From a candidate division FCPU426 bacterium (GTDB lineage Bacteria; Oederibacteriota; Muellerivitia; Muellerivitales; Muellerivitaceae), in contig CAVYSE010000024.1 in the NCBI GenBank assembly GCA_963771075.1, positions 1-64,000 on the forward strand: a stretch of 64,000 nt of DNA. Direction: 5' to 3'. The position numbers and the translations under genes are program-made. This document shows, piece after piece, positions 1 through 64,000 of the stretch (the stretch's first letter is position 1; each line of letters begins with the position of its first letter). Under the pieces are notes generated by a model. It saw nothing but the letters and a program-made list of their open reading frames with translations. It was not told where the DNA came from and searched no databases.

Positions 1-1693
1 TCAAAAAGCACTCGCTCACCCCCAGGTTGTTGTGGAAATCGGGTGAATGGGGCTCGACCTGAAGCGCCGCCCGCATCTGGTCGATGGCCATCTCGTGCTT
101 ACCCATATGCTCGTAGAGAGTCCAAAGATTGAGCCGGGGCGCGGTGAATTTCGGGTCCAATTTCAGGGAGTATTCGAACTCCGCCTTCGCGTCCGGCAAG
201 CGGTTCAGGTATAAAAGGGCAGTACCTAGCCCGTTAAAACTGACCGCCAAGGGCGGGGGGATGGAAGCCGCGCGGCTATAGGCCTCCAGGGCCTCTTCGT
301 ACCGGCGGGCCTTGATATATTCCGCACCCAATTTGGAATAGTTATCCGGGTTTTCATCCGGGTAAACGGACGTGACCCGGCTCCAGAGGGATTTGGAATC
401 CTTCCAGGTGTCGATTTGGCTGAGGGTGGCCTGGCCCATTCCGAGGGTGGCTAGTAAGACCGCGATCCCGAAGAAACCCCACCGATAGGCCATCAGGAAA
501 GCCAGCATCGCCGAAAGGGGCAGGAAAAAACCCAAGCTAGGCAGGTAAGTGTAGCGGTCGGCGGCCGCCGCACTACCCGTTTGGATTAGTCCCGCGACCG
601 GCAAAAGGGTCACAAGGTAATAAAGCCAGGCAGCTAAAAGATAAGGCGCCTTATGCCGATGGCGGAACAGGAGATAAGAAATGAGAACCACTAGGGCCGC
701 TGCACAGTAATTTTCGAAAAGATAAAAGCCCAGCAGGTCTGGGGGAAAGGGGTAGAAGGCCGTTAGCCCCGAGGGCCAGGCCATTTTGATGAGGTAAAAC
801 AGGACCGAACGGAAAGAATTCATTAACCAATAAAACTCGACGCCAATGCGGGCGTAGGAAAGGTCCTTTTCGTGGGTGGCTAGGGTGACCCAGGCGGAGG
901 CCAGGGCCAAAAGGAAGAAGGGTATTTTCTCCTTAATGAGATTCGGGAAGCCCAAGGACCACCGGTTCAGGGGAAAAAAATCCAGGATCAAAAACACAAG
1001 GGGAAGGGTTATGGCCATGGGCTTGGACAAAAGGGCTAGACAATAAAAGCCCAATAAAACCCAGGGCTTCGGCCCTTTCCAGTCGAGCTGGTTGGGTTTT
1101 CCCAGGTATAACCCCAGGGCAAAGAGGTAAAAAAAGCCATATAACACATCCTTGCGTTCGGTGGCCCACGCCACTGATTCCACGTGGATGGGATGGAGCC
1201 CGAATAACAGGGCGGTCAAGAAGGCGATGGGCATGGCGAAGGTTTTAGGGCGATTCGGCGGACCGGGTAGGGCCGGTTCGGGGAACAGCCTCAGGAGGCG
1301 GACAGAAACCAGGAAAACCAGGATCGTGTTCAGCGCATGAAAAAAGATATTGGTGGCGTGAAAAATCCGGGGGTCCAAACCGCCCCATTGGTAATTGAGC
1401 GCGAAGGTGAGCCAGGTCAAGGGCATCCAATTGCCCGTGTCGGAGTTGGTAAGCATCCAACCGATCGAATTCCAATCCAGTTGGCGGATATGGACATTAC
1501 CCGTGATGTTATCGATGTCGTCCCAATTGACGAAATTGTTCCCCAGGGCGGGGTAATAATAGAAAATCACGATCAAGGCCAGTAATAGGGAACTAAATCC
1601 TAAACTGTCCCTGCCTTCCTGAAGAAGGCTGGGGAGAGAGCCAAACCTGGTTTCCTGATCCGGGGTATTTGAAGGTGCATTAGAGTTCGTCAT
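1..1693 (-). CDS. TMTC-like (GT-C fold) membrane glycosyltransferase with C-terminal TPRs, 3'-truncated by window edge
   Basis: Not in the ORF track because it has no stop in the window. Manual translation from ATG at 1693 (ATGA overlap with the upstream stop) gives NNFVNWDD, WMPLTW, HPIHVESVAWATERKDVL, SKPMA, AADRYTYLP and TPR motifs (HNNLG); paralogous to 1690..3321. Confidence 0.85.
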   Translation of the reverse strand, partial: MTNSNAPSNTPDQETRFGSLPSLLQEGRDSLGFSSLLLALIVIFYYYPALGNNFVNWDDIDNITGNVHIRQLDWNSIGWMLTNSDTGNWMPLTWLTFALNYQWGGLDPRIFHATNIFFHALNTILVFLVSVRLLRLFPEPALPGPPNRPKTFAMPIAFLTALLFGLHPIHVESVAWATERKDVLYGFFYLFALGLYLGKPNQLDWKGPKPWVLLGFYCLALLSKPMAITLPLVFLILDFFPLNRWSLGFPNLIKEKIPFFLLALASAWVTLATHEKDLSYARIGVEFYWLMNSFRSVLFYLIKMAWPSGLTAFYPFPPDLLGFYLFENYCAAALVVLISYLLFRHRHKAPYLLAAWLYYLVTLLPVAGLIQTGSAAAADRYTYLPSLGFFLPLSAMLAFLMAYRWGFFGIAVLLATLGMGQATLSQIDTWKDSKSLWSRVTSVYPDENPDNYSKLGAEYIKARRYEEALEAYSRAASIPPPLAVSFNGLGTALLYLNRLPDAKAEFEYSLKLDPKFTAPRLNLWTLYEHMGKHEMAIDQMRAALQVEPHSPDFHNNLGVSECFL

Positions 1694-3321
1694 TGTTTTC
1701 GGTTTCCTGAAGCCAGGGCGTTTGTAAGGTTTCCCCGGTACATGGGGTTGCCGGGGTCCAAAGAGGCGGCTTCCTGAAAGGCCTTGGCGGCTTCCTCCAT
1801 TTTTCCCAGATAGGCGTAACTGACCCCCAGGTTGTTATAGGCTGGGGCGTATTGGGGATCCAGTTGGATGGCGGTTTGGGCCTCGGTGACCGCTTTGTCA
1901 TATTCCCCAAGGTTTTGGAAGACATAGCTCAGGTTGGCGTGGGGTGGGCCGTATTTCGGGTCCAGGGTGAGGGCAGATTGGAATTCCGCGATCGATTCCG
2001 TCCAACGGCCCAGGTCGGAAAGGGCCAGGCCTTTTCCATAGTGGACCCGGGCCAGGTTGGGGTTGAGGGCGATGGCTTGGTCAAAAGCTGCAAGGGCATC
2101 GTCGGGCCTGCCGCTGTCCCGGAAGGCGAAGCCCAAGTTCCAGAAGGAGATCTCGGACGGGTTGGTGGAAACCCGTACCGCGTTTTCCCATAGGGTGACC
2201 GAATTTTTCCAAACCCCCACTTGGTGATAAGTCCGAATGCCGAGAAAAAGGGATAGACCAAGAACCAAAAGGGCAAAAATGAGTTTTTGATGGGCGATCC
2301 CTTTTGCGGCGACCGCCGAAAAAAGCATGATCAAGCTTAGTGTGGACAGGTAGGTATAGCGGTCGGCCGCGGCATGAGAACCGACTTGAACGATTCCCAA
2401 GACCGGCGCCAAGGCCACGCCATAATAGAACCAACTCGTGAATAAATAGGGCCGGCTCCCGCGAAAGACGATCACGGTGAGCGTCACGACAATCACCAAG
2501 CCTAAGGCGGCCAGGTTTAGGGGGGAGAAGGCGCTACTCTTCAAAACCAGGGAGTACAGGGCGGATAGGTCGAAGGGGAGAATGGTTTTTTGGATATAGA
2601 AAAAGAGGGAGTGAAAACCGTTCATGACCCGATATTCCAACGGCCACTGACGCAATCCGGGCGCTGCCCCTGCTTGCACCTGGGAAGTGACGGCTAAGCC
2701 CGCTGAGATCACCAGGGGGATGAGAAATAGGATTTTCTCGCGAATGAGATTTTTCCTTTCCGCAGCCCACCGTTTGAGGGGCCAGAAATCAAGAAGTAGC
2801 AGGACGAAGGGAAGGGAAATGGCCATGGGTTTGGACATGATCGATAACGCGAAAAAGACGAAACAATAGAGCCAATCTTTCCGTGGGTGGGTAGGGTCCT
2901 CCGCGTAATTTAAATAGGCCAAGAGGCTCAAAAGATAAAAGAACCCATAAAGGACGTCTTTGCGTTCCGACGCCCAGGCCACCGATTCCACATGGAGGGG
3001 ATGGAGGCCAAAGATGATGGCGGTCAGGAAGGCCGCAGGAAGGGCCCAGGAAACCGGGGTTTGGGAACTGTTGGATAGGCCGAAAATCCGATGGGCGAGT
3101 AAAAAAACCAAAGCCACATTCAAAAGGTGAATAACCAGGCTGTCCCAATGGTAAAAGGATGGGCGTAGGCCGCCTAGATGATAATCCAGGGCCAGGGAAA
3201 GCCAAGTGAGGGGCGACCAATAGCCCGCCCCGTTGCTGGTAAACATCCATTGAAGGGAAGCGGGGGAAAAGTTGTGGAGGGGGATGTTTTGGACGATGAG
3301 CTCCTTATCATCCCAATCCAC
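1690..3321 (-). CDS. TMTC-like (GT-C fold) membrane glycosyltransferase with C-terminal TPRs; true start probably further upstream
   Basis: DWDD, YWSPLTW, HPLHVESVAWASERKDVL, SKPMA and ADRYTYL motifs, many TM helices and ~4 TPRs. The frame stays open to ~3470 and includes an N-terminal TM helix. Confidence 0.85.
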   Translation of the reverse strand: MDWDDKELIVQNIPLHNFSPASLQWMFTSNGAGYWSPLTWLSLALDYHLGGLRPSFYHWDSLVIHLLNVALVFLLAHRIFGLSNSSQTPVSWALPAAFLTAIIFGLHPLHVESVAWASERKDVLYGFFYLLSLLAYLNYAEDPTHPRKDWLYCFVFFALSIMSKPMAISLPFVLLLLDFWPLKRWAAERKNLIREKILFLIPLVISAGLAVTSQVQAGAAPGLRQWPLEYRVMNGFHSLFFYIQKTILPFDLSALYSLVLKSSAFSPLNLAALGLVIVVTLTVIVFRGSRPYLFTSWFYYGVALAPVLGIVQVGSHAAADRYTYLSTLSLIMLFSAVAAKGIAHQKLIFALLVLGLSLFLGIRTYHQVGVWKNSVTLWENAVRVSTNPSEISFWNLGFAFRDSGRPDDALAAFDQAIALNPNLARVHYGKGLALSDLGRWTESIAEFQSALTLDPKYGPPHANLSYVFQNLGEYDKAVTEAQTAIQLDPQYAPAYNNLGVSYAYLGKMEEAAKAFQEAASLDPGNPMYRGNLTNALASGNRKQ

Positions 3322-3529
3322 AAATCCGTTTTGACCGAGGGAACTATAAGCGACTAAGGTCGCCAGGGGTGCCAGCGCCGTGATGAGTCTGAGGGGAATG
3401 GAGGCTTTCCGTTGGATGGTTTGGGCGGTATCGATGGGTTTATTTCCGAATGGGATAAGAATAAAGTCATTCTAATATGAAAGAAGTTTTTGAGGTATTA
3501 TCAAACGATCTTCTCAAGACGGGGGCAAA

Positions 3530-3901
3530 ATGGGCAAGAATGATGAAATCCAATGGCTGGCAGCGCCGGAGGATAAGGACTATCCGGCGGCGGGGTCCTA
3601 CCTCGCGTTATTGTATGAGGAAGCGGTGGTAAAGGAACTGGTGACGAAATTGCGGCAGGCGCAAGTGGTTCCATTTAAGGCCAAGGATATCTTTCGGGCT
3701 TCCCGCTTATCCCTTTTGGGGGTGAGTAATACGCATGTCGAGAAGGACCGCCAGAAGGTCAAGGACGGTAAGGCGCTGTCCCCCATCCTTTTGGTGAGGG
3801 ATACCAAGCTGGGCAAATTGATTATTGCCGATGGATACCACCGTCTCTGCGCTGTTTATTCGCTCAGCGAGGATGAATCGATTCCTTGCAAGATCGTTTG
3901 A
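3530..3901 (+). CDS. Small ParB/Srx-N-like domain protein
   Basis: 123 aa; PILLV...IIADGYHRL resembles the ParB/Srx DGxHR motif. Confidence 0.65.
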   Translation: MGKNDEIQWLAAPEDKDYPAAGSYLALLYEEAVVKELVTKLRQAQVVPFKAKDIFRASRLSLLGVSNTHVEKDRQKVKDGKALSPILLVRDTKLGKLIIADGYHRLCAVYSLSEDESIPCKIV

Positions 3902-3930
3902 GTTTCCTAGAAAGGAAAGGGGAGTATTGA

Positions 3931-4134
3931 GTGAAATTAACGAAAAAAGTGGCGAACAGGTTGTTGGGTGAACTGTTAAAAGAAGAGAAAAAACTGCAGA
4001 GGTGGCGGCTGAATGGAATCGGTTTGGTCATGACCAAGGAAACCTACCAAGCTTTGAAGGAATCGGACCATCCGAAGAAGGATTTTATCCTACAAGGTGT
4101 GCTTGTGGAACGGCGTAACAATTTGAGATTTTGA
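3931..4134 (+). CDS. Small hypothetical protein
   Basis: 67-aa ORF with GGGGAG upstream of a GTG; co-oriented with neighbours. Confidence 0.45.
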   Translation: MKLTKKVANRLLGELLKEEKKLQRWRLNGIGLVMTKETYQALKESDHPKKDFILQGVLVERRNNLRF

Positions 4135-4201
4135 GTTATTACCGATAAGCCTGCCCTGTGGCCGGGGAAATACCTGGTTGGTAATGGGGACGAGTGAGTT
4201 T

Positions 4202-5017
4202 ATGCATCCATCCAAAGACAAGAAAACCGCAGTCGCCTTTTTCTTTTTGCTGGTTTGTGGGATGGTTGGACCCTCCCAGGCGCAAACGAATGATGAGAAA
4301 ATCCAGCAATTCCGAAAAGACCTGAAAATGAACCCCCAAGACGCCTTGGCCTATTTCCAATGGGGAAGCGCCCTGGATGACCTGGGGCGGTTTTCAGAAG
4401 CGATTGAAAAATACCAAAAAGCCAGCGAGATCGACCCGGCCTACGCGGCGGTATATTACAACTGGGGTTATGATTTGGGCCGGTTGGGAAGTTATGGGGA
4501 AGCTTGTCCGAAATATCAAAAGGCGATTGAACTGAATCCCCGGTTCCCCAAGGCCTATTACAGTTGGAGCCTGGCCTTGATGATGATGGAAAAGTATGAC
4601 GAGGCTATAAAGAAATGCCAAAAAGCCCTGGAGCTCAACGCCAAGGACCCCCAGGCTTTCACCAACTGGGGCGTCATCCTGGGAAAAGAGGGGAAAAGGG
4701 CCGATGCAATCCACCAATTCGAACAGGCCGTCGCCTTTGATCCCCTTTTTACCTCGGCCTATTTCGATTGGGGTTTGACCCTGAGGGACTGGGGCAAGCC
4801 CGCCTTAGCCGCCGCTCAATTCGAAAAGGTTACCCAAATCGACCCGCAGGATGGGCAGGCCTATTACCAATGGGGTTTGATGCTGGAACAAATGGATGAG
4901 CCAGCGGAAGCGACAGAGAAATTCAAGAAGGTGTTAAAGTTGGAATCCTGCGACCCCGAGACCCGGGGAGCCGCGAGCGCTGAGATTTATAAGATTCAAA
5001 AGCGAATTCCTAAGTAA
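4202..5017 (+). CDS. Secreted tetratricopeptide-repeat protein
   Basis: Signal peptide (…VGPSQAQ) followed by ~6 34-aa repeats (AYFQWG..L..LG...EA...YQKA..IDP). Confidence 0.85.
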   Translation: MHPSKDKKTAVAFFFLLVCGMVGPSQAQTNDEKIQQFRKDLKMNPQDALAYFQWGSALDDLGRFSEAIEKYQKASEIDPAYAAVYYNWGYDLGRLGSYGEACPKYQKAIELNPRFPKAYYSWSLALMMMEKYDEAIKKCQKALELNAKDPQAFTNWGVILGKEGKRADAIHQFEQAVAFDPLFTSAYFDWGLTLRDWGKPALAAAQFEKVTQIDPQDGQAYYQWGLMLEQMDEPAEATEKFKKVLKLESCDPETRGAASAEIYKIQKRIPK

Positions 5018-5046
5018 AACCGAATGATGGGAGTCTCAAATTTTTT

Positions 5047-5084
5047 AAAAAAGGGCGATCGGGCCTTTCGAACGCCCTTTTTTT
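5047..5084. terminator. Bidirectional intrinsic terminator
   Basis: A6-GGGCG…CGCCC-T7 between convergent genes. Confidence 0.75.
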
Positions 5085-5104
5085 ATTACGATATTAGAAG
5101 CCGC

Positions 5105-6399
<1,295 letters not shown>

Positions 6400-6849
6400 G
6401 GCGGATCCTTTTCGAACGGAATAGGCCCAAGGGCCGAAAAACACAAGGATTCTAACTGCAGGTATGACGTGACTTCATGATAAAAATCAGATGGTGCCGG
6501 ATGACCAAGTTTGAAATGAGATTAAGTATGAGCTTTGAACTATCGATATGAATTACGAAGCTGATGGAGTTTAACCGGGAATAAATGAGGTAGAATTAAA
6601 AAAACACATGCATTTGAAGTCTTGGAAATTCTCGGAAAGTAAATTTACCCAATAAAATTGTTATGAACATTATCTAATGTGATATTAAAGATTAATTGTG
6701 TTTCCAAACAATAATGAGATTTGCCGGATAAGTTTATCGTTCTACAAAGGTGTTAATTGAATGAATTTAAGTTAAACGGTATACTACCTATTAGGAAGCC
6801 TTGTTTAGGGTCAATGGGCTTTCGAGTAAATTTGTGAGGGGGGCTTAAG

Positions 6850-7305
6850 GTGTTTCGTTTAAAGACCAAAGGTTTTACGCTTATTGAACTGATGATCGTT
6901 GTCGCGATCATCGGAATTTTGGCGGCGATTGCGATTCCCAAATTCGCGCAGATGCTTGAGAAATCGCGCGAAGGCGCCACCAAGGGCAATTTGGGAAGCT
7001 TCAAGTCCGCCTCATCGATTTATTACGGGGACCAACAAGGTATTTGGCCATCGACGCTTAATACCTTCAGTGTTTACTCATTCAGCAAGTACATGGGGAC
7101 CCTAGCTCCGGTGAAGGTGACCGGGGCTTTCGTGTCTGACTCGACTTACCCGCAGGGGAACGTTGTTTCCCTTACGGCACAAGCCGGAGCGCCGACGGGC
7201 GCCACATCGGGCTGGCTGTACGACAGCTCGAACGGTATCGTTTACGTCAACAGCACCGTGCAAGATTCAAAGGCGATCCCGTATTCTTTTTACGGGTTTG
7301 AATAA
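6850..7305 (+). CDS. Type IV pilin / prepilin-type protein
   Basis: KG|FTLIELMIVVAIIGILAAIAIP class III signal with E5. Confidence 0.9.
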   Translation: MFRLKTKGFTLIELMIVVAIIGILAAIAIPKFAQMLEKSREGATKGNLGSFKSASSIYYGDQQGIWPSTLNTFSVYSFSKYMGTLAPVKVTGAFVSDSTYPQGNVVSLTAQAGAPTGATSGWLYDSSNGIVYVNSTVQDSKAIPYSFYGFE

Positions 7306-7325
7306 GACTCTAAGTTTAATTTTTT

Positions 7326-7360
7326 AAAAAAGGGTGGCGTATATAACGCCACCCTTTTTT
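7326..7360. terminator. Intrinsic terminator after pilin
   Basis: Perfect stem A6-GGGTGGCGT/ACGCCACCC-T6. Confidence 0.85.
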
Positions 7361-7944
7361 ATTTAAGTTGGACGTTCCGTAAACCGATAACCTTCGGCTT
7401 ATTTGAACATTCAAGTTGAATTCTTGAATCGCAATCTCGCCCGACGCGCAACAAATGTTCCCCAAGATGAAATGGATCGATCTCCATGGACGCCGATTGT
7501 CTGGGACCGGATATTTAGGTTTACCCAATTCGCAGAATATATGTTATTCACCCAATCCTGATCCCGAAAACCTCCCCAAAAGCATAATCCAATGAATTTA
7601 GAATGGCCTGGCCCAATCATTTTAAAACCGTCCTGCTGTCTTAATGGACGTTTGACGATAAATAAATGCTGGTTCGGGATAATCCATGCGGAATAAAATT
7701 TGCTTATCAATTTGACATAGACAATCGATTTTCAGGTTGAACTATCGTTACTTTGGGATAACGTCCGGGACGAAGGATTTATTGTTTTTAACTGAACGAG
7801 ACAAAAGGGGGACCAGACGGACGAAAGGTTCCTTCGTATGGCGGGATTTTTTCAACCTCCAAGCGTCAATAAATACGACCGTAAAATAAAGGATCTAGAT
7901 GCTGCCATCCAAAAATATTGATTGCCTAGAAAGAAGGAGTTCCC

Positions 7945-8295
7945 ATGAAACGTGAGGAATTTTGGCTTGGGGTTTGCGTGTATCTTCTCATCGTTATAGC
8001 GGGTCACCTGGGGCCGGATCTTTCGAAAACAGCTATTTTCAATAAGAAAATCATCGACTTGTTCCATAGTGGGATACCGGCGGAGGTAGGAAAGAGGGCC
8101 CCCCTAGGTTATGCGGCAAGTCCGGACCATTCGGTAAAACTCGGCGAAGAAAAGTGGTCCAAGGCCCTTCTTGGGACCCGCCACCGGAATTCGGTAAAAT
8201 ACGATTTACGCCTCAAGGACAAGGGGAAAGGTGTTCCGTTGACCCGGCCACGCCCGCCGAGGGAACCCGTTGAGCCGATTTCATTTTCCCTGTAA
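7945..8295 (+). CDS. Hypothetical protein with N-terminal TM helix
   Basis: AAGGAG RBS upstream of the ATG; hydrophobic N-terminus. Confidence 0.55.
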   Translation: MKREEFWLGVCVYLLIVIAGHLGPDLSKTAIFNKKIIDLFHSGIPAEVGKRAPLGYAASPDHSVKLGEEKWSKALLGTRHRNSVKYDLRLKDKGKGVPLTRPRPPREPVEPISFSL

Positions 8296-8364
8296 ATATT
8301 TCTACTCACCACCATTTCCCCGGCCTATACTCGGAAAGATCAATCGTTGTTCCCGAGAGGTTCT

Positions 8365-9075
8365 ATGGGCGCTCATACCCTTTCCATTGATGTTGGTGGC
8401 ACCGGTTTAAAAGCATCGGTTCTGGACGCGGCCGGGAAGATGCTCGTTGAACGTGTTCGGGTTGAAACTCCCCAACCCTGTCCGCCCCAACTGCTGATCA
8501 AATGCCTTTTGAAATTGGTCAAGAGCTTGCCGGCCTTCGACCAAGTATCGGTGGGTTTTCCGGGCGTGGTCCGGGACGGGATCGTATTAACCGCCCCCAA
8601 TCTGAATGACGGCAATTGGCCGCATTTCCCGTTGGCGAAAAAGTTGGAGAAAGAATGGGGAAAACCTGTCCGCGTTTTAAATGACGCCGATATGCAGGGA
8701 TTGGCGGTCATATCGGGCAAGGGTCTGGAAATGGTCGTAACTCTCGGGACGGGAGTGGGAACCGCGCTTTACCGGGATGGGGAACTCATGGCCCACCTGG
8801 AGTTGGCCCATCATCCGGTGGTGAAGGACAAGACCTATAACCAATATATCGGGGACGCGGTTTTAAAGGGAAAGGGGCGTAAAAAATGGAACAAAAGAGT
8901 TCAAAAGGCCCTGGGTTTTCTCCAAACGCTTGTTAATTACGACCGGATTTACCTGGGCGGGGGCAATTCGAGGGAAATCCGTTTCAAGTTGGCCAAAAAC
9001 ATGAAGATCGTATCCAATGATGCAGGCATATTGGGCGGTATCGCACTCTGGGATGGGCAACGGAAGTTTTATTAA
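8365..9075 (+). CDS. ppgK: ROK family kinase, polyphosphate/ATP glucokinase-like
   Basis: SIDVGGTGLK, GFPGVV, NDAD, VTLGTGVGTA, ELAH, LGGGN, NDAGILG; lacks the Cys-rich Zn motif, as in PPGK-type ROK proteins. Confidence 0.75.
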   Translation: MGAHTLSIDVGGTGLKASVLDAAGKMLVERVRVETPQPCPPQLLIKCLLKLVKSLPAFDQVSVGFPGVVRDGIVLTAPNLNDGNWPHFPLAKKLEKEWGKPVRVLNDADMQGLAVISGKGLEMVVTLGTGVGTALYRDGELMAHLELAHHPVVKDKTYNQYIGDAVLKGKGRKKWNKRVQKALGFLQTLVNYDRIYLGGGNSREIRFKLAKNMKIVSNDAGILGGIALWDGQRKFY

Positions 9076-9181
9076 AAGACTTTTATTAAACCAAGATTCC
9101 CAATGGCCGAGGAAGGAAGACTTCTTGTTTGGACTTTTTATCCGCCATGTCCGAATCCCTTCCTTTTCGCGGTGGTTTCCA

Positions 9182-10300
9182 ATGGCGGTTTTCCTCCTAT
9201 CGGTTTCCCCAACCCTCTGCCAGGAGGCTCGGGAGGAATATCGGGCCGGTCTCGACCTCTACCAACATGGGCTTTATGCCCAGGCGATTTCACATTTTAA
9301 ATCGGCCACAAAAGCCGATCCCTCCCTTTGGCAGGCTTTCCAGGCGATGGGGCAGTGCCAATACGGGATGGGGGATCAGGCAGGGGCCCTCGCTTCCTTT
9401 GACAAAAGTTTGAAAATCCATCCCGCCAACCCAAATCTCCGCGCTTTTGTGGAAAAAATCCGTCAAAGCTTTTTGCTGAATCGGGACGCTGGAACGGGTT
9501 CCCGGCCTGTTTCGGCCTTGGGGATGACCGTCCGCCCCCTGGTTAATCCCGCGTCCCGGATGAAGCCGGCTTTCGCCCAGGTTTATGGCACATTAGGAAA
9601 CTCTATCCTGACTGACTTGGAGACGGGATACCGCACCCTCGACAATGATACGATCGGAACGAACAGCAACAATCACGCCACGTTCCCTTTCGCTGGAATC
9701 GGGATGGAAATGGGCTATTGCCTCGACCGAAACGACTGCTTGAGTGTAAGCCTGGAAATGGCTTCGGTTTATGGCTTTTCCATCGATAACGGCGATCCCC
9801 AATCCCGTTTTATCGAGAAGCTTTCCAATCAGCTTTTGACTTTTGGATTCCATTATTCCTATTTGACCCCGGACAAGGATGGGCCCTGGATTGCCCGGTT
9901 TGGGGTTGATTACTACCTTCTTGGGTTTTCCTTTTATGAAAGTTACATGGAGCCATCCGCGAATATTTCCGAACAAGTCAGCCTTCCAGCGGGAACGGGC
10001 AGCACTTTGGGCGCCGCAGTTGCGTTGGGAAAGGATTTTGACCTAGGCGGGTTAAGTTTGGAATTGCTGGCAAAGGTTAAACTGGCAACGATTACTCAGA
10101 TGACGGGAGCTTATGCTACCTCCGGGAACTCCAACTTTCCGCAACCCCTCAGCTCAAGCGGAATCGGAGCGGTGGCTACCGCCTCCGACGGTTCCATCGA
10201 ACTGGTGGATCAGTCGCAAATGCAGGCCTCGGGAGATCGGTACACCCAGATGCAACTATTGGGTTATGAATTGAGATTGGGCCTGAATTACTGGTTTTAG
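9182..10300 (+). CDS. Secreted TPR protein with probable C-terminal outer-membrane beta-barrel (start uncertain; ORF open from 9017)
   Basis: N-terminal TPRs, then amphipathic beta-strands ending LRLGLNYWF (BamA-type terminal Phe). Confidence 0.7.
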   Translation: MAVFLLSVSPTLCQEAREEYRAGLDLYQHGLYAQAISHFKSATKADPSLWQAFQAMGQCQYGMGDQAGALASFDKSLKIHPANPNLRAFVEKIRQSFLLNRDAGTGSRPVSALGMTVRPLVNPASRMKPAFAQVYGTLGNSILTDLETGYRTLDNDTIGTNSNNHATFPFAGIGMEMGYCLDRNDCLSVSLEMASVYGFSIDNGDPQSRFIEKLSNQLLTFGFHYSYLTPDKDGPWIARFGVDYYLLGFSFYESYMEPSANISEQVSLPAGTGSTLGAAVALGKDFDLGGLSLELLAKVKLATITQMTGAYATSGNSNFPQPLSSSGIGAVATASDGSIELVDQSQMQASGDRYTQMQLLGYELRLGLNYWF

Positions 10301-10319
10301 CCACCCCAAAAAGACCTCA

Positions 10320-11321
10320 TTAAACGATGCCCTTGGATTTCCCCAAAAACCGTCCCATGTCTTCCGGAATAGGGGATTCGAACTCAACCCTTTGGCCAGT
10401 CACAGGATGAGAAAAGGCGAGCTTGTGGGCGTGCAATAAAAGACGGGGAGCCCCTCCCGAAGCGGGGGCAGAGGGTTTTCCTCCTTTGACGGTTCTCACG
10501 TATTCCAAAAATTCCTCATCGGTGCGGCCGTAAAGCCTGTCCCCGAGGATGGGATGCCCAAGGTAATCCAGGTGGACCCGAATCTGGTTGGTGCGGCCTG
10601 TTTTGGGAATGCATCGGACCAAGGTGAACGTCTCAAATCGTTGAAGCGTTTCAAAAAGGGTTTTCGCGGGACGGGCGCCCAGCGCTCCATCGAGGAGAAC
10701 CTGGTGTCGGATGGAGATCTGGCTGGTAGGTGACCGCCCGATGGCGCATTCGACCGCGAAATGATCCTCCTTGATATTTCCTTGGGCTACCGCCAGGTAT
10801 TCTTTTTCCACTCGCCCCACCTCAAACTGAAGGGTGAGGTTGCGATGGGCTTCCCTTTGCTTGGCCACGACCATGAGGCCGCTGGTTTCTCTGTCCAAAC
10901 GGTGGACGAGTTTCACCTTCCCCTGGAAGCCTTTTTGGATTAGTTTTTGGGTCAGGATATGGATAAATGTATTTTTGATGAAATTACCATCGGCGTGGGA
11001 CGGCAAATTCCCGGGCTTTTCCGCAACCAGGAAAGACTCTTCCTCGTACAGAATCCGCACATCCCTATTCACGGGGGGTTCTTTTAAAGTCACCTTGTAG
11101 GCGATTCGGTCGCCCCGGTGAACGGGTTGGATAGGGGATGATTTAATCCCATTCAAGGTCACTCGACCGGCGATAATCAAGTCCCGCCAGGTTTCTTGGG
11201 ACTGGTATCGGAAACGTCCCGCAAGGTATTCTAATAAAGTTTTTCCATCGCCTTGGGGCGGGACTCGGCTTTGAAGGGTAGCTTTTTCACCGGGAGATTG
11301 TTCGGGAGGGAATGCATCCAT
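10320..11321 (-). CDS. RluA/RluD-family RNA pseudouridine synthase with S4-like N-domain
   Basis: KPGNLPSH, VHRLDRETSG (catalytic Asp), TGRTNQIRVHL, HPILGD, LLLHA. Confidence 0.92.
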   Translation of the reverse strand: MDAFPPEQSPGEKATLQSRVPPQGDGKTLLEYLAGRFRYQSQETWRDLIIAGRVTLNGIKSSPIQPVHRGDRIAYKVTLKEPPVNRDVRILYEEESFLVAEKPGNLPSHADGNFIKNTFIHILTQKLIQKGFQGKVKLVHRLDRETSGLMVVAKQREAHRNLTLQFEVGRVEKEYLAVAQGNIKEDHFAVECAIGRSPTSQISIRHQVLLDGALGARPAKTLFETLQRFETFTLVRCIPKTGRTNQIRVHLDYLGHPILGDRLYGRTDEEFLEYVRTVKGGKPSAPASGGAPRLLLHAHKLAFSHPVTGQRVEFESPIPEDMGRFLGKSKGIV

Positions 11322-12054
11322 GTCGATGAGGTATTTTGCCCTTTTACTGGCGGTTCTGCTACTGGCATTCTTCGGCTACATCGCCTGGGATTGGCGACAG
11401 ACCTCTTTACAGGTTCGTTCCCAGCTGGGACCCCGGGATTATGTGGGTTCCCAGGCCGGCGGGGAGGGCGCCCCGGTACGGTATGTTTACGGGTTTCCCG
11501 ATCCAGTCATCTCCCATGATCAAAGTACGGCCCAGATCGAGGCGATCAAGTGGGGGCAGGGAGATTACGCCGATCTTCAATACAAGGTCAACGGCCTGAC
11601 CCAGGCGGAATACCAAACGGACGCCCATTTTCACTGCGGGGGGCAAAAGGCCTGGTTCAAGGAAGAATACACCATGTGGATCGATGCGCTAACGGTCGAG
11701 TTCGTTTATAACACCCTGACCGTCTATGTTTCGAGCGATTATCCGGAAGGATCATGCCAATACGAACAGGTATTGGCTCACGAGAAACAGCACGTGGAGA
11801 TCAACCGGGAGGTTTACCAAGAGTTCCAGCGGAAGATGCGGGAAACCTTGGCGGCCGCCACGAACCTGCCCACCCATTCCCATCCCATCACCACCGCCAA
11901 TTGGGACCAGGGCAAGGAAAGCATGGGTCAAATGATCAGCGATACCGTCAATCCTGTTTTTAATGATTTCGGAGCGGAGTTACAGCGACGTAACGGGCTT
12001 TTGGATAGCCCGGATCATTACAACGAGTTGAAGGGCAAATGTCCGAGTTGGTGA
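11320..12054 (+). CDS. Membrane-anchored putative Zn-metallopeptidase-like protein (DUF922-like)
   Basis: N-terminal TM helix; VLAHEKQH (HExxH). Start could be 11326. Confidence 0.6.
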   Translation: MSMRYFALLLAVLLLAFFGYIAWDWRQTSLQVRSQLGPRDYVGSQAGGEGAPVRYVYGFPDPVISHDQSTAQIEAIKWGQGDYADLQYKVNGLTQAEYQTDAHFHCGGQKAWFKEEYTMWIDALTVEFVYNTLTVYVSSDYPEGSCQYEQVLAHEKQHVEINREVYQEFQRKMRETLAAATNLPTHSHPITTANWDQGKESMGQMISDTVNPVFNDFGAELQRRNGLLDSPDHYNELKGKCPSW

Positions 12055-12094
12055 TAGTTTTATTGAGAAACTTTTTGCGAGACGAGCGTGGGGA

Positions 12095-12808
12095 TTAGTA
12101 AAGGTTTTCCAAAGAGGCCATTTTTTTTGAATAGCGGCTGAGAACGGAAGAAGCGTCCCGGAGGTGCACCCAGATATCCTTGAAGTTCCAGTTCCGCTGA
12201 TAGTGAGCGGTCGTGCGGCGGGCCAAAATGGCTGAACGAAGGTCTTCCGCGGTGGTGCCGGGGAACTGGGTATAGCCCATGCCGATGAAACGGCTGTTGT
12301 GGGCGTCGCTGGACCCGATATGGGCGAAATCCATTTTTTCCAACGCCCGCAGGGCCTTGCGGTTGCTCCAGAAGGAGAGGGCATCCCCGTGATTTACCGT
12401 TTCCACACCGTCAAAGGGAATCTCGTGGATCAATTCGACGGCCGGTGGATGCTTGGAATCGCGGCCGGTATAGAGGTGAAAGGGATGCGCCAAAACGGCC
12501 AAACCTCCCTGTTGGTGGATGAGTTCGACCGTTCGTTTGGCACTCAACCGGGGAGGGACGAACTTGGTCAGGAAGTAACCCAGCACGTGTCCGTTGAGGC
12601 TGCTGATTTCCTCTCCCACGATGACATGGACGCCCAAGTCAGGCCTCCGGCAGGAATATTCATGGGCGCGAAAGGCGCCTTCCAGGGTGTCATGGTCAGT
12701 AACGGCGATTAGCGTAAGCCCGGCTTTGGAGGCGGATTGGACAACTTGGCGGGGGCTGTGGAGCCCATCGGAGAAATCAGTGTGTAGGTGTAGATCTACT
12801 TTTGGCAT
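12095..12808 (-). CDS. PHP-domain metal-dependent phosphoesterase
   Basis: DLHLHT..SDG, AVTDHD, GEEI, GHVL, LAHP, SSDAH. Confidence 0.9.
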   Translation of the reverse strand: MPKVDLHLHTDFSDGLHSPRQVVQSASKAGLTLIAVTDHDTLEGAFRAHEYSCRRPDLGVHVIVGEEISSLNGHVLGYFLTKFVPPRLSAKRTVELIHQQGGLAVLAHPFHLYTGRDSKHPPAVELIHEIPFDGVETVNHGDALSFWSNRKALRALEKMDFAHIGSSDAHNSRFIGMGYTQFPGTTAEDLRSAILARRTTAHYQRNWNFKDIWVHLRDASSVLSRYSKKMASLENLY

Positions 12809-12834
12809 CTTGGACCCTTAGGTTAAATCTCCTT

Positions 12835-12873
12835 CGTTAGGGTGAAGTCAATGCGGTGTTAACAACAAGTAAA
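12835..12873 (-). promoter_or_regulatory. Four Pho-box-like direct repeats upstream of PHP gene
   Basis: Minus strand TTTACT-N5-TTAACA-N5-TTGACT-N5-CTAACG, exact 11-bp period. Confidence 0.55.
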
Positions 12874-12889
12874 ACTTATAGTCTAGGAT

Positions 12890-13297
12890 TCAAACACCGA
12901 TCCTACAAATATCCAGCCGGTTGTTTTGCCGTTTGACCGCCAGACTTTCACCTATTCTTTTAACGACCGTTTGTGGGTTGACAGGTTTTGACATTGCCCA
13001 ATCAACCCCCCATTTGTAAACCTGGTTGACCTGGTCCAGGCTTGAAAACGTGCTGACCGCACCTACTACGGCCAAAGAGGAACATTGGGCTAGGTTTCGA
13101 GCCTGATGTATGAAATCATTTGCGTTCAAACCAGACATTGTGGGATCCAAAATAAGTCCTACGGGTTGGTAAACCTTTAGGATATCCAACGCTTTTGCCC
13201 ATCGAGCGCAGCTTAATACGATGAATGGGGGTGAAAGGTATGCGCTTAATTCCCTTAAGTCCTGGGTGTTTTCATCTAACAGCATGATTTTCTCCAT
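12890..13297 (-). CDS. Single-domain response-regulator receiver (divergent)
   Basis: KIMLLDEN, GLILD, SKPV receiver pattern. Confidence 0.75.
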   Translation of the reverse strand: MEKIMLLDENTQDLRELSAYLSPPFIVLSCARWAKALDILKVYQPVGLILDPTMSGLNANDFIHQARNLAQCSSLAVVGAVSTFSSLDQVNQVYKWGVDWAMSKPVNPQTVVKRIGESLAVKRQNNRLDICRIGV

Positions 13298-13383
13298 TCA
13301 CTCACCTCCAACCATTTGTCTTATGGATTCGTTACCTGAATCATTTTTGCGATTGAAAGGTTAAAAAATGGAAAAATCACGGG

Positions 13384-13411
13384 AGTGAAAAGCCCGTAAA
13401 GACGTGGTAAA
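13384..13411 (-). promoter_or_regulatory. Three Pho-box-like repeats upstream of receiver gene
   Basis: Minus strand TTTACC-N5-TTTACG-N5-TTCACT. Confidence 0.45.
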
Positions 13412-13457
13412 AAATGGGGTTGAAGATTACTTGATTTCCCCCCAAATTAGGGAGGGA

Positions 13458-13503
13458 TTTACATCCATTTAACAGCGCATGGAAGTGTCCCTGCTTATAT
13501 AAT
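13458..13503 (+). promoter_or_regulatory. Pho-box pair plus -10 element upstream of phoB
   Basis: TTTACA-N5-TTAACA at 13458-13474 and TATAAT at 13498-13503. Confidence 0.55.
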
Positions 13504-13557
13504 CCGGTCGACTGAATGTCTTTTCCCGCCGGCCTTGCGTACCTTAAGGAAGGTTCC

Positions 13558-14241
13558 ATGAAACAAGTATTCATCGTTGAGGACGAAAAAGATCTGGTTG
13601 AATTATTGACTTACAATCTTGAAAAAGACGGGTATCGGGTCTTATCGGAAATGGATGGGGAGGCAGCCTTAAAGAAAATTCCCGAGAAAATGCCCGATTT
13701 GGTTCTGCTGGACCTGATGCTTCCCAAAACCGACGGACTTACCGTCTGTAAAACCCTGAAATCCAACCCCAAAACCTCCCATATTCCGGTGGTCATGCTG
13801 ACCGCCAAGGGTGAGGAGTCGGACAAGATCGTGGGTCTAGAGTTGGGGGCGGATGATTACATTACCAAACCCTTTTCCGTCAAGGAACTTTTGGCCCGGG
13901 TGAGGGCGGTTTTAAGGCGGTTCAGCAAGTCCCAGGAGGGGGAACCAATCCAGAAGTTCAAGGATCTTACCTTTAACCGAGCCAAGCACGAGGTGATTCT
14001 AAAAAACCAGAAACTCGACTTGACCGCCAAGGAGTTTGAACTCCTGGATTATTTTCTCACCCATTCGAGCCGGGTGCTTTCCCGCGATGTGCTGTTGAAC
14101 AATGTTTGGGGTTACGATTATTTCGGCACGACCCGGACGGTGGATGTCCATGTCAGGCGACTGCGCGAGAAACTGGGCGCCTATGATAAGCACATCCAGA
14201 CCGTGAAGGGTTATGGCTACCTATTCAAGGAAGAAATTTAG
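13558..14241 (+). CDS. phoB: OmpR/PhoB-family response regulator (PhoB/PhoP-like)
   Basis: VEDE, LLDLMLP, LTAKGEE, GADDYITKPFS, TRTVDVHVRRLREKL, TVKGYGY; AAGGAAGG RBS. Confidence 0.85.
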   Translation: MKQVFIVEDEKDLVELLTYNLEKDGYRVLSEMDGEAALKKIPEKMPDLVLLDLMLPKTDGLTVCKTLKSNPKTSHIPVVMLTAKGEESDKIVGLELGADDYITKPFSVKELLARVRAVLRRFSKSQEGEPIQKFKDLTFNRAKHEVILKNQKLDLTAKEFELLDYFLTHSSRVLSRDVLLNNVWGYDYFGTTRTVDVHVRRLREKLGAYDKHIQTVKGYGYLFKEEI

Positions 14242-14340
14242 ATCCTTCGTTTCCCACCTTTGGAATCCTATAAGGACCGTGAGACTTCCCCGCTTTATTA
14301 TTCTTGGAGTTTTTGCCTGGGGATGGCTTAAAATCCAGCT

Positions 14341-15642
14341 ATGAAAAATTCCAACCGTCCCTTTTGGATATTCCTTTTCCTAATCCTAATGGTATGGGCG
14401 TTTTTTGCTTGGATGAATGCCCTGATTTGGCAATCGGTTCTATTGATGGGTTTTGGCCTCCTTTCGGGATTTGGCCTGGCCCGCCTATTTCAGACTTCCA
14501 GGCCGACTGAGGATCCGCGTTCCCAACCATCTCCGGAAGTTCCGAAATCCTATGGGGATAGCTATCTCCCTGGTCGAAATTTTGAGGAAATGATCCGCCG
14601 TTTGGGCTCCAACGAGTCGATGCTCAACGTGATCCTCAAGAGCATGGGGGAGGGTGTGCTCCTTCTCAACCAAGCGGACCGCATCATCCTGATGAATCCC
14701 TCCGCCGAGAAGATCTTGGAAACCGTCGAGGAAAAAAACCTGGGCAAGCACTACCTGGAGGTGGTTCGGCATCCCCTCCTGGCCGATCTTTTGGCGGCAT
14801 CCAAGCGGGAAGGCCGGGCTGGAGGGGAGATCGAGTTCGGTGGCAGGGATGAGCGTTACTTCACGGTAAGCGTGGGCGCCATAAGGGTCGAGGGGGATTA
14901 CCTGTTGGGGCAAATTGTCGTTTTTTCAGATATAACCTCCCTCCGGCGCCTGATGCGCATGCGAACGGAGTTCGTGGCCAATGTCTCCCATGAATTGCGA
15001 ACGCCGTTGACGGCTATCCTGGGTTATGTGGAAACCCTTTTGGAGGGCGCCATCGACGACCGCAAGAATAGGGCGCAATTCCTCAAGAAGATTTCTGACC
15101 AGGCCAACCGCCTCAACGCGCTCATTACCGACGTGCTGGAACTCTCCAAGATCGAGAGCGGACTGTACATTACTGGTCTGGAACTGTTGAGACCCGCCGA
15201 GGTGGCCCAACAGGTTGTGGAACTCCTGAAGGCCAAATGGGAAGCCAAGGAAATGGTCATCCGGCAGGACATCCCGCCCCAAGTCCTGGTATTGGCCCAC
15301 CGAGAAGGGCTTTTTCACGTCTTGGAAAATCTGCTGGACAACGCGATCAAGTATTCCCCTTCCAAAACCGAGATTCGATTATCCGCCCAACCCTCCGAGG
15401 GGGACCGAATGGAAATAACGGTCGAGGACCAGGGGCCGGGAATCCCTCCGGAGGCCCAGCTTCGTGTATTTGAAAGGTTTTTCAGAGTGGATGTGTCCCG
15501 CAGCCGGGAGGCTGGCGGGACCGGCCTAGGGCTTTCCATCGTGAAGCATTTGGTGGAAAAGATGGACGGAGAAGTCCTTTTGAAAAGCACCGAGGGGAAG
15601 GGAAGCGCCTTCACGGTTCGGTTGCGAGCCAGGGAAACTTAG
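14341..15642 (+). CDS. phoR: PhoR-like sensor histidine kinase (2 TM, PAS, HisKA, HATPase)
   Basis: EFVANVSHELRTPLT, NLLDNAIKY, DQGPGI, FERFFRVD.SRSR..GGTGLGLSIVKH. Confidence 0.88.
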   Translation: MKNSNRPFWIFLFLILMVWAFFAWMNALIWQSVLLMGFGLLSGFGLARLFQTSRPTEDPRSQPSPEVPKSYGDSYLPGRNFEEMIRRLGSNESMLNVILKSMGEGVLLLNQADRIILMNPSAEKILETVEEKNLGKHYLEVVRHPLLADLLAASKREGRAGGEIEFGGRDERYFTVSVGAIRVEGDYLLGQIVVFSDITSLRRLMRMRTEFVANVSHELRTPLTAILGYVETLLEGAIDDRKNRAQFLKKISDQANRLNALITDVLELSKIESGLYITGLELLRPAEVAQQVVELLKAKWEAKEMVIRQDIPPQVLVLAHREGLFHVLENLLDNAIKYSPSKTEIRLSAQPSEGDRMEITVEDQGPGIPPEAQLRVFERFFRVDVSRSREAGGTGLGLSIVKHLVEKMDGEVLLKSTEGKGSAFTVRLRARET

Positions 15643-16062
15643 TACCGCTAACCAAACCTCAAACATTCATAACGAAAACTTTAAGATTGGTAAGAAAAGT
15701 ATTTTATAACTTCTTAAAGTCATTCATTCCCGATTTTAACTTTTTCGGGAATCCCATCCCCTTTCTGTAATCGAGGGAATGGTTCCGAAAAGCTACGCGC
15801 AATCTTATCCCTACCAATCGGTTTTCGGGTGTTTCGCTTTTAGATAGATCCCAATCGCAATCCTTTGAAAAAATTCTGACGAATTGTCAGATGTAATAGA
15901 ACGATGACTCCATTGGTAACAAATTGGGTAAGTTTTTACTTTTTTTGGGTGACTCGAATCGGTTTTAGAAGAGTTTTGTCGAAAGGATTTTCGGAACGGA
16001 AATTGCTGAATTTGAATGAAACAAGGGCCGAGAACCTGATCATTAAAAGGCATAACAATTTC

Positions 16063-17577
16063 ATGACAACGACAACCATCCTGCCGAGACTATCTCCTAA
16101 AAAAGGGCTCCACTTGAGCGTTTTCTTCGTTCTGGTGGGGCTGGCTTTTTTTTATTTTTGGCCGCGTGTTCACACCCATGGGTTCATTCCATTCGAAAAA
16201 AAAGACCTTCAATACCATGAGGGCTTAATGACCATTCCGGAATCAGAAAGACCTATGGATTTTGCCGTGATCGGCGTGGATTCGGATAAGTTCTCCTACT
16301 TCTCGCTTCCGGAATTGAAGCCCAACCCCTCGCTGCCGACAGCTTCCTATAACCGGGTGCGTGAAGAATTATATTGGCTGAATTTTGAACTGTGCCATGG
16401 GCGGGTGCTCAACGCACTACCCCCGCAAATAAAACTTTACGTTGCCTTACCCGATCCAAAACGCGTCCAGGATGCGACAGGACGGGAAGAAAAGTACTTT
16501 TTGGATTATGTGCGGTTGCGCTGTAACTGGACCCAAGACCGGATCGCGAGTCAAATACGCTTTTTCAAAAGCCCCGTTCCCCTGATCTGGGCCCAGGACA
16601 TCGGAAAAATCCTGGGACGGGACGATAGGGGCCGTTGGGTCGTTTTCCGGGGTTCCCAGGATATTCCCCTTTATCGTCAGGCCGTTTTGGATCTGTGCGC
16701 CGCCTATCCCGAACAATTCACCTTCCGGGATCTTCCCGACGGGGTTAGCGCCGAGGGTGGCGATGAGGACCTAGTACGAACTCCCGACGGCGACCAGGTG
16801 CTGATCGTGGGGAGGCACCGGGCTTTGAAACTCATGAATACCACCCGCACCCCCTCCACGGCAGCCGCCATGAGCCGGGATGAGATCGTACAAGACCAGA
16901 AAGAATTCTCGGCAGCCTTCGCGGGCCTGCCGGTTTGCCTCCTTCCGGCTGGCGCGCTCTTGGACCCATCCCTTGGCAATGACGAGCTTTTCCATCTCGA
17001 CATGTCAACGGCCGTGGTCGGAATGGCTCGAGAGGCCCAAGCCTTTGTGCCCACCTACCTCGCGAATCCCGTAGATCGAATTACGGGTCAGCCTTTGGAC
17101 GCGAATTTCGTCAAGAGTGTCCAGGGGGAGTTCGATCAGACCGCAGTGGAATTGGAGGGTTTGGGTTACAAGGTGGAGCGTCTTCCATTCGCGGACCATC
17201 CGGTGCGGAGCCCGGCCAATTTGGTACGTTTCTATGACCCGCAAAAAGGGAAATGCGTGGTTTTATTGGCGAAATACCCGGTCCATGACAATGAGGGGAA
17301 TGGGGGTGCCATCACTCCCCAGGTGGAATTGAAATCCAAATTGGACGCACTGCAATCTGCCTGCAAGGATTGGCAGGAAAAACCGGGGGAGATACCCTAT
17401 CAAGCCCTGATGGACGCCATCGCAAAAGTTTGGGCCGACATGGACGATACGGACAAGGAGTTCAACCCGGTTTTCAGCCAATGGGTCAAGACCTTCAACC
17501 GAGCGGGAATCGACGTCATACCCGTTTCCGACTTCGCATGGGGAGCGGGCGGCCTACATTGCCAAATGCTTCGGTAA
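16063..17577 (+). CDS. Membrane-anchored pentein-superfamily enzyme (peptidyl-arginine/agmatine deiminase-like)
   Basis: N-terminal TM helix; WAQD, AEGGD, FHLD and C-terminal GAGGLHC catalytic motifs. Confidence 0.7.
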   Translation: MTTTTILPRLSPKKGLHLSVFFVLVGLAFFYFWPRVHTHGFIPFEKKDLQYHEGLMTIPESERPMDFAVIGVDSDKFSYFSLPELKPNPSLPTASYNRVREELYWLNFELCHGRVLNALPPQIKLYVALPDPKRVQDATGREEKYFLDYVRLRCNWTQDRIASQIRFFKSPVPLIWAQDIGKILGRDDRGRWVVFRGSQDIPLYRQAVLDLCAAYPEQFTFRDLPDGVSAEGGDEDLVRTPDGDQVLIVGRHRALKLMNTTRTPSTAAAMSRDEIVQDQKEFSAAFAGLPVCLLPAGALLDPSLGNDELFHLDMSTAVVGMAREAQAFVPTYLANPVDRITGQPLDANFVKSVQGEFDQTAVELEGLGYKVERLPFADHPVRSPANLVRFYDPQKGKCVVLLAKYPVHDNEGNGGAITPQVELKSKLDALQSACKDWQEKPGEIPYQALMDAIAKVWADMDDTDKEFNPVFSQWVKTFNRAGIDVIPVSDFAWGAGGLHCQMLR

Positions 17578-17718
17578 TTCGCAAGGAATCCCTATAGGCC
17601 TGGATTTCGTTACCCGCGGGTCGGGCGGAGCCTATGGCGGCCCCCTCTTTCCACTTAAAACCGGTAACAGAACCTTAAACTTACATCGCGAAGAAAAGCA
17701 AAGATTTATTACGGCTAC

Positions 17719-18516
17719 TTAATTCTCTTCTCCTTTGTTCCCCGGTGCCAGGATGGCCCGGGCCGCTGCGTCCGCCTCGGATGTTTCGGAGGGGACCCCT
17801 TTTGAGATTCCCTTGAAGCGGTTAGACCGATCGGCCAGGATACGCTCCACCTTTTCCCGGATCTCCTTGTGGATTGACGCGGGCCTCCGGTTGCCTTGAA
17901 TAGTTGTGAATTTGTACTCTTTACCCAGGCCCTCAAAGACCTTGTGTAATTTGGTCTGGTACCGGATGAAGTTATCGTACATGCCACCCGCCCGTTGGAC
18001 GTCCATACCGGATTCCCAATAATCCAGAAGGCCGCTCTTGCTGAAATGCCTCTCCGCAAGGATCTTAGGAGTTACATTCAGATAAAAGACCGCGTCCGGT
18101 TCCAGGGCGAATCCGTATATTTCCTTCAGCCAATCCATGGAGGAGCCCCGGACGATATCCCGGGCCATGAGGGTATAGATATACCGGTCGGCCAGGACCA
18201 CAAAACCGGCCCTGAGGGCCGGGATCATCACCCTTTCCAGCTGATCGGCGAAATCGGTGGCATAAAACAAGTTCAAGGTGATGGCGTTCAGCGTGTTCCC
18301 CTGCATGGCCTCAGCCAGGGCCTCGCCCACCAGCTCACTGCGTTTGAGGCCCACGTTCACCGTCGGAAACCCCTTGCGCTCCAGCCAACTGGTCAAATAA
18401 CCCATCTGGGTGGAACGGCCCGATCCGTCCGATCCTTCGATGATGATCAAGGTGCCGTTCAGAAGGGCCGGGTCCACGCCGGGCAAACCCTTTCCGTAGA
18501 AACGTTTGTTTTTCAT
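17719..18516 (-). CDS. Thymidylate-kinase-fold protein with variant P-loop (candidate polyphosphate-kinase subunit)
   Basis: IEGSDGSGRST (Lys->Arg), FYATDFAD, LADRYIYT; 4-nt overlap with upstream paralog. Confidence 0.8.
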   Translation of the reverse strand: MKNKRFYGKGLPGVDPALLNGTLIIIEGSDGSGRSTQMGYLTSWLERKGFPTVNVGLKRSELVGEALAEAMQGNTLNAITLNLFYATDFADQLERVMIPALRAGFVVLADRYIYTLMARDIVRGSSMDWLKEIYGFALEPDAVFYLNVTPKILAERHFSKSGLLDYWESGMDVQRAGGMYDNFIRYQTKLHKVFEGLGKEYKFTTIQGNRRPASIHKEIREKVERILADRSNRFKGISKGVPSETSEADAAARAILAPGNKGEEN

Positions 18517-19208
18517 GGCTTCGCCTCTTTTCCCTTGAGCTTGTATTCCTTCAGGTTGATCTTGCGCCGCACGATTTCCCGCATGAGGGCCTGTTGCTCC
18601 TCCGAGGGGAGGGTGGCATCCACCCTCTCGAACGGGAATTCCTTCCCGATGCGGCCATATTCTTCGTAGATCTTGCCCTGGAAAATCTTGAATGATTCGT
18701 AAGGATCCTTGGAAAAACCCATATCCAATCCCGCCTCGTGGTATTTGAGCATAGGGCGCCCCTCCAAAATGCGCCCCAGCGCCACATCCAGGGGAACCTC
18801 AAAAAAGAAAGTGATATCGGGCTTCCGGGCGAAGCGGTATAGCTTCCTAAGCCAATCCCGGTCGCAGCCCCGCACCGCGTCCCGGGCAAAGGCGGTATAA
18901 ACATAGCGGTCCGCCAGGACCAGATAGCCGCCTTGAAGGAGGGGAAGGATTTGCCGCTCATAACGGTCGGCGAAATCGGTGCAATGGATCAGGGAAAAGG
19001 TCGTGGGGGTCAGCAGTTTTTTCTTTTTCCCTTTCCGGGTGGCTTTCTTGACTAAATCAGAGGAATTCCACTCGGTGAAAAAAACCTTGTAGCCTTCCAG
19101 CTCCAACCATCGTTTCAATAGCCGGATTTGGGTGGATTTGCCGGATCCGTCCAGACCTTCCACGGCAATTAGCTTGCCTCGGATTTCATTGCTTGGTTTT
19201 TTCGCCAT
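18513..19208 (-). CDS. Thymidylate-kinase-fold protein with canonical P-loop (candidate polyphosphate-kinase subunit)
   Basis: VEGLDGSGKST, TEWNSS, basic patch KKATRKGKKKK, HCTDFADR, LADRYVYT. Confidence 0.82.
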   Translation of the reverse strand: MAKKPSNEIRGKLIAVEGLDGSGKSTQIRLLKRWLELEGYKVFFTEWNSSDLVKKATRKGKKKKLLTPTTFSLIHCTDFADRYERQILPLLQGGYLVLADRYVYTAFARDAVRGCDRDWLRKLYRFARKPDITFFFEVPLDVALGRILEGRPMLKYHEAGLDMGFSKDPYESFKIFQGKIYEEYGRIGKEFPFERVDATLPSEEQQALMREIVRRKINLKEYKLKGKEAKP

Positions 19209-19296
19209 GGGTGTCGTCTCCTCTCAATTCCACAAATACCCCACTCCTTTAAGGAACGGGACGAATGAAAATTTCCCCTCTCGAACGGCTCCGGTG

Positions 19297-20823
19297 TTAA
19301 GCCCTGGACTCCTTGCTTCCCACGATTAAACGTGTTCGAAACACCTTCTCAAAAAGGTCCCTTTTTCGAAGGAGGGCCCAGCGCTCCAGCAACAAGTCGC
19401 CCTGGCCCTTGAGCTTTAGTAAAAATGTTTTTCCCTTTCTCACCAGGGTGAAACCCGAGACTTTGGAGGAGTGCTCATGATCCATCGCGTCCGCGAGCCG
19501 CAGGAGGGCCGCTAGCTTACTGACCACCTGGCGTTGGGCGGGCGTCAGGGCGCGGAAATTCTCATGATCCATTTTGGGACAGGCCTTTCGATGGTAACGC
19601 GCCACATTGGCGATGATCTCGACCTGGTCGTTGTGAAGGCCCACCAATTGGGTGGCTTTGATGAGATAATAGGAATGTTTGTGGTGGGAACCGTAATTCA
19701 CGAACTGGCCGATATCATGAAGCTGGGCCGCCACCTCCAAAAGCAACCGTTGATCATCCCCCAAACGGTGGAGGGGCTTGGTTTCCTCGAAAAGCTCCAG
19801 GGCCAGTTTGGTCACGGCGATGGCGTGTGCCTCGTCGTAGGCGTACTTCAAACCCACCTGCTTGAGGGCGCCGACCACTTCCTGGCGGTGAAGGGGGCGT
19901 TTGCCTGTCAACAACTCGGTGACCATCTCGATGAGAAGACCTTCCTTGACGCCTACGTTGGGAATATAGATTCGGCTCATTTTTCCCACTTCCATCACCT
20001 TTTGGAGCACCGTGGCCGCGGGTAGGATCACATCCGCCCGGTCGGGCCTTAGGCCCAGGCGGGTCACCCTTTCTTCATAGGTAAGGGCCTGGATACGGGC
20101 TAGGATGGAACGAAGTTCCCCCAGGGTCACGAAAAGAGAACTGGGTTTATGCAGGATCTGGCTTTTCAGAGAAAGCAGGGCATCCAGGTTGCCGCCGGTA
20201 CCGGCGCAGATATTGATGCGCTGGCCCGCCAGCTTTTGGTTGAAACGCTTGCTAGCCGATTCGACATATTCTTGGACCATTTGGTTGAACCGTTTTTCCC
20301 CAACCTTTTTTTGCTCCAAGACCTGCAGAAGTCGTACCGCACCCATCTTGAAACTATCGGTCGCGAGGATCTTGTTCTCCCGGGCCAAGGTTAGTTCCAC
20401 GCTTCCCCCGCCGATGTCGATGAGCATGGCGGTCTTGTTATGCAGGGGGATCTTCTGGGACACGGCCAGGTAGACCAGGAGGGCCTCCTCCTCGCCCGTG
20501 ATCGGCCTCAGGTCGATACCGGTGGCTTCCAAGATCTGCGCCACGAACTCGTCCCGATTGCGGGCTTCCCGGACCGCGCTGGTCGCTACCGCCCGGGTAA
20601 TAACCACTTGGTGCTGGTGGATGAGGTCCTTGAACCGCAGGAAAGCTTCGACGGCTTTTTGTATGGTTTCCTTTGAAATAACTCCCAGGGTGAATACGTC
20701 CTGGCCCAAACGGACGGGTTCCCGCATATCCTCAACCAGGTGAAGTTTTTTGTTGTGGTCGAGGAAACCAATGGCCAATCGCATGGCGTTGGATCCAACA
20801 TCAATGGAGCAAAGGTTAGGCAT
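19297..20823 (-). CDS. ppx: Ppx/GppA exopolyphosphatase with C-terminal HD domain
   Basis: IDVGSNAMRL, VRLG, ATSAVREA, GEEEA, DIGGGSVE, GAVRL, RADVI, LHDIG, ARYHRK, LLRLADAMD. Confidence 0.92.
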   Translation of the reverse strand: MPNLCSIDVGSNAMRLAIGFLDHNKKLHLVEDMREPVRLGQDVFTLGVISKETIQKAVEAFLRFKDLIHQHQVVITRAVATSAVREARNRDEFVAQILEATGIDLRPITGEEEALLVYLAVSQKIPLHNKTAMLIDIGGGSVELTLARENKILATDSFKMGAVRLLQVLEQKKVGEKRFNQMVQEYVESASKRFNQKLAGQRINICAGTGGNLDALLSLKSQILHKPSSLFVTLGELRSILARIQALTYEERVTRLGLRPDRADVILPAATVLQKVMEVGKMSRIYIPNVGVKEGLLIEMVTELLTGKRPLHRQEVVGALKQVGLKYAYDEAHAIAVTKLALELFEETKPLHRLGDDQRLLLEVAAQLHDIGQFVNYGSHHKHSYYLIKATQLVGLHNDQVEIIANVARYHRKACPKMDHENFRALTPAQRQVVSKLAALLRLADAMDHEHSSKVSGFTLVRKGKTFLLKLKGQGDLLLERWALLRKRDLFEKVFRTRLIVGSKESRA

Positions 20824-21057
20824 GGAACCTCTTAAAGGCGAAGGGTTTCAAGTTCAGGGCGTCCAGGGGACCGACTCCGGTCCCTCGGATATGTCCCGGC
20901 CGCCGAATGGCCTGGAAAAAGGCATATTATAGGGTTTGAAAGGATTTTTGGGAGGCATTCGGGGCAGGGGGACCAAGTTTCGGCCTTTTTTATGTGAATT
21001 TTACATATATGAAATGTTCAAAGCGTACCCTTTGACCCATCGAAGGGGGATTGCACG

Positions 21058-21606
21058 ATGATGCAAAATTTAATCCAAACGGCCCAACAATGGGACACGA
21101 AGGTTTTCGGACTCATCTTCGGGGATTCCGATGGTAAGCCCTTGAAGCGGTTCTTCTTCCACCTATCCCATACGGCGGATGCTTTCCCTTGTTTGCTGAT
21201 GGGGATCACCTGGCTAATTCTTCAACCAGCCCAATGGGCATATGTTTTGACCGCCACCTCGGCTTTTGTTTTGGAGCTTTCACTTTACTACCTGATCAAA
21301 AAAAATATCCGCCGTCCCCGTCCTTTCAAACACCTGAAGGGAGTCCGTGCGCTGATTGTTCCCCCCGACGAGTTCAGCTTTCCTTCCGGCCATACCGCAG
21401 CGTCTTTTTTGATGGCCATCATCATGAGCGCGGCACTTCCCTCGTTATCCCCTTGGTTATTCGCTTGGGCTGTTTTGGTGGGGCTTTCGAGGATTTACCT
21501 GGGAGTGCATTACCCGGGTGATGTATTGGCGGGCGTGGCTTTGGGCGTGATCAGCGCCAATACCAGTCTTTGGGCCATGGACCTTTTCCTGAAGACGAGT
21601 CTCTAA
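21058..21606 (+). CDS. PAP2-family membrane phosphatase
   Basis: K…RPRP, SFPSGH, SRIYLGVHYPGDV. Confidence 0.9.
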   Translation: MMQNLIQTAQQWDTKVFGLIFGDSDGKPLKRFFFHLSHTADAFPCLLMGITWLILQPAQWAYVLTATSAFVLELSLYYLIKKNIRRPRPFKHLKGVRALIVPPDEFSFPSGHTAASFLMAIIMSAALPSLSPWLFAWAVLVGLSRIYLGVHYPGDVLAGVALGVISANTSLWAMDLFLKTSL

Positions 21607-21842
21607 CCCTCTTCGCTTATTTCCACGCCTTTCTTGCCGTAAATGGAGAGTTTCCAATGGCGCGAACTGAAAAATCCGTTGTTATTTCGGCGGATTTATG
21701 CCGTAGCAGGATTGTCCCCGCGAGAAAAAAGGAAATCCAGAACTTTCGAAGGCTTAAGCGTATGCTTCATGGAAAATCCAGTCGAAAAGCCCTGGTATTC
21801 CTGGAAAATTGGATTTTTAGGAAATAAATACGCGCTTTAAAT

Positions 21843-22121
21843 TTGATTTGGAAAGAGAAAAGGGTGAATAAAAAAGGACAATTGGAACACCAAATCACCC
21901 GAGCATTGGCGTCTTTGGGTTTGCGTCCAAACCGAACCTGGTGGCAGGAGGGGGAGGGCGACTCTAGCTCCGACCAGCAATCCTTGATGGTTCAAATCGA
22001 CTCGAAGATATACCGTAAGGCGATTTCCAACGATATTTTTGAGGACGGTAAAAAAACCGAGGGAATAAATAGAGTCTTGGAATCATTCGTAAAGGAAATC
22101 CAGGAAGATCAGGAAAAATAA
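21843..22121 (+). CDS. Hypothetical protein
   Basis: 92-aa ORF with plausible composition; no recognised motif. Confidence 0.45.
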   Translation: MIWKEKRVNKKGQLEHQITRALASLGLRPNRTWWQEGEGDSSSDQQSLMVQIDSKIYRKAISNDIFEDGKKTEGINRVLESFVKEIQEDQEK

Positions 22122-22479
22122 CCTTAAGGGTGGCTTTAAGAATTGCCTGGTTGTTATTTGCGGACACCCATTAATAAACATTTCTTTGAGTCTTGGCGTA
22201 TTTGCGGTGGATTTTTAAATGCTCCCGTGAGTATGACTTGTCCAGAGGAATAATAAGCCATGGGGGTTATGTGGTCGCGTGTTTTAATGTGAACCTCTTG
22301 AATGAGTGATTCGTTCTGAGTTATTTAGTGGCAAAGAATCATTTTCCTTCCTGCAAGGTGTATTTACCTCCTAAAAGGGACTATCGAGGGCCTCAAATAA
22401 CGTTAAAATCGTTGGACTCATGCTTTCCCTGTGTTAAACTTATGCCCTTCAAAAGCCGGTTTCCCAAGCTTTTTTAATA

Positions 22480-22508
22480 CCCCGGTCAATAACCGGGGCT
22501 TTTTTTTG
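22480..22508 (+). terminator. Terminator-like hairpin in the mreB upstream region
   Basis: CCCCGGT-CAATA-ACCGGGG followed by C and a long T run. Confidence 0.6.
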
Positions 22509-22581
22509 ATACCCAAACCTGTTGTTTTTCCATGGGAAAAGCCCGATAGGCCCATTGAATCCTTGTTTCGGAGGGTTTTAC

Positions 22582-23622
22582 TTGCTGAATTTTCTGCTTG
22601 GCCTCTTTTCAAGCGATGTGGCCATTGACTTAGGCACCGCAACTACCCTTGTTTATGTAAAGGGAAGGGGCATCGTGCTCCAGGAACCTTCCCTAGTGGT
22701 GGTCCATCGCGCTTCCAACCAGATATTGGCCGTGGGAAACGACGCCAAACTGATGCTGGGCCGCACACCTGGCTCCATCGTTGCCATCCGCCCCATGAAG
22801 GATGGGGTCATCGCCGATTTCGAGATCACCGAGCGAATGCTGCGGTTCTTCATCTCCAAGGTCCACAACCGCCGGTCCCTGATTCGTCCGAGGATCGTGG
22901 TGGCGATCCCATCGGGCTGTACCGAGGTGGAAAAGCGCGCGGTGCGCGACTCCGCCGAGCAGGCCGGGGCACGGGAAGTCTTTCTCATCGAGGAACCCAT
23001 GGCGGCGGCCATCGGCGCGGGAATGCCCATCGCCGAGCCCCAGGGAAACATGATCGTGGATATCGGAGGGGGAACCACCGAAGTGGCCGTGATTTCCCTG
23101 GGCGACGTGGTTTACGGCAGGTCCATCCGCACCGCGGGTGATGAGTTGGACGAGGCGGTGGTGAATTACATCAAGAAAACCTACAACATCCTCATCGGCG
23201 AGCGCACCGCCGAGGATATCAAGATCCAGATCGGATCGGCTTTCCCGCTGGAACAGGAACTGCGCATGCAGATCAAGGGCCGCGACCTGGTCACCGGCCT
23301 GCCCAAGACCATCGAACTCACTTCCCAGGAGATCCGAGGCGCCTTGGAGGAACCCCTGAGCCAAATCATCGAGGCCATCAAGATGACCCTGGAACGCACC
23401 CCTCCCGAGTTGGCGGCGGATATCGTGGATCGGGGTATCATTCTGGCCGGCGGGACATCCCTTTTGAAGAACCTGGATGAACGCTTGCGCGACGAGACCG
23501 GGGTGCCGGTCAACCTGGCCGACGACCCGACCACGGCCGTGGCCATGGGTTCGGGCCTGCTCTTGGACCGATCCATGGACTTCCTGCGGCGCGTGTCCGT
23601 TCTGGAGAAAGACTACGTCTGA
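22582..23622 (+). CDS. mreB: Rod shape-determining protein MreB
   Basis: [59 protein letters not shown] start after GGAGGG. Confidence 0.96.
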
Positions 23623-23682
23623 TTCGGGGAGGACGGCCGAACCGAAAACAGGTCCAGCGACCTGCCCGGCGCCGTTTAGGCC

Positions 23683-24515
23683 ATGCTGAAATTCCTTCGA
23701 AGAAACCTATCCCTCCTGATCCTGATCCTCCTGGCGGCAACCTGCCTTTGGATTTTGGCCTACCGGCATAACCATCCCAACGCCCGGCATTGGGGCCTGA
23801 AAAACAATACCCTGAACCTTTGGATTCCTTTTCAGAACGCGGTGGGCGCGGTGGCCGCCTTCCCTGAAAACACCTGACCGCTCTGCAGGAACTCGGCCAC
23901 CTGCGCCAGGAGGTCAGCCGCCTTCAACTGGAAAACCAGGCCCTTCGCCTGGAGCTTTCCAACCACAAGTCCCTCCAGGAGGAACTGGTCCGGCTCAAGG
24001 AAGTCCTTCAGATCAAGTCGAAGCTTCCCCACCAGGCCAAGATCGCCCGCATCATCGCCCATGATCCCAGCACCTGGAGCAAGAGCTTCATCATCGACCT
24101 GGGCAAGGAGGACGGGGTGGAGGCCGACTCGCCTGTCATCGCCGAACAGGGGATCGTGGGACGGGTCCTGGAATGCTCGGCCAAGTACTCGAGGGTCCTG
24201 ATGATCTCGGACACCGATTCCAGCGTATCGGGAGTGGATGTGCGCTCCCGGGTAAATGGGGTGGTGCAGGGGACCGGGTTGGGGCCCTTAAGGTTCGGGT
24301 ATGTCAGCCCCCTGGAGGATGTGCAGGTGGGGGATACGGTGGTTTCCTCGGGGTTGGGCGGTGTTTTCCCCAAGGGGTACGCGCTGGGAACGGTCGTCAA
24401 ATCCAGCTCGGCCGAGAACCGATTGAGCTTGGAAATCGAAATGACCCCGGCCGTGGACCTGGGGGTTTTGGATTACGTGTTCATCCTTCCTCCGGTCGAA
24501 ATGTTCAAGGAATAA
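23683..24515 (+). CDS. mreC: Rod shape-determining protein MreC, frameshift at ~23873
   Basis: TM helix then coiled coil; second frame gives ARII.HDP, IDLG..DGV, G.VGRV, VVSSGLGGVFPKG. Adding one C to ACACC(C)TG joins the frames. Confidence 0.9.
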
Positions 24516-24517
24516 TC

Positions 24518-25001
24518 ATGAAGATCTCAAGGGAATCTGATTCTGCTTTTGGGTTTGTTTTTTCTCCAGCACCTATCCTACGTGGCCGATTGGGGGGTGG
24601 ACCTACCGTTGATTTTCGTGGTTCTCAAGGCCTTGCGAATCAAGCCCACCCAAGCGGCGGCTTGGGGGTTTTCCCTGGGCGCCTTACAAGACCTATTCAC
24701 GGCCGATTGGATTGGACCCCATATCGTGGGGAACGCGTTGGTGGGTTTTATCACCTCCAGTTTTCGCCGGAATGTTTACAGGGAACGGGTCATGACCCAA
24801 ACCTTTGTCGTGTGCGGAATGATGGGCCTGCGCCAATTGGTCATTTGGGGCCTGTTGAAATGGGACGGAACCGCCCCTCCCGCCTCGGACGCGTTGGGGG
24901 TGGTCCTCCAGTCGGTAGGGATGACAGGTTTGGTAGGTTGGGTGGTCTGTTGGTTGATGGTACGGTTCCGAACCCGCCGCCATGATCCCGCCACAGCGTA
25001 A
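24518..25001 (+). CDS. mreD: Rod shape-determining protein MreD, probable frameshift in first codons
   Basis: Position after mreC; DLPLI, GFSLGALQD, multiple TM helices. The RBS-preceded ATG at 24518 is out of frame with the body. Confidence 0.8.
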
Positions 25002-25104
25002 TATTTTTTGAATAACCTCAAACCCTTATTGATTTTTAATCTGGCATAAAGATCTTACTTTGCGTTATTTGGTGAACTTTGTGGTGAGGGCGGATTTTAA
25101 CAGC

Positions 25105-26613
25105 TCAGCGCCTTTTCGCGTCCCGAATGACTTCTAGGCTTTTGAGGGGCTTCCCATCCTTATAAATGATCACGAAGTACCGACCTGGTGCTACGGGATT
25201 TCCATCGCCGTCCAAACAGTCCCATGCCAGCCATGCGTCGGTTTCGATCGTTATCACACGGTCCAACAGCGTTTCCATCCTTTTTCCGGAGCTATTTAAC
25301 ACATCCGCCCGGTATCTCCCGGGACCGTCCCCCAAAACGACATAAATGTTGGCGGGCGGGTCGGAGAATTTGACGGTATGGTCTTGGTCCAATAGGGAAT
25401 ACCAAAGGGGAAGGGGCGTTGAGGAGGGTAAAAAGTTAGGGGTTGGGGTTGAGGTGGGTGGAAAAGGTGCGGGTTGTTTCCTGTCAATGGGAGGCGAGGG
25501 AGATAATGAGGTTTTCGGGACAGGGTTTATGGAAGGAGGAAGTGGGATGAGCGGGGTAGGAGAAGGTATTTGAGGTGAAGGAAAGTTTGAAGTGAGGAGT
25601 GATAGGTTAGGGGTAGAAGTGAGAGTGGGTAGGATCTTGAGTGGTTTTTGTTTATTAGGCATTGGAGGCAGATCGAGATTGGAGAATGAGGATGGGGAAA
25701 CGGGAGCGGCGAAAGAGGTTGGGGAAGAGTTTATGATAATGGTGGGGGCAGGCGAAGGGGCGCGCAAGGTGGAAAGAAATTGGGAGAAGTCAGGGGTGGG
25801 GGTCTCTGGGGGGGATTGGGAAACCCCAAGGGTTGGGAGGGGAGAGGGTTTGGAGGAACAGTCCGTGTCCCGGTTGAAGGTAAGGGTGAAATCAAAGACC
25901 TTGGCCTGGCCCTTGCTCCAGTTCCAATTGGGCTGGGGATTGGCGCCGTAGCCGGGTGTGTCGTTGTGATTCAAAACGATGGAAAGTTTGGGGTCTTGAA
26001 AGCGGTCGTCCGCGAGAAGAAGGTATAGGTTTTCCGGGTTCAGCTGGACCGTCAGGTGGCTGTGGTAGGTGGATGGCCCGATCTGGAGCGGGATGTTGTC
26101 GGCTTGCTGGATCAGCCAAGCGCTCTCGGGGTTCTTCTCGTTCCAGGCGTCGATGGGGATGAACCCCTTGAGGTCCTGGAAAGCGAAAGTCGATCCCTGC
26201 CAGTCGCCATAGGGAAATCGGCAATAAACCTCTACCGCGCTCACGAACAGGGTCTCACGGGGCTCCAATAGGTAATGGATTCTTAAGCCTCGCCCCAGGC
26301 ATTCCACGCTATATTCCAGGTCGACGGGAACTTGGTTCACCATGAGGGTATTCGATCCCTTCCCGCTTTCAAGCCCATCCGAGGATTTGAACTTAAAGGA
26401 GCCGCCCCAGTGATGGTTCTTCCATTTGCCGGTGAAGATCCAGGGGAATACACGGGCGATTTCCTGATAGCCGTCCTGGACCACGATCTCGCCGTTGTCC
26501 TGGACGTGGAAGGTAAAGGCACGCACATTTGGGCCGGAGCCCGCGAAAGCTGAAAAACAGGGAAGGAGTAATAGGACCAGGACCGGCAATAGTTTTTTGG
26601 ACGCAGTCGTCAT
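25105..26613 (-). CDS. Secreted protein: N-terminal beta-rich domain, Pro/Ser/Thr linker, C-terminal FlgD-Ig-like domain
   Basis: Signal peptide AFA|; long PST linker; VLNSSGKRM…WDCLDGDGNPVAPGRYFVII. Confidence 0.7.
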   Translation of the reverse strand: MTTASKKLLPVLVLLLLPCFSAFAGSGPNVRAFTFHVQDNGEIVVQDGYQEIARVFPWIFTGKWKNHHWGGSFKFKSSDGLESGKGSNTLMVNQVPVDLEYSVECLGRGLRIHYLLEPRETLFVSAVEVYCRFPYGDWQGSTFAFQDLKGFIPIDAWNEKNPESAWLIQQADNIPLQIGPSTYHSHLTVQLNPENLYLLLADDRFQDPKLSIVLNHNDTPGYGANPQPNWNWSKGQAKVFDFTLTFNRDTDCSSKPSPLPTLGVSQSPPETPTPDFSQFLSTLRAPSPAPTIIINSSPTSFAAPVSPSSFSNLDLPPMPNKQKPLKILPTLTSTPNLSLLTSNFPSPQIPSPTPLIPLPPSINPVPKTSLSPSPPIDRKQPAPFPPTSTPTPNFLPSSTPLPLWYSLLDQDHTVKFSDPPANIYVVLGDGPGRYRADVLNSSGKRMETLLDRVITIETDAWLAWDCLDGDGNPVAPGRYFVIIYKDGKPLKSLEVIRDAKRR

Positions 26614-26743
26614 TCGATACCTGGAAGGGGCAATGGTTTGATAAGTCTGTTCGAAAAGCCAACAGAAGATTAGACGAAAGTGGCGGCGGATGGAACCTAA
26701 TTTCGATCATCCAAAGACCCGCTTGAAAGAGAACCCCGGAAAT

Positions 26744-26777
26744 AAAAAAAGCGGCCCGTTTTTTCGGGCCGCTTTTT
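26744..26777. terminator. Intrinsic terminator
   Basis: A7-GCGGCCCG/CGGGCCGC-T5 just downstream of the minus-strand gene ending at 26794. Confidence 0.8.
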
Positions 26778-26793
26778 AAAAAATGTCCGTGAA

Positions 26794-28452
26794 TTACTGG
26801 TAAATCCATTCCGAAACATCCGCCACTACAGTAACAGGGAAGCCTGTCCCCCCGCTACCTGATCCAATTTGAATCCCATAAACAGCAATCTCCGTTGGGT
26901 CGAAGACGCCAGATGTAGCCGTCGATGGTACGGTCATCGATAAGGTGACACACCCTGAACTCGTGGTTGTGCTGTTGGTACTCCAGAGCCCAACACCGCC
27001 TTCATAATGACTTCCATAAGCGGCACCATTTCCAATATTGGTGCCGTTTTGTGCGACGAAAATCTGTCCGTATATTTGGGCGGCATCGCTATTCCATCCT
27101 CCGGTGATGTTGACGATTTCTGTAATGGTTTTTCCGCTCATGTCTATGGGTGTGGAAAGACTGTCTTGGATTAGCGCCCCTTGACTGGCGGCAGTAAACC
27201 CGATTGTCACCTCCATAGCACCGGTATCTAAACAACTGTTATATGCCGGGTTATACCCAACATTTACTGATACCCCGGAGGTGGTGCCGTAAATATTATT
27301 TGACCATGCTGAAATCGAAGAGGATGAATCGAAGATAAATCCTTGCGCGCCGCCGGGTGTGGTAGTTACCGTTGGAGTGCTACCATTTGATGTTGGGGTC
27401 ATCGTAGGGGTGTTAGCGGCTGTAAAGGTGACAGCGTCGATCCAAACCGTTACGGGCGAGGCTACATTTATACCGGCGGCAGGTACTTGTATTCCTATAG
27501 CCGCGATGGAGGTGGGTTGGCTTGGACTAAGAGTGGCGGTCACGTACGTCCAAGAGGTCGCAAGGGGGCCATTAAGCCAATCTTCATCTACCCAGGTTCC
27601 GCTGGAACCGCTTTGATCAAATACCTGTGCATTGATGCCGCTGCCAGACAGATTGGAGGAAACTTTATACCAAAATGATAAAGTGCTGCCTTGTGGAATT
27701 GATGCCAAATTCGTATAGCCGAAATTAAGACCTATCATTCCGTTGGTCGAGCTTGAGGCGGGCATGATGATTTCCAAGGCATTCGTCGAACCACTCATGG
27801 CATTTGTGGGATCCAACTGTACGACGGTACCACTGGGGGCACTCCAGGCTGTCCAGCATTGGGTGTCGGTGGCAAAGGTATAGGTAGCCTGTAAAACGGG
27901 CACGCAGACCGCTGTGGTGCTTGTGCTGGTTTGGGTGGCCGTCGCCGTCGAGGTGCTGGTAACGGCAGGGGTGATCGTAATGGTTTGAGTGAGAGTAATG
28001 GTTGGTGTCAAGGTTTCGGTGTCAGTTTGGGTCGAGGTACCGGTGGGAATGGGCGAAAGGGTATTAGTGGGTGAACTGGTGTTGGTGGGCGAAGAGGTAT
28101 TGGTTGGAGATGTTGTGTTAGTGGGGGATGAAGTACCGGTCGCGGTATTAGTGGAAGTGCCGGTGTTCGTGGCGGTTTGGCTCGAGGTCGGGGTGCCGGT
28201 CGGCATGGGAGACGATGTTAGGGTGGGTGAGGAAGTCTGTGTCGGGGATGGTGTTACTGTTGGGGTGTTCGTTGAGGTCGGTGAGTTGGTGGATGTGTAG
28301 GAAAAGACCGGCGAAGGGGTGCTGGTCGAAGTGGCGAGGAGAATGGTAGTGGGAGCGGCAAGTGGGGGTCCAGTCCGGGTACAGCTCACGACGGCCGCGG
28401 TGAGCAGGGTGACGGCCAAGATCAACAGACTGAAATTTTTAAAACGTCCCAT
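26794..28452 (-). CDS. Lipoprotein with long Thr/Ser/Pro stalk and two probable carbohydrate-binding (beta-sandwich) domains
   Basis: Lipobox VVS|C; ~150-aa T/S/P region with (S/T)SPTNT repeats; two Trp-rich modules ending VWIDAVTF and VADVSEWIY; GGAGG RBS. Confidence 0.75.
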   Translation of the reverse strand: MGRFKNFSLLILAVTLLTAAVVSCTRTGPPLAAPTTILLATSTSTPSPVFSYTSTNSPTSTNTPTVTPSPTQTSSPTLTSSPMPTGTPTSSQTATNTGTSTNTATGTSSPTNTTSPTNTSSPTNTSSPTNTLSPIPTGTSTQTDTETLTPTITLTQTITITPAVTSTSTATATQTSTSTTAVCVPVLQATYTFATDTQCWTAWSAPSGTVVQLDPTNAMSGSTNALEIIMPASSSTNGMIGLNFGYTNLASIPQGSTLSFWYKVSSNLSGSGINAQVFDQSGSSGTWVDEDWLNGPLATSWTYVTATLSPSQPTSIAAIGIQVPAAGINVASPVTVWIDAVTFTAANTPTMTPTSNGSTPTVTTTPGGAQGFIFDSSSSISAWSNNIYGTTSGVSVNVGYNPAYNSCLDTGAMEVTIGFTAASQGALIQDSLSTPIDMSGKTITEIVNITGGWNSDAAQIYGQIFVAQNGTNIGNGAAYGSHYEGGVGLWSTNSTTTSSGCVTLSMTVPSTATSGVFDPTEIAVYGIQIGSGSGGTGFPVTVVADVSEWIYQ

Positions 28453-28864
28453 TTCTTCCTCCATGGGTAAAATCATTATTGTTTTCGGCTCTGCCTTGTT
28501 TCTCCCGGAGAACATCCGATAAGAGGGTGAGGATCAAACCAACAGATCGACAGGACTCCGCGTTTTTCCCCCAAGACGGCTAAAACGGTTTAATCATATC
28601 ACTAAAGGGGCCTGCCTTGGAATGAAGTTAACCAAATCAATGGCGAATTTGGCCGGAAATTTGGGTTAAAACATTAAGCTGGTTTGCACGGTAAAGAATT
28701 GGAAAGGTTTCATGGCGTTACAGGACATGAACCTAAACGAACATAAGGTTTGAAAATAGTTTAACCCGGCCGCACATGAGAATAATTGAGGCCAAACACT
28801 TTGGTTTGGGTTTAAATGTTGCCTGGTTTTCGAGGCGTTTTCCAAAAAATAAAAGAGGGTCCCG

Positions 28865-31093
28865 ATGAGATTGACGAGCTCAAGCATTCTCCTGCTTTTC
28901 GCATCGGTTTTGGTGTCCTTTCCCGTGAAGGTTTTTGCGGTGGACCTGAAGTGGGAGTCCCCGGAGACCCATCGAAAAGTTTCCAAAAAAGTCGCTGAAG
29001 TTGAATCCGTGATACGGAAGGGTCCCTTTAAAGAGGATTGGGAATCCCTCAAGCGTTATCAAGCTCCCGATTGGTTTCGCGACGCCAAGTTCGGCATCTT
29101 CATCCACTGGGGTCTCTACTCCGTGCCCGGCTACGCTAACGAGTGGTACTCCCGAAACATGTACCAGCAGGGGGACGACGCCTTCAAGCACCACGTGGCC
29201 ACCTACGGCCCGCAAAACAAGTTCGGCTATAAGGATTTCATTCCCCTCTTCACCGCCAAAAATTATGACCCGAACCATTGGGCCCAACTCTTCCGGCAGG
29301 CGGGGGCCAAGTATGTGGTGCCGGTGGCGGAACACCATGATGGCTTTTCCCTGTATGACTCGAGTTTCTCCCGTTGGACAGCCAAAAAGATGGGACCTAA
29401 AAGGGATTTGATAGGCGAGTTGGCCGGTGCGGCGCGAAAGGCAGGCCTGGTTTTTGGTCTTTCCTACCACCGGGCCGAACACTGGTGGTTCATGAACGGC
29501 GGTCAAAAATTCAACTCGGACGTTCAGGATTCCCGTTATGCCGATTTCTACGGACCGGCCCAGTCGGACAATACGGGCCCGGACGAGGCTTACCTGCGCA
29601 ATTGGCTGGCCCGCTTCAGCGAGATGGTGGACAAGTACCATCCTCAAATCGTGGGCGATATGGACTGGTGGATCGGCTTGAGGCCGCCCTTCATGCCTTA
29701 CCTTTGTAAATTCTCCGCCTTTTATTACGACCGCGCGGCGCAATGGAAGAAGGGTGTGGTCATTACCGCCAAGGACAAGACCTTTGTGTCCGGGGCCGCG
29801 ATCCAGGACGTGGAAAAGGGTTCACTGCCCGAAATCAATCCCGCTCCCTGGCAAACCGATACCACCATCAGCCTTGGTTCCTGGGCCTATTTAAAGGACG
29901 AACATTATAAGAAAGCGGATCTCCTGGTCCGGAAGCTCGTGGATATCGTGAGCAAGAACGGAAACCTGCTGCTGGATATCGGTCCGAAGCCCGATGGGAC
30001 CATTCCGAAAGGGGAAGAGGACGTCCTCCTGGAGATGGGCCAGTGGCTCAAGCTCAATGGCGAGGCCATTTATGGAACCCGGCCCTGGGTCAATTTCGGG
30101 GAAGGCCCGACCCGGGATAAGGGCGGCGAGTTCAACGAGAGCGGCGACTATCAAGAAGGCGATATCCGTTACACCCTGAAAGGAAACAACCTTTACATCA
30201 TCTCCCTCTTTCCACCCACCTGCGCTCTCAAGGCGGGTCTTTTGGGCAAGAAAGCCGCGCCCGCCTTGGTGATCAAGGATGTCACCCTGCTCGGTACCGG
30301 TGATCAGGTGAAATGGGAAAGGACAGACCAGGCGCTGTTGCTTCCGGCTTCGTCCGGCAATGGAGTCATGCCGGTGGTCTATCGGGCCAGCTTGGATGGC
30401 TCCGCCCTGGGGCCCATCCAGGTTCATTCGATGGATCAAACCCTGTCGGCGGCGGCCGGGTTCCAAAATTACTCTGCTCAACCATTGGCGAAAAAGGGAG
30501 TCCTCTCCATGGATGGTAAACTGGTGAATGACCGGGAGGTCACGGTGGGACCTTTCTCTTTCGGCCAGATGGAACTTCAATACGAAGCCCCGAAAGCGGG
30601 TTTCTATCAGGTCAAGGTCAGCGTGCCGGGTTTAGGCGATTATTCGGGCTCTTTGGTCCTGCCAGCGTTGGACCTTTCGGGGACGTGGCTATTCCACAAA
30701 GGGGATGATCTGAAATGGATCGACCCGGCGCTCGACGATAGCGGTTGGGAAAAGGTCGTGCTTCCCGGCCAGTGGGCGGGCCACGGATACAGTTGTGATG
30801 ATTGTTACGGCTGGTACCGGCTGCACCTGGTCCTCCCGAAAGAATGGAGCGGCCATTCCCTGGTTCTGCCCCTAGGCAAGATCGACGATAGCGATGTCAC
30901 TTATTTCAATGGGACGGAAATCGGGCGGATGGGTGACAAGAAGACAACGGGATGGGGCAAAGACCGCCGTTACGAAGTTCCTGCCCCGTTGATCCATTTC
31001 GGAGGGGATAACGTCATCGCGATCCAGGTCTATAACATTTCGGGCGGCGCGGGGTTATACGATGGGCCGCTGGGGCCTATTGAGGTTAAATAA
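28865..31093 (+). CDS. GH29 alpha-L-fucosidase with C-terminal galactose-binding-like domain
   Basis: WFRDAKFGIFIHWG.YSVP, EWY, AGAKYVV..AEHHDGF, GPKRDLIGEL, DIVSKNGNLLL, WL..NGEAIYGTRPW. Confidence 0.92.
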   Translation: MRLTSSSILLLFASVLVSFPVKVFAVDLKWESPETHRKVSKKVAEVESVIRKGPFKEDWESLKRYQAPDWFRDAKFGIFIHWGLYSVPGYANEWYSRNMYQQGDDAFKHHVATYGPQNKFGYKDFIPLFTAKNYDPNHWAQLFRQAGAKYVVPVAEHHDGFSLYDSSFSRWTAKKMGPKRDLIGELAGAARKAGLVFGLSYHRAEHWWFMNGGQKFNSDVQDSRYADFYGPAQSDNTGPDEAYLRNWLARFSEMVDKYHPQIVGDMDWWIGLRPPFMPYLCKFSAFYYDRAAQWKKGVVITAKDKTFVSGAAIQDVEKGSLPEINPAPWQTDTTISLGSWAYLKDEHYKKADLLVRKLVDIVSKNGNLLLDIGPKPDGTIPKGEEDVLLEMGQWLKLNGEAIYGTRPWVNFGEGPTRDKGGEFNESGDYQEGDIRYTLKGNNLYIISLFPPTCALKAGLLGKKAAPALVIKDVTLLGTGDQVKWERTDQALLLPASSGNGVMPVVYRASLDGSALGPIQVHSMDQTLSAAAGFQNYSAQPLAKKGVLSMDGKLVNDREVTVGPFSFGQMELQYEAPKAGFYQVKVSVPGLGDYSGSLVLPALDLSGTWLFHKGDDLKWIDPALDDSGWEKVVLPGQWAGHGYSCDDCYGWYRLHLVLPKEWSGHSLVLPLGKIDDSDVTYFNGTEIGRMGDKKTTGWGKDRRYEVPAPLIHFGGDNVIAIQVYNISGGAGLYDGPLGPIEVK

Positions 31094-31100
31094 GGTTGAA

Positions 31101-31124
31101 CCCTCTCCCTCAAGGGGAGAAGGG
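31101..31124. repeat. REP-like hairpin (CCCTCTCCC…GGGAGAAGG family)
   Basis: CCCTCTCCCTCAAGGGGAGAAGGG, near-identical to the copy at ~44683-44705. Confidence 0.6.
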
Positions 31125-31142
31125 GAAAAAGGAAAAAGAAGA

Positions 31143-32195
31143 ATGAAAAACGCGAAAAGACTTCTGCCATTTGTGTTTGGATCAATGTTGCTGGCCGGTT
31201 GCGGGGGTAACAAACAGGCTTCCTATCCCATCAAAATCGGCCTTTCCATGGATACCCTTCGGGCGCCCCGCTGGGCCCAAGACCGGGACATCCTCACCGC
31301 CAAGTGCAACGAGCAGGGAGTAGGGGTGCTAGTTCAGTCGGCTGACTCCAACGACGCCCTCCAGAATTCCCAGGCCGAAAACCTCCTCACCCAGGGCATC
31401 AAGTGCATGGTGGTCATTCCCCACAACGCCAAGAGCTGCGCTTCCATCGTGGAAGCGTGCCACAAGCTGGGCGTGCCCGTCCTTTCCTATGACCGACTAA
31501 TCCTTGACAGCGACGTGGACGCCTATGTGTCCTTCGACAACATCAAAGTGGGCGAGATGCAGGCCTCGGCGCTTGTCCATCTCAAACCCAAGGGCAATTA
31601 CGTGCTGATGGGCGGTGCCCCCACCGATTACAACGCCATCCTATTCCGCAAGGGCCAGCGAAATGTCCTTGACCCGCTTGTGAAAAAAGGCGATATCAAG
31701 ATCGTGGGCGACCAATGGGCCGACGATTGGCTGGCGGTCAATGCCCTGAAGAAAATGGAAAACATCCTCACCATGAACAACAACAAGATAGACGCGGTGG
31801 TGGATTCCTACGACGGAACGGCGGGCGGGGATATCCAGGCCCTGACCGAGCAGGGCTTGGCAGGCAAGGTGGCCGTATCGGGCCAGGACGCAGAGCTGGC
31901 TGGGTGCCAGCGCATCGTGGCGGGCACCCAGTCCATGACCGTTTACAAACCCGTTAAGTATCTGGCGGCTGAGGCTGCGGAGATCGCGGTGAAACTGGCC
32001 AAGGGAGAGCCTTTACCCGCGGCCAAGACCACGACCAACAACAATAAAAAGGATGTGCCCAGTTATTTCCTCGACCCCATCGCGGTCACCAAGGACAATA
32101 TGGTCAGTTCCGTCATCGCCGACGGCTTCCAAAAGATGGAAGACGTTTATAAGGATGTCCCGAAGGATCAATGGCCCCAAAACGCGAAGCCCTAA
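31143..32195 (+). CDS. XylF-like sugar ABC substrate-binding lipoprotein (second copy)
   Basis: LAG|C lipobox; RW..DRD, YDRLI, SFDN.KVG, GGAPTD.NA, SGQDA, QSMTVYKP; paralog of 44819..45826. Confidence 0.88.
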   Translation: MKNAKRLLPFVFGSMLLAGCGGNKQASYPIKIGLSMDTLRAPRWAQDRDILTAKCNEQGVGVLVQSADSNDALQNSQAENLLTQGIKCMVVIPHNAKSCASIVEACHKLGVPVLSYDRLILDSDVDAYVSFDNIKVGEMQASALVHLKPKGNYVLMGGAPTDYNAILFRKGQRNVLDPLVKKGDIKIVGDQWADDWLAVNALKKMENILTMNNNKIDAVVDSYDGTAGGDIQALTEQGLAGKVAVSGQDAELAGCQRIVAGTQSMTVYKPVKYLAAEAAEIAVKLAKGEPLPAAKTTTNNNKKDVPSYFLDPIAVTKDNMVSSVIADGFQKMEDVYKDVPKDQWPQNAKP

Positions 32196-32213
32196 TCCCT
32201 GGGTTTTGAATCA

Positions 32214-33050
32214 TTGAAGATCAAGAGGCCCAGATTGAATAAATGGTTGCGGTTCCTCTCCTTAATGGGTTGGGCTTTTATTATTTTTTGCTGCTTGGTA
32301 TCGCATTCCCGCGCCGAAACCAGCTCTACCACCGTTGAATTCCTTAAAAAGCTGAATGGTTATTATTACTGCCTTTCCCGGGCGGGCCTCAGCAATTACA
32401 GCTGTGATTTGACCTGTGCCTTGACCCCGAAGGCTGTAACGGAACTCACGGGGAGGAGGGCCTACGATCCGAAGGTCTGGAAGGGAGTGGAGGCTTTCAA
32501 GATTTCGGTTGTCGACGTCAGCGGGGTGCCGATCTCCATACTCGGCATCACGCCTCCCTCGACGGGGGACGCCGCCCTGGACGCGAAAGTTTCCCAGTTG
32601 GACAATGATGTCTTTGAGGCCGCCCAATCCTTTTTCCAGGCTTGGAAGGGGCTGGTCATGGAGCCCTTGAACGATCCATCGGACGCGAACCAGGGTAATT
32701 TGAAATTCGCGCGCAGTGAGGATGGATTCCAGGTGGTCCAAACCGATCCGGCGGGCGAGATAACGGCGGGGGTTTTCGATAAAAAGGGAAAGCTCTTGGT
32801 GCTGGATTCGGGAATCGGGCAGGCCAAGTCGGAGATACTGCCGAATTTCATTTATTCGGTAAAGGGCTACCTGCTTCGAAGTTTAAAGATCACGGCTCCG
32901 TTGGGAAGCCTGTCTTGCGTGATCGATTATGGCGTGCAGGGCAAGTTCTGGATGCCCAAAACCTTGGACATTCAGGTCCAAACCCCGGAAATTCCCAATG
33001 CCAACATTGAATTATTCTTCAAGGTTTCCAATTACCAAATCAACCAATAA
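32214..33050 (+). CDS. Secreted hypothetical protein
   Basis: Signal peptide SRA|; 278 aa; no recognised motif. Confidence 0.6.
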   Translation: MKIKRPRLNKWLRFLSLMGWAFIIFCCLVSHSRAETSSTTVEFLKKLNGYYYCLSRAGLSNYSCDLTCALTPKAVTELTGRRAYDPKVWKGVEAFKISVVDVSGVPISILGITPPSTGDAALDAKVSQLDNDVFEAAQSFFQAWKGLVMEPLNDPSDANQGNLKFARSEDGFQVVQTDPAGEITAGVFDKKGKLLVLDSGIGQAKSEILPNFIYSVKGYLLRSLKITAPLGSLSCVIDYGVQGKFWMPKTLDIQVQTPEIPNANIELFFKVSNYQINQ

Positions 33051-33062
33051 GTTATCCTGCGA

Positions 33063-35012
33063 TCATCGTGAAGAGTGACCGCCGATGCTGATCAGGTTTT
33101 CTTCCTTGAACGGTGAGGCGGGTAAGCCGTTCTTCCCGTATAGGTTAAAGGCCGGGTCGTCGCCCCATGCGTAACGGACGGCCCTGGGGTCCGAAACCGA
33201 TTTGCTCCAAACCTCTACGTAATTCTTTTCGATCTTGCCCTGGGCCGGCATGAACTTTCCGTCCAGTCCCGCCAGCTCAAACCCCTTTAACTCCCCGCCT
33301 TGGGATTGCAGGTCTTCCCCCGCGTTTCGGAAAAAGACAAGAACCCTTCCGTCTTCCAACTGGGCGTGGTCATAGACCGGGCTTAATTGGGCGCCCGGAA
33401 TATGGTAGGTGTCTGCCAAGGCGCATTGGGCCAAGCGGAATCCGACCTCTTTCTTGTTCTTGGGATGGATGTCCGTTTTATCACCCAGATCCAACAACAC
33501 TGCCATGCCATTGTGGGGTTCGCCCGCCATAAGCCTTTGTTGCTCCCGCAATTCACTCCACTCACCCGGCCCCTGCCAGGAAGTGGGGTTGTAGTTGGGC
33601 AATTGCGCGAGGATAAAGGGCATATCTTCGCGGCCCCAGGCCCTGCGCCAGCCTTCGACCATTGAATTCAAGAGGTCCCGGTATTCGCCCACGTGCACCG
33701 TATTGGCTTCGCCTTGGTACCAGATGACTCCCTGGATGGGAAAGGGGGTGTAGGGATGGATCATGCCGTTGTAGAGGGCGCAAGGAATCTCGATCAAGGG
33801 TTTGGGATCGACGCCGAAGGAAAGATGGGTAAGGGCGTCGGCGGTGAAAGGTTGGGCCTTTCCCCATCCCGATTGTTTGAGGTCGGAAAAAGCGATCCGG
33901 TAATGCTTCCAGGCCTTGGAGACCGGGAAAGACTCGGGAGTGCGGTAATTGTCCCAATCGGTGACCGTGGGTTGGGAAAGAAAGAGAATATATTTTCCAT
34001 CCCCCTTCCCGTCGAACTCGATGGCGTCATAAGCCGAAAGGTCGCCCGCCTTCCCTTGAAAGGCCAAGCTGGTCGTCATGAAACCCCAGGCATCCGTCAG
34101 GAAACTTCCGGTCATGCGGGGGCCTTCGGGGCTTAACTTGACCGAAAGGGAAGAACCATCCTTCACGCTGAAACCCCATGTCCCGGGTTTCAGCGTGACT
34201 CCGGCGGTTAAGGAAACATCCTTGGCTTGGAGGCTCAAGGGTTTTTGATTGGGATCTTTTGAGACGAACTTGAGATTGCGAACGGACAAATCGACCCCGA
34301 AACGGCCCTTTTGCCATTGGTTTCGATCCGAAGCGGATAGGGCATCCCACCTTTTCCAAACCGGTTTGAGGGCGGGGTCGGCTCGTAATTCCTGCTCAGG
34401 GGTCCAGCTTTCGGCGTAGGACCCGCCCCAACTGGCGGCGATCAAACCCACCGGAACCTTCAGGGATTCGCGCAGGGTTTTCCCGAAGTAATAGGCCACG
34501 GCGGAGAAGGGACCGGCCGTGCCAGGCCCGCAGACTTTCCATTCGCCCTGCGGTTCCTCCAGGGGTTTCGGGGACATGATGGGTTTTTGAAGAAAGAGCC
34601 GCATTTGTGGGTCGGCGGATTCGGCGATGGCCTTGTCCCTGTCCTTGGATTGATCGAGGCGAAATTCCATGTTCGATTGGCCGGAACCCAGCCATACCTC
34701 GCCCACCAGGACATCCGAGATCGTCACCGAGGATGAACCTTCAATGACCAATGGGTAAGGCCCTCCGGGGGTAAAGGCGGGAAGGCTGGTTTTCCACCGG
34801 CCCTTTTTATCGGCCTGCGTCGAGGCGGATTGGCCGTTCATGGAAATGGTGATCTTTTGTCCGGGTTGGTCCTTACCCCAGACCACCGCGGGTTTTCCCG
34901 CCTGGAATACCATGTGATCCCCGATCAGGGCGGGCAATTCCATTGTGGCTTGGGCCCAATTCGCGGTAATGGCCAAAGCACCCAAAATGAAAAATGTTTT
35001 CAAGCGCCGCAT
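33063..35012 (-). CDS. Sialate O-acetylesterase-family (SGNH) carbohydrate esterase with inserted CBM11/CIA30-like domain
   Basis: GEVWLGSGQSNME, FSAVAYYFG, SWGGS, LYNGMI.P, WYQGEAN, QLPNY, DIHP.NK, VRYAW. Confidence 0.88.
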   Translation of the reverse strand: MRRLKTFFILGALAITANWAQATMELPALIGDHMVFQAGKPAVVWGKDQPGQKITISMNGQSASTQADKKGRWKTSLPAFTPGGPYPLVIEGSSSVTISDVLVGEVWLGSGQSNMEFRLDQSKDRDKAIAESADPQMRLFLQKPIMSPKPLEEPQGEWKVCGPGTAGPFSAVAYYFGKTLRESLKVPVGLIAASWGGSYAESWTPEQELRADPALKPVWKRWDALSASDRNQWQKGRFGVDLSVRNLKFVSKDPNQKPLSLQAKDVSLTAGVTLKPGTWGFSVKDGSSLSVKLSPEGPRMTGSFLTDAWGFMTTSLAFQGKAGDLSAYDAIEFDGKGDGKYILFLSQPTVTDWDNYRTPESFPVSKAWKHYRIAFSDLKQSGWGKAQPFTADALTHLSFGVDPKPLIEIPCALYNGMIHPYTPFPIQGVIWYQGEANTVHVGEYRDLLNSMVEGWRRAWGREDMPFILAQLPNYNPTSWQGPGEWSELREQQRLMAGEPHNGMAVLLDLGDKTDIHPKNKKEVGFRLAQCALADTYHIPGAQLSPVYDHAQLEDGRVLVFFRNAGEDLQSQGGELKGFELAGLDGKFMPAQGKIEKNYVEVWSKSVSDPRAVRYAWGDDPAFNLYGKNGLPASPFKEENLISIGGHSSR

Positions 35013-35079
35013 GCGGAACCTCCAGGGTTAACTGTTTTTCAAATCATTGACCCGACGAAAGGAAGGGCAATGATCCCAT

Positions 35080-37290
35080 CTATTCAACTACCTCGACCGT
35101 ATCTTTCAGTTTTATATCCTCCGAGGAAGCGCCCACCAAAATCTCGACCTTGCCGGGCTCCACTTTCCAGGTTCCTTGGAAAACTCCGCCCTTCTCCTCG
35201 GCCCAATAGGCCAGGTCCGATCCCCGCAAAACGAATTGGACGGTTTGGTTCTCACCCGCGTTCAGGGTCACCCGCTTGAAGTTCCTCAATTGCTTCAGGG
35301 GCCTTTCCACCTTCGGATCCAAATACCTCACATAGAGCTGAACCACCTCGTCGCCTTCGCGCTGGCCTTGGTTGGATAGATCAAAGCTCAGGGTTACAGA
35401 ACCGTCCGACTTCAACTTAGGCGCGTCCACTTGAAGGTTGGCAAACCTAAAGTCCGTGTAGCTCAATCCGTACCCGAAGGGAAAGAGCGGTTTTTGCTTG
35501 AAATACATGTAGGTTCGGCCATGACGGATGTCGTAATCCATCATGGGGGGCAATTGGGCCATGGATTGGGGCCAGGTTTGGGTCAGCTTGCCCCCGGGGT
35601 TGAAATCACCGAAAAGGGCTCCCGCCAAGGCGGTGCCGGATTCCTGCCCGCTATGCGTCATGTGAAGGATGGCGGGAACATGGTTCACCGTCCAATCCAT
35701 GGTCGTGGGGAAGGAACAGATCAGGACCACGACCGTGCGGGGGTTCGCGGCCAAGACGGCTTGAACCAAGTCCTCGTGGCGCAATTCCATGCTGTCCCGG
35801 TCCAGTCCCTCCTTGCCTTCGGCTACCGAGTCCCGCTGGGCCCAGCCCCCGTTGCCCAGGGGATGGTTGCCCACGCAAACGATCGCCGCGTCGCAGGATC
35901 GGGCCAGCTTTTCCGCGGCCCCCTCTTTATCGTCCCGGGCAAATTCCACCCGGATGCCGGGTCCCAGGCGCTTTCGAATGCCTTCCAGGGGGGAAACGGT
36001 GTAAGGCGGGTCGCCCCCGTACCAATCGGCGATTACCTTGTCGGCATAGGGGCCAATGACCGCGATCGAATGGATGGTTTGGGGGTCGAGAGGCAGCAGG
36101 TTCTTGTCGTTTTTCAGCAAGACCACCGACTCTTGGGCCGCCTTCAGGGCCAAGGCCTTATGTTCCGGGCTTTCCCAGGGGTCCACCGTTCCAACCTTCT
36201 TGTAGGGCACCCTCTCCGGGGGGTCCAACTGGCCCAGGCGAATCATCACTCGGAATACCCCCCGCAACCTTTCATCCATCCGCGCTTCGGTCAAAAGGCC
36301 CTTGTGGATCGCCTCCCTCACCGGGCGGTCATACTTATCCAGGAACTGGTTGATGCCCGCCTTGACCGAATCGGCGGCGGCCGCGTCGATGTCCGTGTAG
36401 GTTTTATGCTCGTTCACCAGGTTGTGAAGGCCCCCGCCGTCGGTGCAGATGATGCTGTCGTGTTTCCACCCGTCGATGACCACCTTCCGGACAAAGGGAT
36501 TCACCTCGCATGGCACTCCGTTGACCGCGTTGTAGGCGGTCATCATGCCCTGTGCGTTGCCCTCCTGCATGGCCATGCGGAAGGGAACGGAGTAATACTC
36601 GCGGAAAAGTCGAGCATCGTAATTGGAAGAGGTATGGCCCCGGCCGTCCTCGTTGGAGTTGGATAGAAAATGCTTCAACAGGGAAGCGCATCGCAGGTAA
36701 TGGGGGTCGTCGCCCTGTAAGCCGCGGGTCATGGCGGTGGCCAGGGTGCCATTGAAGAAGGGGTCTTCGCCGAAGCATTCCTCGGTGCGGCCCCAGCGCG
36801 GGTCGCGACCCAGGTCGGCGTTAGGCGCCCGTACCACTAGGCCGCCCCGGCGGTACTTGGGGCTCTCCCATATATAACGCACTTCCGTCCCCTCGGCGGC
36901 GCCCACCTGGCGAACCAGTTCCGGGTCCCATGTCTCCCCTAGCCCATAGGCTTGGGGAAATTGGGTGGTCGATACCGGCATGCCCTCGCCCCACCCCCCC
37001 ACATCCCCCAGGGCCAGGCCGTGCAGGCCCTCTACTTGGCCCGTGCCCTGAACCCCCAAACGGGGAACGTCCGGCACGGTGCTTAGGCAGTGGATCTTTT
37101 CCTCGGTGGACATGAGCGAAAGAAGGTTGGTGATCCTTTTCTCGATATCCAGGTCAGGGTTTTGGAAGGGGTACATGTAGCCTTTGCCTTTCGCGCCTAT
37201 GGAAAGAAAAAAGATGCATAGGAAAGTGAGGCGAAGAAAAAGGGGGAAAAGGCCTGGGCCCTTTCCCCCGGGGTTGGAAGATTGACGCAT
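35080..37290 (-). CDS. GH3 beta-glucosidase/beta-xylosidase with Fn3-like C-domain
   Basis: EGLHG, RDPRWGRTEE.FGEDP, LKHF, MTAYN.VNG.P, ICTD, SVVLLKN, FPFGYGLSYT, GDEVVQLY. Confidence 0.93.
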   Translation of the reverse strand: MRQSSNPGGKGPGLFPLFLRLTFLCIFFLSIGAKGKGYMYPFQNPDLDIEKRITNLLSLMSTEEKIHCLSTVPDVPRLGVQGTGQVEGLHGLALGDVGGWGEGMPVSTTQFPQAYGLGETWDPELVRQVGAAEGTEVRYIWESPKYRRGGLVVRAPNADLGRDPRWGRTEECFGEDPFFNGTLATAMTRGLQGDDPHYLRCASLLKHFLSNSNEDGRGHTSSNYDARLFREYYSVPFRMAMQEGNAQGMMTAYNAVNGVPCEVNPFVRKVVIDGWKHDSIICTDGGGLHNLVNEHKTYTDIDAAAADSVKAGINQFLDKYDRPVREAIHKGLLTEARMDERLRGVFRVMIRLGQLDPPERVPYKKVGTVDPWESPEHKALALKAAQESVVLLKNDKNLLPLDPQTIHSIAVIGPYADKVIADWYGGDPPYTVSPLEGIRKRLGPGIRVEFARDDKEGAAEKLARSCDAAIVCVGNHPLGNGGWAQRDSVAEGKEGLDRDSMELRHEDLVQAVLAANPRTVVVLICSFPTTMDWTVNHVPAILHMTHSGQESGTALAGALFGDFNPGGKLTQTWPQSMAQLPPMMDYDIRHGRTYMYFKQKPLFPFGYGLSYTDFRFANLQVDAPKLKSDGSVTLSFDLSNQGQREGDEVVQLYVRYLDPKVERPLKQLRNFKRVTLNAGENQTVQFVLRGSDLAYWAEEKGGVFQGTWKVEPGKVEILVGASSEDIKLKDTVEVVE

Positions 37291-37300
37291 AGACCGCGCT

Positions 37301-39677
37301 TTAAAGAATGTATTTCACTTTAGGGGTCGCCCCCTTCACCACTTCCCAGCCGCTGCCGCGCCGGGCCATGACCACTTCCCTTGGTTTCGGGTCGTTTGGC
37401 AAGGCCATCAAGCCCTTGGCTTCCACGGCCTGGCCATAGGTTTTTAGTTCGATCTTGGACCAGTCGATGAATTGGGTCGATTGGGCCAGGGCGACATGGG
37501 GGATTACCGACCCGCCCTTGACCAGGATGACGCAGGGGATTTTCCCGGCCTGGATGGGGTGCCACTGGCCCCCCTTATAGGAAACGCCGGTTTGATAATC
37601 CACCCAGGTTCCGGGGGGCAGATATACATCCCGTTCCATTACCTGTTCCATCAGGGGCGCCACAAGGATATCCGACCCGAAAAGGTACTCATCCTCGATC
37701 AGCCAGCTGGTGTGGTCCTCGGGAAACTCGAAGAAGAGCGTTCGAAGCATGGGGAAGCCCTTGATGCTGCTATCCAAGGCCTGGGCGTAAACATAGGGCA
37801 TGAGCTTGTATTTCAATTCCACCGACAGGCGGAATTCATCCTCGAACTTCTTGCCGTAAACCCATGGTTCGCGGGGGAACATGCCGTGACAGCGGGTGTG
37901 GGAGGTCAAACAGCCAAAGGGGGTCCAACGGCGGTACAGTTGCTCCGAAGGGCCCTTCACGAAGCCCCCGATATCGTGGCTCCAGAAGCTGAATCCGCTT
38001 AACCCGAACGAAAGCCCGCCCCTCAAGGTGCTGGCCATCCCGCCGAAGCTGTCCTCGGCGTCACCGCCCCAATGCAGGGGGTAACGCTGGCGACCCTGCC
38101 CAGGCGCTGCGGGCCCAGATGATGTTCTCACCCGTGACTTCCCGGGAAATATCCGCCGCGGCCTTGTTGTAGCGCAGGGGGTATAGGTTGTGCTCTGCAA
38201 AACCCGTCTTGCCCGAGTGGTAGACGCCCTTCAGGGGCGCGCCCTCGCCGAAATCCACCTTGATGGCGCCTACGCCCATCTTGAGCAATCCCGCCAGGTT
38301 CTTCTGGTACCACTTCACGGTCTTGGGGTTGCTGAAATCCAAGGTGGCTTCCTCGGTGGGGAGCCCGCCCTTGCCGTCGGTGACCGCCAGGCCCTGGTCC
38401 AAAATCTCGGGGAAGAGGCGGTTCTTGGGGTTGAAGTAGGACAATTGCCAAAGGCTGATCTTGAAACCCTGCTTGGCCAGATCCTTGATCATCTTGAGCG
38501 GGTTCTTGAACCGGGTCGTGGAAAATTTGTAGTCACAGCGCCAGTCTTCCTCGAACCAGCCCGTATCCAGGTGCACCACGTCGGAAGGAATCTTGTCCGC
38601 ACGCAGTTTCTTCGCCACGTCCCGGGCTTCCTTTTCGCTCTTGTAGGTGCATTTGCTCATCCAAAGGCCGAAAGACCAGAGGGGAGGCATGGGGCTTCGG
38701 CCGGTCAGATTTGTATATTCGGAAAGCACTTCTTTCGGGCCGCCCAGGAAGATGAAAAGGTCCAGGTCCTCGTCGCCGGTGAAGAGGGTGGTGGTTTCGC
38801 CGTAGGCGTGGCCGAAATCGAAGGTGGCGGGCGCGGTGGTGTGCAGGAACATGCCGTATCCACGGTCACTCATGAAGAAGGGCACGGGTTTGTACATGCC
38901 GTCGTGCTGAACCCCATGGCAGTCGTAGGACCAAAGCACTACCTTCTGGCCCCGCTTGTTGAGGCGGGTGAAGGATTCGCCGCAACCGTAGATCTTCTCG
39001 CCGTTGGCCAGGCTGAAGGTGGCCGCGAATTTGCGGGTGAGCTCGGGCGTGGGGCGGATGAAGCAGAAGGGCAGGGGATCGGTATTGCGTAGGCTCTCAT
39101 TGTCTTTCAAGTGAATGGTTTTGGTGAGGAGTTTTCCCGCGGAATCACGTACTTCGATCGCCCAGGGGTTTTCCACGATGGTGACCGAACCGCATTTACT
39201 CTTATAGGTTATCTGCCTATTGGCGGTTTTACCTGAATCCTGACTTTTGCTTTTCTCTGTGCCTCTGTGTCTCTGTGGTGAGAATAGGTTGTTTGTGATG
39301 ACTTTCCATGGTTTTGTGGCCTTGGGTTCGCTTTTGAGCATTAGCGAGGGTTCGGGTTTCCTGGGGTATTTGCGGCCCCGCATGCGCAGGCGCAGGGTGC
39401 GGTCGCCGTAGAAGGTGATGGAGAAGGGAAAGGGGTCCTTTTCGCCGCCGTATTCGGCGGGGAATTCCCAAGGTGGGTTGGTGATCAGGTTGATCCCCTC
39501 TTGATTGAAGGCCATGCGCACCTTGTAGGCGTACCGGCCGAAGATAATATCCCCCTCTGCCTTGGCGGCGTTGAACCGGTTCAATTTCTCCGGTAAAAAA
39601 ACGGTGTTTTCCAGGTTGGAAAACTCCTTACTGACGTCCACCGGATGGTTCAACAGGTTGTAAGGATGTTCTTTCAT
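37301..39677 (-). CDS. GH31 alpha-xylosidase (YicI-like), frameshift at ~38090
   Basis: YG.GESF, YKPVPFF, PPLWSFGLW, HLDTGWF, IKVDFGE (nucleophile), WARS, HWGGD, WSHDIGGF, RCHG, EPW. Removing one C joins the two ORFs. Confidence 0.9.
39253..39282 (-). repeat. ACCACAGAG-ACACAGAG-GCACAGAG repeat embedded in frame in GH31
   Basis: Minus strand CTCACCACAGAGACACAGAGGCACAGAGAA, similar to the intergenic copy at 56665. Confidence 0.7.
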
Positions 39678-39718
39678 AACTGCTCCTTAAAAGTTATACA
39701 GCACGTCGAACTTCTAGA

Positions 39719-39823
39719 CTCATCGCTAAGGCGCAAAGAGTCTAAGAACAACAAAATTTGATTTGGAAAGTTTTAACCCTAATTTTGGTTTTGCCTTCCT
39801 TCGTGTCTTTGCGTCTTCGCGAT
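39719..39823. repeat. Inverted pair of short-period repeats
   Basis: ATCGCTAAGGCGCAAAGAGTCTAAG … CTTCGTGTCTTTGCGTCTTCGCGAT (imperfect reverse complements). Confidence 0.6.
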
Positions 39824-39834
39824 AATTCTTGAAG

Positions 39835-40920
39835 TTATCCTTTTTTTCTTCCCATCATGTCCAGCGCGACGGCAGTAATGAGGATACTTCCTTTAATTAT
39901 CGGTTGCCAGAAAGATTCAGTGTTCATCAGGCTCATGCCATTATCAATCGAAGCCATCATGAGCGCGCCCAAAAGCGCCCCCCAAACCGTGCCCCGTCCC
40001 CCCATCAGGGAAGTCCCGCCGATAACCGTGGCGGCAATGGCGTCCAGTTCCATCATGCGGCCCGCGTCCGAAGTGGCCGCCCCCACGCGCGCGGTTAAAA
40101 CGATTCCCGCCACGCCGCAGAGGGCGCCCATAAGAGTAAAAACCGCGACCAGATGTTTTTTAATGTTGATTCCTGAATAAAAGGCCGCTTCCCGGTTGCC
40201 CCCGATGGCGTAAAGGTGGCGCCCAAAGGGCGTTTGGGACGCCACGATGGAAAAGATCGCGGCCAAAACCAACATGATCAAGACTGGCACCGGCACCCCG
40301 TCATAGGCGCTCAAGATCATGGTAACTCCGAGGGCGAGGGCGGAAAGAAGTAGGGATTTCCAGCGGTTCGAACGGGCCTTGAACCCCTGGTAACAAAGAA
40401 TAAGGACTAAGATTCCGGCCAGCACCCAGCCGAGTGGTTTTGATAAGAAGGCTTGGCCCACGAAGAGGTAATCCGGGGTGGGGCTGATGGCGACACCCCC
40501 GGTCAGACCCAAAAGACTGCCCTGGTAAATCAGCATGCCACCCAGCGTGACGATGAAAGAGGGCATCTTGAACCAGGTCACGATATGGCCCTGAAGGTGG
40601 CCCAACAGGGCCCCCGCGCAAATCGTGGTGAGAAAAACTGTCCAGAGGGGCCAACTATGGTTGACAAAAAGAATGGCGGATAGGGCCCCTAAAAAGCCAG
40701 TCATGGCCCCGACAGACAGGTCGATCTCCGCGCAGACGATGACCAGCACCATGCCGATGGCCAGGATGGAGGTGCAGGACATCTGCCGCAGGAGCAGGGA
40801 AAGGTTCCTAGGCGTAACGAAAGTTCCGCCGGTTGTGGCGGTGAAGATGATCCAGATTAGGAGAAGCGCACCCAATAGGGTGAGCGCTCGCCAGGGGATG
40901 TTGGTTTTCAAGTCTTTCAT
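39835..40920 (-). CDS. xylH: Xylose-type ABC transporter permease
   Basis: PRNLS.L.RQ, EIDLSVG, PSFIVTLGG, T.FGRHLYAIGGN.EAA..SGI, ELDAIAA.VIGGTS..GG.G. Confidence 0.9.
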   Translation of the reverse strand: MKDLKTNIPWRALTLLGALLLIWIIFTATTGGTFVTPRNLSLLLRQMSCTSILAIGMVLVIVCAEIDLSVGAMTGFLGALSAILFVNHSWPLWTVFLTTICAGALLGHLQGHIVTWFKMPSFIVTLGGMLIYQGSLLGLTGGVAISPTPDYLFVGQAFLSKPLGWVLAGILVLILCYQGFKARSNRWKSLLLSALALGVTMILSAYDGVPVPVLIMLVLAAIFSIVASQTPFGRHLYAIGGNREAAFYSGINIKKHLVAVFTLMGALCGVAGIVLTARVGAATSDAGRMMELDAIAATVIGGTSLMGGRGTVWGALLGALMMASIDNGMSLMNTESFWQPIIKGSILITAVALDMMGRKKG

Positions 40921-41516
40921 TTTTTATCTCTTCTTTCAAAAAGTCTTTTAAGCAAGATTTTGGTTTTGGGGTTTTCCCTCATAAACCGATTGAAATAGGT
41001 TGAATATTTATCGAAGAGTTGAACTTTGAGGATTTCTTTGTAAGACAATTTGTAATTTTTCTCCCATTTGCCTGTGGCATCGTAAGCAAATATATGAAAA
41101 TAGTTCTTCTCCACACTAGTAATCGGTCCGATGTAAAGAGCGTTAATTTTTTTGAATTGAATTTCCACTACAGGCCATAGTTTCCGTCCGTAACATTCAC
41201 TTATTAGTTGTTGGACATCTTTTACTTTCTTTAGCCAAGACGGATGATTTCTTTTTTTAAATAATTTGAAACGAGAAAATATTTGAGCTAATGTTTTTTC
41301 AAATCCACCGTATCTTAAAAACTTTATTTGATGTGTGGGGAGAGCAACAACACCGTCGAAAACAAAATCATTGTCTACTTCAAGAAGGATCAAATCTCTT
41401 TGATAAGAGAGCATAATTCCATGATATTTATCGCCATCGTGGTGATGGGTAAAAAGGCAAACCGGTTTTTTAAGTTGACATAATTTTTTACATTTTTCAG
41501 TATTTAAACGAGCCAT
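40917..41516 (-). CDS. AT-rich hypothetical protein
   Basis: 199 aa, visibly lower GC than neighbours; purine-rich RBS; stop overlaps xylH start. Confidence 0.7.
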   Translation of the reverse strand: MARLNTEKCKKLCQLKKPVCLFTHHHDGDKYHGIMLSYQRDLILLEVDNDFVFDGVVALPTHQIKFLRYGGFEKTLAQIFSRFKLFKKRNHPSWLKKVKDVQQLISECYGRKLWPVVEIQFKKINALYIGPITSVEKNYFHIFAYDATGKWEKNYKLSYKEILKVQLFDKYSTYFNRFMRENPKTKILLKRLFERRDKK

Positions 41517-41538
41517 ATGTATTTTACCTTCCTCTCCC

Positions 41539-41646
41539 TCAAGCAGAGTTCAATGCAGCCGCAGCTAACAATTTTTCCGGTGTCGCATCCTGGTAGCCAA
41601 ACTCGGCCGTTATGCGGCGCTGGTTAAGAACAATCATTCGACCGCA
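41539..41646 (-). pseudogene. Diverged duplicate of the xylG 3' end
   Basis: Translates CGRMIVLNQRRITAEFGYQDATPEKLLAAAALNSA* versus xylG CHRMIVLNQGRMTAEFGYQDATPEKILEAAALS*. Confidence 0.85.
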
Positions 41647-41820
41647 TCCCTGCCAAAAGCAAAGGGACTTGGAAACACGTCATTTTAAGATAGTGAGGTC
41701 ATTTTTCGTGGTATATCTTCCAAATGGAAATCCTGAGAATATCTGAAGTTAATACGCCCTTCTTAATTGGCCAGGGATATCATGAGGAACGTTTTGGAAA
41801 ATCCTTGAAAGGTCTGAGTC

Positions 41821-42165
41821 ATGAAACCAAATAATAAGAAAAGTCCCCGTGGCAAGCAAATTTTTGGGTTGCATTTGGAACACATCAAGGAAACCCACCC
41901 GCATCTGTACCGCGCCGTGAAAAACCCGACCCCCAAGGCCCGACTAGGCGCGAACGTCACGACTCTCCGGCTCAAGAAGGGAATGACGCGGGAACAACTG
42001 GCGGCCAAGGTGAAAATCGGGCATCACGCCCTGCGGAAGATCGAGGAATCCCACCCTTCCTCCAACCCCAGGTTGCACGTTATCGAACGGTTGGCCAAGG
42101 TCTTGAAGGTGGATGTTCTTGACCTCTACCGCTTCATTAACCTGGCCGAATCCGTCGTGCGTTGA
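41821..42165 (+). CDS. XRE-family helix-turn-helix protein
   Basis: LGANVTTLRLKKGMTREQLAAKVKIGHHALRKIEE…NPRLHVIERLAKVLKV. Confidence 0.8.
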   Translation: MKPNNKKSPRGKQIFGLHLEHIKETHPHLYRAVKNPTPKARLGANVTTLRLKKGMTREQLAAKVKIGHHALRKIEESHPSSNPRLHVIERLAKVLKVDVLDLYRFINLAESVVR

Positions 42166-42535
42166 GGGGGTGAAGAGGGGCTTGATTTGTCAAATGATGA
42201 TATATTTCGACAAAATTTGTTGAGTAAAAATTAGCGTGACAATAAAAGAGCGAGAATTGGACGCGAGATGGGTTGAATTGGCCGACAGTCGGCCAATTCA
42301 AATAAGGGTTTTGGGCTTTTTATTGTGCAACCGATTGTGCCAGTTCAAATGCCGACCGAATTGTCAGCGACGCTAACAATTAAGATAAGGGAATTTGGCA
42401 TTTTTTTAGATTGGGCCAAATCAGGGTTGGCTCGACCTACCGATGGGACCTAAACTCGCCACGGCGTGGCGAGTGACAATAGAGCCTGGCAAATTTAAAG
42501 GTCGGAAATTATGAATGAGGTGGGTTCTTTGGCGG

Positions 42536-42811
42536 TTAAGGGTGATGCTGGATGCGACCGTCGGCCACCTTATGGAGTACGCTGGAAATAAAGGTCTGGT
42601 AGGGAACGCCCTCCTCCATGGCCTTGAGCTGGATGGCTTTTAGGTCGTACTCGGACATGCGGATGTTCACCCGGCGGTTCTTTTTAAGCGTCTCGCGGGC
42701 ATAGGACTCGTAGCGCTTTTTTTCCGCCGAAAGGTTCTTGGAGCCCTTGAGCTTTCCCGATTCGTAATCCCGCAGGATCTCCGCCTCGTACTTGTCCATA
42801 TTATCATTCAT
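42536..42811 (-). CDS. Ribbon-helix-helix antitoxin (BrnA/CopG-like)
   Basis: KNRRVNIRMSEYDLKAIQLKAMEEGVPYQTFISSVLHK; GAGGTGA RBS. Confidence 0.8.
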   Translation of the reverse strand: MNDNMDKYEAEILRDYESGKLKGSKNLSAEKKRYESYARETLKKNRRVNIRMSEYDLKAIQLKAMEEGVPYQTFISSVLHKVADGRIQHHP

Positions 42812-43063
42812 TTGTCTCACCTCGCTTCTGGTGCTTCCGAAAGGCTTTCCGGCTGGGGATGATGGTGATCAAACGGATCTCTTCCCCCTATTCCTCGAAA
42901 GGGACCAGATAAACATAATCCTTAGCTTGTACGACGAAAATCCTTTGCCCTGGGTAATTTTGGGGGTTGGGGTGGTCCAATATTTCCAGGAGGCCGCCGG
43001 ATTGGACACACCAGACAATGGCCTCAAAAGAAACGGCCCTTTCCCGGAAGGGTATGGTTTCAC
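42804..43063 (-). pseudogene. BrnT-like toxin pseudogene
   Basis: RERAVSFEAIV…LLEILDHPNPQNYPGQRIFVV…YVYLVPFEE*GEEIRLITIIPSRKA; in-frame TAG at 42888-42890 and a frame break just after the GTG at 43063. Confidence 0.75.
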
Positions 43064-43070
43064 CGTGACA

Positions 43071-44582
43071 TCAAGACAGTGCAGCGGCTTCCAATATCTT
43101 TTCCGGTGTCGCGTCCTGATATCCAAACTCCGCCGTCATGCGGCCTTGATTCAATACGATCATGCGGTGGCAAAGGCCTTGGAACTCGGGTAAATCCGAC
43201 GAAACCAAGACGATGCCCAATCCCTGGGCAGCCAAACGGCCCATGAGTTCGTAAATCTCAGCCTTGGCGCCCACATCAATTCCGCGGGTGGGTTCATCCA
43301 GCAAAAGCACCTTGGGGTGGGTGGCTAGCCATTTGCCCAGAATCACCTTCTGCTGGTTGCCGCCTGAAAGTTTATTGGCCTCAGCCTGCAAGCTAGGGGT
43401 CTTGATGCGCATGGCGTTCACTTGTTCGTCGCAGATTTCGCCGACGGCGGTCCAATTGATCAGGCCCTTGGAAACCAGCTTGTGGAGGATGGTCAGAACC
43501 AGGTTTTCCTGAACCGAGGAACCTGGGACTAATCCAAACCGTTTGCGGTCTTCGCTGACCAAGGCCACGCCCTCGGCAATGGCTTCTTGGGGAGAAGTGA
43601 AGGGCCCCTTTTGCTTGCCGTTGATCTCCAATTGGCCTTCCATGCGGCCCCGGGAAGCACCAAAAAGCGAACTTAATAGCGCTGTTCTGCCCGCGCCCAT
43701 GAGGCCGCCGATGCCCAATATTTCGCCCTGTTTGACCTCGAAGGAAACGTTCTGTACCACAAAACGGCCGGGGTTGGCGGGGTCTTCCACGCTCATGTTC
43801 TTGACCGAAAGGATCACCGGGCCCGCCTGGGTTTGGGGGCGGGGATAGAGGCTTTCCACCTTGCGGCCCACCATGTGGCTGATGATCTGGTCCTGTGATA
43901 ATTCGCTTAAAGGCGCTGTGATGACCGATTTGCCGTCGCGCAATACAGTGACCCGGTCGGCGATCTGGCGCACTTCCTCCAGCCGGTGGCTGATGTAAAT
44001 GCAGGAAACACCTTGGGCTTTGAGATGCTTCAGGAAATCAAGAAGCCGGGCGGTGTCGGATTCGGTGAGGGCCGCCGTGGGCTCATCCAAAACCAGTATT
44101 TCTGCCTTCTTAGAAAGGGCCTTGGCGATCTCGATCATTTGTTGTTGGCCGATGCCCAGTTCTTTGACGGGTTGGTTCAATTCCAACTTCAGGTCCACCA
44201 GTTGAAGGGCTTCATGGGCGTAGGTTTGAACCTTGTCCCATTGGATGAAGCCATTCCGGGATGGTTCTTTGCCCAAGACCAGGTTCTCGGCCACGGACAG
44301 TTGGGGAACCAAAGCCAGTTCCTGAGCGATCAAAGCGATACCGGCTTCTTCCGAGCCTTTCAGGTCGTGGAAACGGACGGGCGTGTCTTTGAGTAGGATC
44401 TCGCCCTGGTAGGAACCTGAAGGGTGATAGCTGCAAAGCACCTTGATGAGGGTGCTTTTGCCCGCGCCGTTCTCGCCGCATAGGGCGTGGATCTCGCCTT
44501 TTTGCAAATCGAATGAAACCCCATCCAGCGCACGGACGCCAGGGAAGTCCTTGGTGATGTTTTTTAATTCAAGTAATGACAT
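43071..44582 (-). CDS. xylG: Xylose-type ABC transporter ATP-binding protein (two ABC domains)
   Basis: GENGAGKST, LDEPTAAL, ISHRL, LSGGNQQKV, LLDEPTRGIDVGAK. Confidence 0.93.
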   Translation of the reverse strand: MSLLELKNITKDFPGVRALDGVSFDLQKGEIHALCGENGAGKSTLIKVLCSYHPSGSYQGEILLKDTPVRFHDLKGSEEAGIALIAQELALVPQLSVAENLVLGKEPSRNGFIQWDKVQTYAHEALQLVDLKLELNQPVKELGIGQQQMIEIAKALSKKAEILVLDEPTAALTESDTARLLDFLKHLKAQGVSCIYISHRLEEVRQIADRVTVLRDGKSVITAPLSELSQDQIISHMVGRKVESLYPRPQTQAGPVILSVKNMSVEDPANPGRFVVQNVSFEVKQGEILGIGGLMGAGRTALLSSLFGASRGRMEGQLEINGKQKGPFTSPQEAIAEGVALVSEDRKRFGLVPGSSVQENLVLTILHKLVSKGLINWTAVGEICDEQVNAMRIKTPSLQAEANKLSGGNQQKVILGKWLATHPKVLLLDEPTRGIDVGAKAEIYELMGRLAAQGLGIVLVSSDLPEFQGLCHRMIVLNQGRMTAEFGYQDATPEKILEAAALS

Positions 44583-44614
44583 TCAAGCCTAGTGTTGTTT
44601 AGATTTTGTTTTCA

Positions 44615-44705
44615 CCTTCTCCCCTGGAGGGAGAAGGATTGGATGAGGGGGAGACTCCAATTTTAAGGTACCCCTCACCCTGCCCTCTCCCTCAAGGGGC
44701 GAGGG
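44615..44705. repeat. Inverted pair of REP-like hairpins
   Basis: CCTTCTCCCCTGGAGGGAGAAGG-ATTGGATGAGGGG … CCCCTCACCCTGCCCTCTCCCTCAAGGGGCGAGGG. Confidence 0.7.
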
Positions 44706-44742
44706 TTTGGGTTGTGCGTCTTGCCAATTCCTAGAGGTCTCC

Positions 44743-44820
44743 GTTGATAGCTCGCAGTTCGCGGTTCGCAGGAAAGTCTTAAAAGCTTGGCTGTCGACTG
44801 CGAACCGTCGACTGTGGACT
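44743..44820. repeat. Inverted heptamer arrays
   Basis: GTTGATA GCTCGCA GTTCGCG GTTCGCA … CTGTCGA CTGCGAA CCGTCGA CTGTGGA. Confidence 0.6.
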
Positions 44821-45826
44821 ACTTTTTGTAGACGTCTTCTTTTTTCTGGTAGCCATCCGCGATGACGGTGGAATCCATGTTGGCCTTATCCACCTCGACC
44901 GGTTCAATCAATATCGACGTAACGTCTTTCTTTCCGTTGTTGACCGTTGAAGTCGGGTCGGTGAGTGGTTGTTTATTCGCCATGGCCACCGCGATTTCCG
45001 CCGCCTTTTCCGCCAGTTTCTTGATGGGTTTATAAACCGTCATGCTCTGGGTGCCCGCCACGATGCGTTGGCAACCCGCCAGGTCGGCGTCTTGGCCTGA
45101 CACCAGCACCTTGCCCGCCAGGTTCTGCTCGGCCAGGGCCTGGATGGCGCCCCCCGCCGTGGCGTCGTTGGAAACCACCACCGCGTCCACCTGGTTATGG
45201 TTCTTGGTCAGGGCGTTTTCCATGATCTGCAGGGCCTTCACGGGCAGCCAATCGTCGGCCCATTGGTCGGCTACGATCTTGATATCGCCATTCTTCACCA
45301 GCGGTTCCAGCACGTTCATTTGGCCTTTTCGGAACAATAGGGCGTTGTTATCGGTGGGCGCCCCGCCAATCAAAACGTAATTTCCCTTGGGTTTGCGCTT
45401 GACCAGATAGTCCGCCTGGTATTCGCCCACCTTCACGTTGTCGAATGAAATGTAGAGGTCGAGGTCCGAATCCATGATCAGACGGTCATAGGCGATGACG
45501 GGTACGCCCGACTTGTGGGCCGCTTCCACGATGGTGGCGCAGCTTTTTCCGTTGTGGGGAACCACGACCAGCACATTCACCCCCTCGGTCAGCAGGTTTT
45601 CGGCCTGGGAATTCTGCAGGGCATCGTTGGAATTTGCGGCCTGAACCAGCACATCCACCCCCATTTCCTTGGCCTTGGCCACGAAAAGGTCCCGGTCATG
45701 CTGCCAGCGTTCTTCCTTGAGGGTATCGAGGGAGAGGCCGATCTTGATCTTGCCGCTCGAGGGTTTGCCGCATCCGGCCAGGATGACGATGGAAAGACTA
45801 AGCAGGGCCAGGCTTTTCAAACGCAT
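44819..45826 (-). CDS. xylF: D-xylose-type ABC substrate-binding lipoprotein
   Basis: LAG|C; EERWQHDRD, AYDRLI, SFDNVKVG, GGAPTDNNA, SNDATAGG, SGQDADL, QSMTVYKP. Confidence 0.9.
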   Translation of the reverse strand: MRLKSLALLSLSIVILAGCGKPSSGKIKIGLSLDTLKEERWQHDRDLFVAKAKEMGVDVLVQAANSNDALQNSQAENLLTEGVNVLVVVPHNGKSCATIVEAAHKSGVPVIAYDRLIMDSDLDLYISFDNVKVGEYQADYLVKRKPKGNYVLIGGAPTDNNALLFRKGQMNVLEPLVKNGDIKIVADQWADDWLPVKALQIMENALTKNHNQVDAVVVSNDATAGGAIQALAEQNLAGKVLVSGQDADLAGCQRIVAGTQSMTVYKPIKKLAEKAAEIAVAMANKQPLTDPTSTVNNGKKDVTSILIEPVEVDKANMDSTVIADGYQKKEDVYKK

Positions 45827-46156
45827 GGAGACCTCCAGGGGTGGGGATAAGCGGGACTAATTATAGACCAGGAGGGAGAGGAGTATAAAAGCTTAATAAA
45901 ACGGCCTATTTGAGATTAGTCCAATGTGTAATTGTTTAATTTCGTTTCATGCTGAATGTTCTTGTGAAATTTGCGGTAGAAAAAATGAGGGCCGGCATTC
46001 GAATTCTATGGTGAACCCTCCTTTGCCTTTATAATCCCTTCGCTACGAATCGTTCTTGAATGTGGACAGGATGGGTTTTGAAATTATTTTCAAATTAGAG
46101 GTCTTTCTTGGCGTCTTGGCGTCTAGGTGGTGAAAATTTGGTAAAGGAAATTCACG

Positions 46157-49048
46157 GTGAAAAAAATCACGCTATTGCTGTCGGCATTGATTCTTGTGAC
46201 ATTCCCGCAAGTTCGGGCCGAGGATAATTCCATGACCTCCCCGCGAGAGCATCTGCTGATGGATAAGGGCTGGCGCTTCGCCCTTGGCCACGCCACCGAC
46301 ACTTACCTGGATTACGGCCACGCCACCGGATTTTTCTCCTACTTCGCCAAGGCGGGCTACGGCGACGGTCCCGCCGCCCACAAGTTCGACGACCGGTCTT
46401 GGCGCCTTCTGGACCTTCCCCATGATTGGGCGGTGGAATTGCCTTTCTCGGAGAAGGCGAGCTACAGCCACGGCTTTAAGGCGTTGGGCAAGAACTTTCC
46501 CGCCGCCAGCATCGGCTGGTACCGCAAGCACTTCAATATTCCCGAATCCGACAAGGGCAAGCGCATCAGCCTGGAATTCGACGGGGTTTTTCGCGATTCG
46601 GTCGTGTGGGTGAACGGGATTTACTGCGGGCGCGAGCAGAGCGGCTATAACAATTTCCGTTACGACATCACCGACTACATCAACTGGGACGGGGATAATA
46701 CCGTCGCGGTGCGTGTGGACGCGAGCATGGAGGAAGGTTGGTTCTATGAGGGCGCGGGCATTTACCGCCACGTCTGGCTGACCAAAACGGAGCCTTTACA
46801 TATTGATTACAACGGCATCTTCGTGACCACCGAGACGGTCAAGGACAAGGCCGAGGTGACGGTGCGGACCACGATGGTGGGGGAACAAGAAAGCCCCGAG
46901 GCCTTCAAGATCGAGCAAACGATCCTGGACGCCGATGGGAAGGTGGTGGCGGAGGGCCGCGATGAGAAGGGCCAACTCAACCCCGGTGAGACAAAACAAT
47001 ATTCGGTCAAGATCAAGGTGCCCCATCCCCAGCTATGGTCCCTAGAGACACCCACCCTCTACAAGGTCGTGACTAAAGTTGTATCCGGCGGCAAGGTGCT
47101 CGACCAAACCGAGACAACCTTCGGCATCCGCACCCTCACCTTTGACCCGAATAAAGGGTTTTTCCTCAACGGCAAGCGGGTGGAACTGAAGGGCACATGC
47201 AACCACCAGGACCACGCGGGGGTCGGGGCGGCCCTGTCGGACGCCATGCAAACCTACCGCATCCAGCGCCTGAAGGAATTCGGCTGTAACGCTTATCGTT
47301 GCTCGCACAACCCGCCCACGCCCGAACTGCTCGACGCCTGCGATCGGCTGGGCATGCTGGTGTTGGTGGAAAACCGGCTCATGGGTACCAGCCCGGAACT
47401 TCTGGACCGCCTGAAAAGACTTATTGTTCTGGATCGCAACCACCCATGCGTTTTCGCATGGTCCATCGGCAATGAGGAATGGGGCATCGAATACAACAAT
47501 CTGGGGGCCCAGATCTCGGCATCCATGCAGGATTTCGTGATGGGCCTGGACCCGTCCCGCCGGGTGACCCAGGCCATCGACGGAGGGTGGGGCCAGGGTT
47601 CTTCCACCGTGATTGACGTGATGGGCTACAACTATTACGCGCACGGAAGCACGGATGATTTCCACAAGAAATATCCTGAAAAGTCCAGTTTCGCGACCGA
47701 GGAAAGCACCACCAACCAGACCCGGGGTATTTATGAGACGGACAAGCCCGCCTGCCACATGGAACCCTCGGACATGACGGGAAAGGGAACCAGCATTGAG
47801 ACGGTTTGGAAATATTACGTGGAACGACCCTACCTGGGCGGCCTTTTCCTTTGGACGGGTTTCGATTACCGGGGCGAGGAGACGCCCTTTACCTACCCCG
47901 CCATCAGTACCCAATACGGCGTGCTCGACACCTGCGGGTTCCTCAAGGATTGCGGCTACTACCTGAAGGCCTGGTGGACGGACGAACCGGTCCTGATCCT
48001 TTCCCCCCATTGGAATTGGAAGGGCAAGGAAGGCCAGAACATCCTGGTGAAGGCCTACAGCAATTGCGAAGAAGTGGAGCTGTTCCTCAACGACAAGAGC
48101 CTGGGCAAACAGACCATGCCCGCCAATTCCCATTTGGAATGGCAAGTGCCCTACGCGCCGGGGGTCTTATCCGCCAAGGGTTACAAGGGGGGCCAGGTGG
48201 CCGCCACGGCCAAGGAGGAAACGGCCGGGAACCCGGTATCGGTGGTATTGCAACCCGATAAGACCCGGATCCACGCCGATGGGGATGACATTTCCGTCGT
48301 GACGGTACAGGTGACCGACGCGTTGGGGAGGGTGGTACCTACCGCCTCCAACTTGATCCGCTTTAGCCTGGACGGGCCCGGGCAGATCATCGGGGTGGGT
48401 AATGGCGACCCCTCCTGCCATGAGGCTGACCGTTCCATCGATACCGTGACCCAGGTCCGAATCGAGGGCCTGAAGATGCTGGACGGGGGCGATTTGGGCA
48501 AAAGGCCCGAGGTTGAATTCGGGTTTGATGATTCCAAATGGGCCGACCTGTTCCAAGGACGTCATGACGACCAGGGCCACGTTTCCCCGGACAAGCCCTC
48601 CAACCGGGTCATTCGGGGCCATTTCGACCTGCCCAGCTTGGATGATTACAGCGAAATCATCCTTTACCCCAAGACCTTGGCGGAGGACCAGGCCCTATAC
48701 GTGAACGGGCAGTTGATCGCCGATAAGATCAAGCGGGACGCCCCCAATGACGGGTTCCCCCTTCCCAAGACCATCCTGAAGAAGGGCCGTAACGTCTACG
48801 CGGTGGTGGGACCGGAACTGCTAAGAAGGCAAACCTGGGAGGAACTCAACAACGATCCCGGATCGATCCGAACCGTCATCCCGGCGAAACCCTATCAACG
48901 AAGCCTCTTTATGGGCTTGGCCCAGGTGATCGTCCAGGGGACCGAAAAACCGGGAACCCTGACCCTCAAGGCCGAAGGGGATGGCCTGTCGGGGGCGGAA
49001 CTGAAGATAGATGCCCAGGAGGCGACTTTAAGGGCTTCGGTACCGTGA
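46157..49048 (+). CDS. GH2 beta-galactosidase (secreted)
   Basis: LPHDWAVE, GWYRK.F, FDGVF, WFYEGAGIYRHV, KGTCNHQDHAGVG, NAYRCSHNPP, RNHP…WSIGNEE, WTGFDYRGE, GVGNGDP. Confidence 0.92.
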   Translation: MKKITLLLSALILVTFPQVRAEDNSMTSPREHLLMDKGWRFALGHATDTYLDYGHATGFFSYFAKAGYGDGPAAHKFDDRSWRLLDLPHDWAVELPFSEKASYSHGFKALGKNFPAASIGWYRKHFNIPESDKGKRISLEFDGVFRDSVVWVNGIYCGREQSGYNNFRYDITDYINWDGDNTVAVRVDASMEEGWFYEGAGIYRHVWLTKTEPLHIDYNGIFVTTETVKDKAEVTVRTTMVGEQESPEAFKIEQTILDADGKVVAEGRDEKGQLNPGETKQYSVKIKVPHPQLWSLETPTLYKVVTKVVSGGKVLDQTETTFGIRTLTFDPNKGFFLNGKRVELKGTCNHQDHAGVGAALSDAMQTYRIQRLKEFGCNAYRCSHNPPTPELLDACDRLGMLVLVENRLMGTSPELLDRLKRLIVLDRNHPCVFAWSIGNEEWGIEYNNLGAQISASMQDFVMGLDPSRRVTQAIDGGWGQGSSTVIDVMGYNYYAHGSTDDFHKKYPEKSSFATEESTTNQTRGIYETDKPACHMEPSDMTGKGTSIETVWKYYVERPYLGGLFLWTGFDYRGEETPFTYPAISTQYGVLDTCGFLKDCGYYLKAWWTDEPVLILSPHWNWKGKEGQNILVKAYSNCEEVELFLNDKSLGKQTMPANSHLEWQVPYAPGVLSAKGYKGGQVAATAKEETAGNPVSVVLQPDKTRIHADGDDISVVTVQVTDALGRVVPTASNLIRFSLDGPGQIIGVGNGDPSCHEADRSIDTVTQVRIEGLKMLDGGDLGKRPEVEFGFDDSKWADLFQGRHDDQGHVSPDKPSNRVIRGHFDLPSLDDYSEIILYPKTLAEDQALYVNGQLIADKIKRDAPNDGFPLPKTILKKGRNVYAVVGPELLRRQTWEELNNDPGSIRTVIPAKPYQRSLFMGLAQVIVQGTEKPGTLTLKAEGDGLSGAELKIDAQEATLRASVP

Positions 49049-49130
49049 TCACGAGGAGCTACCCTGTTATTCTTCCGGGTATAATGGATTAAGATTGTTA
49101 ACCCGAAAGGGTTCTTCAAGAGGGTCCTCC

Positions 49131-49358
49131 ATGATGAAAAACACAGGATATTGGCGGCAATGGGAAGATGGTTTCATAAGTCGGGAACCCGCCGATTTCG
49201 AAAAGAATCTCCGCTTGATGGAAGCCATGTACGAGGAAACGAAAGCCCTGAAAGTTCAAGTTTCGGAAGATCCTTTGGCGGGCCTCGGCCCGGTTATCTT
49301 TTACGCGAAAGCGATTAATGTTCGAACCCCTACTCATTCAACTCGCCAGGGAGCTTGA
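49131..49358 (+). CDS. Small hypothetical protein, probable partner of downstream nucleotidyltransferase
   Basis: 75 aa, overlaps the next gene; TATAAT at ~49080. Confidence 0.55.
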   Translation: MMKNTGYWRQWEDGFISREPADFEKNLRLMEAMYEETKALKVQVSEDPLAGLGPVIFYAKAINVRTPTHSTRQGA

Positions 49359-49874
49359 CCGGCGCGCCATCCCCTACAGGGTCATCGGGGGCCAGGCGGT
49401 CCTTATTTATGGGGAGCCCCGGTTTACCCGCGACATTGACGTCACCTCGGGGGTGGGCCCCGACCGGTTGAATGACATTCTTGACCTGGTTAAGGTTTCG
49501 GGTTGGAAGTCTTGGTTCAATCACCTTCGGAATTTGTCTCTAAAACAATGGTTCTGCCATGCCGGGAAAGCCAAGGTGAAATACGCATCGATTTTATTTT
49601 TTCCTTTTCCCCCTATGAAAACCAGGCCATGGATCGGGTCCGGCGAATCCCTTTGGGCGGTCAGGAGGTCCGCTTTGCCTCCCCGGAAGACTTGGTCATT
49701 CACAAGGTTGTGGCCGGGCGGCCGCGGGATTTGGAAGACATCCGGAATGTGCTGCTGAAAAATCCTTCCATTGACAAGGTTTATATCCGCCGGTGGCTGG
49801 GGGATTTTTCCAAGACCTTGGATCAGCCATTGTCGGAGAGGTTCGAGGAAGTGATGAAAGAACCTGGAATTTAA
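49318..49874 (+). CDS. Nucleotidyltransferase-fold protein, frameshift at ~49507
   Basis: YRVIGGQAV..YGEPRFTRDIDV, then RIDFIF…SPEDLVIHKVVAGRPRDLEDI in the second frame. Confidence 0.75.
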
Positions 49875-49906
49875 GCTTGGGATTAGCTGAACCTGGAGGA
49901 TGTGAC

Positions 49907-50656
49907 TTGCCCAATGAGCCGATCCACCTGGTGGTGGGGACCCCCTGCTACGGGGGCCAGATCACTGTTTCCAACTTTACCTCGGCCCTGAGGCTGAGGG
50001 ACTATTGCGGCAGGAACGGCATCCGCCTGTCTTTCGCCATGCCCTGGGGGGATGCCCTGGTCACCCGGGCCCGGCAAAGCATCGCGGCCTTTTTCCTCGA
50101 GGAACCTACCGCCACCCATCTTCTCTTCGTGGACGCCGACATCAGTTACCAGGTGGACCAGGTCCTTCGCCTCCTCAACCACGACAAGGACGTTTGCGCC
50201 GGGCTCTATCCCCTCAAAAAATACGATTGGGAGATGGTCCGCAAGAGGATCCAGGCGGGATATCCCCATCCGGAATCCGCGGGGCTTTCCTACGTCATCC
50301 AACTGGAAGACCAATATGAGACGGTCAACGGCTTCGCCAAGGTGGCCTGGGCGGGAACCGGATTCCTATTGATCAAGCGTTCGGTCTTCGAGGCCATGTC
50401 CAAACGCTACCCCGAGTTGAGGTACAAGGCCCCGGGCCTGAGGGGCGAAAGGGAACATTACGCCTTCTTTAACTGCCTCATTGATGAGAAGGGGGATTAC
50501 CTTTCGGAGGATTACAGTTTTTGCAAACGCTGGATCGGGATGGGCGGGGAGATATGGGCGGACCTGCGCAGCAAACTGAACCACACGGGCCCGGAAACCT
50601 TTCGGGGGGATGTGGCCCAAAATTTCACGCCCTTTGATCCCAAGGACCCCTCGTGA
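49907..50656 (+). CDS. GT-A-fold glycosyltransferase-like protein
   Basis: GTPCYGG, LVTRAR, HLLFVDADI, GTGFLLIKR, SEDYSFC.RW, LNHTG; TTG start after GGAGGA. Confidence 0.75.
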   Translation: MPNEPIHLVVGTPCYGGQITVSNFTSALRLRDYCGRNGIRLSFAMPWGDALVTRARQSIAAFFLEEPTATHLLFVDADISYQVDQVLRLLNHDKDVCAGLYPLKKYDWEMVRKRIQAGYPHPESAGLSYVIQLEDQYETVNGFAKVAWAGTGFLLIKRSVFEAMSKRYPELRYKAPGLRGEREHYAFFNCLIDEKGDYLSEDYSFCKRWIGMGGEIWADLRSKLNHTGPETFRGDVAQNFTPFDPKDPS

Positions 50657-51414
50657 AAAACGACCAGCCCCCCTATCTCATGATCGGGACCCCCGCCTAC
50701 GGGGGCCAGCTTTCGGCGGTTTACGCCACCTCCGTGCTTCGATTCATGGAAACCTGCCGGGTAAGGCCCAACCTCCAGATCGAGGTGGCGGTGCAATGGG
50801 GGGACGCCCTAGTGTCCCGGGCCCGCCAGGACCTGGTGACCCGGTTCATCGAAACGCCCCAATCCACCCACCTGCTCTTCGTGGATTCGGACATCGGGTT
50901 CTCGCCCGAACAGGTCTTCCGGCTCCTGGATTTTGACGTGGAAATGGCGGCGGGAGTCTACCCCTACAAACGCCTGGATATCGGCCGGTTGGGTCAGGTC
51001 AGTGAAAAGAAGACACCCGTTCAAACCCCGGACCTGTGGTATTACGGGGTAGAGTTCGAGGACCCCGCCAAGATCATCGTGAAGGATGGTTTCGCCAAGG
51101 CCCTTTACGCCGGCATGGGATTCGTGATGTTCAGGAAATCGGTCTTTTTGAAAATGATCCAAGGATATCCCGAACTCAAATACACGGGCGGGTTCCTCGC
51201 CACGGACGCGTTTCCTAAAAGCGAGAACCGGTACGCCCTTTTCAACGAATTCATAGATGAAAAGACGGGTCACTACCTTCCCGAAGACCTGAGCTTCAGC
51301 CGCCGGTGGACCCGGTTGGGCGGGGAAATATGGGTGGATACGCGAAGCCAGCTCCAGCACGTGGGACCGACCGTTTTTGACGGTGACTTTTCGACGCAGT
51401 TCAAAAACCTTTAA
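50653..51414 (+). CDS. GT-A-fold glycosyltransferase-like protein (paralog)
   Basis: GTPAYGG, LVSRAR, HLLFVDSDI, GMGFVMFRK, PEDLSFS.RW, LQHVG; 4-nt overlap. Confidence 0.75.
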   Translation: MKNDQPPYLMIGTPAYGGQLSAVYATSVLRFMETCRVRPNLQIEVAVQWGDALVSRARQDLVTRFIETPQSTHLLFVDSDIGFSPEQVFRLLDFDVEMAAGVYPYKRLDIGRLGQVSEKKTPVQTPDLWYYGVEFEDPAKIIVKDGFAKALYAGMGFVMFRKSVFLKMIQGYPELKYTGGFLATDAFPKSENRYALFNEFIDEKTGHYLPEDLSFSRRWTRLGGEIWVDTRSQLQHVGPTVFDGDFSTQFKNL

Positions 51415-51684
51415 CCAAAACCCTTTCACCGCAAATTACAGTCCGTACCCCCCTTATTCAATTTTTAGGTTTTTAACGGGCAATACCATTCTTTGTGTCC
51501 TTTGGGATGAATCCTTTTTTTGTTTGGTAACGGATGAGAAAATTTCAGAAAGTTCCAGCCGTTTAACCGAATTTTCCACCGGATCCAATTATTCGCTAAG
51601 ATAATGATTCGTCGTTCGGGGGAGCCGACCGGCCTTCATGGGCCGTGGAAAAATAGGTCATTAAATATGAATCGGAGTACCTTC

Positions 51685-52977
51685 ATGAAATCATCCCTTC
51701 GTTTCGCCGCCATCGCCCTGGTCCTGTGCGGGTTCTGGGCGGGTTGTGGGAAGGGCCAGGATAAAAACCTGGTGCGCGTGGCCATTTTCAGCACCGACCC
51801 CTCGGTCATCCAGATCCTCAACAAGACCATCACGGATATCCAGGACCGGCACCCCGGCCTCAAGGTCCGGATGGAAAGCATCCCCTACGGGAATTTCGAG
51901 GAAAAGATCACGACCCAGACGGTGGCGGGTATCGCCCCGGATATCGTCAGCACCGAGGCCAGCCAATTCGTGGACCTCTACCTTCGCGGGGCTTTCATCG
52001 ACCTGACCCCCTATTTCCAAAAGGACGGGATGGACCCGAAGGATTACTATCCCACCGTCCTGAGCCATTTCAGCCCCGGGGGGAAGATCTACGCCATCCC
52101 ATCCGACCTCGCCCCCATAGGCCTGGTTTATTACAACAAGAAATTCTTTGACGAGGCCAAGGTTCCCTATCCCACCGCCGCCTGGAAATGGCCGGATGAC
52201 TTCCTGGCCGTCTGCCAGAAGCTCGTGAAAAAGGACGCCACCGGCAAGATTGTCCGCTACGCCTACATCGACCCCTACGGCATCAACGCGGTGAATTTCA
52301 TGCTTAGCAACGGCGGTTATTTCACGGACAACCCGGACCATCCCACCCGGCTTGCCCTGGACTCGCCCGAGGCGATGCAAGCTTACCGTTTCCGCTGGGA
52401 CCTGATCCACACCTACCACGTTTCACCCACCCTGAGCGAACTGCAGGCCTTCAGTTTCGGGAGCGGCGCGGAGAACATGTTCATGAACGGGCAGGCGGCC
52501 ATGATGGGGTCGGGTGTATGGCACACCCCCCACTTTCTTCAGAAAAAAGACCTGGACTTCGACGTGGTGGAGTTTCCGCGCGGGCCCGGCGGGAAGCAGG
52601 GCTGGCAATGCGGCGGGACCGGCTACGCCATCAGCAAGGATTGCAAAAATATCGATAACGCCTGGATCGTCCTGAAGGAACTGACGGGCCCTGGCGTCGC
52701 GGCGGCGGTCGCCGCTACCGGAATGATCCAGCCGGCCCTGGTCAAGGTGGCCAATTCGGACGCCTTCTTGAAAAGCATGGGCGCCGCCCACAAAAGCATC
52801 CTGCTGGGCATGCCCCAGAACGCCTATTTCACGCCCTTCATCAAGAATTGGAGCGAGATCTGGGACGGGCAGGTGGGACCGGCCATGGACCCGGCCTGGA
52901 TGGGAAACAAGAAGCCCGAGGAGATTCTTCCCAAACTGGTGGCGGACATCAACCGGAAGTATTTCAACCAGAAATAA
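51685..52977 (+). CDS. Oligosaccharide ABC substrate-binding lipoprotein (SBP family 1)
   Basis: WAG|C lipobox; APDI, DLTPY, YAIP, YYNK..FDEA.V.YP…W.W, F.NGQAAM, GG.GYAIS. Confidence 0.88.
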   Translation: MKSSLRFAAIALVLCGFWAGCGKGQDKNLVRVAIFSTDPSVIQILNKTITDIQDRHPGLKVRMESIPYGNFEEKITTQTVAGIAPDIVSTEASQFVDLYLRGAFIDLTPYFQKDGMDPKDYYPTVLSHFSPGGKIYAIPSDLAPIGLVYYNKKFFDEAKVPYPTAAWKWPDDFLAVCQKLVKKDATGKIVRYAYIDPYGINAVNFMLSNGGYFTDNPDHPTRLALDSPEAMQAYRFRWDLIHTYHVSPTLSELQAFSFGSGAENMFMNGQAAMMGSGVWHTPHFLQKKDLDFDVVEFPRGPGGKQGWQCGGTGYAISKDCKNIDNAWIVLKELTGPGVAAAVAATGMIQPALVKVANSDAFLKSMGAAHKSILLGMPQNAYFTPFIKNWSEIWDGQVGPAMDPAWMGNKKPEEILPKLVADINRKYFNQK

Positions 52978-53030
52978 GGCAATGAATTAACCGCGAAGGA
53001 GCGAAGGAAAACTTTTTCTTGGCTGAACAA

Positions 53031-53067
53031 AACAAAAGCCCGGCCCCTCAGGGGACGGGCTTTTGTT
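53031..53067. terminator. Bidirectional intrinsic terminator
   Basis: AACAAAAGCCCG…CGGGCTTTTGTT between convergent genes. Confidence 0.8.
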
Positions 53068-53086
53068 TATTCGGAAAGAATCGGGG

Positions 53087-53788
53087 CTAGAACATCTCGA
53101 CGTTGCTGATTTCCGCGAAACCGGTCACGGGGTTCGCGAACTGGTTCACGCTTCCATTGCAGCCGATATAGAACCCGAACGCCTCCACCGAAGTGGGGTC
53201 GCTGGCCGCGCCCGTAAAGACGACCTGCTGCCAGGTGTTAGCCGCGTTGAAATTGGCCCAGGAGTTCTGGGCCCAGACCCAGGAGGAACCGCTCAGGGTG
53301 AAGGCGAAGCATCCCGGAGGAAAGTTGTTGGGGTTATCGGAGGGCAGGGGGTTGGTGCGGACCCATCCCCTGAACCCGCTCAATCCCATGGAGGTCCAGT
53401 TGGCCGCGGCGGCGTAATTGTAGCGAAACACAAGGTTCTCACTGCCGCCGTTCCAGACGATGCTCACGCCTCCCGCTTCCTGGGTGCCGTTGTAACCGGG
53501 ATTGAGGAGCATGAAGGAGGTCAAAAGGGTGGGTTGGACATAGGTGGTCCCGCTGCCTGAGGTGACGCTGACTCCAGTCCCGGAAGCGGTCCAGTTGCAG
53601 ACTTGCTCGTTGGCGCCCTCGAAGAAGGTGACGGGCACGGGGTTGCAGGTCGCGGTGGGGGTCGGACTGTAGGTGGGGGTCGGGGCGAAGGTCACGGTGG
53701 GGATCCCGTTATGGCAACCCGAGGCTACGACCAAGAGGGTCCCCGCCAGGATGAGAAGTAGGGGCACCATTAAGAGTATTCGCTTCAT
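53087..53788 (-). CDS. Lipoprotein with PT linker and probable carbohydrate-binding domain
   Basis: ASG|C lipobox, PTPTYSPTPT linker, Trp-rich beta domain; GAGGAGG RBS. Confidence 0.7.
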   Translation of the reverse strand: MKRILLMVPLLLILAGTLLVVASGCHNGIPTVTFAPTPTYSPTPTATCNPVPVTFFEGANEQVCNWTASGTGVSVTSGSGTTYVQPTLLTSFMLLNPGYNGTQEAGGVSIVWNGGSENLVFRYNYAAAANWTSMGLSGFRGWVRTNPLPSDNPNNFPPGCFAFTLSGSSWVWAQNSWANFNAANTWQQVVFTGAASDPTSVEAFGFYIGCNGSVNQFANPVTGFAEISNVEMF

Positions 53789-53913
53789 CGACATCCTCCT
53801 CAAGTAGTTAAACCGGTTCCAATCATCTGCCCCTATAGCTCCTGGGTGAATTATATCACCCGGGAACCTGGGGTTTTCCCTGTATTAGGCTTGAATTTTG
53901 AAAACCCCTGCCT

Positions 53914-56625
53914 TCAACCTTTACGCTTTTTCTTGGCCTTGGGCGCTGGAGACGCGGCGGGAGAGGCCGCGGGCGCTACTTGCGGGGCCTGGGCCACGAC
54001 CAGGATCGCCGAGAAGGCCGGTACGTGGATGGGCAGGGAAGCGCCCGGCGCCGGGTGCCTTCCCGAATCCAGGAGCCGGTATCCCAGGCTTTCGCTCATG
54101 GTATAGATCTGGTAACTCGTCGCCGCCTGGGGCAGGTTCACGGTGGTCTCGAAATCCTTGTCGTGGTTGCGGTTCACCAGGATCACGAAGTGCTTGGCAC
54201 CGTTGCGCGCCCCGAAGGAGTAAAGGTCGGGGTCGGAGGAGTCGCAGGGGACGTAATCGCCGCCTACCTGGGAGCCCTTTCCGTCGTAATTGCTGAAGAG
54301 CTGATGTCCCAGGTAAACATAACCGCCTTCCCAGGCCGAACCCCAGTCGCAGGCCATGTCCAGTCCTTCCCTCATATAGATCCCCATGGTGACAACCTGC
54401 AGGAGCCCGCCGTGGTAGTAATGCTGGCTGGCAGGGTAGTACTCGGTCATGGAGAGCTTGGTGCCGGGATAGTACTTATCGATCATCTTTTTCAGGTTGG
54501 GAATGAGCGGCCGCCAGGGATCGAAGAGATATTCCTTGTTGCCGGGTTGGGCGCACCAGCTTTCCGGGTCCTCAAAGGTGGGATCGTAAAAGATGCGCAG
54601 GGCGTCGAACTGCTTGGGGGTCAGGACCGGGTCGTAGGGGAAATCGCCCAAGACGTTCACGTTATCACCCTTGGCGTTCTTGGCCCAGACCTCCGGGAAG
54701 CCGTGGTCGTCCACATAGTCGATCAGGCGCTTGCCCGCCTTCTGGGAAAGCTTGTTCATGGCGTAGAGGTAATAGGCCAGCTGGGTAAAATCGCCGTGGG
54801 CCTTGCGTTCGGTCCATTTGTCCCCCTTGGCGTTGTCCCGGTCCCGGTAATTGGCCACGCCGCCGGGAATATAGTCCCAGGGGGAGCCCGCCAGTTCCAT
54901 CACGCCCCAAGCCGTAAAGCCGATCACCTGGGCTTCCGGGTCGACCTCCTTGACCGCGGTGGCGTAAGAGGCGTTCAGCTCCACCAGGTCCTTGTAGCCG
55001 ATGCCCTTGGGGCAGACGTCCCGGTGGTTGAATTGCCACAAGCCGGGCTCGTTGTCCATCTGGTAAAAGCGCACGCCACCCTGGGAGGCGGGCTTGAAGT
55101 TCTTCACGATGGTCTGCACCCATTCTTTCTGGAAGGCGGGCGTGGAGGGGATGTAATTGAGGTTCGGGTCGATGTCCCAGATCATCCCCTTCTTGTTCGC
55201 CAGCACCCCGTTGCCCGCCCCCTGGCCGTCGCTGGCCTCCTGGTCGGGATAGACGGAGGTGGGATAGGAGCAAAGCTCCTTGCCGGAAGTCGGGGCGGGC
55301 TTGGCCACCCAGCCGATGGTGGGGATGGTGATGATGGCCTGCGAACCCGCGTTGAAGCAGTCCTCGATGAATTGATAGTAGCGTTTGTCCTTTTCCAGGC
55401 CGCTCTTGGGGGGGCCTCCGGCGTTCAGGAAGTACCAGTCGTTCCCCTTGTTGTCCGCGTCGTCCTTCCAGTTGTAGTTGGTGGTGTCGTTGCCGCCCCA
55501 GCGGTTTACGGTGCCGCCCACTTTTTTGAGGCTGTCGGAGGCGAGGTAATTGAAGCCGTAGAGATAGGGGGAAATGGGGTGGTCCGCCCGGGACGAGACG
55601 GTCACGACCGCCTTTCCGACCGCGCGAGGGGTGAGGTCCACCGATGCGGTCTGGACCGCGGAAGACTGGGTTCCGTCCATGGCGCTCACGCCCACCAGGT
55701 GCGTCCCCGCCGCCTTAAAGAAGGAAAGAGGTAGTTTGGCGGAGCGCTGCTTGCCGTCCACCTCGCCCGCGTTCTGGCCGTCCACGGTCAACTGGAAGCC
55801 CGTGACTTCCTCCTCGGCGGACTTGTCCCAAACCACATAGACCCCTCCCGGGACGCTCTGCCAGCCCAGGTTGGAGACGGGCGTCACCATCTTGGCGTCG
55901 GTGAAATAAAGCTTGTCCAGGTGGATATAGACCGGGGTGTTCTCGGGGTAATCCCCGGCGAGGTCGAAGCGGACGATCTTGCATTGGGTGATGTCCAGCT
56001 TGGATAGGCTGGGGATAGAGGAGAGGGGGATGATGACCTGGGTCCAATCGGTTCCCAGCTTATGGCCGGTGGCGAAATCGCTGAGCTTCACGTTGCCGGT
56101 GGTGGCGGAATCGGTGGTGCCGGTGAGCCCCAAATTGAAATCCACCCCGGGGTTGTTGGTTTTGGCGTAAAAGGACAGGTATTTGGCGCCGGTAAGGTCC
56201 ACCGCTGACCAGTTCTTGTTGAAGGCGACCCCGCCGCCCGCCCATTTTTTTCCCCAGAATTTGTCGGTGGGGCTGGTGACCCAGGTGAACTCGTAGGAGA
56301 GGCAGTCGTCCGCGTTGGCCTCGCTGTCGAAAAGCACCCAATCGGGATGTTCGCTCAGCGTCTGGGCGTCGATCTTTTTCTTGCTGGGGTCCGGGCGCAA
56401 CAGGAAGTTGTGCGTGTCGCCCAGGCACACGATGCTCACGCCGCCCTTGCCGTCCTTGCCCGAAGCGTCATCCCAGGAAGGACCGTAAAACTGGATGGCG
56501 TCGGCGGGGGCCGCCGTGGATTTCTGCAGGGTATTCATCGACCGGAGGGCGCAGCCAACGGAAAGGACCGCCAAGATTCCGATCAGGCAAAGGGCTCGGG
56601 GGAGGGAATGCGGGCGAGGGTTCAT
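53914..56625 (-). CDS. GH44 endoglucanase/xyloglucanase lipoprotein with N-terminal CBM-like and Fn3-like domains
   Basis: SVG|C; ISPYLYGFN, NRWGGN..TNYNW, NDWYF, TIPTIGWVAK, YQMDNEP.LW…HRDV, LSMTEY, NYDGKG. Confidence 0.85.
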   Translation of the reverse strand: MNPRPHSLPRALCLIGILAVLSVGCALRSMNTLQKSTAAPADAIQFYGPSWDDASGKDGKGGVSIVCLGDTHNFLLRPDPSKKKIDAQTLSEHPDWVLFDSEANADDCLSYEFTWVTSPTDKFWGKKWAGGGVAFNKNWSAVDLTGAKYLSFYAKTNNPGVDFNLGLTGTTDSATTGNVKLSDFATGHKLGTDWTQVIIPLSSIPSLSKLDITQCKIVRFDLAGDYPENTPVYIHLDKLYFTDAKMVTPVSNLGWQSVPGGVYVVWDKSAEEEVTGFQLTVDGQNAGEVDGKQRSAKLPLSFFKAAGTHLVGVSAMDGTQSSAVQTASVDLTPRAVGKAVVTVSSRADHPISPYLYGFNYLASDSLKKVGGTVNRWGGNDTTNYNWKDDADNKGNDWYFLNAGGPPKSGLEKDKRYYQFIEDCFNAGSQAIITIPTIGWVAKPAPTSGKELCSYPTSVYPDQEASDGQGAGNGVLANKKGMIWDIDPNLNYIPSTPAFQKEWVQTIVKNFKPASQGGVRFYQMDNEPGLWQFNHRDVCPKGIGYKDLVELNASYATAVKEVDPEAQVIGFTAWGVMELAGSPWDYIPGGVANYRDRDNAKGDKWTERKAHGDFTQLAYYLYAMNKLSQKAGKRLIDYVDDHGFPEVWAKNAKGDNVNVLGDFPYDPVLTPKQFDALRIFYDPTFEDPESWCAQPGNKEYLFDPWRPLIPNLKKMIDKYYPGTKLSMTEYYPASQHYYHGGLLQVVTMGIYMREGLDMACDWGSAWEGGYVYLGHQLFSNYDGKGSQVGGDYVPCDSSDPDLYSFGARNGAKHFVILVNRNHDKDFETTVNLPQAATSYQIYTMSESLGYRLLDSGRHPAPGASLPIHVPAFSAILVVAQAPQVAPAASPAASPAPKAKKKRKG

Positions 56626-56664
56626 GGATGGCTCCTGGGATTCGTTTTCGAATAAGAATTAAAT

Positions 56665-56784
56665 CTCCACCACAGAGGCACGGAGTCGCAGGGAAAAACG
56701 GATGATTGTTAAAACCGAAAATCAATCGGGTCTTTGGGCCTGCCGTTTTATGAAAAACCCTGAGTCTCTCTGCGCCTCGGTGGT
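56665..56784. repeat. Inverted pair of ACCACAGAG-type repeats
   Basis: CACCACAGAGGCACGGAGTCGCAGGG … CCCTGAGTCTCTCTGCGCCTCGGTGGT. Confidence 0.7.
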
Positions 56785-57117
56785 AAAGAAGCATAAACAA
56801 ACAGTGAAAAACATTATAGGTTTTAAATTTTGAACAGGGAAAATTTCAATCCGTTCATTGAATAGGCGAGTCCTGCTTGGCGGGGTGGCTCGGGGGCGAC
56901 GCGCGGGTTTTCCATTTTCTAAAATAGACGGGAGGGGTGGAGCGATCGAACCCACCCCGTTCGGAAACTAACGGAAATTGTTTAATGATGTTTCCTGCCA
57001 GAGGGCCCGTTTGATTTTATTGGTTTTATATCGTTGGCCCTTTTAGTAAAGTAAAGTCCGTTGATTTGAAGGCTTCCGGGTTTTGTTCGGTTCAAACCGT
57101 TCCAATCCTCCGCAAAG

Positions 57118-57891
57118 GTGATTATGGTTCCGTCGAAAGTAACCTTCCCGTTCCTCTTCCCGGCCCTGGTTTTATTCATCACCGGTTGCGGTGCGGTTCT
57201 CATCAACGAGGGTTCCAAGGACGAACCCCTTTCCGACGGCCTGAAAAATCCCGAGGTCAAAACCGTTCAAGTGGCCGTGCCCCCCGACCAGTCGGTCATC
57301 AGCAATTTTGAGGACGGCCTCCCGCACATGAACCCCAAGTTATACGGCGCGCCCGCGGGGAAGTGGACCGCCACCTCGCCCGCCGGGATCATCGACACCC
57401 CCCTGGTGGTCGCTGGCGGAGCCAACGGGACCGCAATGGCCATCCGTGTCACCGGGACCCTCGTGAACAAGGGCGATAACAGCTATCCCGCGTTTCTTCT
57501 GGCGGGCAAGTTCAAACCCCGGGGTTTCTTCGACGCGAGCCCCTTCCACGGTATCCGCTTTTATTACAAGTGCTCCACCGACGACCAGGCTCCGAGGCAC
57601 CGGTTTTCCGTACCCATCGCCCCCACCGTTCCGACCTCCTCGGGGGGATCATGCACCGACGGCTGTTACAATCACTTCGGGGCGGACCTGCCCCCGGCGT
57701 CCGAATGGTCGAAGAAGGTTTATGCCTTCACCGACCTGCAGCGTGGTTCGGGGTGGGGTTCCCCGGTGACCCCACCGGATTTTACCGACCACCTGAAAGA
57801 GATCATCGATATCGAATGGATGGAAGGCAGTGAGAACGCCGCGGGTACCTACAAGATCGATTATTGGGTGGATGAGGTCGAATTTTTTTAA
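57118..57891 (+). CDS. CBM11/CIA30-like carbohydrate-binding lipoprotein
   Basis: ITG|C; ISNFEDG, FDASPFHGIRFYYK, NHFG, W….AFTDLQRGSGWG, YWVDEVEFF. Confidence 0.75.
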   Translation: MIMVPSKVTFPFLFPALVLFITGCGAVLINEGSKDEPLSDGLKNPEVKTVQVAVPPDQSVISNFEDGLPHMNPKLYGAPAGKWTATSPAGIIDTPLVVAGGANGTAMAIRVTGTLVNKGDNSYPAFLLAGKFKPRGFFDASPFHGIRFYYKCSTDDQAPRHRFSVPIAPTVPTSSGGSCTDGCYNHFGADLPPASEWSKKVYAFTDLQRGSGWGSPVTPPDFTDHLKEIIDIEWMEGSENAAGTYKIDYWVDEVEFF

Positions 57892-58030
57892 TGACGAGGC
57901 ATGAACCGCGAAGATGCGAAGAAAGCTAAAAAGGCTTAGGTTTTAGAACAAATTTTTGGCGATGGCCTTCATTCCGGAATTCGCGGGGTTGACGGTCTAG
58001 AAGTTTTAAGAAGTATTAATAAGGAATCGA

Positions 58031-60929
58031 ATGTTCGTGTGGATCAACAGACTAAAATTTTACATCCCGTTCATATCCGCTTGCCTTTTTTTAATCGGGA
58101 TTGCCAAGCCCTTATGGGCGAACCCCTTTGAGAACGTCACGCCCGACAGCGACCTTTACCAGCAGGTCAAGCAACTGGGGGATAGCGGCTTACTGGCCCC
58201 CGGGGACAAACAGGTGCTAGACCGTGGCCTGATCGTGACCCGTTTGGAACTGGCCCTGTATGTCGAAAAGGCCCAGAACCAGCTGGACGCCGGAACTCCC
58301 GTTCCTTCCACGGCGCCGGTGGCGCCCCTTCCAGCAGCCCCTGCTCCCCTTGCGCCCGCCGCCAACCCGGCACCCCCTTTACCGGCCGTGCCCGGGGCTC
58401 CCGCCGTGCCCGAGGATCAATTCGCCGCTCCACCCGCGCTATCACCCGCTCCCCCAGCCACTACCGCTCCCGTCGCCGCGCCAGCCATCGCGACCGCCCC
58501 AGTCGTACCTGCCACCGCGCCGGCGGTAACCGCGCCCGCTCCCCAACCCGCTGTCGTTGCTCCCGCAGCACCCGCCACCCTCTTCACCCCGTCCGCTCCC
58601 GCTCCGGCCCCGGTCGTGAAAACGGCTGTGGTGGAGTCGAACCCCAATGACCTGTCCCTTGCCCCGGAAGCACCCACGCCAGTGCTGAAAGAAGCCGCCA
58701 TGGCTCAGACCCCGGGTACGGCTCAAAATTCAGTCTCGGTTTACAGCGGACCCTATGTCGCCACCACGGTCAGCGCCGCCCTGAAGAAAAAGATCGCCAC
58801 CCTTCGACGGGCCCTGCGCGAGGAATCCGAATTCCTGACTACCCGGTTGGCGCTGGATGACCAAAGGATCGCGGATCAGGCCGCGGAACTGGATAAGCTC
58901 AGGACCGCTCAGGACGATGTGGAGGGCGCCTATCGCAAGGCGAACAAATTGAATGGCTCCACCCACCTGACTTACGAGTCCGATTTGCGGGTTGAAAACC
59001 TGCAGATCACTGGCCCCCTCGCCTTCGTGAGCGCCACGAGGACCAAGGAAGAAGCGAATATCGGGCTTTGGGCCGACCTGGGCGGGAAGGGTTCCATTAA
59101 CCTGGGGATTGACGGCACCGTTTACGACGCCAACGCCTCGAGCGGGCCCGGCTCCATTTATGTCAGCAGTCCATCCGTCAATTACGAATTGGACGGGATG
59201 CTGGGAAAATGGAACAGCACGGTGGCGGTGGAATATTACAATTCCGACACCGACTTGGGTGATTTCACCCGTGGAAGCTCCCCCGGTGCCCTGCGCTACG
59301 AGGACCCCTTCGACCTCAAGAAATATTCCGGCGATAAGAACCAGAAGAATTGGGACGATTACATTACCAACCTGACCTATGTTCCCAGCTTTACCTCCTG
59401 GAGCAATTCCAACAACTCCCAGAAAGTGTTCGATGGCCTTTACATGGTCGGCACCCAACTGCCTCTCGTGAGCAAGGACGCCAAGATCACCTTCCTGGTG
59501 GGCCGGGTGGAAAAGGACGCGAGCAAGTGGGAAGAGGGCCTCAAGTACACCCAGCCATGGTTCGACGGCCACCTTCAAACCTCCTTTTCCGCTGAGTGGG
59601 TGAACCAGAATTACGGCGCGGTCGCCAGTTCCTCCGTCTCTCTTACGCCCGTCATGGACCAAAAAAACTACGCGGCGGATTTCGGGATCGACCTGAAGCC
59701 GGTCTTCCTCGACGTTGAAGGCGGCTTTAGCCATTTTTACACGGGCTTATGGACGCCCCAGATGGGGGTGACCGTGAACGGACAGGCCCCGCTTACCTTC
59801 GAAGCGCCCAACGCCCTGGAGGCGCCCGCGGGGCAGGCCTCCCTCAACATCTATCCCCTGACCCTCTATTACACCGCCATCAGCGACAATTACCTCAATA
59901 CCCAGAGCAAGGTCATCCTGTCCGGCTTCAACCTGGCTCGTTACGGCTACGCCCCTTATAGCCCGGTCGCGGACAGCCAGGCCGGGTTTGTGGGCATGGT
60001 GGATGACCTCATTAGCGACCGCTACGGTTGGCGGGCCAACCTGGGATGGAAAGGGCGGCAGGAAGGCTGGATGAAGGACTGGCCCGATTTCCTGGACGAC
60101 ATCGTGGTGAATTTTGACGCGGCCCAAAAAACGGAATACAGCGTGATCCTGGACGAGGCGGGCGCCAACGCCATCGAGGCCTATCAACTGGTCTCGGTCT
60201 ATTACCCGGAGGACAACGGGTTGTGGGGCGATACCTGGTCGGGGTTCGGCGGTATCGGCTCGATGGGAAAGAGCTACATCAACAATATCGAAACCCTGCG
60301 GAACCTGGGAGGCTCCAACTCCCCCTTCTATAACGACACCCTCTTCGCCGGGAACAGCTCCACCCAGCGGATTCCCTTCATCATGCCGGTCTATTCCTCG
60401 CCGGGTGTGATCGAAACCAATAGCTCGGGCTATAACGTTTACAATTACCTGGACCACCTGAAGACCTTCAATTACATCACCCTCACCACCAAATTCCAGT
60501 TCAACAAGATGATGGAAATCGAAACAGCCTTTTTACGGCGGCTTCTTTTTCACCGACCACCAGGTTTCCGGGGTTTCCACCAATCCGCTATTTATGAACA
60601 TGCCGGACCCCAACCGGCCGGGCGCGACCCTGGGCCAGATCCCGAACCTGTTTGAGCAGACGGTTTACGACGGTTCGCTATTCTACCAACTGATGAGGAA
60701 CGTGAACCTGCTGGCCGATTACGGCGTGGAGTTTTGGAAATCCAATTACACCTACCCGCTCGTCGACTACCGAACCGATGCCATCGGCGCGGGCGTGGCT
60801 TACGACGTGCCCTGGGGAGGGTCCAAACTAGAAGCCCACTATAAGCACATCACCTTCCAGGACGCCGATGTGCCGCTGAACAATTACCAGGCGGACCAGC
60901 TGTACGTTTATTTCCTGATGCAGTTTTGA
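58031..60929 (+). CDS. Large outer-membrane protein: SLH-like N-domain, Pro/Ala linker, coiled coil, probable beta-barrel; frameshift at ~60525
   Basis: Signal peptide; PFENVTPDSDLYQQVKQL…VTRLELA; heptads; continues in 60594..60929 ending YVYFLMQF. Confidence 0.7.
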
Positions 60930-60952
60930 CCGAAAGGGATGAGAAAGCGGAA

Positions 60953-63154
60953 ATGATTAGCCTTCGGAAATTACATAACAAGACAGCCCTGGCGCTGCTA
61001 GGCTTGGCCTTGTCCCTCAGTCTGCCGGCTTTCGCCGACCACGGCCCCTTGGCCTCGACCCAGCGCGACGGCTGGATCGACGCAAGCTTGCAGGAACTGG
61101 TCCTGGCAGGATGGGTTACCCGGCCGGACGCTCCCCTCGGAAGTTTGACCAATTTGGAGGTGGCCCAGCTGACCGCCCAAGCGGCCCAGCAGGTGAACGC
61201 CTTGCCCCCTTCCGCCACGCCCGGCACCTCCGCGGCGGGAAGGAGCTTGAATGATTTGTTGGATGAGTTCGACGTGGAGCTTTCCGCCATGGATATCCAG
61301 GTATCCCAATTGGAGGACCGCTTGAACGGCGCCGAGCGCCTCAACGAGAAACTCGCCACCCTGCAGGCCCAGTACCTACGTGAGACCGGGACCCAGCTCT
61401 CCGGGTCTTCCCGCTCCTACTTCGACACCTACCGGGGCTTCGGGCCCAATGCCATTTATGGCCCGATGGATTTCAACGACATCTTCATCGCCGACCTGAA
61501 GCTCCGCAGTGTACCCGTACCTTTCGTGCTATTCGACGCCGATATCCGCATGACCCGCACCATCGGTTTCATCTACGGCGACCCCATCACCCCCAATTAC
61601 GACATGCGCTGGCTTTCCCTAAGCAGCGTGAACGACGTGGTCGATTTCACCGCTGGCGATTTCTACCGCCACTACACCCCCCTCACCCTTTGGAACAACG
61701 AAGTCCCCGTCTATACCTTCATCGAACCGACCTCCTATTACCGCGCCCGGAAGGATACGGAGGAATTGGTCTACATGGACCATGGGCCCGATTGGCACCT
61801 GCGGGGCCTGCAAGCCGCCACCGACCAGGAAGTGCTGGACGATCCCATCTTCAGTTCATTCCACCTGCAGGCCATGGGCGGGGAATTGAGCACCGCCTCC
61901 ATCATCTCCTTCGGCAACAACTACGCGGGTGGGGAAGCCTCCCTGGGCCTTTTCGCGGATTGCATGGAAATCAAGGGTGCGGGCATCATGCTCTGGAACG
62001 ACCCCGGCACGGAGGACTTGGTCTATGACCCCGCCAACCCCTCCACCTTCGCCCGCCAGTACCAGGTGGGCAGCCTTTCCTCGAGCGTGGCCATCCCCCT
62101 GCAAAAGGGTGTGACATTGACGGGTTCGGGCGAATACGCCCAAAGCTACTACCAGGATGATTCCAACAACACCGCGACCACCTATAACGATTGGGCCGTC
62201 CTGGCCCATGGGGGTATCGACGTGGAGGGAGTGCATTTGGGCGTGAAATATCTTTCCAACGGCCCCGACTTCTTCTCTCCCGGCGCCCAGACCAACCAAT
62301 ATTCATCCTTGTGGGGTAGCAACCTGCCCGGATATTTAAGCAACAACCAAAACCTCGACGACGGCCTGTTCGGCTACTTGAACGGCTATGTTTTCCAAAA
62401 CGTGTCCCGCCCCACCTTTGCGGCCTACGACCGCATGGCCGAAAACGCTTTGCCCTACGGGGACGCCACGCCGAACCGCGAGGGTTATGTGCTGGGTTTT
62501 TCAGGGGATATCGGGAAGGGAGGCTGGGTGAAACCCCAGGCCTCCTACCTGTTGGACATGCGTGAAATCCAGCCCGACTACGTATTGACCGGAGCGGGGC
62601 AGGACGTGCTTCCGGTGGATAGCGCCAAGGCCCAGACGAATACCCGTTCCTTTTCGGGTTATGAGGGCGCCCTCTCACTGGACATGGCCAAGGGCATCAG
62701 CGGCCTGCCGCCCACCTGTGACGTGGCTTTCGATTACAAGCACCAGGAAACCGATTTAGGGCTGGGAGCTCCGCCCTTTACGGTGGATACCTATATTGTT
62801 TGCGCGGACGCGGGGCCGTTTCCGCAGATCCCGCTTTTGGAGGGATTGACCCTTTCGGGCGCTTTTGAGCAGGCCCAATCCAGCGGGAACGAATACACCT
62901 TGGATACTGGCCAAGAAAATCCGCCTGTCGACGCGGCCTATTCGGCCATCGTGAACAACACTTTCTTGGGACAATATGCCTACACGCCTTTGAACATCAC
63001 GCGCACCTCCTATGCCTTCGGGGCCCGTTGCCCCATCGGCACGACCTTCGAGATCCACGCGGATTGGTTCTATAACCAGTACACCTGGAGCGACGTTCCC
63101 GGTTTCGACCGGCGGGAACAGATTTGGAGGTTGACCTATGAAGTCAGCTTCTAA
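60953..63154 (+). CDS. Outer-membrane protein: SLH-like N-domain, coiled coil, probable beta-barrel
   Basis: AFA| signal; LQELVLAGWV…LTNLEVAQL; LLDEFDVELSAM…LEDRL; AGDFYRHYTPLTLW; C-terminal RLTYEVSF. Confidence 0.75.
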   Translation: MISLRKLHNKTALALLGLALSLSLPAFADHGPLASTQRDGWIDASLQELVLAGWVTRPDAPLGSLTNLEVAQLTAQAAQQVNALPPSATPGTSAAGRSLNDLLDEFDVELSAMDIQVSQLEDRLNGAERLNEKLATLQAQYLRETGTQLSGSSRSYFDTYRGFGPNAIYGPMDFNDIFIADLKLRSVPVPFVLFDADIRMTRTIGFIYGDPITPNYDMRWLSLSSVNDVVDFTAGDFYRHYTPLTLWNNEVPVYTFIEPTSYYRARKDTEELVYMDHGPDWHLRGLQAATDQEVLDDPIFSSFHLQAMGGELSTASIISFGNNYAGGEASLGLFADCMEIKGAGIMLWNDPGTEDLVYDPANPSTFARQYQVGSLSSSVAIPLQKGVTLTGSGEYAQSYYQDDSNNTATTYNDWAVLAHGGIDVEGVHLGVKYLSNGPDFFSPGAQTNQYSSLWGSNLPGYLSNNQNLDDGLFGYLNGYVFQNVSRPTFAAYDRMAENALPYGDATPNREGYVLGFSGDIGKGGWVKPQASYLLDMREIQPDYVLTGAGQDVLPVDSAKAQTNTRSFSGYEGALSLDMAKGISGLPPTCDVAFDYKHQETDLGLGAPPFTVDTYIVCADAGPFPQIPLLEGLTLSGAFEQAQSSGNEYTLDTGQENPPVDAAYSAIVNNTFLGQYAYTPLNITRTSYAFGARCPIGTTFEIHADWFYNQYTWSDVPGFDRREQIWRLTYEVSF

Positions 63155-64000
63155 AACCTTCCCACCACGCAAGCTCCTAGGCGCAGGTAACCCCAAGGTT
63201 CTGGGATTTTTAATGATGGGTTGCTTGGTGACCGCCCAACTGATCCACGCGGCGACTGACCAGAGCCTTTTTACGGTGGTGCCGGCAAACGATCCGGTCT
63301 ATGGACAACTTCACCAGTTATCCGAGGCACAGCTTCTTTCCCCCTCGGAGGTGAACCCGCCCCTGACCCGTTTTGACGTGGCGCAGGACATCCTGCAGGC
63401 GCGTGACCGATATGACGCGATCGTGGTGGCGGATGCCTCCACTGCTTCGAGCGCCCCGGCGGCGAATGCCTCCGCGGCGAAGGGCTCCGTGGCGAACGCC
63501 ACCCTGGTGAAGGCTCCCTCGGTGGTGTACAAGGCGGGTGTGGTATTGCACAACCTGGAGGAAACCTACCGTTATGAGCTCTCCCAACTGCGGGAGAGCG
63601 TCCGAAAACTGGCCGCTTCGTTGGACGACCTGGATGCCCAGGAATATGCCATCCGTAAAAGGGTGAAGGGCATCGAACAATATCCCACCATCGCCATCCA
63701 CGGCCTGGGCAGGGCCTTCGGGTTGACCCAGCAATACACGGGAGATTATTCGGGGCTGTATTTCCCCCAACCCGGTTTCCGAATGACCACCGGCTACCTG
63801 GACCTGGAGCCGGAGGCGGTCGTCACCAAGGAGATCAAATTCTCCAGCGTGATACGGGCGGAGACCAATTTTTCCTCCCAGCCGATCAACGCGGAACAGT
63901 CGGGGAACAACTTCATCCTAACCTTCCGGCGCATGACACTGGAATTCAACCCGCCTTGGCTTTCCTCCACATTCGGCGATTTCGAGGAGTCCTATACGCC
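63138..64000 (+). CDS. Third SLH-like/coiled-coil outer-membrane protein, truncated by window edge
   Basis: Not in the ORF track. ATG at 63138 after GGAGG gives a signal peptide, FTVVPANDPVYGQLHQLSEAQLL…LTRFDVAQ, a coiled coil (LEETYRYELSQLRESVRKL) and FGDFEESYT. Confidence 0.75.
   Translation, partial: MKSASKTFPPRKLLGAGNPKVLGFLMMGCLVTAQLIHAATDQSLFTVVPANDPVYGQLHQLSEAQLLSPSEVNPPLTRFDVAQDILQARDRYDAIVVADASTASSAPAANASAAKGSVANATLVKAPSVVYKAGVVLHNLEETYRYELSQLRESVRKLAASLDDLDAQEYAIRKRVKGIEQYPTIAIHGLGRAFGLTQQYTGDYSGLYFPQPGFRMTTGYLDLEPEAVVTKEIKFSSVIRAETNFSSQPINAEQSGNNFILTFRRMTLEFNPPWLSSTFGDFEESYT

Follow-up and report, generated by a model that had tools for sequence, protein, structure and literature searches.

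Why would a bacterium carry two overlapping genes for thymidylate kinase (Tmk)-like proteins behind a gene for an exopolyphosphatase? The window, by which we mean the whole 64,000-nucleotide stretch that was analyzed, contains this arrangement as a tandem run of three ORFs on the minus strand, in the order ppx, P0001, and P0002. The features of the run are listed below, with c and r denoting the P0001-type and P0002-type proteins, respectively.

19297..20823, minus strand: ppx/gppA-family exopolyphosphatase, P0003, 508 aa, first gene of the run
18513..19208, minus strand: predicted cPPK3 catalytic subunit, P0001, 231 aa (from homology, fold, and tree)
19131..19157, minus strand: cPPK3 Walker A motif GLDGSGKST, P0001 residues 18-26 (from sequence)
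19017..19049, minus strand: basic helix KKATRKGKKKK, P0001 residues 54-64 (from sequence), predicted part of the polyphosphate cleft
18513..18516, minus strand: ATGA stop-over-start overlap of 4 nt between P0001 and P0002 (from sequence)
17719..18516, minus strand: predicted rPPK3 helper/regulatory subunit, P0002, 265 aa (from homology and tree)
18409..18435, minus strand: rPPK3 Walker A motif with Lys-to-Arg, GSDGSGRST, P0002 residues 28-36 (from sequence)
18181..18189, minus strand: rPPK3 DRY motif with the arginine kept, D110-R111-Y112 (from sequence and alignment)

An 88-nt gap separates ppx from P0001, and the ATGA overlap likely couples the translation of P0001 and P0002, judging from the sequence. 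This 4-nt overlap recurs in most of the 15 regions fetched from relatives. The preliminary description had reported ppx followed on the same strand by two TMPK-fold paralogs overlapping by 4 nt, which the ORFs and Pfam matches confirm, and the P-loop, basic, and Lys-to-Arg motifs that it quoted are all present as given. In 79 of 80 related loci, c lies directly upstream of r, so the pairing is no product of chance; the last locus starts 220 nt before the r match. A survey of the ppx-tmk-tmk synteny, which the same description had proposed, found the ppx-c-r order in all 15 relatives' regions (chosen for having the pair; c is split in G005) and ppx within 32 of the 80 wider loci, directly upstream in 11, downstream in 20, and distant in 1, with many loci cut by contig ends.

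The ppx product is a long form with an HD-like domain III that matches PF02541 (Ppx-GppA; E 7.6e-50) and PF21447 (E 7.4e-29). Its best NCBIfam match, TIGR03706, falls under its cut-off, and the protein passes no equivalog cut-off. Using a Pho box consensus with up to three mismatches, we found no site upstream of ppx near 20823-21058, and the whole window holds 10 matches to this consensus versus 7.5 expected. Promoter and terminator scans returned chance-level results only. A phoB/phoR-like pair lies near the ppx-c-r run.

Both P0001 and P0002 match Pfam Thymidylate_kin, and they share 36% identity over 218 amino acids. Relative to the TIGR00041 dTMP kinase cut-off of 83.25, P0001 scores just above (85.8) and P0002 below; the P0001 score counts against the polyphosphate kinase assignment discussed here. 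The usual TMPK TREPG motif had been described as missing, and we found TEWNSS (P0001) and VGLKRS (P0002) in place of the "EP" motif of Tmk. P0001 matched the Sulfolobus tokodaii cPPK3 structure (2plr/5h70) with an E value of 1.7e-64 and the next thymidylate kinase with 1.3e-16, whereas P0002 matched 2plr at 4.7e-43. The same structure was the top fold match for the predicted models of both proteins (mean pLDDT 87 for P0001 and 83 for P0002). In Foldseek, the P0001 model aligned to it with 52% identity, an rmsd of 1.4, and TM scores of 0.86/0.95, and P0001 and the S. tokodaii protein have the motifs TEWNSS, TFSLIH.TDF, and DRYER in common. This S. tokodaii protein, STK_15430 (PDB 2plr, 4nzy, 4rzx, and 5h70), was deposited as a dTMP kinase and has been reinterpreted as cPPK3; its structure was solved without a helper, and the P0002 model is just 37% identical to it. 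The last ~30 residues of P0002 form a low-confidence tail (pLDDT < 50) that is also present in a 91%-identical relative.

The two-subunit PPK3 of Sulfolobus acidocaldarius beside ppx, which the preliminary description cited, is indeed published (PMC12995831, J Biol Chem 2026; preprint 10.1101/2024.08.28.610084). According to that paper, Saci_2019 makes and uses polyphosphate, with ATP formation from polyphosphate and ADP favored, and Saci_2020 is inactive alone but activates Saci_2019 6- to 10-fold at 1:1 in a 2+2 complex. Saci_2019 made no dTDP, and GDP, too, is accepted by the Sulfolobus enzyme. With one exception, the operons predicted to carry PPK3 code for both subunits. The paper reports PPK3 from "a few bacteria" and concludes that archaea apparently obtained it from bacteria, and most PPK3 genomes are described there as having neither PPK1 nor PPK2, a tendency and not a rule. 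Among the matches listed from its Data S1, PPK3 equals 0 in all 33 rows, and these include no Verrucomicrobiota rows. The available portions of the literature yielded no published activity measurement for any bacterial PPK3 member.

We consider it very probable that P0001 and P0002 encode a family-3 polyphosphate kinase (PPK3) made up of a catalytic subunit and a noncatalytic partner, an activity predicted by analogy with the Sulfolobus enzyme. The earlier proposal of a catalytic plus regulatory polyphosphate kinase in place of a pair of dTMP kinases agrees with the sequences and folds of the two proteins, with the tree and the gene order, and with the presence of another tmk in the genome. 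The suggestion of a bacterial candidate held for the PPK3 identity and not for its novelty, as bacterial members already appear in PMC12995831 and bacterial PPK3 is thus in print. The locus resembles SaPPK3 (Saci_2019 cPPK3 and Saci_2020 rPPK3) in its ppx-c-r order, its two Tmk-fold paralogs without EP, a basic cleft in c only, a separate canonical tmk, no PPK1, and a predicted 2+2 complex. It differs in its bacterial host, in a helper with the DRx arginine, an extended N terminus, and a C-terminal tail, in the lack of adjacent sixA/CHAD, and in the presence of a PPK2 and of a phoB/phoR-like pair nearby. PPK2 enzymes (PF03976, including two-domain class II members with an inactive domain) are likewise P-loop kinases that use polyphosphate and share the logic of an active plus an inactive module; however, neither P0001 nor P0002 matches PF03976, and PMC12995831 places PPK2 outside the dTMPK superfamily.

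Phylogenetic analysis separated the two proteins from Tmk and from each other. Archaeal-type helper references came from a metagenome motif scan that yielded two loci, L134 and L135; an earlier metagenome scan with P0386 had given no match. Gene order in both loci is sixA-ppx-c-r-CHAD, and from this order and their likeness to 2plr we regard them as probably Sulfolobales-type. The L134/L135 pairs, not Saci_2019/2020 themselves, served as archaeal reference rows, the Tmk rows came from this phylum alone with other Tmk-like paralog families unsampled, and of 150 representatives returned, the 72 segments that spanned 170 or more profile positions were used. A quick tree of 133 rows placed P0001 with the L134/L135 c subunits in a c clade of 37 rows (SH-aLRT 97) and P0002 with the L134/L135 r subunits in a clade of 42 rows (SH-aLRT 98); seven representative rows fall outside the label assigned to them by profile score. 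A careful tree of 65 of those rows separates Tmk at 100/100, with c at 93/61 and r at 61/93. The weak r-clade bootstrap (61) can be traced to the long Sulfolobales-type r branch, and it counts against the PPK3 assignment, as does the absence of adjacent SixA/CHAD. P0001 and P0002 as sisters were rejected in the careful tree (p-AU 2e-38), which also rules out a recent duplication as the origin of the pair. By sequence, P0001 and P0002 are adjacent Tmk-fold paralogs, one on the c branch and one on the r branch, apart from canonical Tmk. A phylogeny had been proposed earlier; in the trees built here, the pair stands beside archaeal-type c and r subunits, neither clustering with canonical Tmk nor supplying the only tmk of the genome. 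Canonical Tmk (PF02223/TIGR00041) shares the fold, P-loop, DRx motif, and dimer helix, but is identical at ~30% of positions or less, and the pair lacks its EP motif and dTMP pocket.

We next aligned 77 c and 80 r subunits from the 80 loci, which are close kin, mostly Verrucomicrobiota, and not independent; three c sequences were excluded as partial, absent, or without a P-loop. The EP motif is present in 19/19 Tmk, 0/77 c, and 0/80 r sequences, and the dTMP-binding columns are absent from P0001 and P0002. Invariant in all 77 c subunits are the Walker A Lys, W47-N48, K61, H75, R82, R85, and K155; the matching sites read Arg, GL, Tyr, Gln, and Asp in each of the 80 r subunits. K62 is kept in 70 of the 77 c subunits, and K61 and K62 are both Lys in the two Sulfolobales-type c subunits. 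P0001 and the L134/L135 c subunits have the signature TEWNSS, H75, R82, and K155 in common, and P0002 and the L134/L135 r subunits share GLxxS, Y, Q, and D. The basic patch of P0001, with 8 K/R in 17 residues, is a family extreme (median net charge +3 over 77 relatives), and the same region in r subunits has a median net charge of -2. The conserved basic core of c comprises K61, K62, R82, R85, R109, R113, and K155, and the cleft residues K61/K62/R82/K155 correspond to M/Q/Q/D in P0002 in the alignment. By analogy with docking in PMC12995831, the KKATRKGKKKK helix is predicted to form part of a polyphosphate cleft.

We also modeled a complex with two copies each of P0001 (residues 8-224) and P0002 (residues 1-232). 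This 2+2 model scored 0.70 versus 0.00 for the best control (a c-c homodimer was not among the controls). Of 157 solved complexes, 116 reach this mark, as do 2 of 215 mismatched pairs. At least 94% of contacts were shared between model runs, partner pLDDT was 85 or higher, and the tightest contacts join c helix 69-81 to r helix 79-91. The interface uses the helices of the Tmk homodimer interface, and the score may therefore reflect likeness to solved homodimers; the preprint (10.1101/2024.08.28.610084) likewise gives c and r the relative orientation that the subunits have in a Tmk homodimer. The modeling lends support to the predicted binding between P0001 and P0002.

If the pair functions as the Sulfolobus enzyme does, P0001 would bind ADP/ATP at its P-loop and polyphosphate in the basic cleft, and would move phosphate reversibly between polyphosphate and ADP/ATP, favoring ATP from polyphosphate and ADP. 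P0002 would form the core of a 2+2 tetramer and activate P0001, perhaps by the 6- to 10-fold of the Sulfolobus enzyme, with translational coupling supplying the 1:1 stoichiometry of that system. Ppx from the same run would degrade polyphosphate.

The helper departs from its archaeal counterpart. PMC12995831 attributes helper inactivity to loss of the DRx arginine, and the legend on this replacement names Saci_2020 and STK_15420 only, so we treat the loss as a Sulfolobales trait and not as family-defining. In P0002 the motif reads DRY, and the arginine is retained in 80/80 related r subunits and 43/45 distant r-like representatives. The L134 and L135 helpers read DGY, with Gly replacing the arginine; these two Sulfolobales-type helpers lack R109 as well, and the stem that leads to them is long (1.67 in the quick tree), so DGY looks derived. 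Because bacterial helpers keep the DRx arginine, the published reason for inactivity does not carry over to them. Arg replaces the Walker A Lys in 80/80 related r subunits, in 31/45 distant r-like representatives, and in L134 but not L135, with Cys at this position in 9/45 of the distant set. A Lys-to-Arg exchange in Walker A usually cripples phosphoryl transfer. From the sequences, we infer that inactivity of P0002 would stem from this exchange and the lost basic cleft rather than from loss of the DRx arginine. A literature search on the Walker A exchange found no paper; the wording "Walker A" is absent from the main text of PMC12995831, although the motif is boxed in Fig. S14 according to its legend. 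The PPK3 concept is published and stands unchanged, the bacterial case is not new, and the departure here is the retained DRx arginine of the helper, which makes the bacterial protein a direct test case for the cause of helper inactivity.

This retention raises the possibility of a live helper, with P0002 binding nucleotide (as an allosteric ATP/ADP or alarmone sensor) or catalyzing its own reaction, and the inert Sulfolobus helper being derived. Such a helper would modify the PPK3 explanation rather than exclude it. All 80 P0002-type relatives keep the Asp of the P-loop, the arginine of DRx, and three more arginines (at the positions of P0001 R109, R113, and R146), and distant r-like sequences mostly keep the Asp and those three arginines too. 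The long-stemmed Sulfolobales-type helpers have lost the DRx Arg and R109. These 80 loci are, however, non-independent close kin, the Lys-to-Arg exchange is invariant among them, the basic cleft is missing (median net charge -2 vs +3), and the Cys found in 9/45 distant sequences suggests relaxed constraint at the lysine position. On balance, we regard a live helper as possible but unlikely. More doubtful still, and offered tentatively, is a broader proposal in which the bacterial-type helper, with its DRx arginine, most of its nucleotide site, and Arg in place of the Walker A lysine, would be the common and probably ancestral PPK3 helper, a nucleotide-sensing pseudokinase that adjusts the balance between making and using polyphosphate to energy or phosphate status. 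On this view, the inert helper of Sulfolobus would represent a degenerate exception, and PPK3 would stand in for PPK1 throughout entire families of uncultured bacteria.

Returning to a PPK3 with a noncatalytic helper, we examined its genomic setting. A separate tmk and a lack of ppk1/ppk2 had been put forward as a check: tmk is present on contig C23 and PPK1 was not found in the source genome (G000, 96.7% complete), but a PPK2 is present. PPK1 was likewise found in 0/15 family relatives and in 1/26 genomes overall. The genome has two PPK2 copies, of which one is intact and passes NF042973 and TIGR03709 whereas the other is frameshifted, and 12/15 family relatives have PPK2. The intact PPK2 and its occurrence in relatives count against PPK3, given the majority pattern in PMC12995831. 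As no PPK1 was found, PPK3 is the best candidate for polyphosphate synthesis at high ATP/ADP, alongside a PPK2, and the pair points to a way in which polyphosphate may be made and used in a bacterial family that lacks PPK1. CHAD and SixA are not adjacent to ppx-c-r, and searches with PF05235 and, by tblastn, with the proteins of L134/L135 found neither; the CHAD profile was silent in an S. acidocaldarius control too, so a divergent copy could be missed.

PPK2 already covers transfer from polyphosphate to nucleotide, the neighboring long Ppx/GppA protein passes no equivalog cut-off, and the Sulfolobus enzyme accepts GDP (PMC12995831). A heteromer of the PPK3 clade might thus serve another acceptor or role, for example with a GDP/AMP preference or in (p)ppGpp-related turnover with the Ppx/GppA neighbor. 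The c-subunit site residues that we checked are nevertheless identical to those of Sulfolobales-type c subunits, and another substrate is without positive evidence; we judge such a role very unlikely.

The canonical tmk of the source genome (C23:28100-28672) is in three pieces, with two frameshifts as assembled, and both breaks sit in homopolymer runs. Among short-read contigs of near-identical strains, those from runs X2 and X3 lack the first break, and those from X3 also lack the second (one study, depth ~3; 4 of 14 listed runs). This setting and these contigs make the frameshifts look like assembly errors, and we reject the pair as a replacement for a dead tmk. Of 15 family relatives, 12 have a full-length canonical tmk and one has a partial copy; in the other two (80-86% complete) no tmk was found. 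A separate rough count gave frameshifts in 3/28 matched stretches, a figure that takes in ORFs in the wrong frame and should not be read as a rate. That the pair encodes dTMP kinases or other ATP-using nucleoside-monophosphate kinases unrelated to polyphosphate, as the Pfam and TIGR00041 matches, the dTMP kinase labels in databases, the first report of the S. tokodaii protein as a dTMP kinase, and the frameshifted tmk would suggest, is the least probable reading and highly improbable, since the EP motif and dTMP-binding columns are missing from the pair, the S. tokodaii assay followed ADP only (preprint 10.1101/2024.08.28.610084), Saci_2019 made no dTDP, the tmk frameshifts lie in homopolymer runs and are absent from the short-read contigs, and the same-genus genomes G002 and G003 have a whole tmk.

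Assignment of the pair to PPK3 would correct a common misannotation as two extra "dTMP kinases" and would provide a PPK3 that is likely mesophilic, of use in assays or for regenerating ATP. We found no relative among 45 pattern matches in viral contigs, and on plasmids the best 25 of 33 records are all weak Tmk-level matches, none covering 80%. An r-profile match is present in 26/30 same-family genomes and in 36/99 phylum genomes including the source genome, and GTDB genomes hold at least 586 confirmed stretches, which may include c subunits. From the GTDB and family counts, PPK3 looks commoner in uncultured bacteria than "a few."

The PPK3 gene pair, comprising c (predicted catalytic subunit) and r (predicted helper), and the preceding ppx gene are accompanied in the window by the following features on the opposite strand.

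13516-15642, plus strand: response regulator and sensor kinase; best NCBIfam matches, PhoB and PnpS/PhoR, both below cut-off
15904-17577, plus strand: 557-aa ORF with GGDE, HLD, and C-terminal GGLHC motifs
21058-21606, plus strand: PAP2-family phosphatase (Pfam), divergent from ppx

In 12 of the 15 relatives' regions, this sensor kinase is encoded no more than about 4 kb downstream of the PPK3 pair, a hint of a phosphate-regulation cluster. The PAP2-family phosphatase is retained in 11 of the 15. The distribution of the 557-aa ORF is narrower, being confined among the same regions to three of the same genus in addition to the window. Searches of Pfam, NCBIfam, and PDB returned no match to this ORF, and its motifs are typical of pentein (amidinotransferase/deiminase) enzymes. 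An Atlas neighbor at 0.89, 47% of whose members carry PF04371, provides no more than a lead.

Alignment of 45 distant r-like representatives revealed that Cys replaces the Walker A lysine in nine (P0260, P0288, P0290, P0292, P0296, P0310, P0330, P0343, and P0389). Three further proteins named from Alicyclobacillaceae (P0243, P0407, and P0408) are 460-aa c-r fusions in which the second P-loop is degenerate, and P0248, P0264, and P0286 are longer two-domain forms of 650-696 aa. A single possible fusion is mentioned in PMC12995831.

Within the host genome (G000), frameshifts affect tmk, the gene upstream of tmk, and one PPK2 copy (C23:26732-28672 and C15:8378-9057), and short-read contigs read differently at five indel positions in the stretch L003. 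The G000 assembly probably contains indel errors, and its broken genes should be interpreted with caution. Locus L123 (G005:C86), from a family relative, has an intact r gene but a c gene that is either split or frameshifted. Two related loci, L045 and L077, are titled as Klebsiella and Bifidobacteriaceae; both match the query at 55-57%, the same as neighboring Verrucomicrobiota records, and are possibly mislabeled bins.
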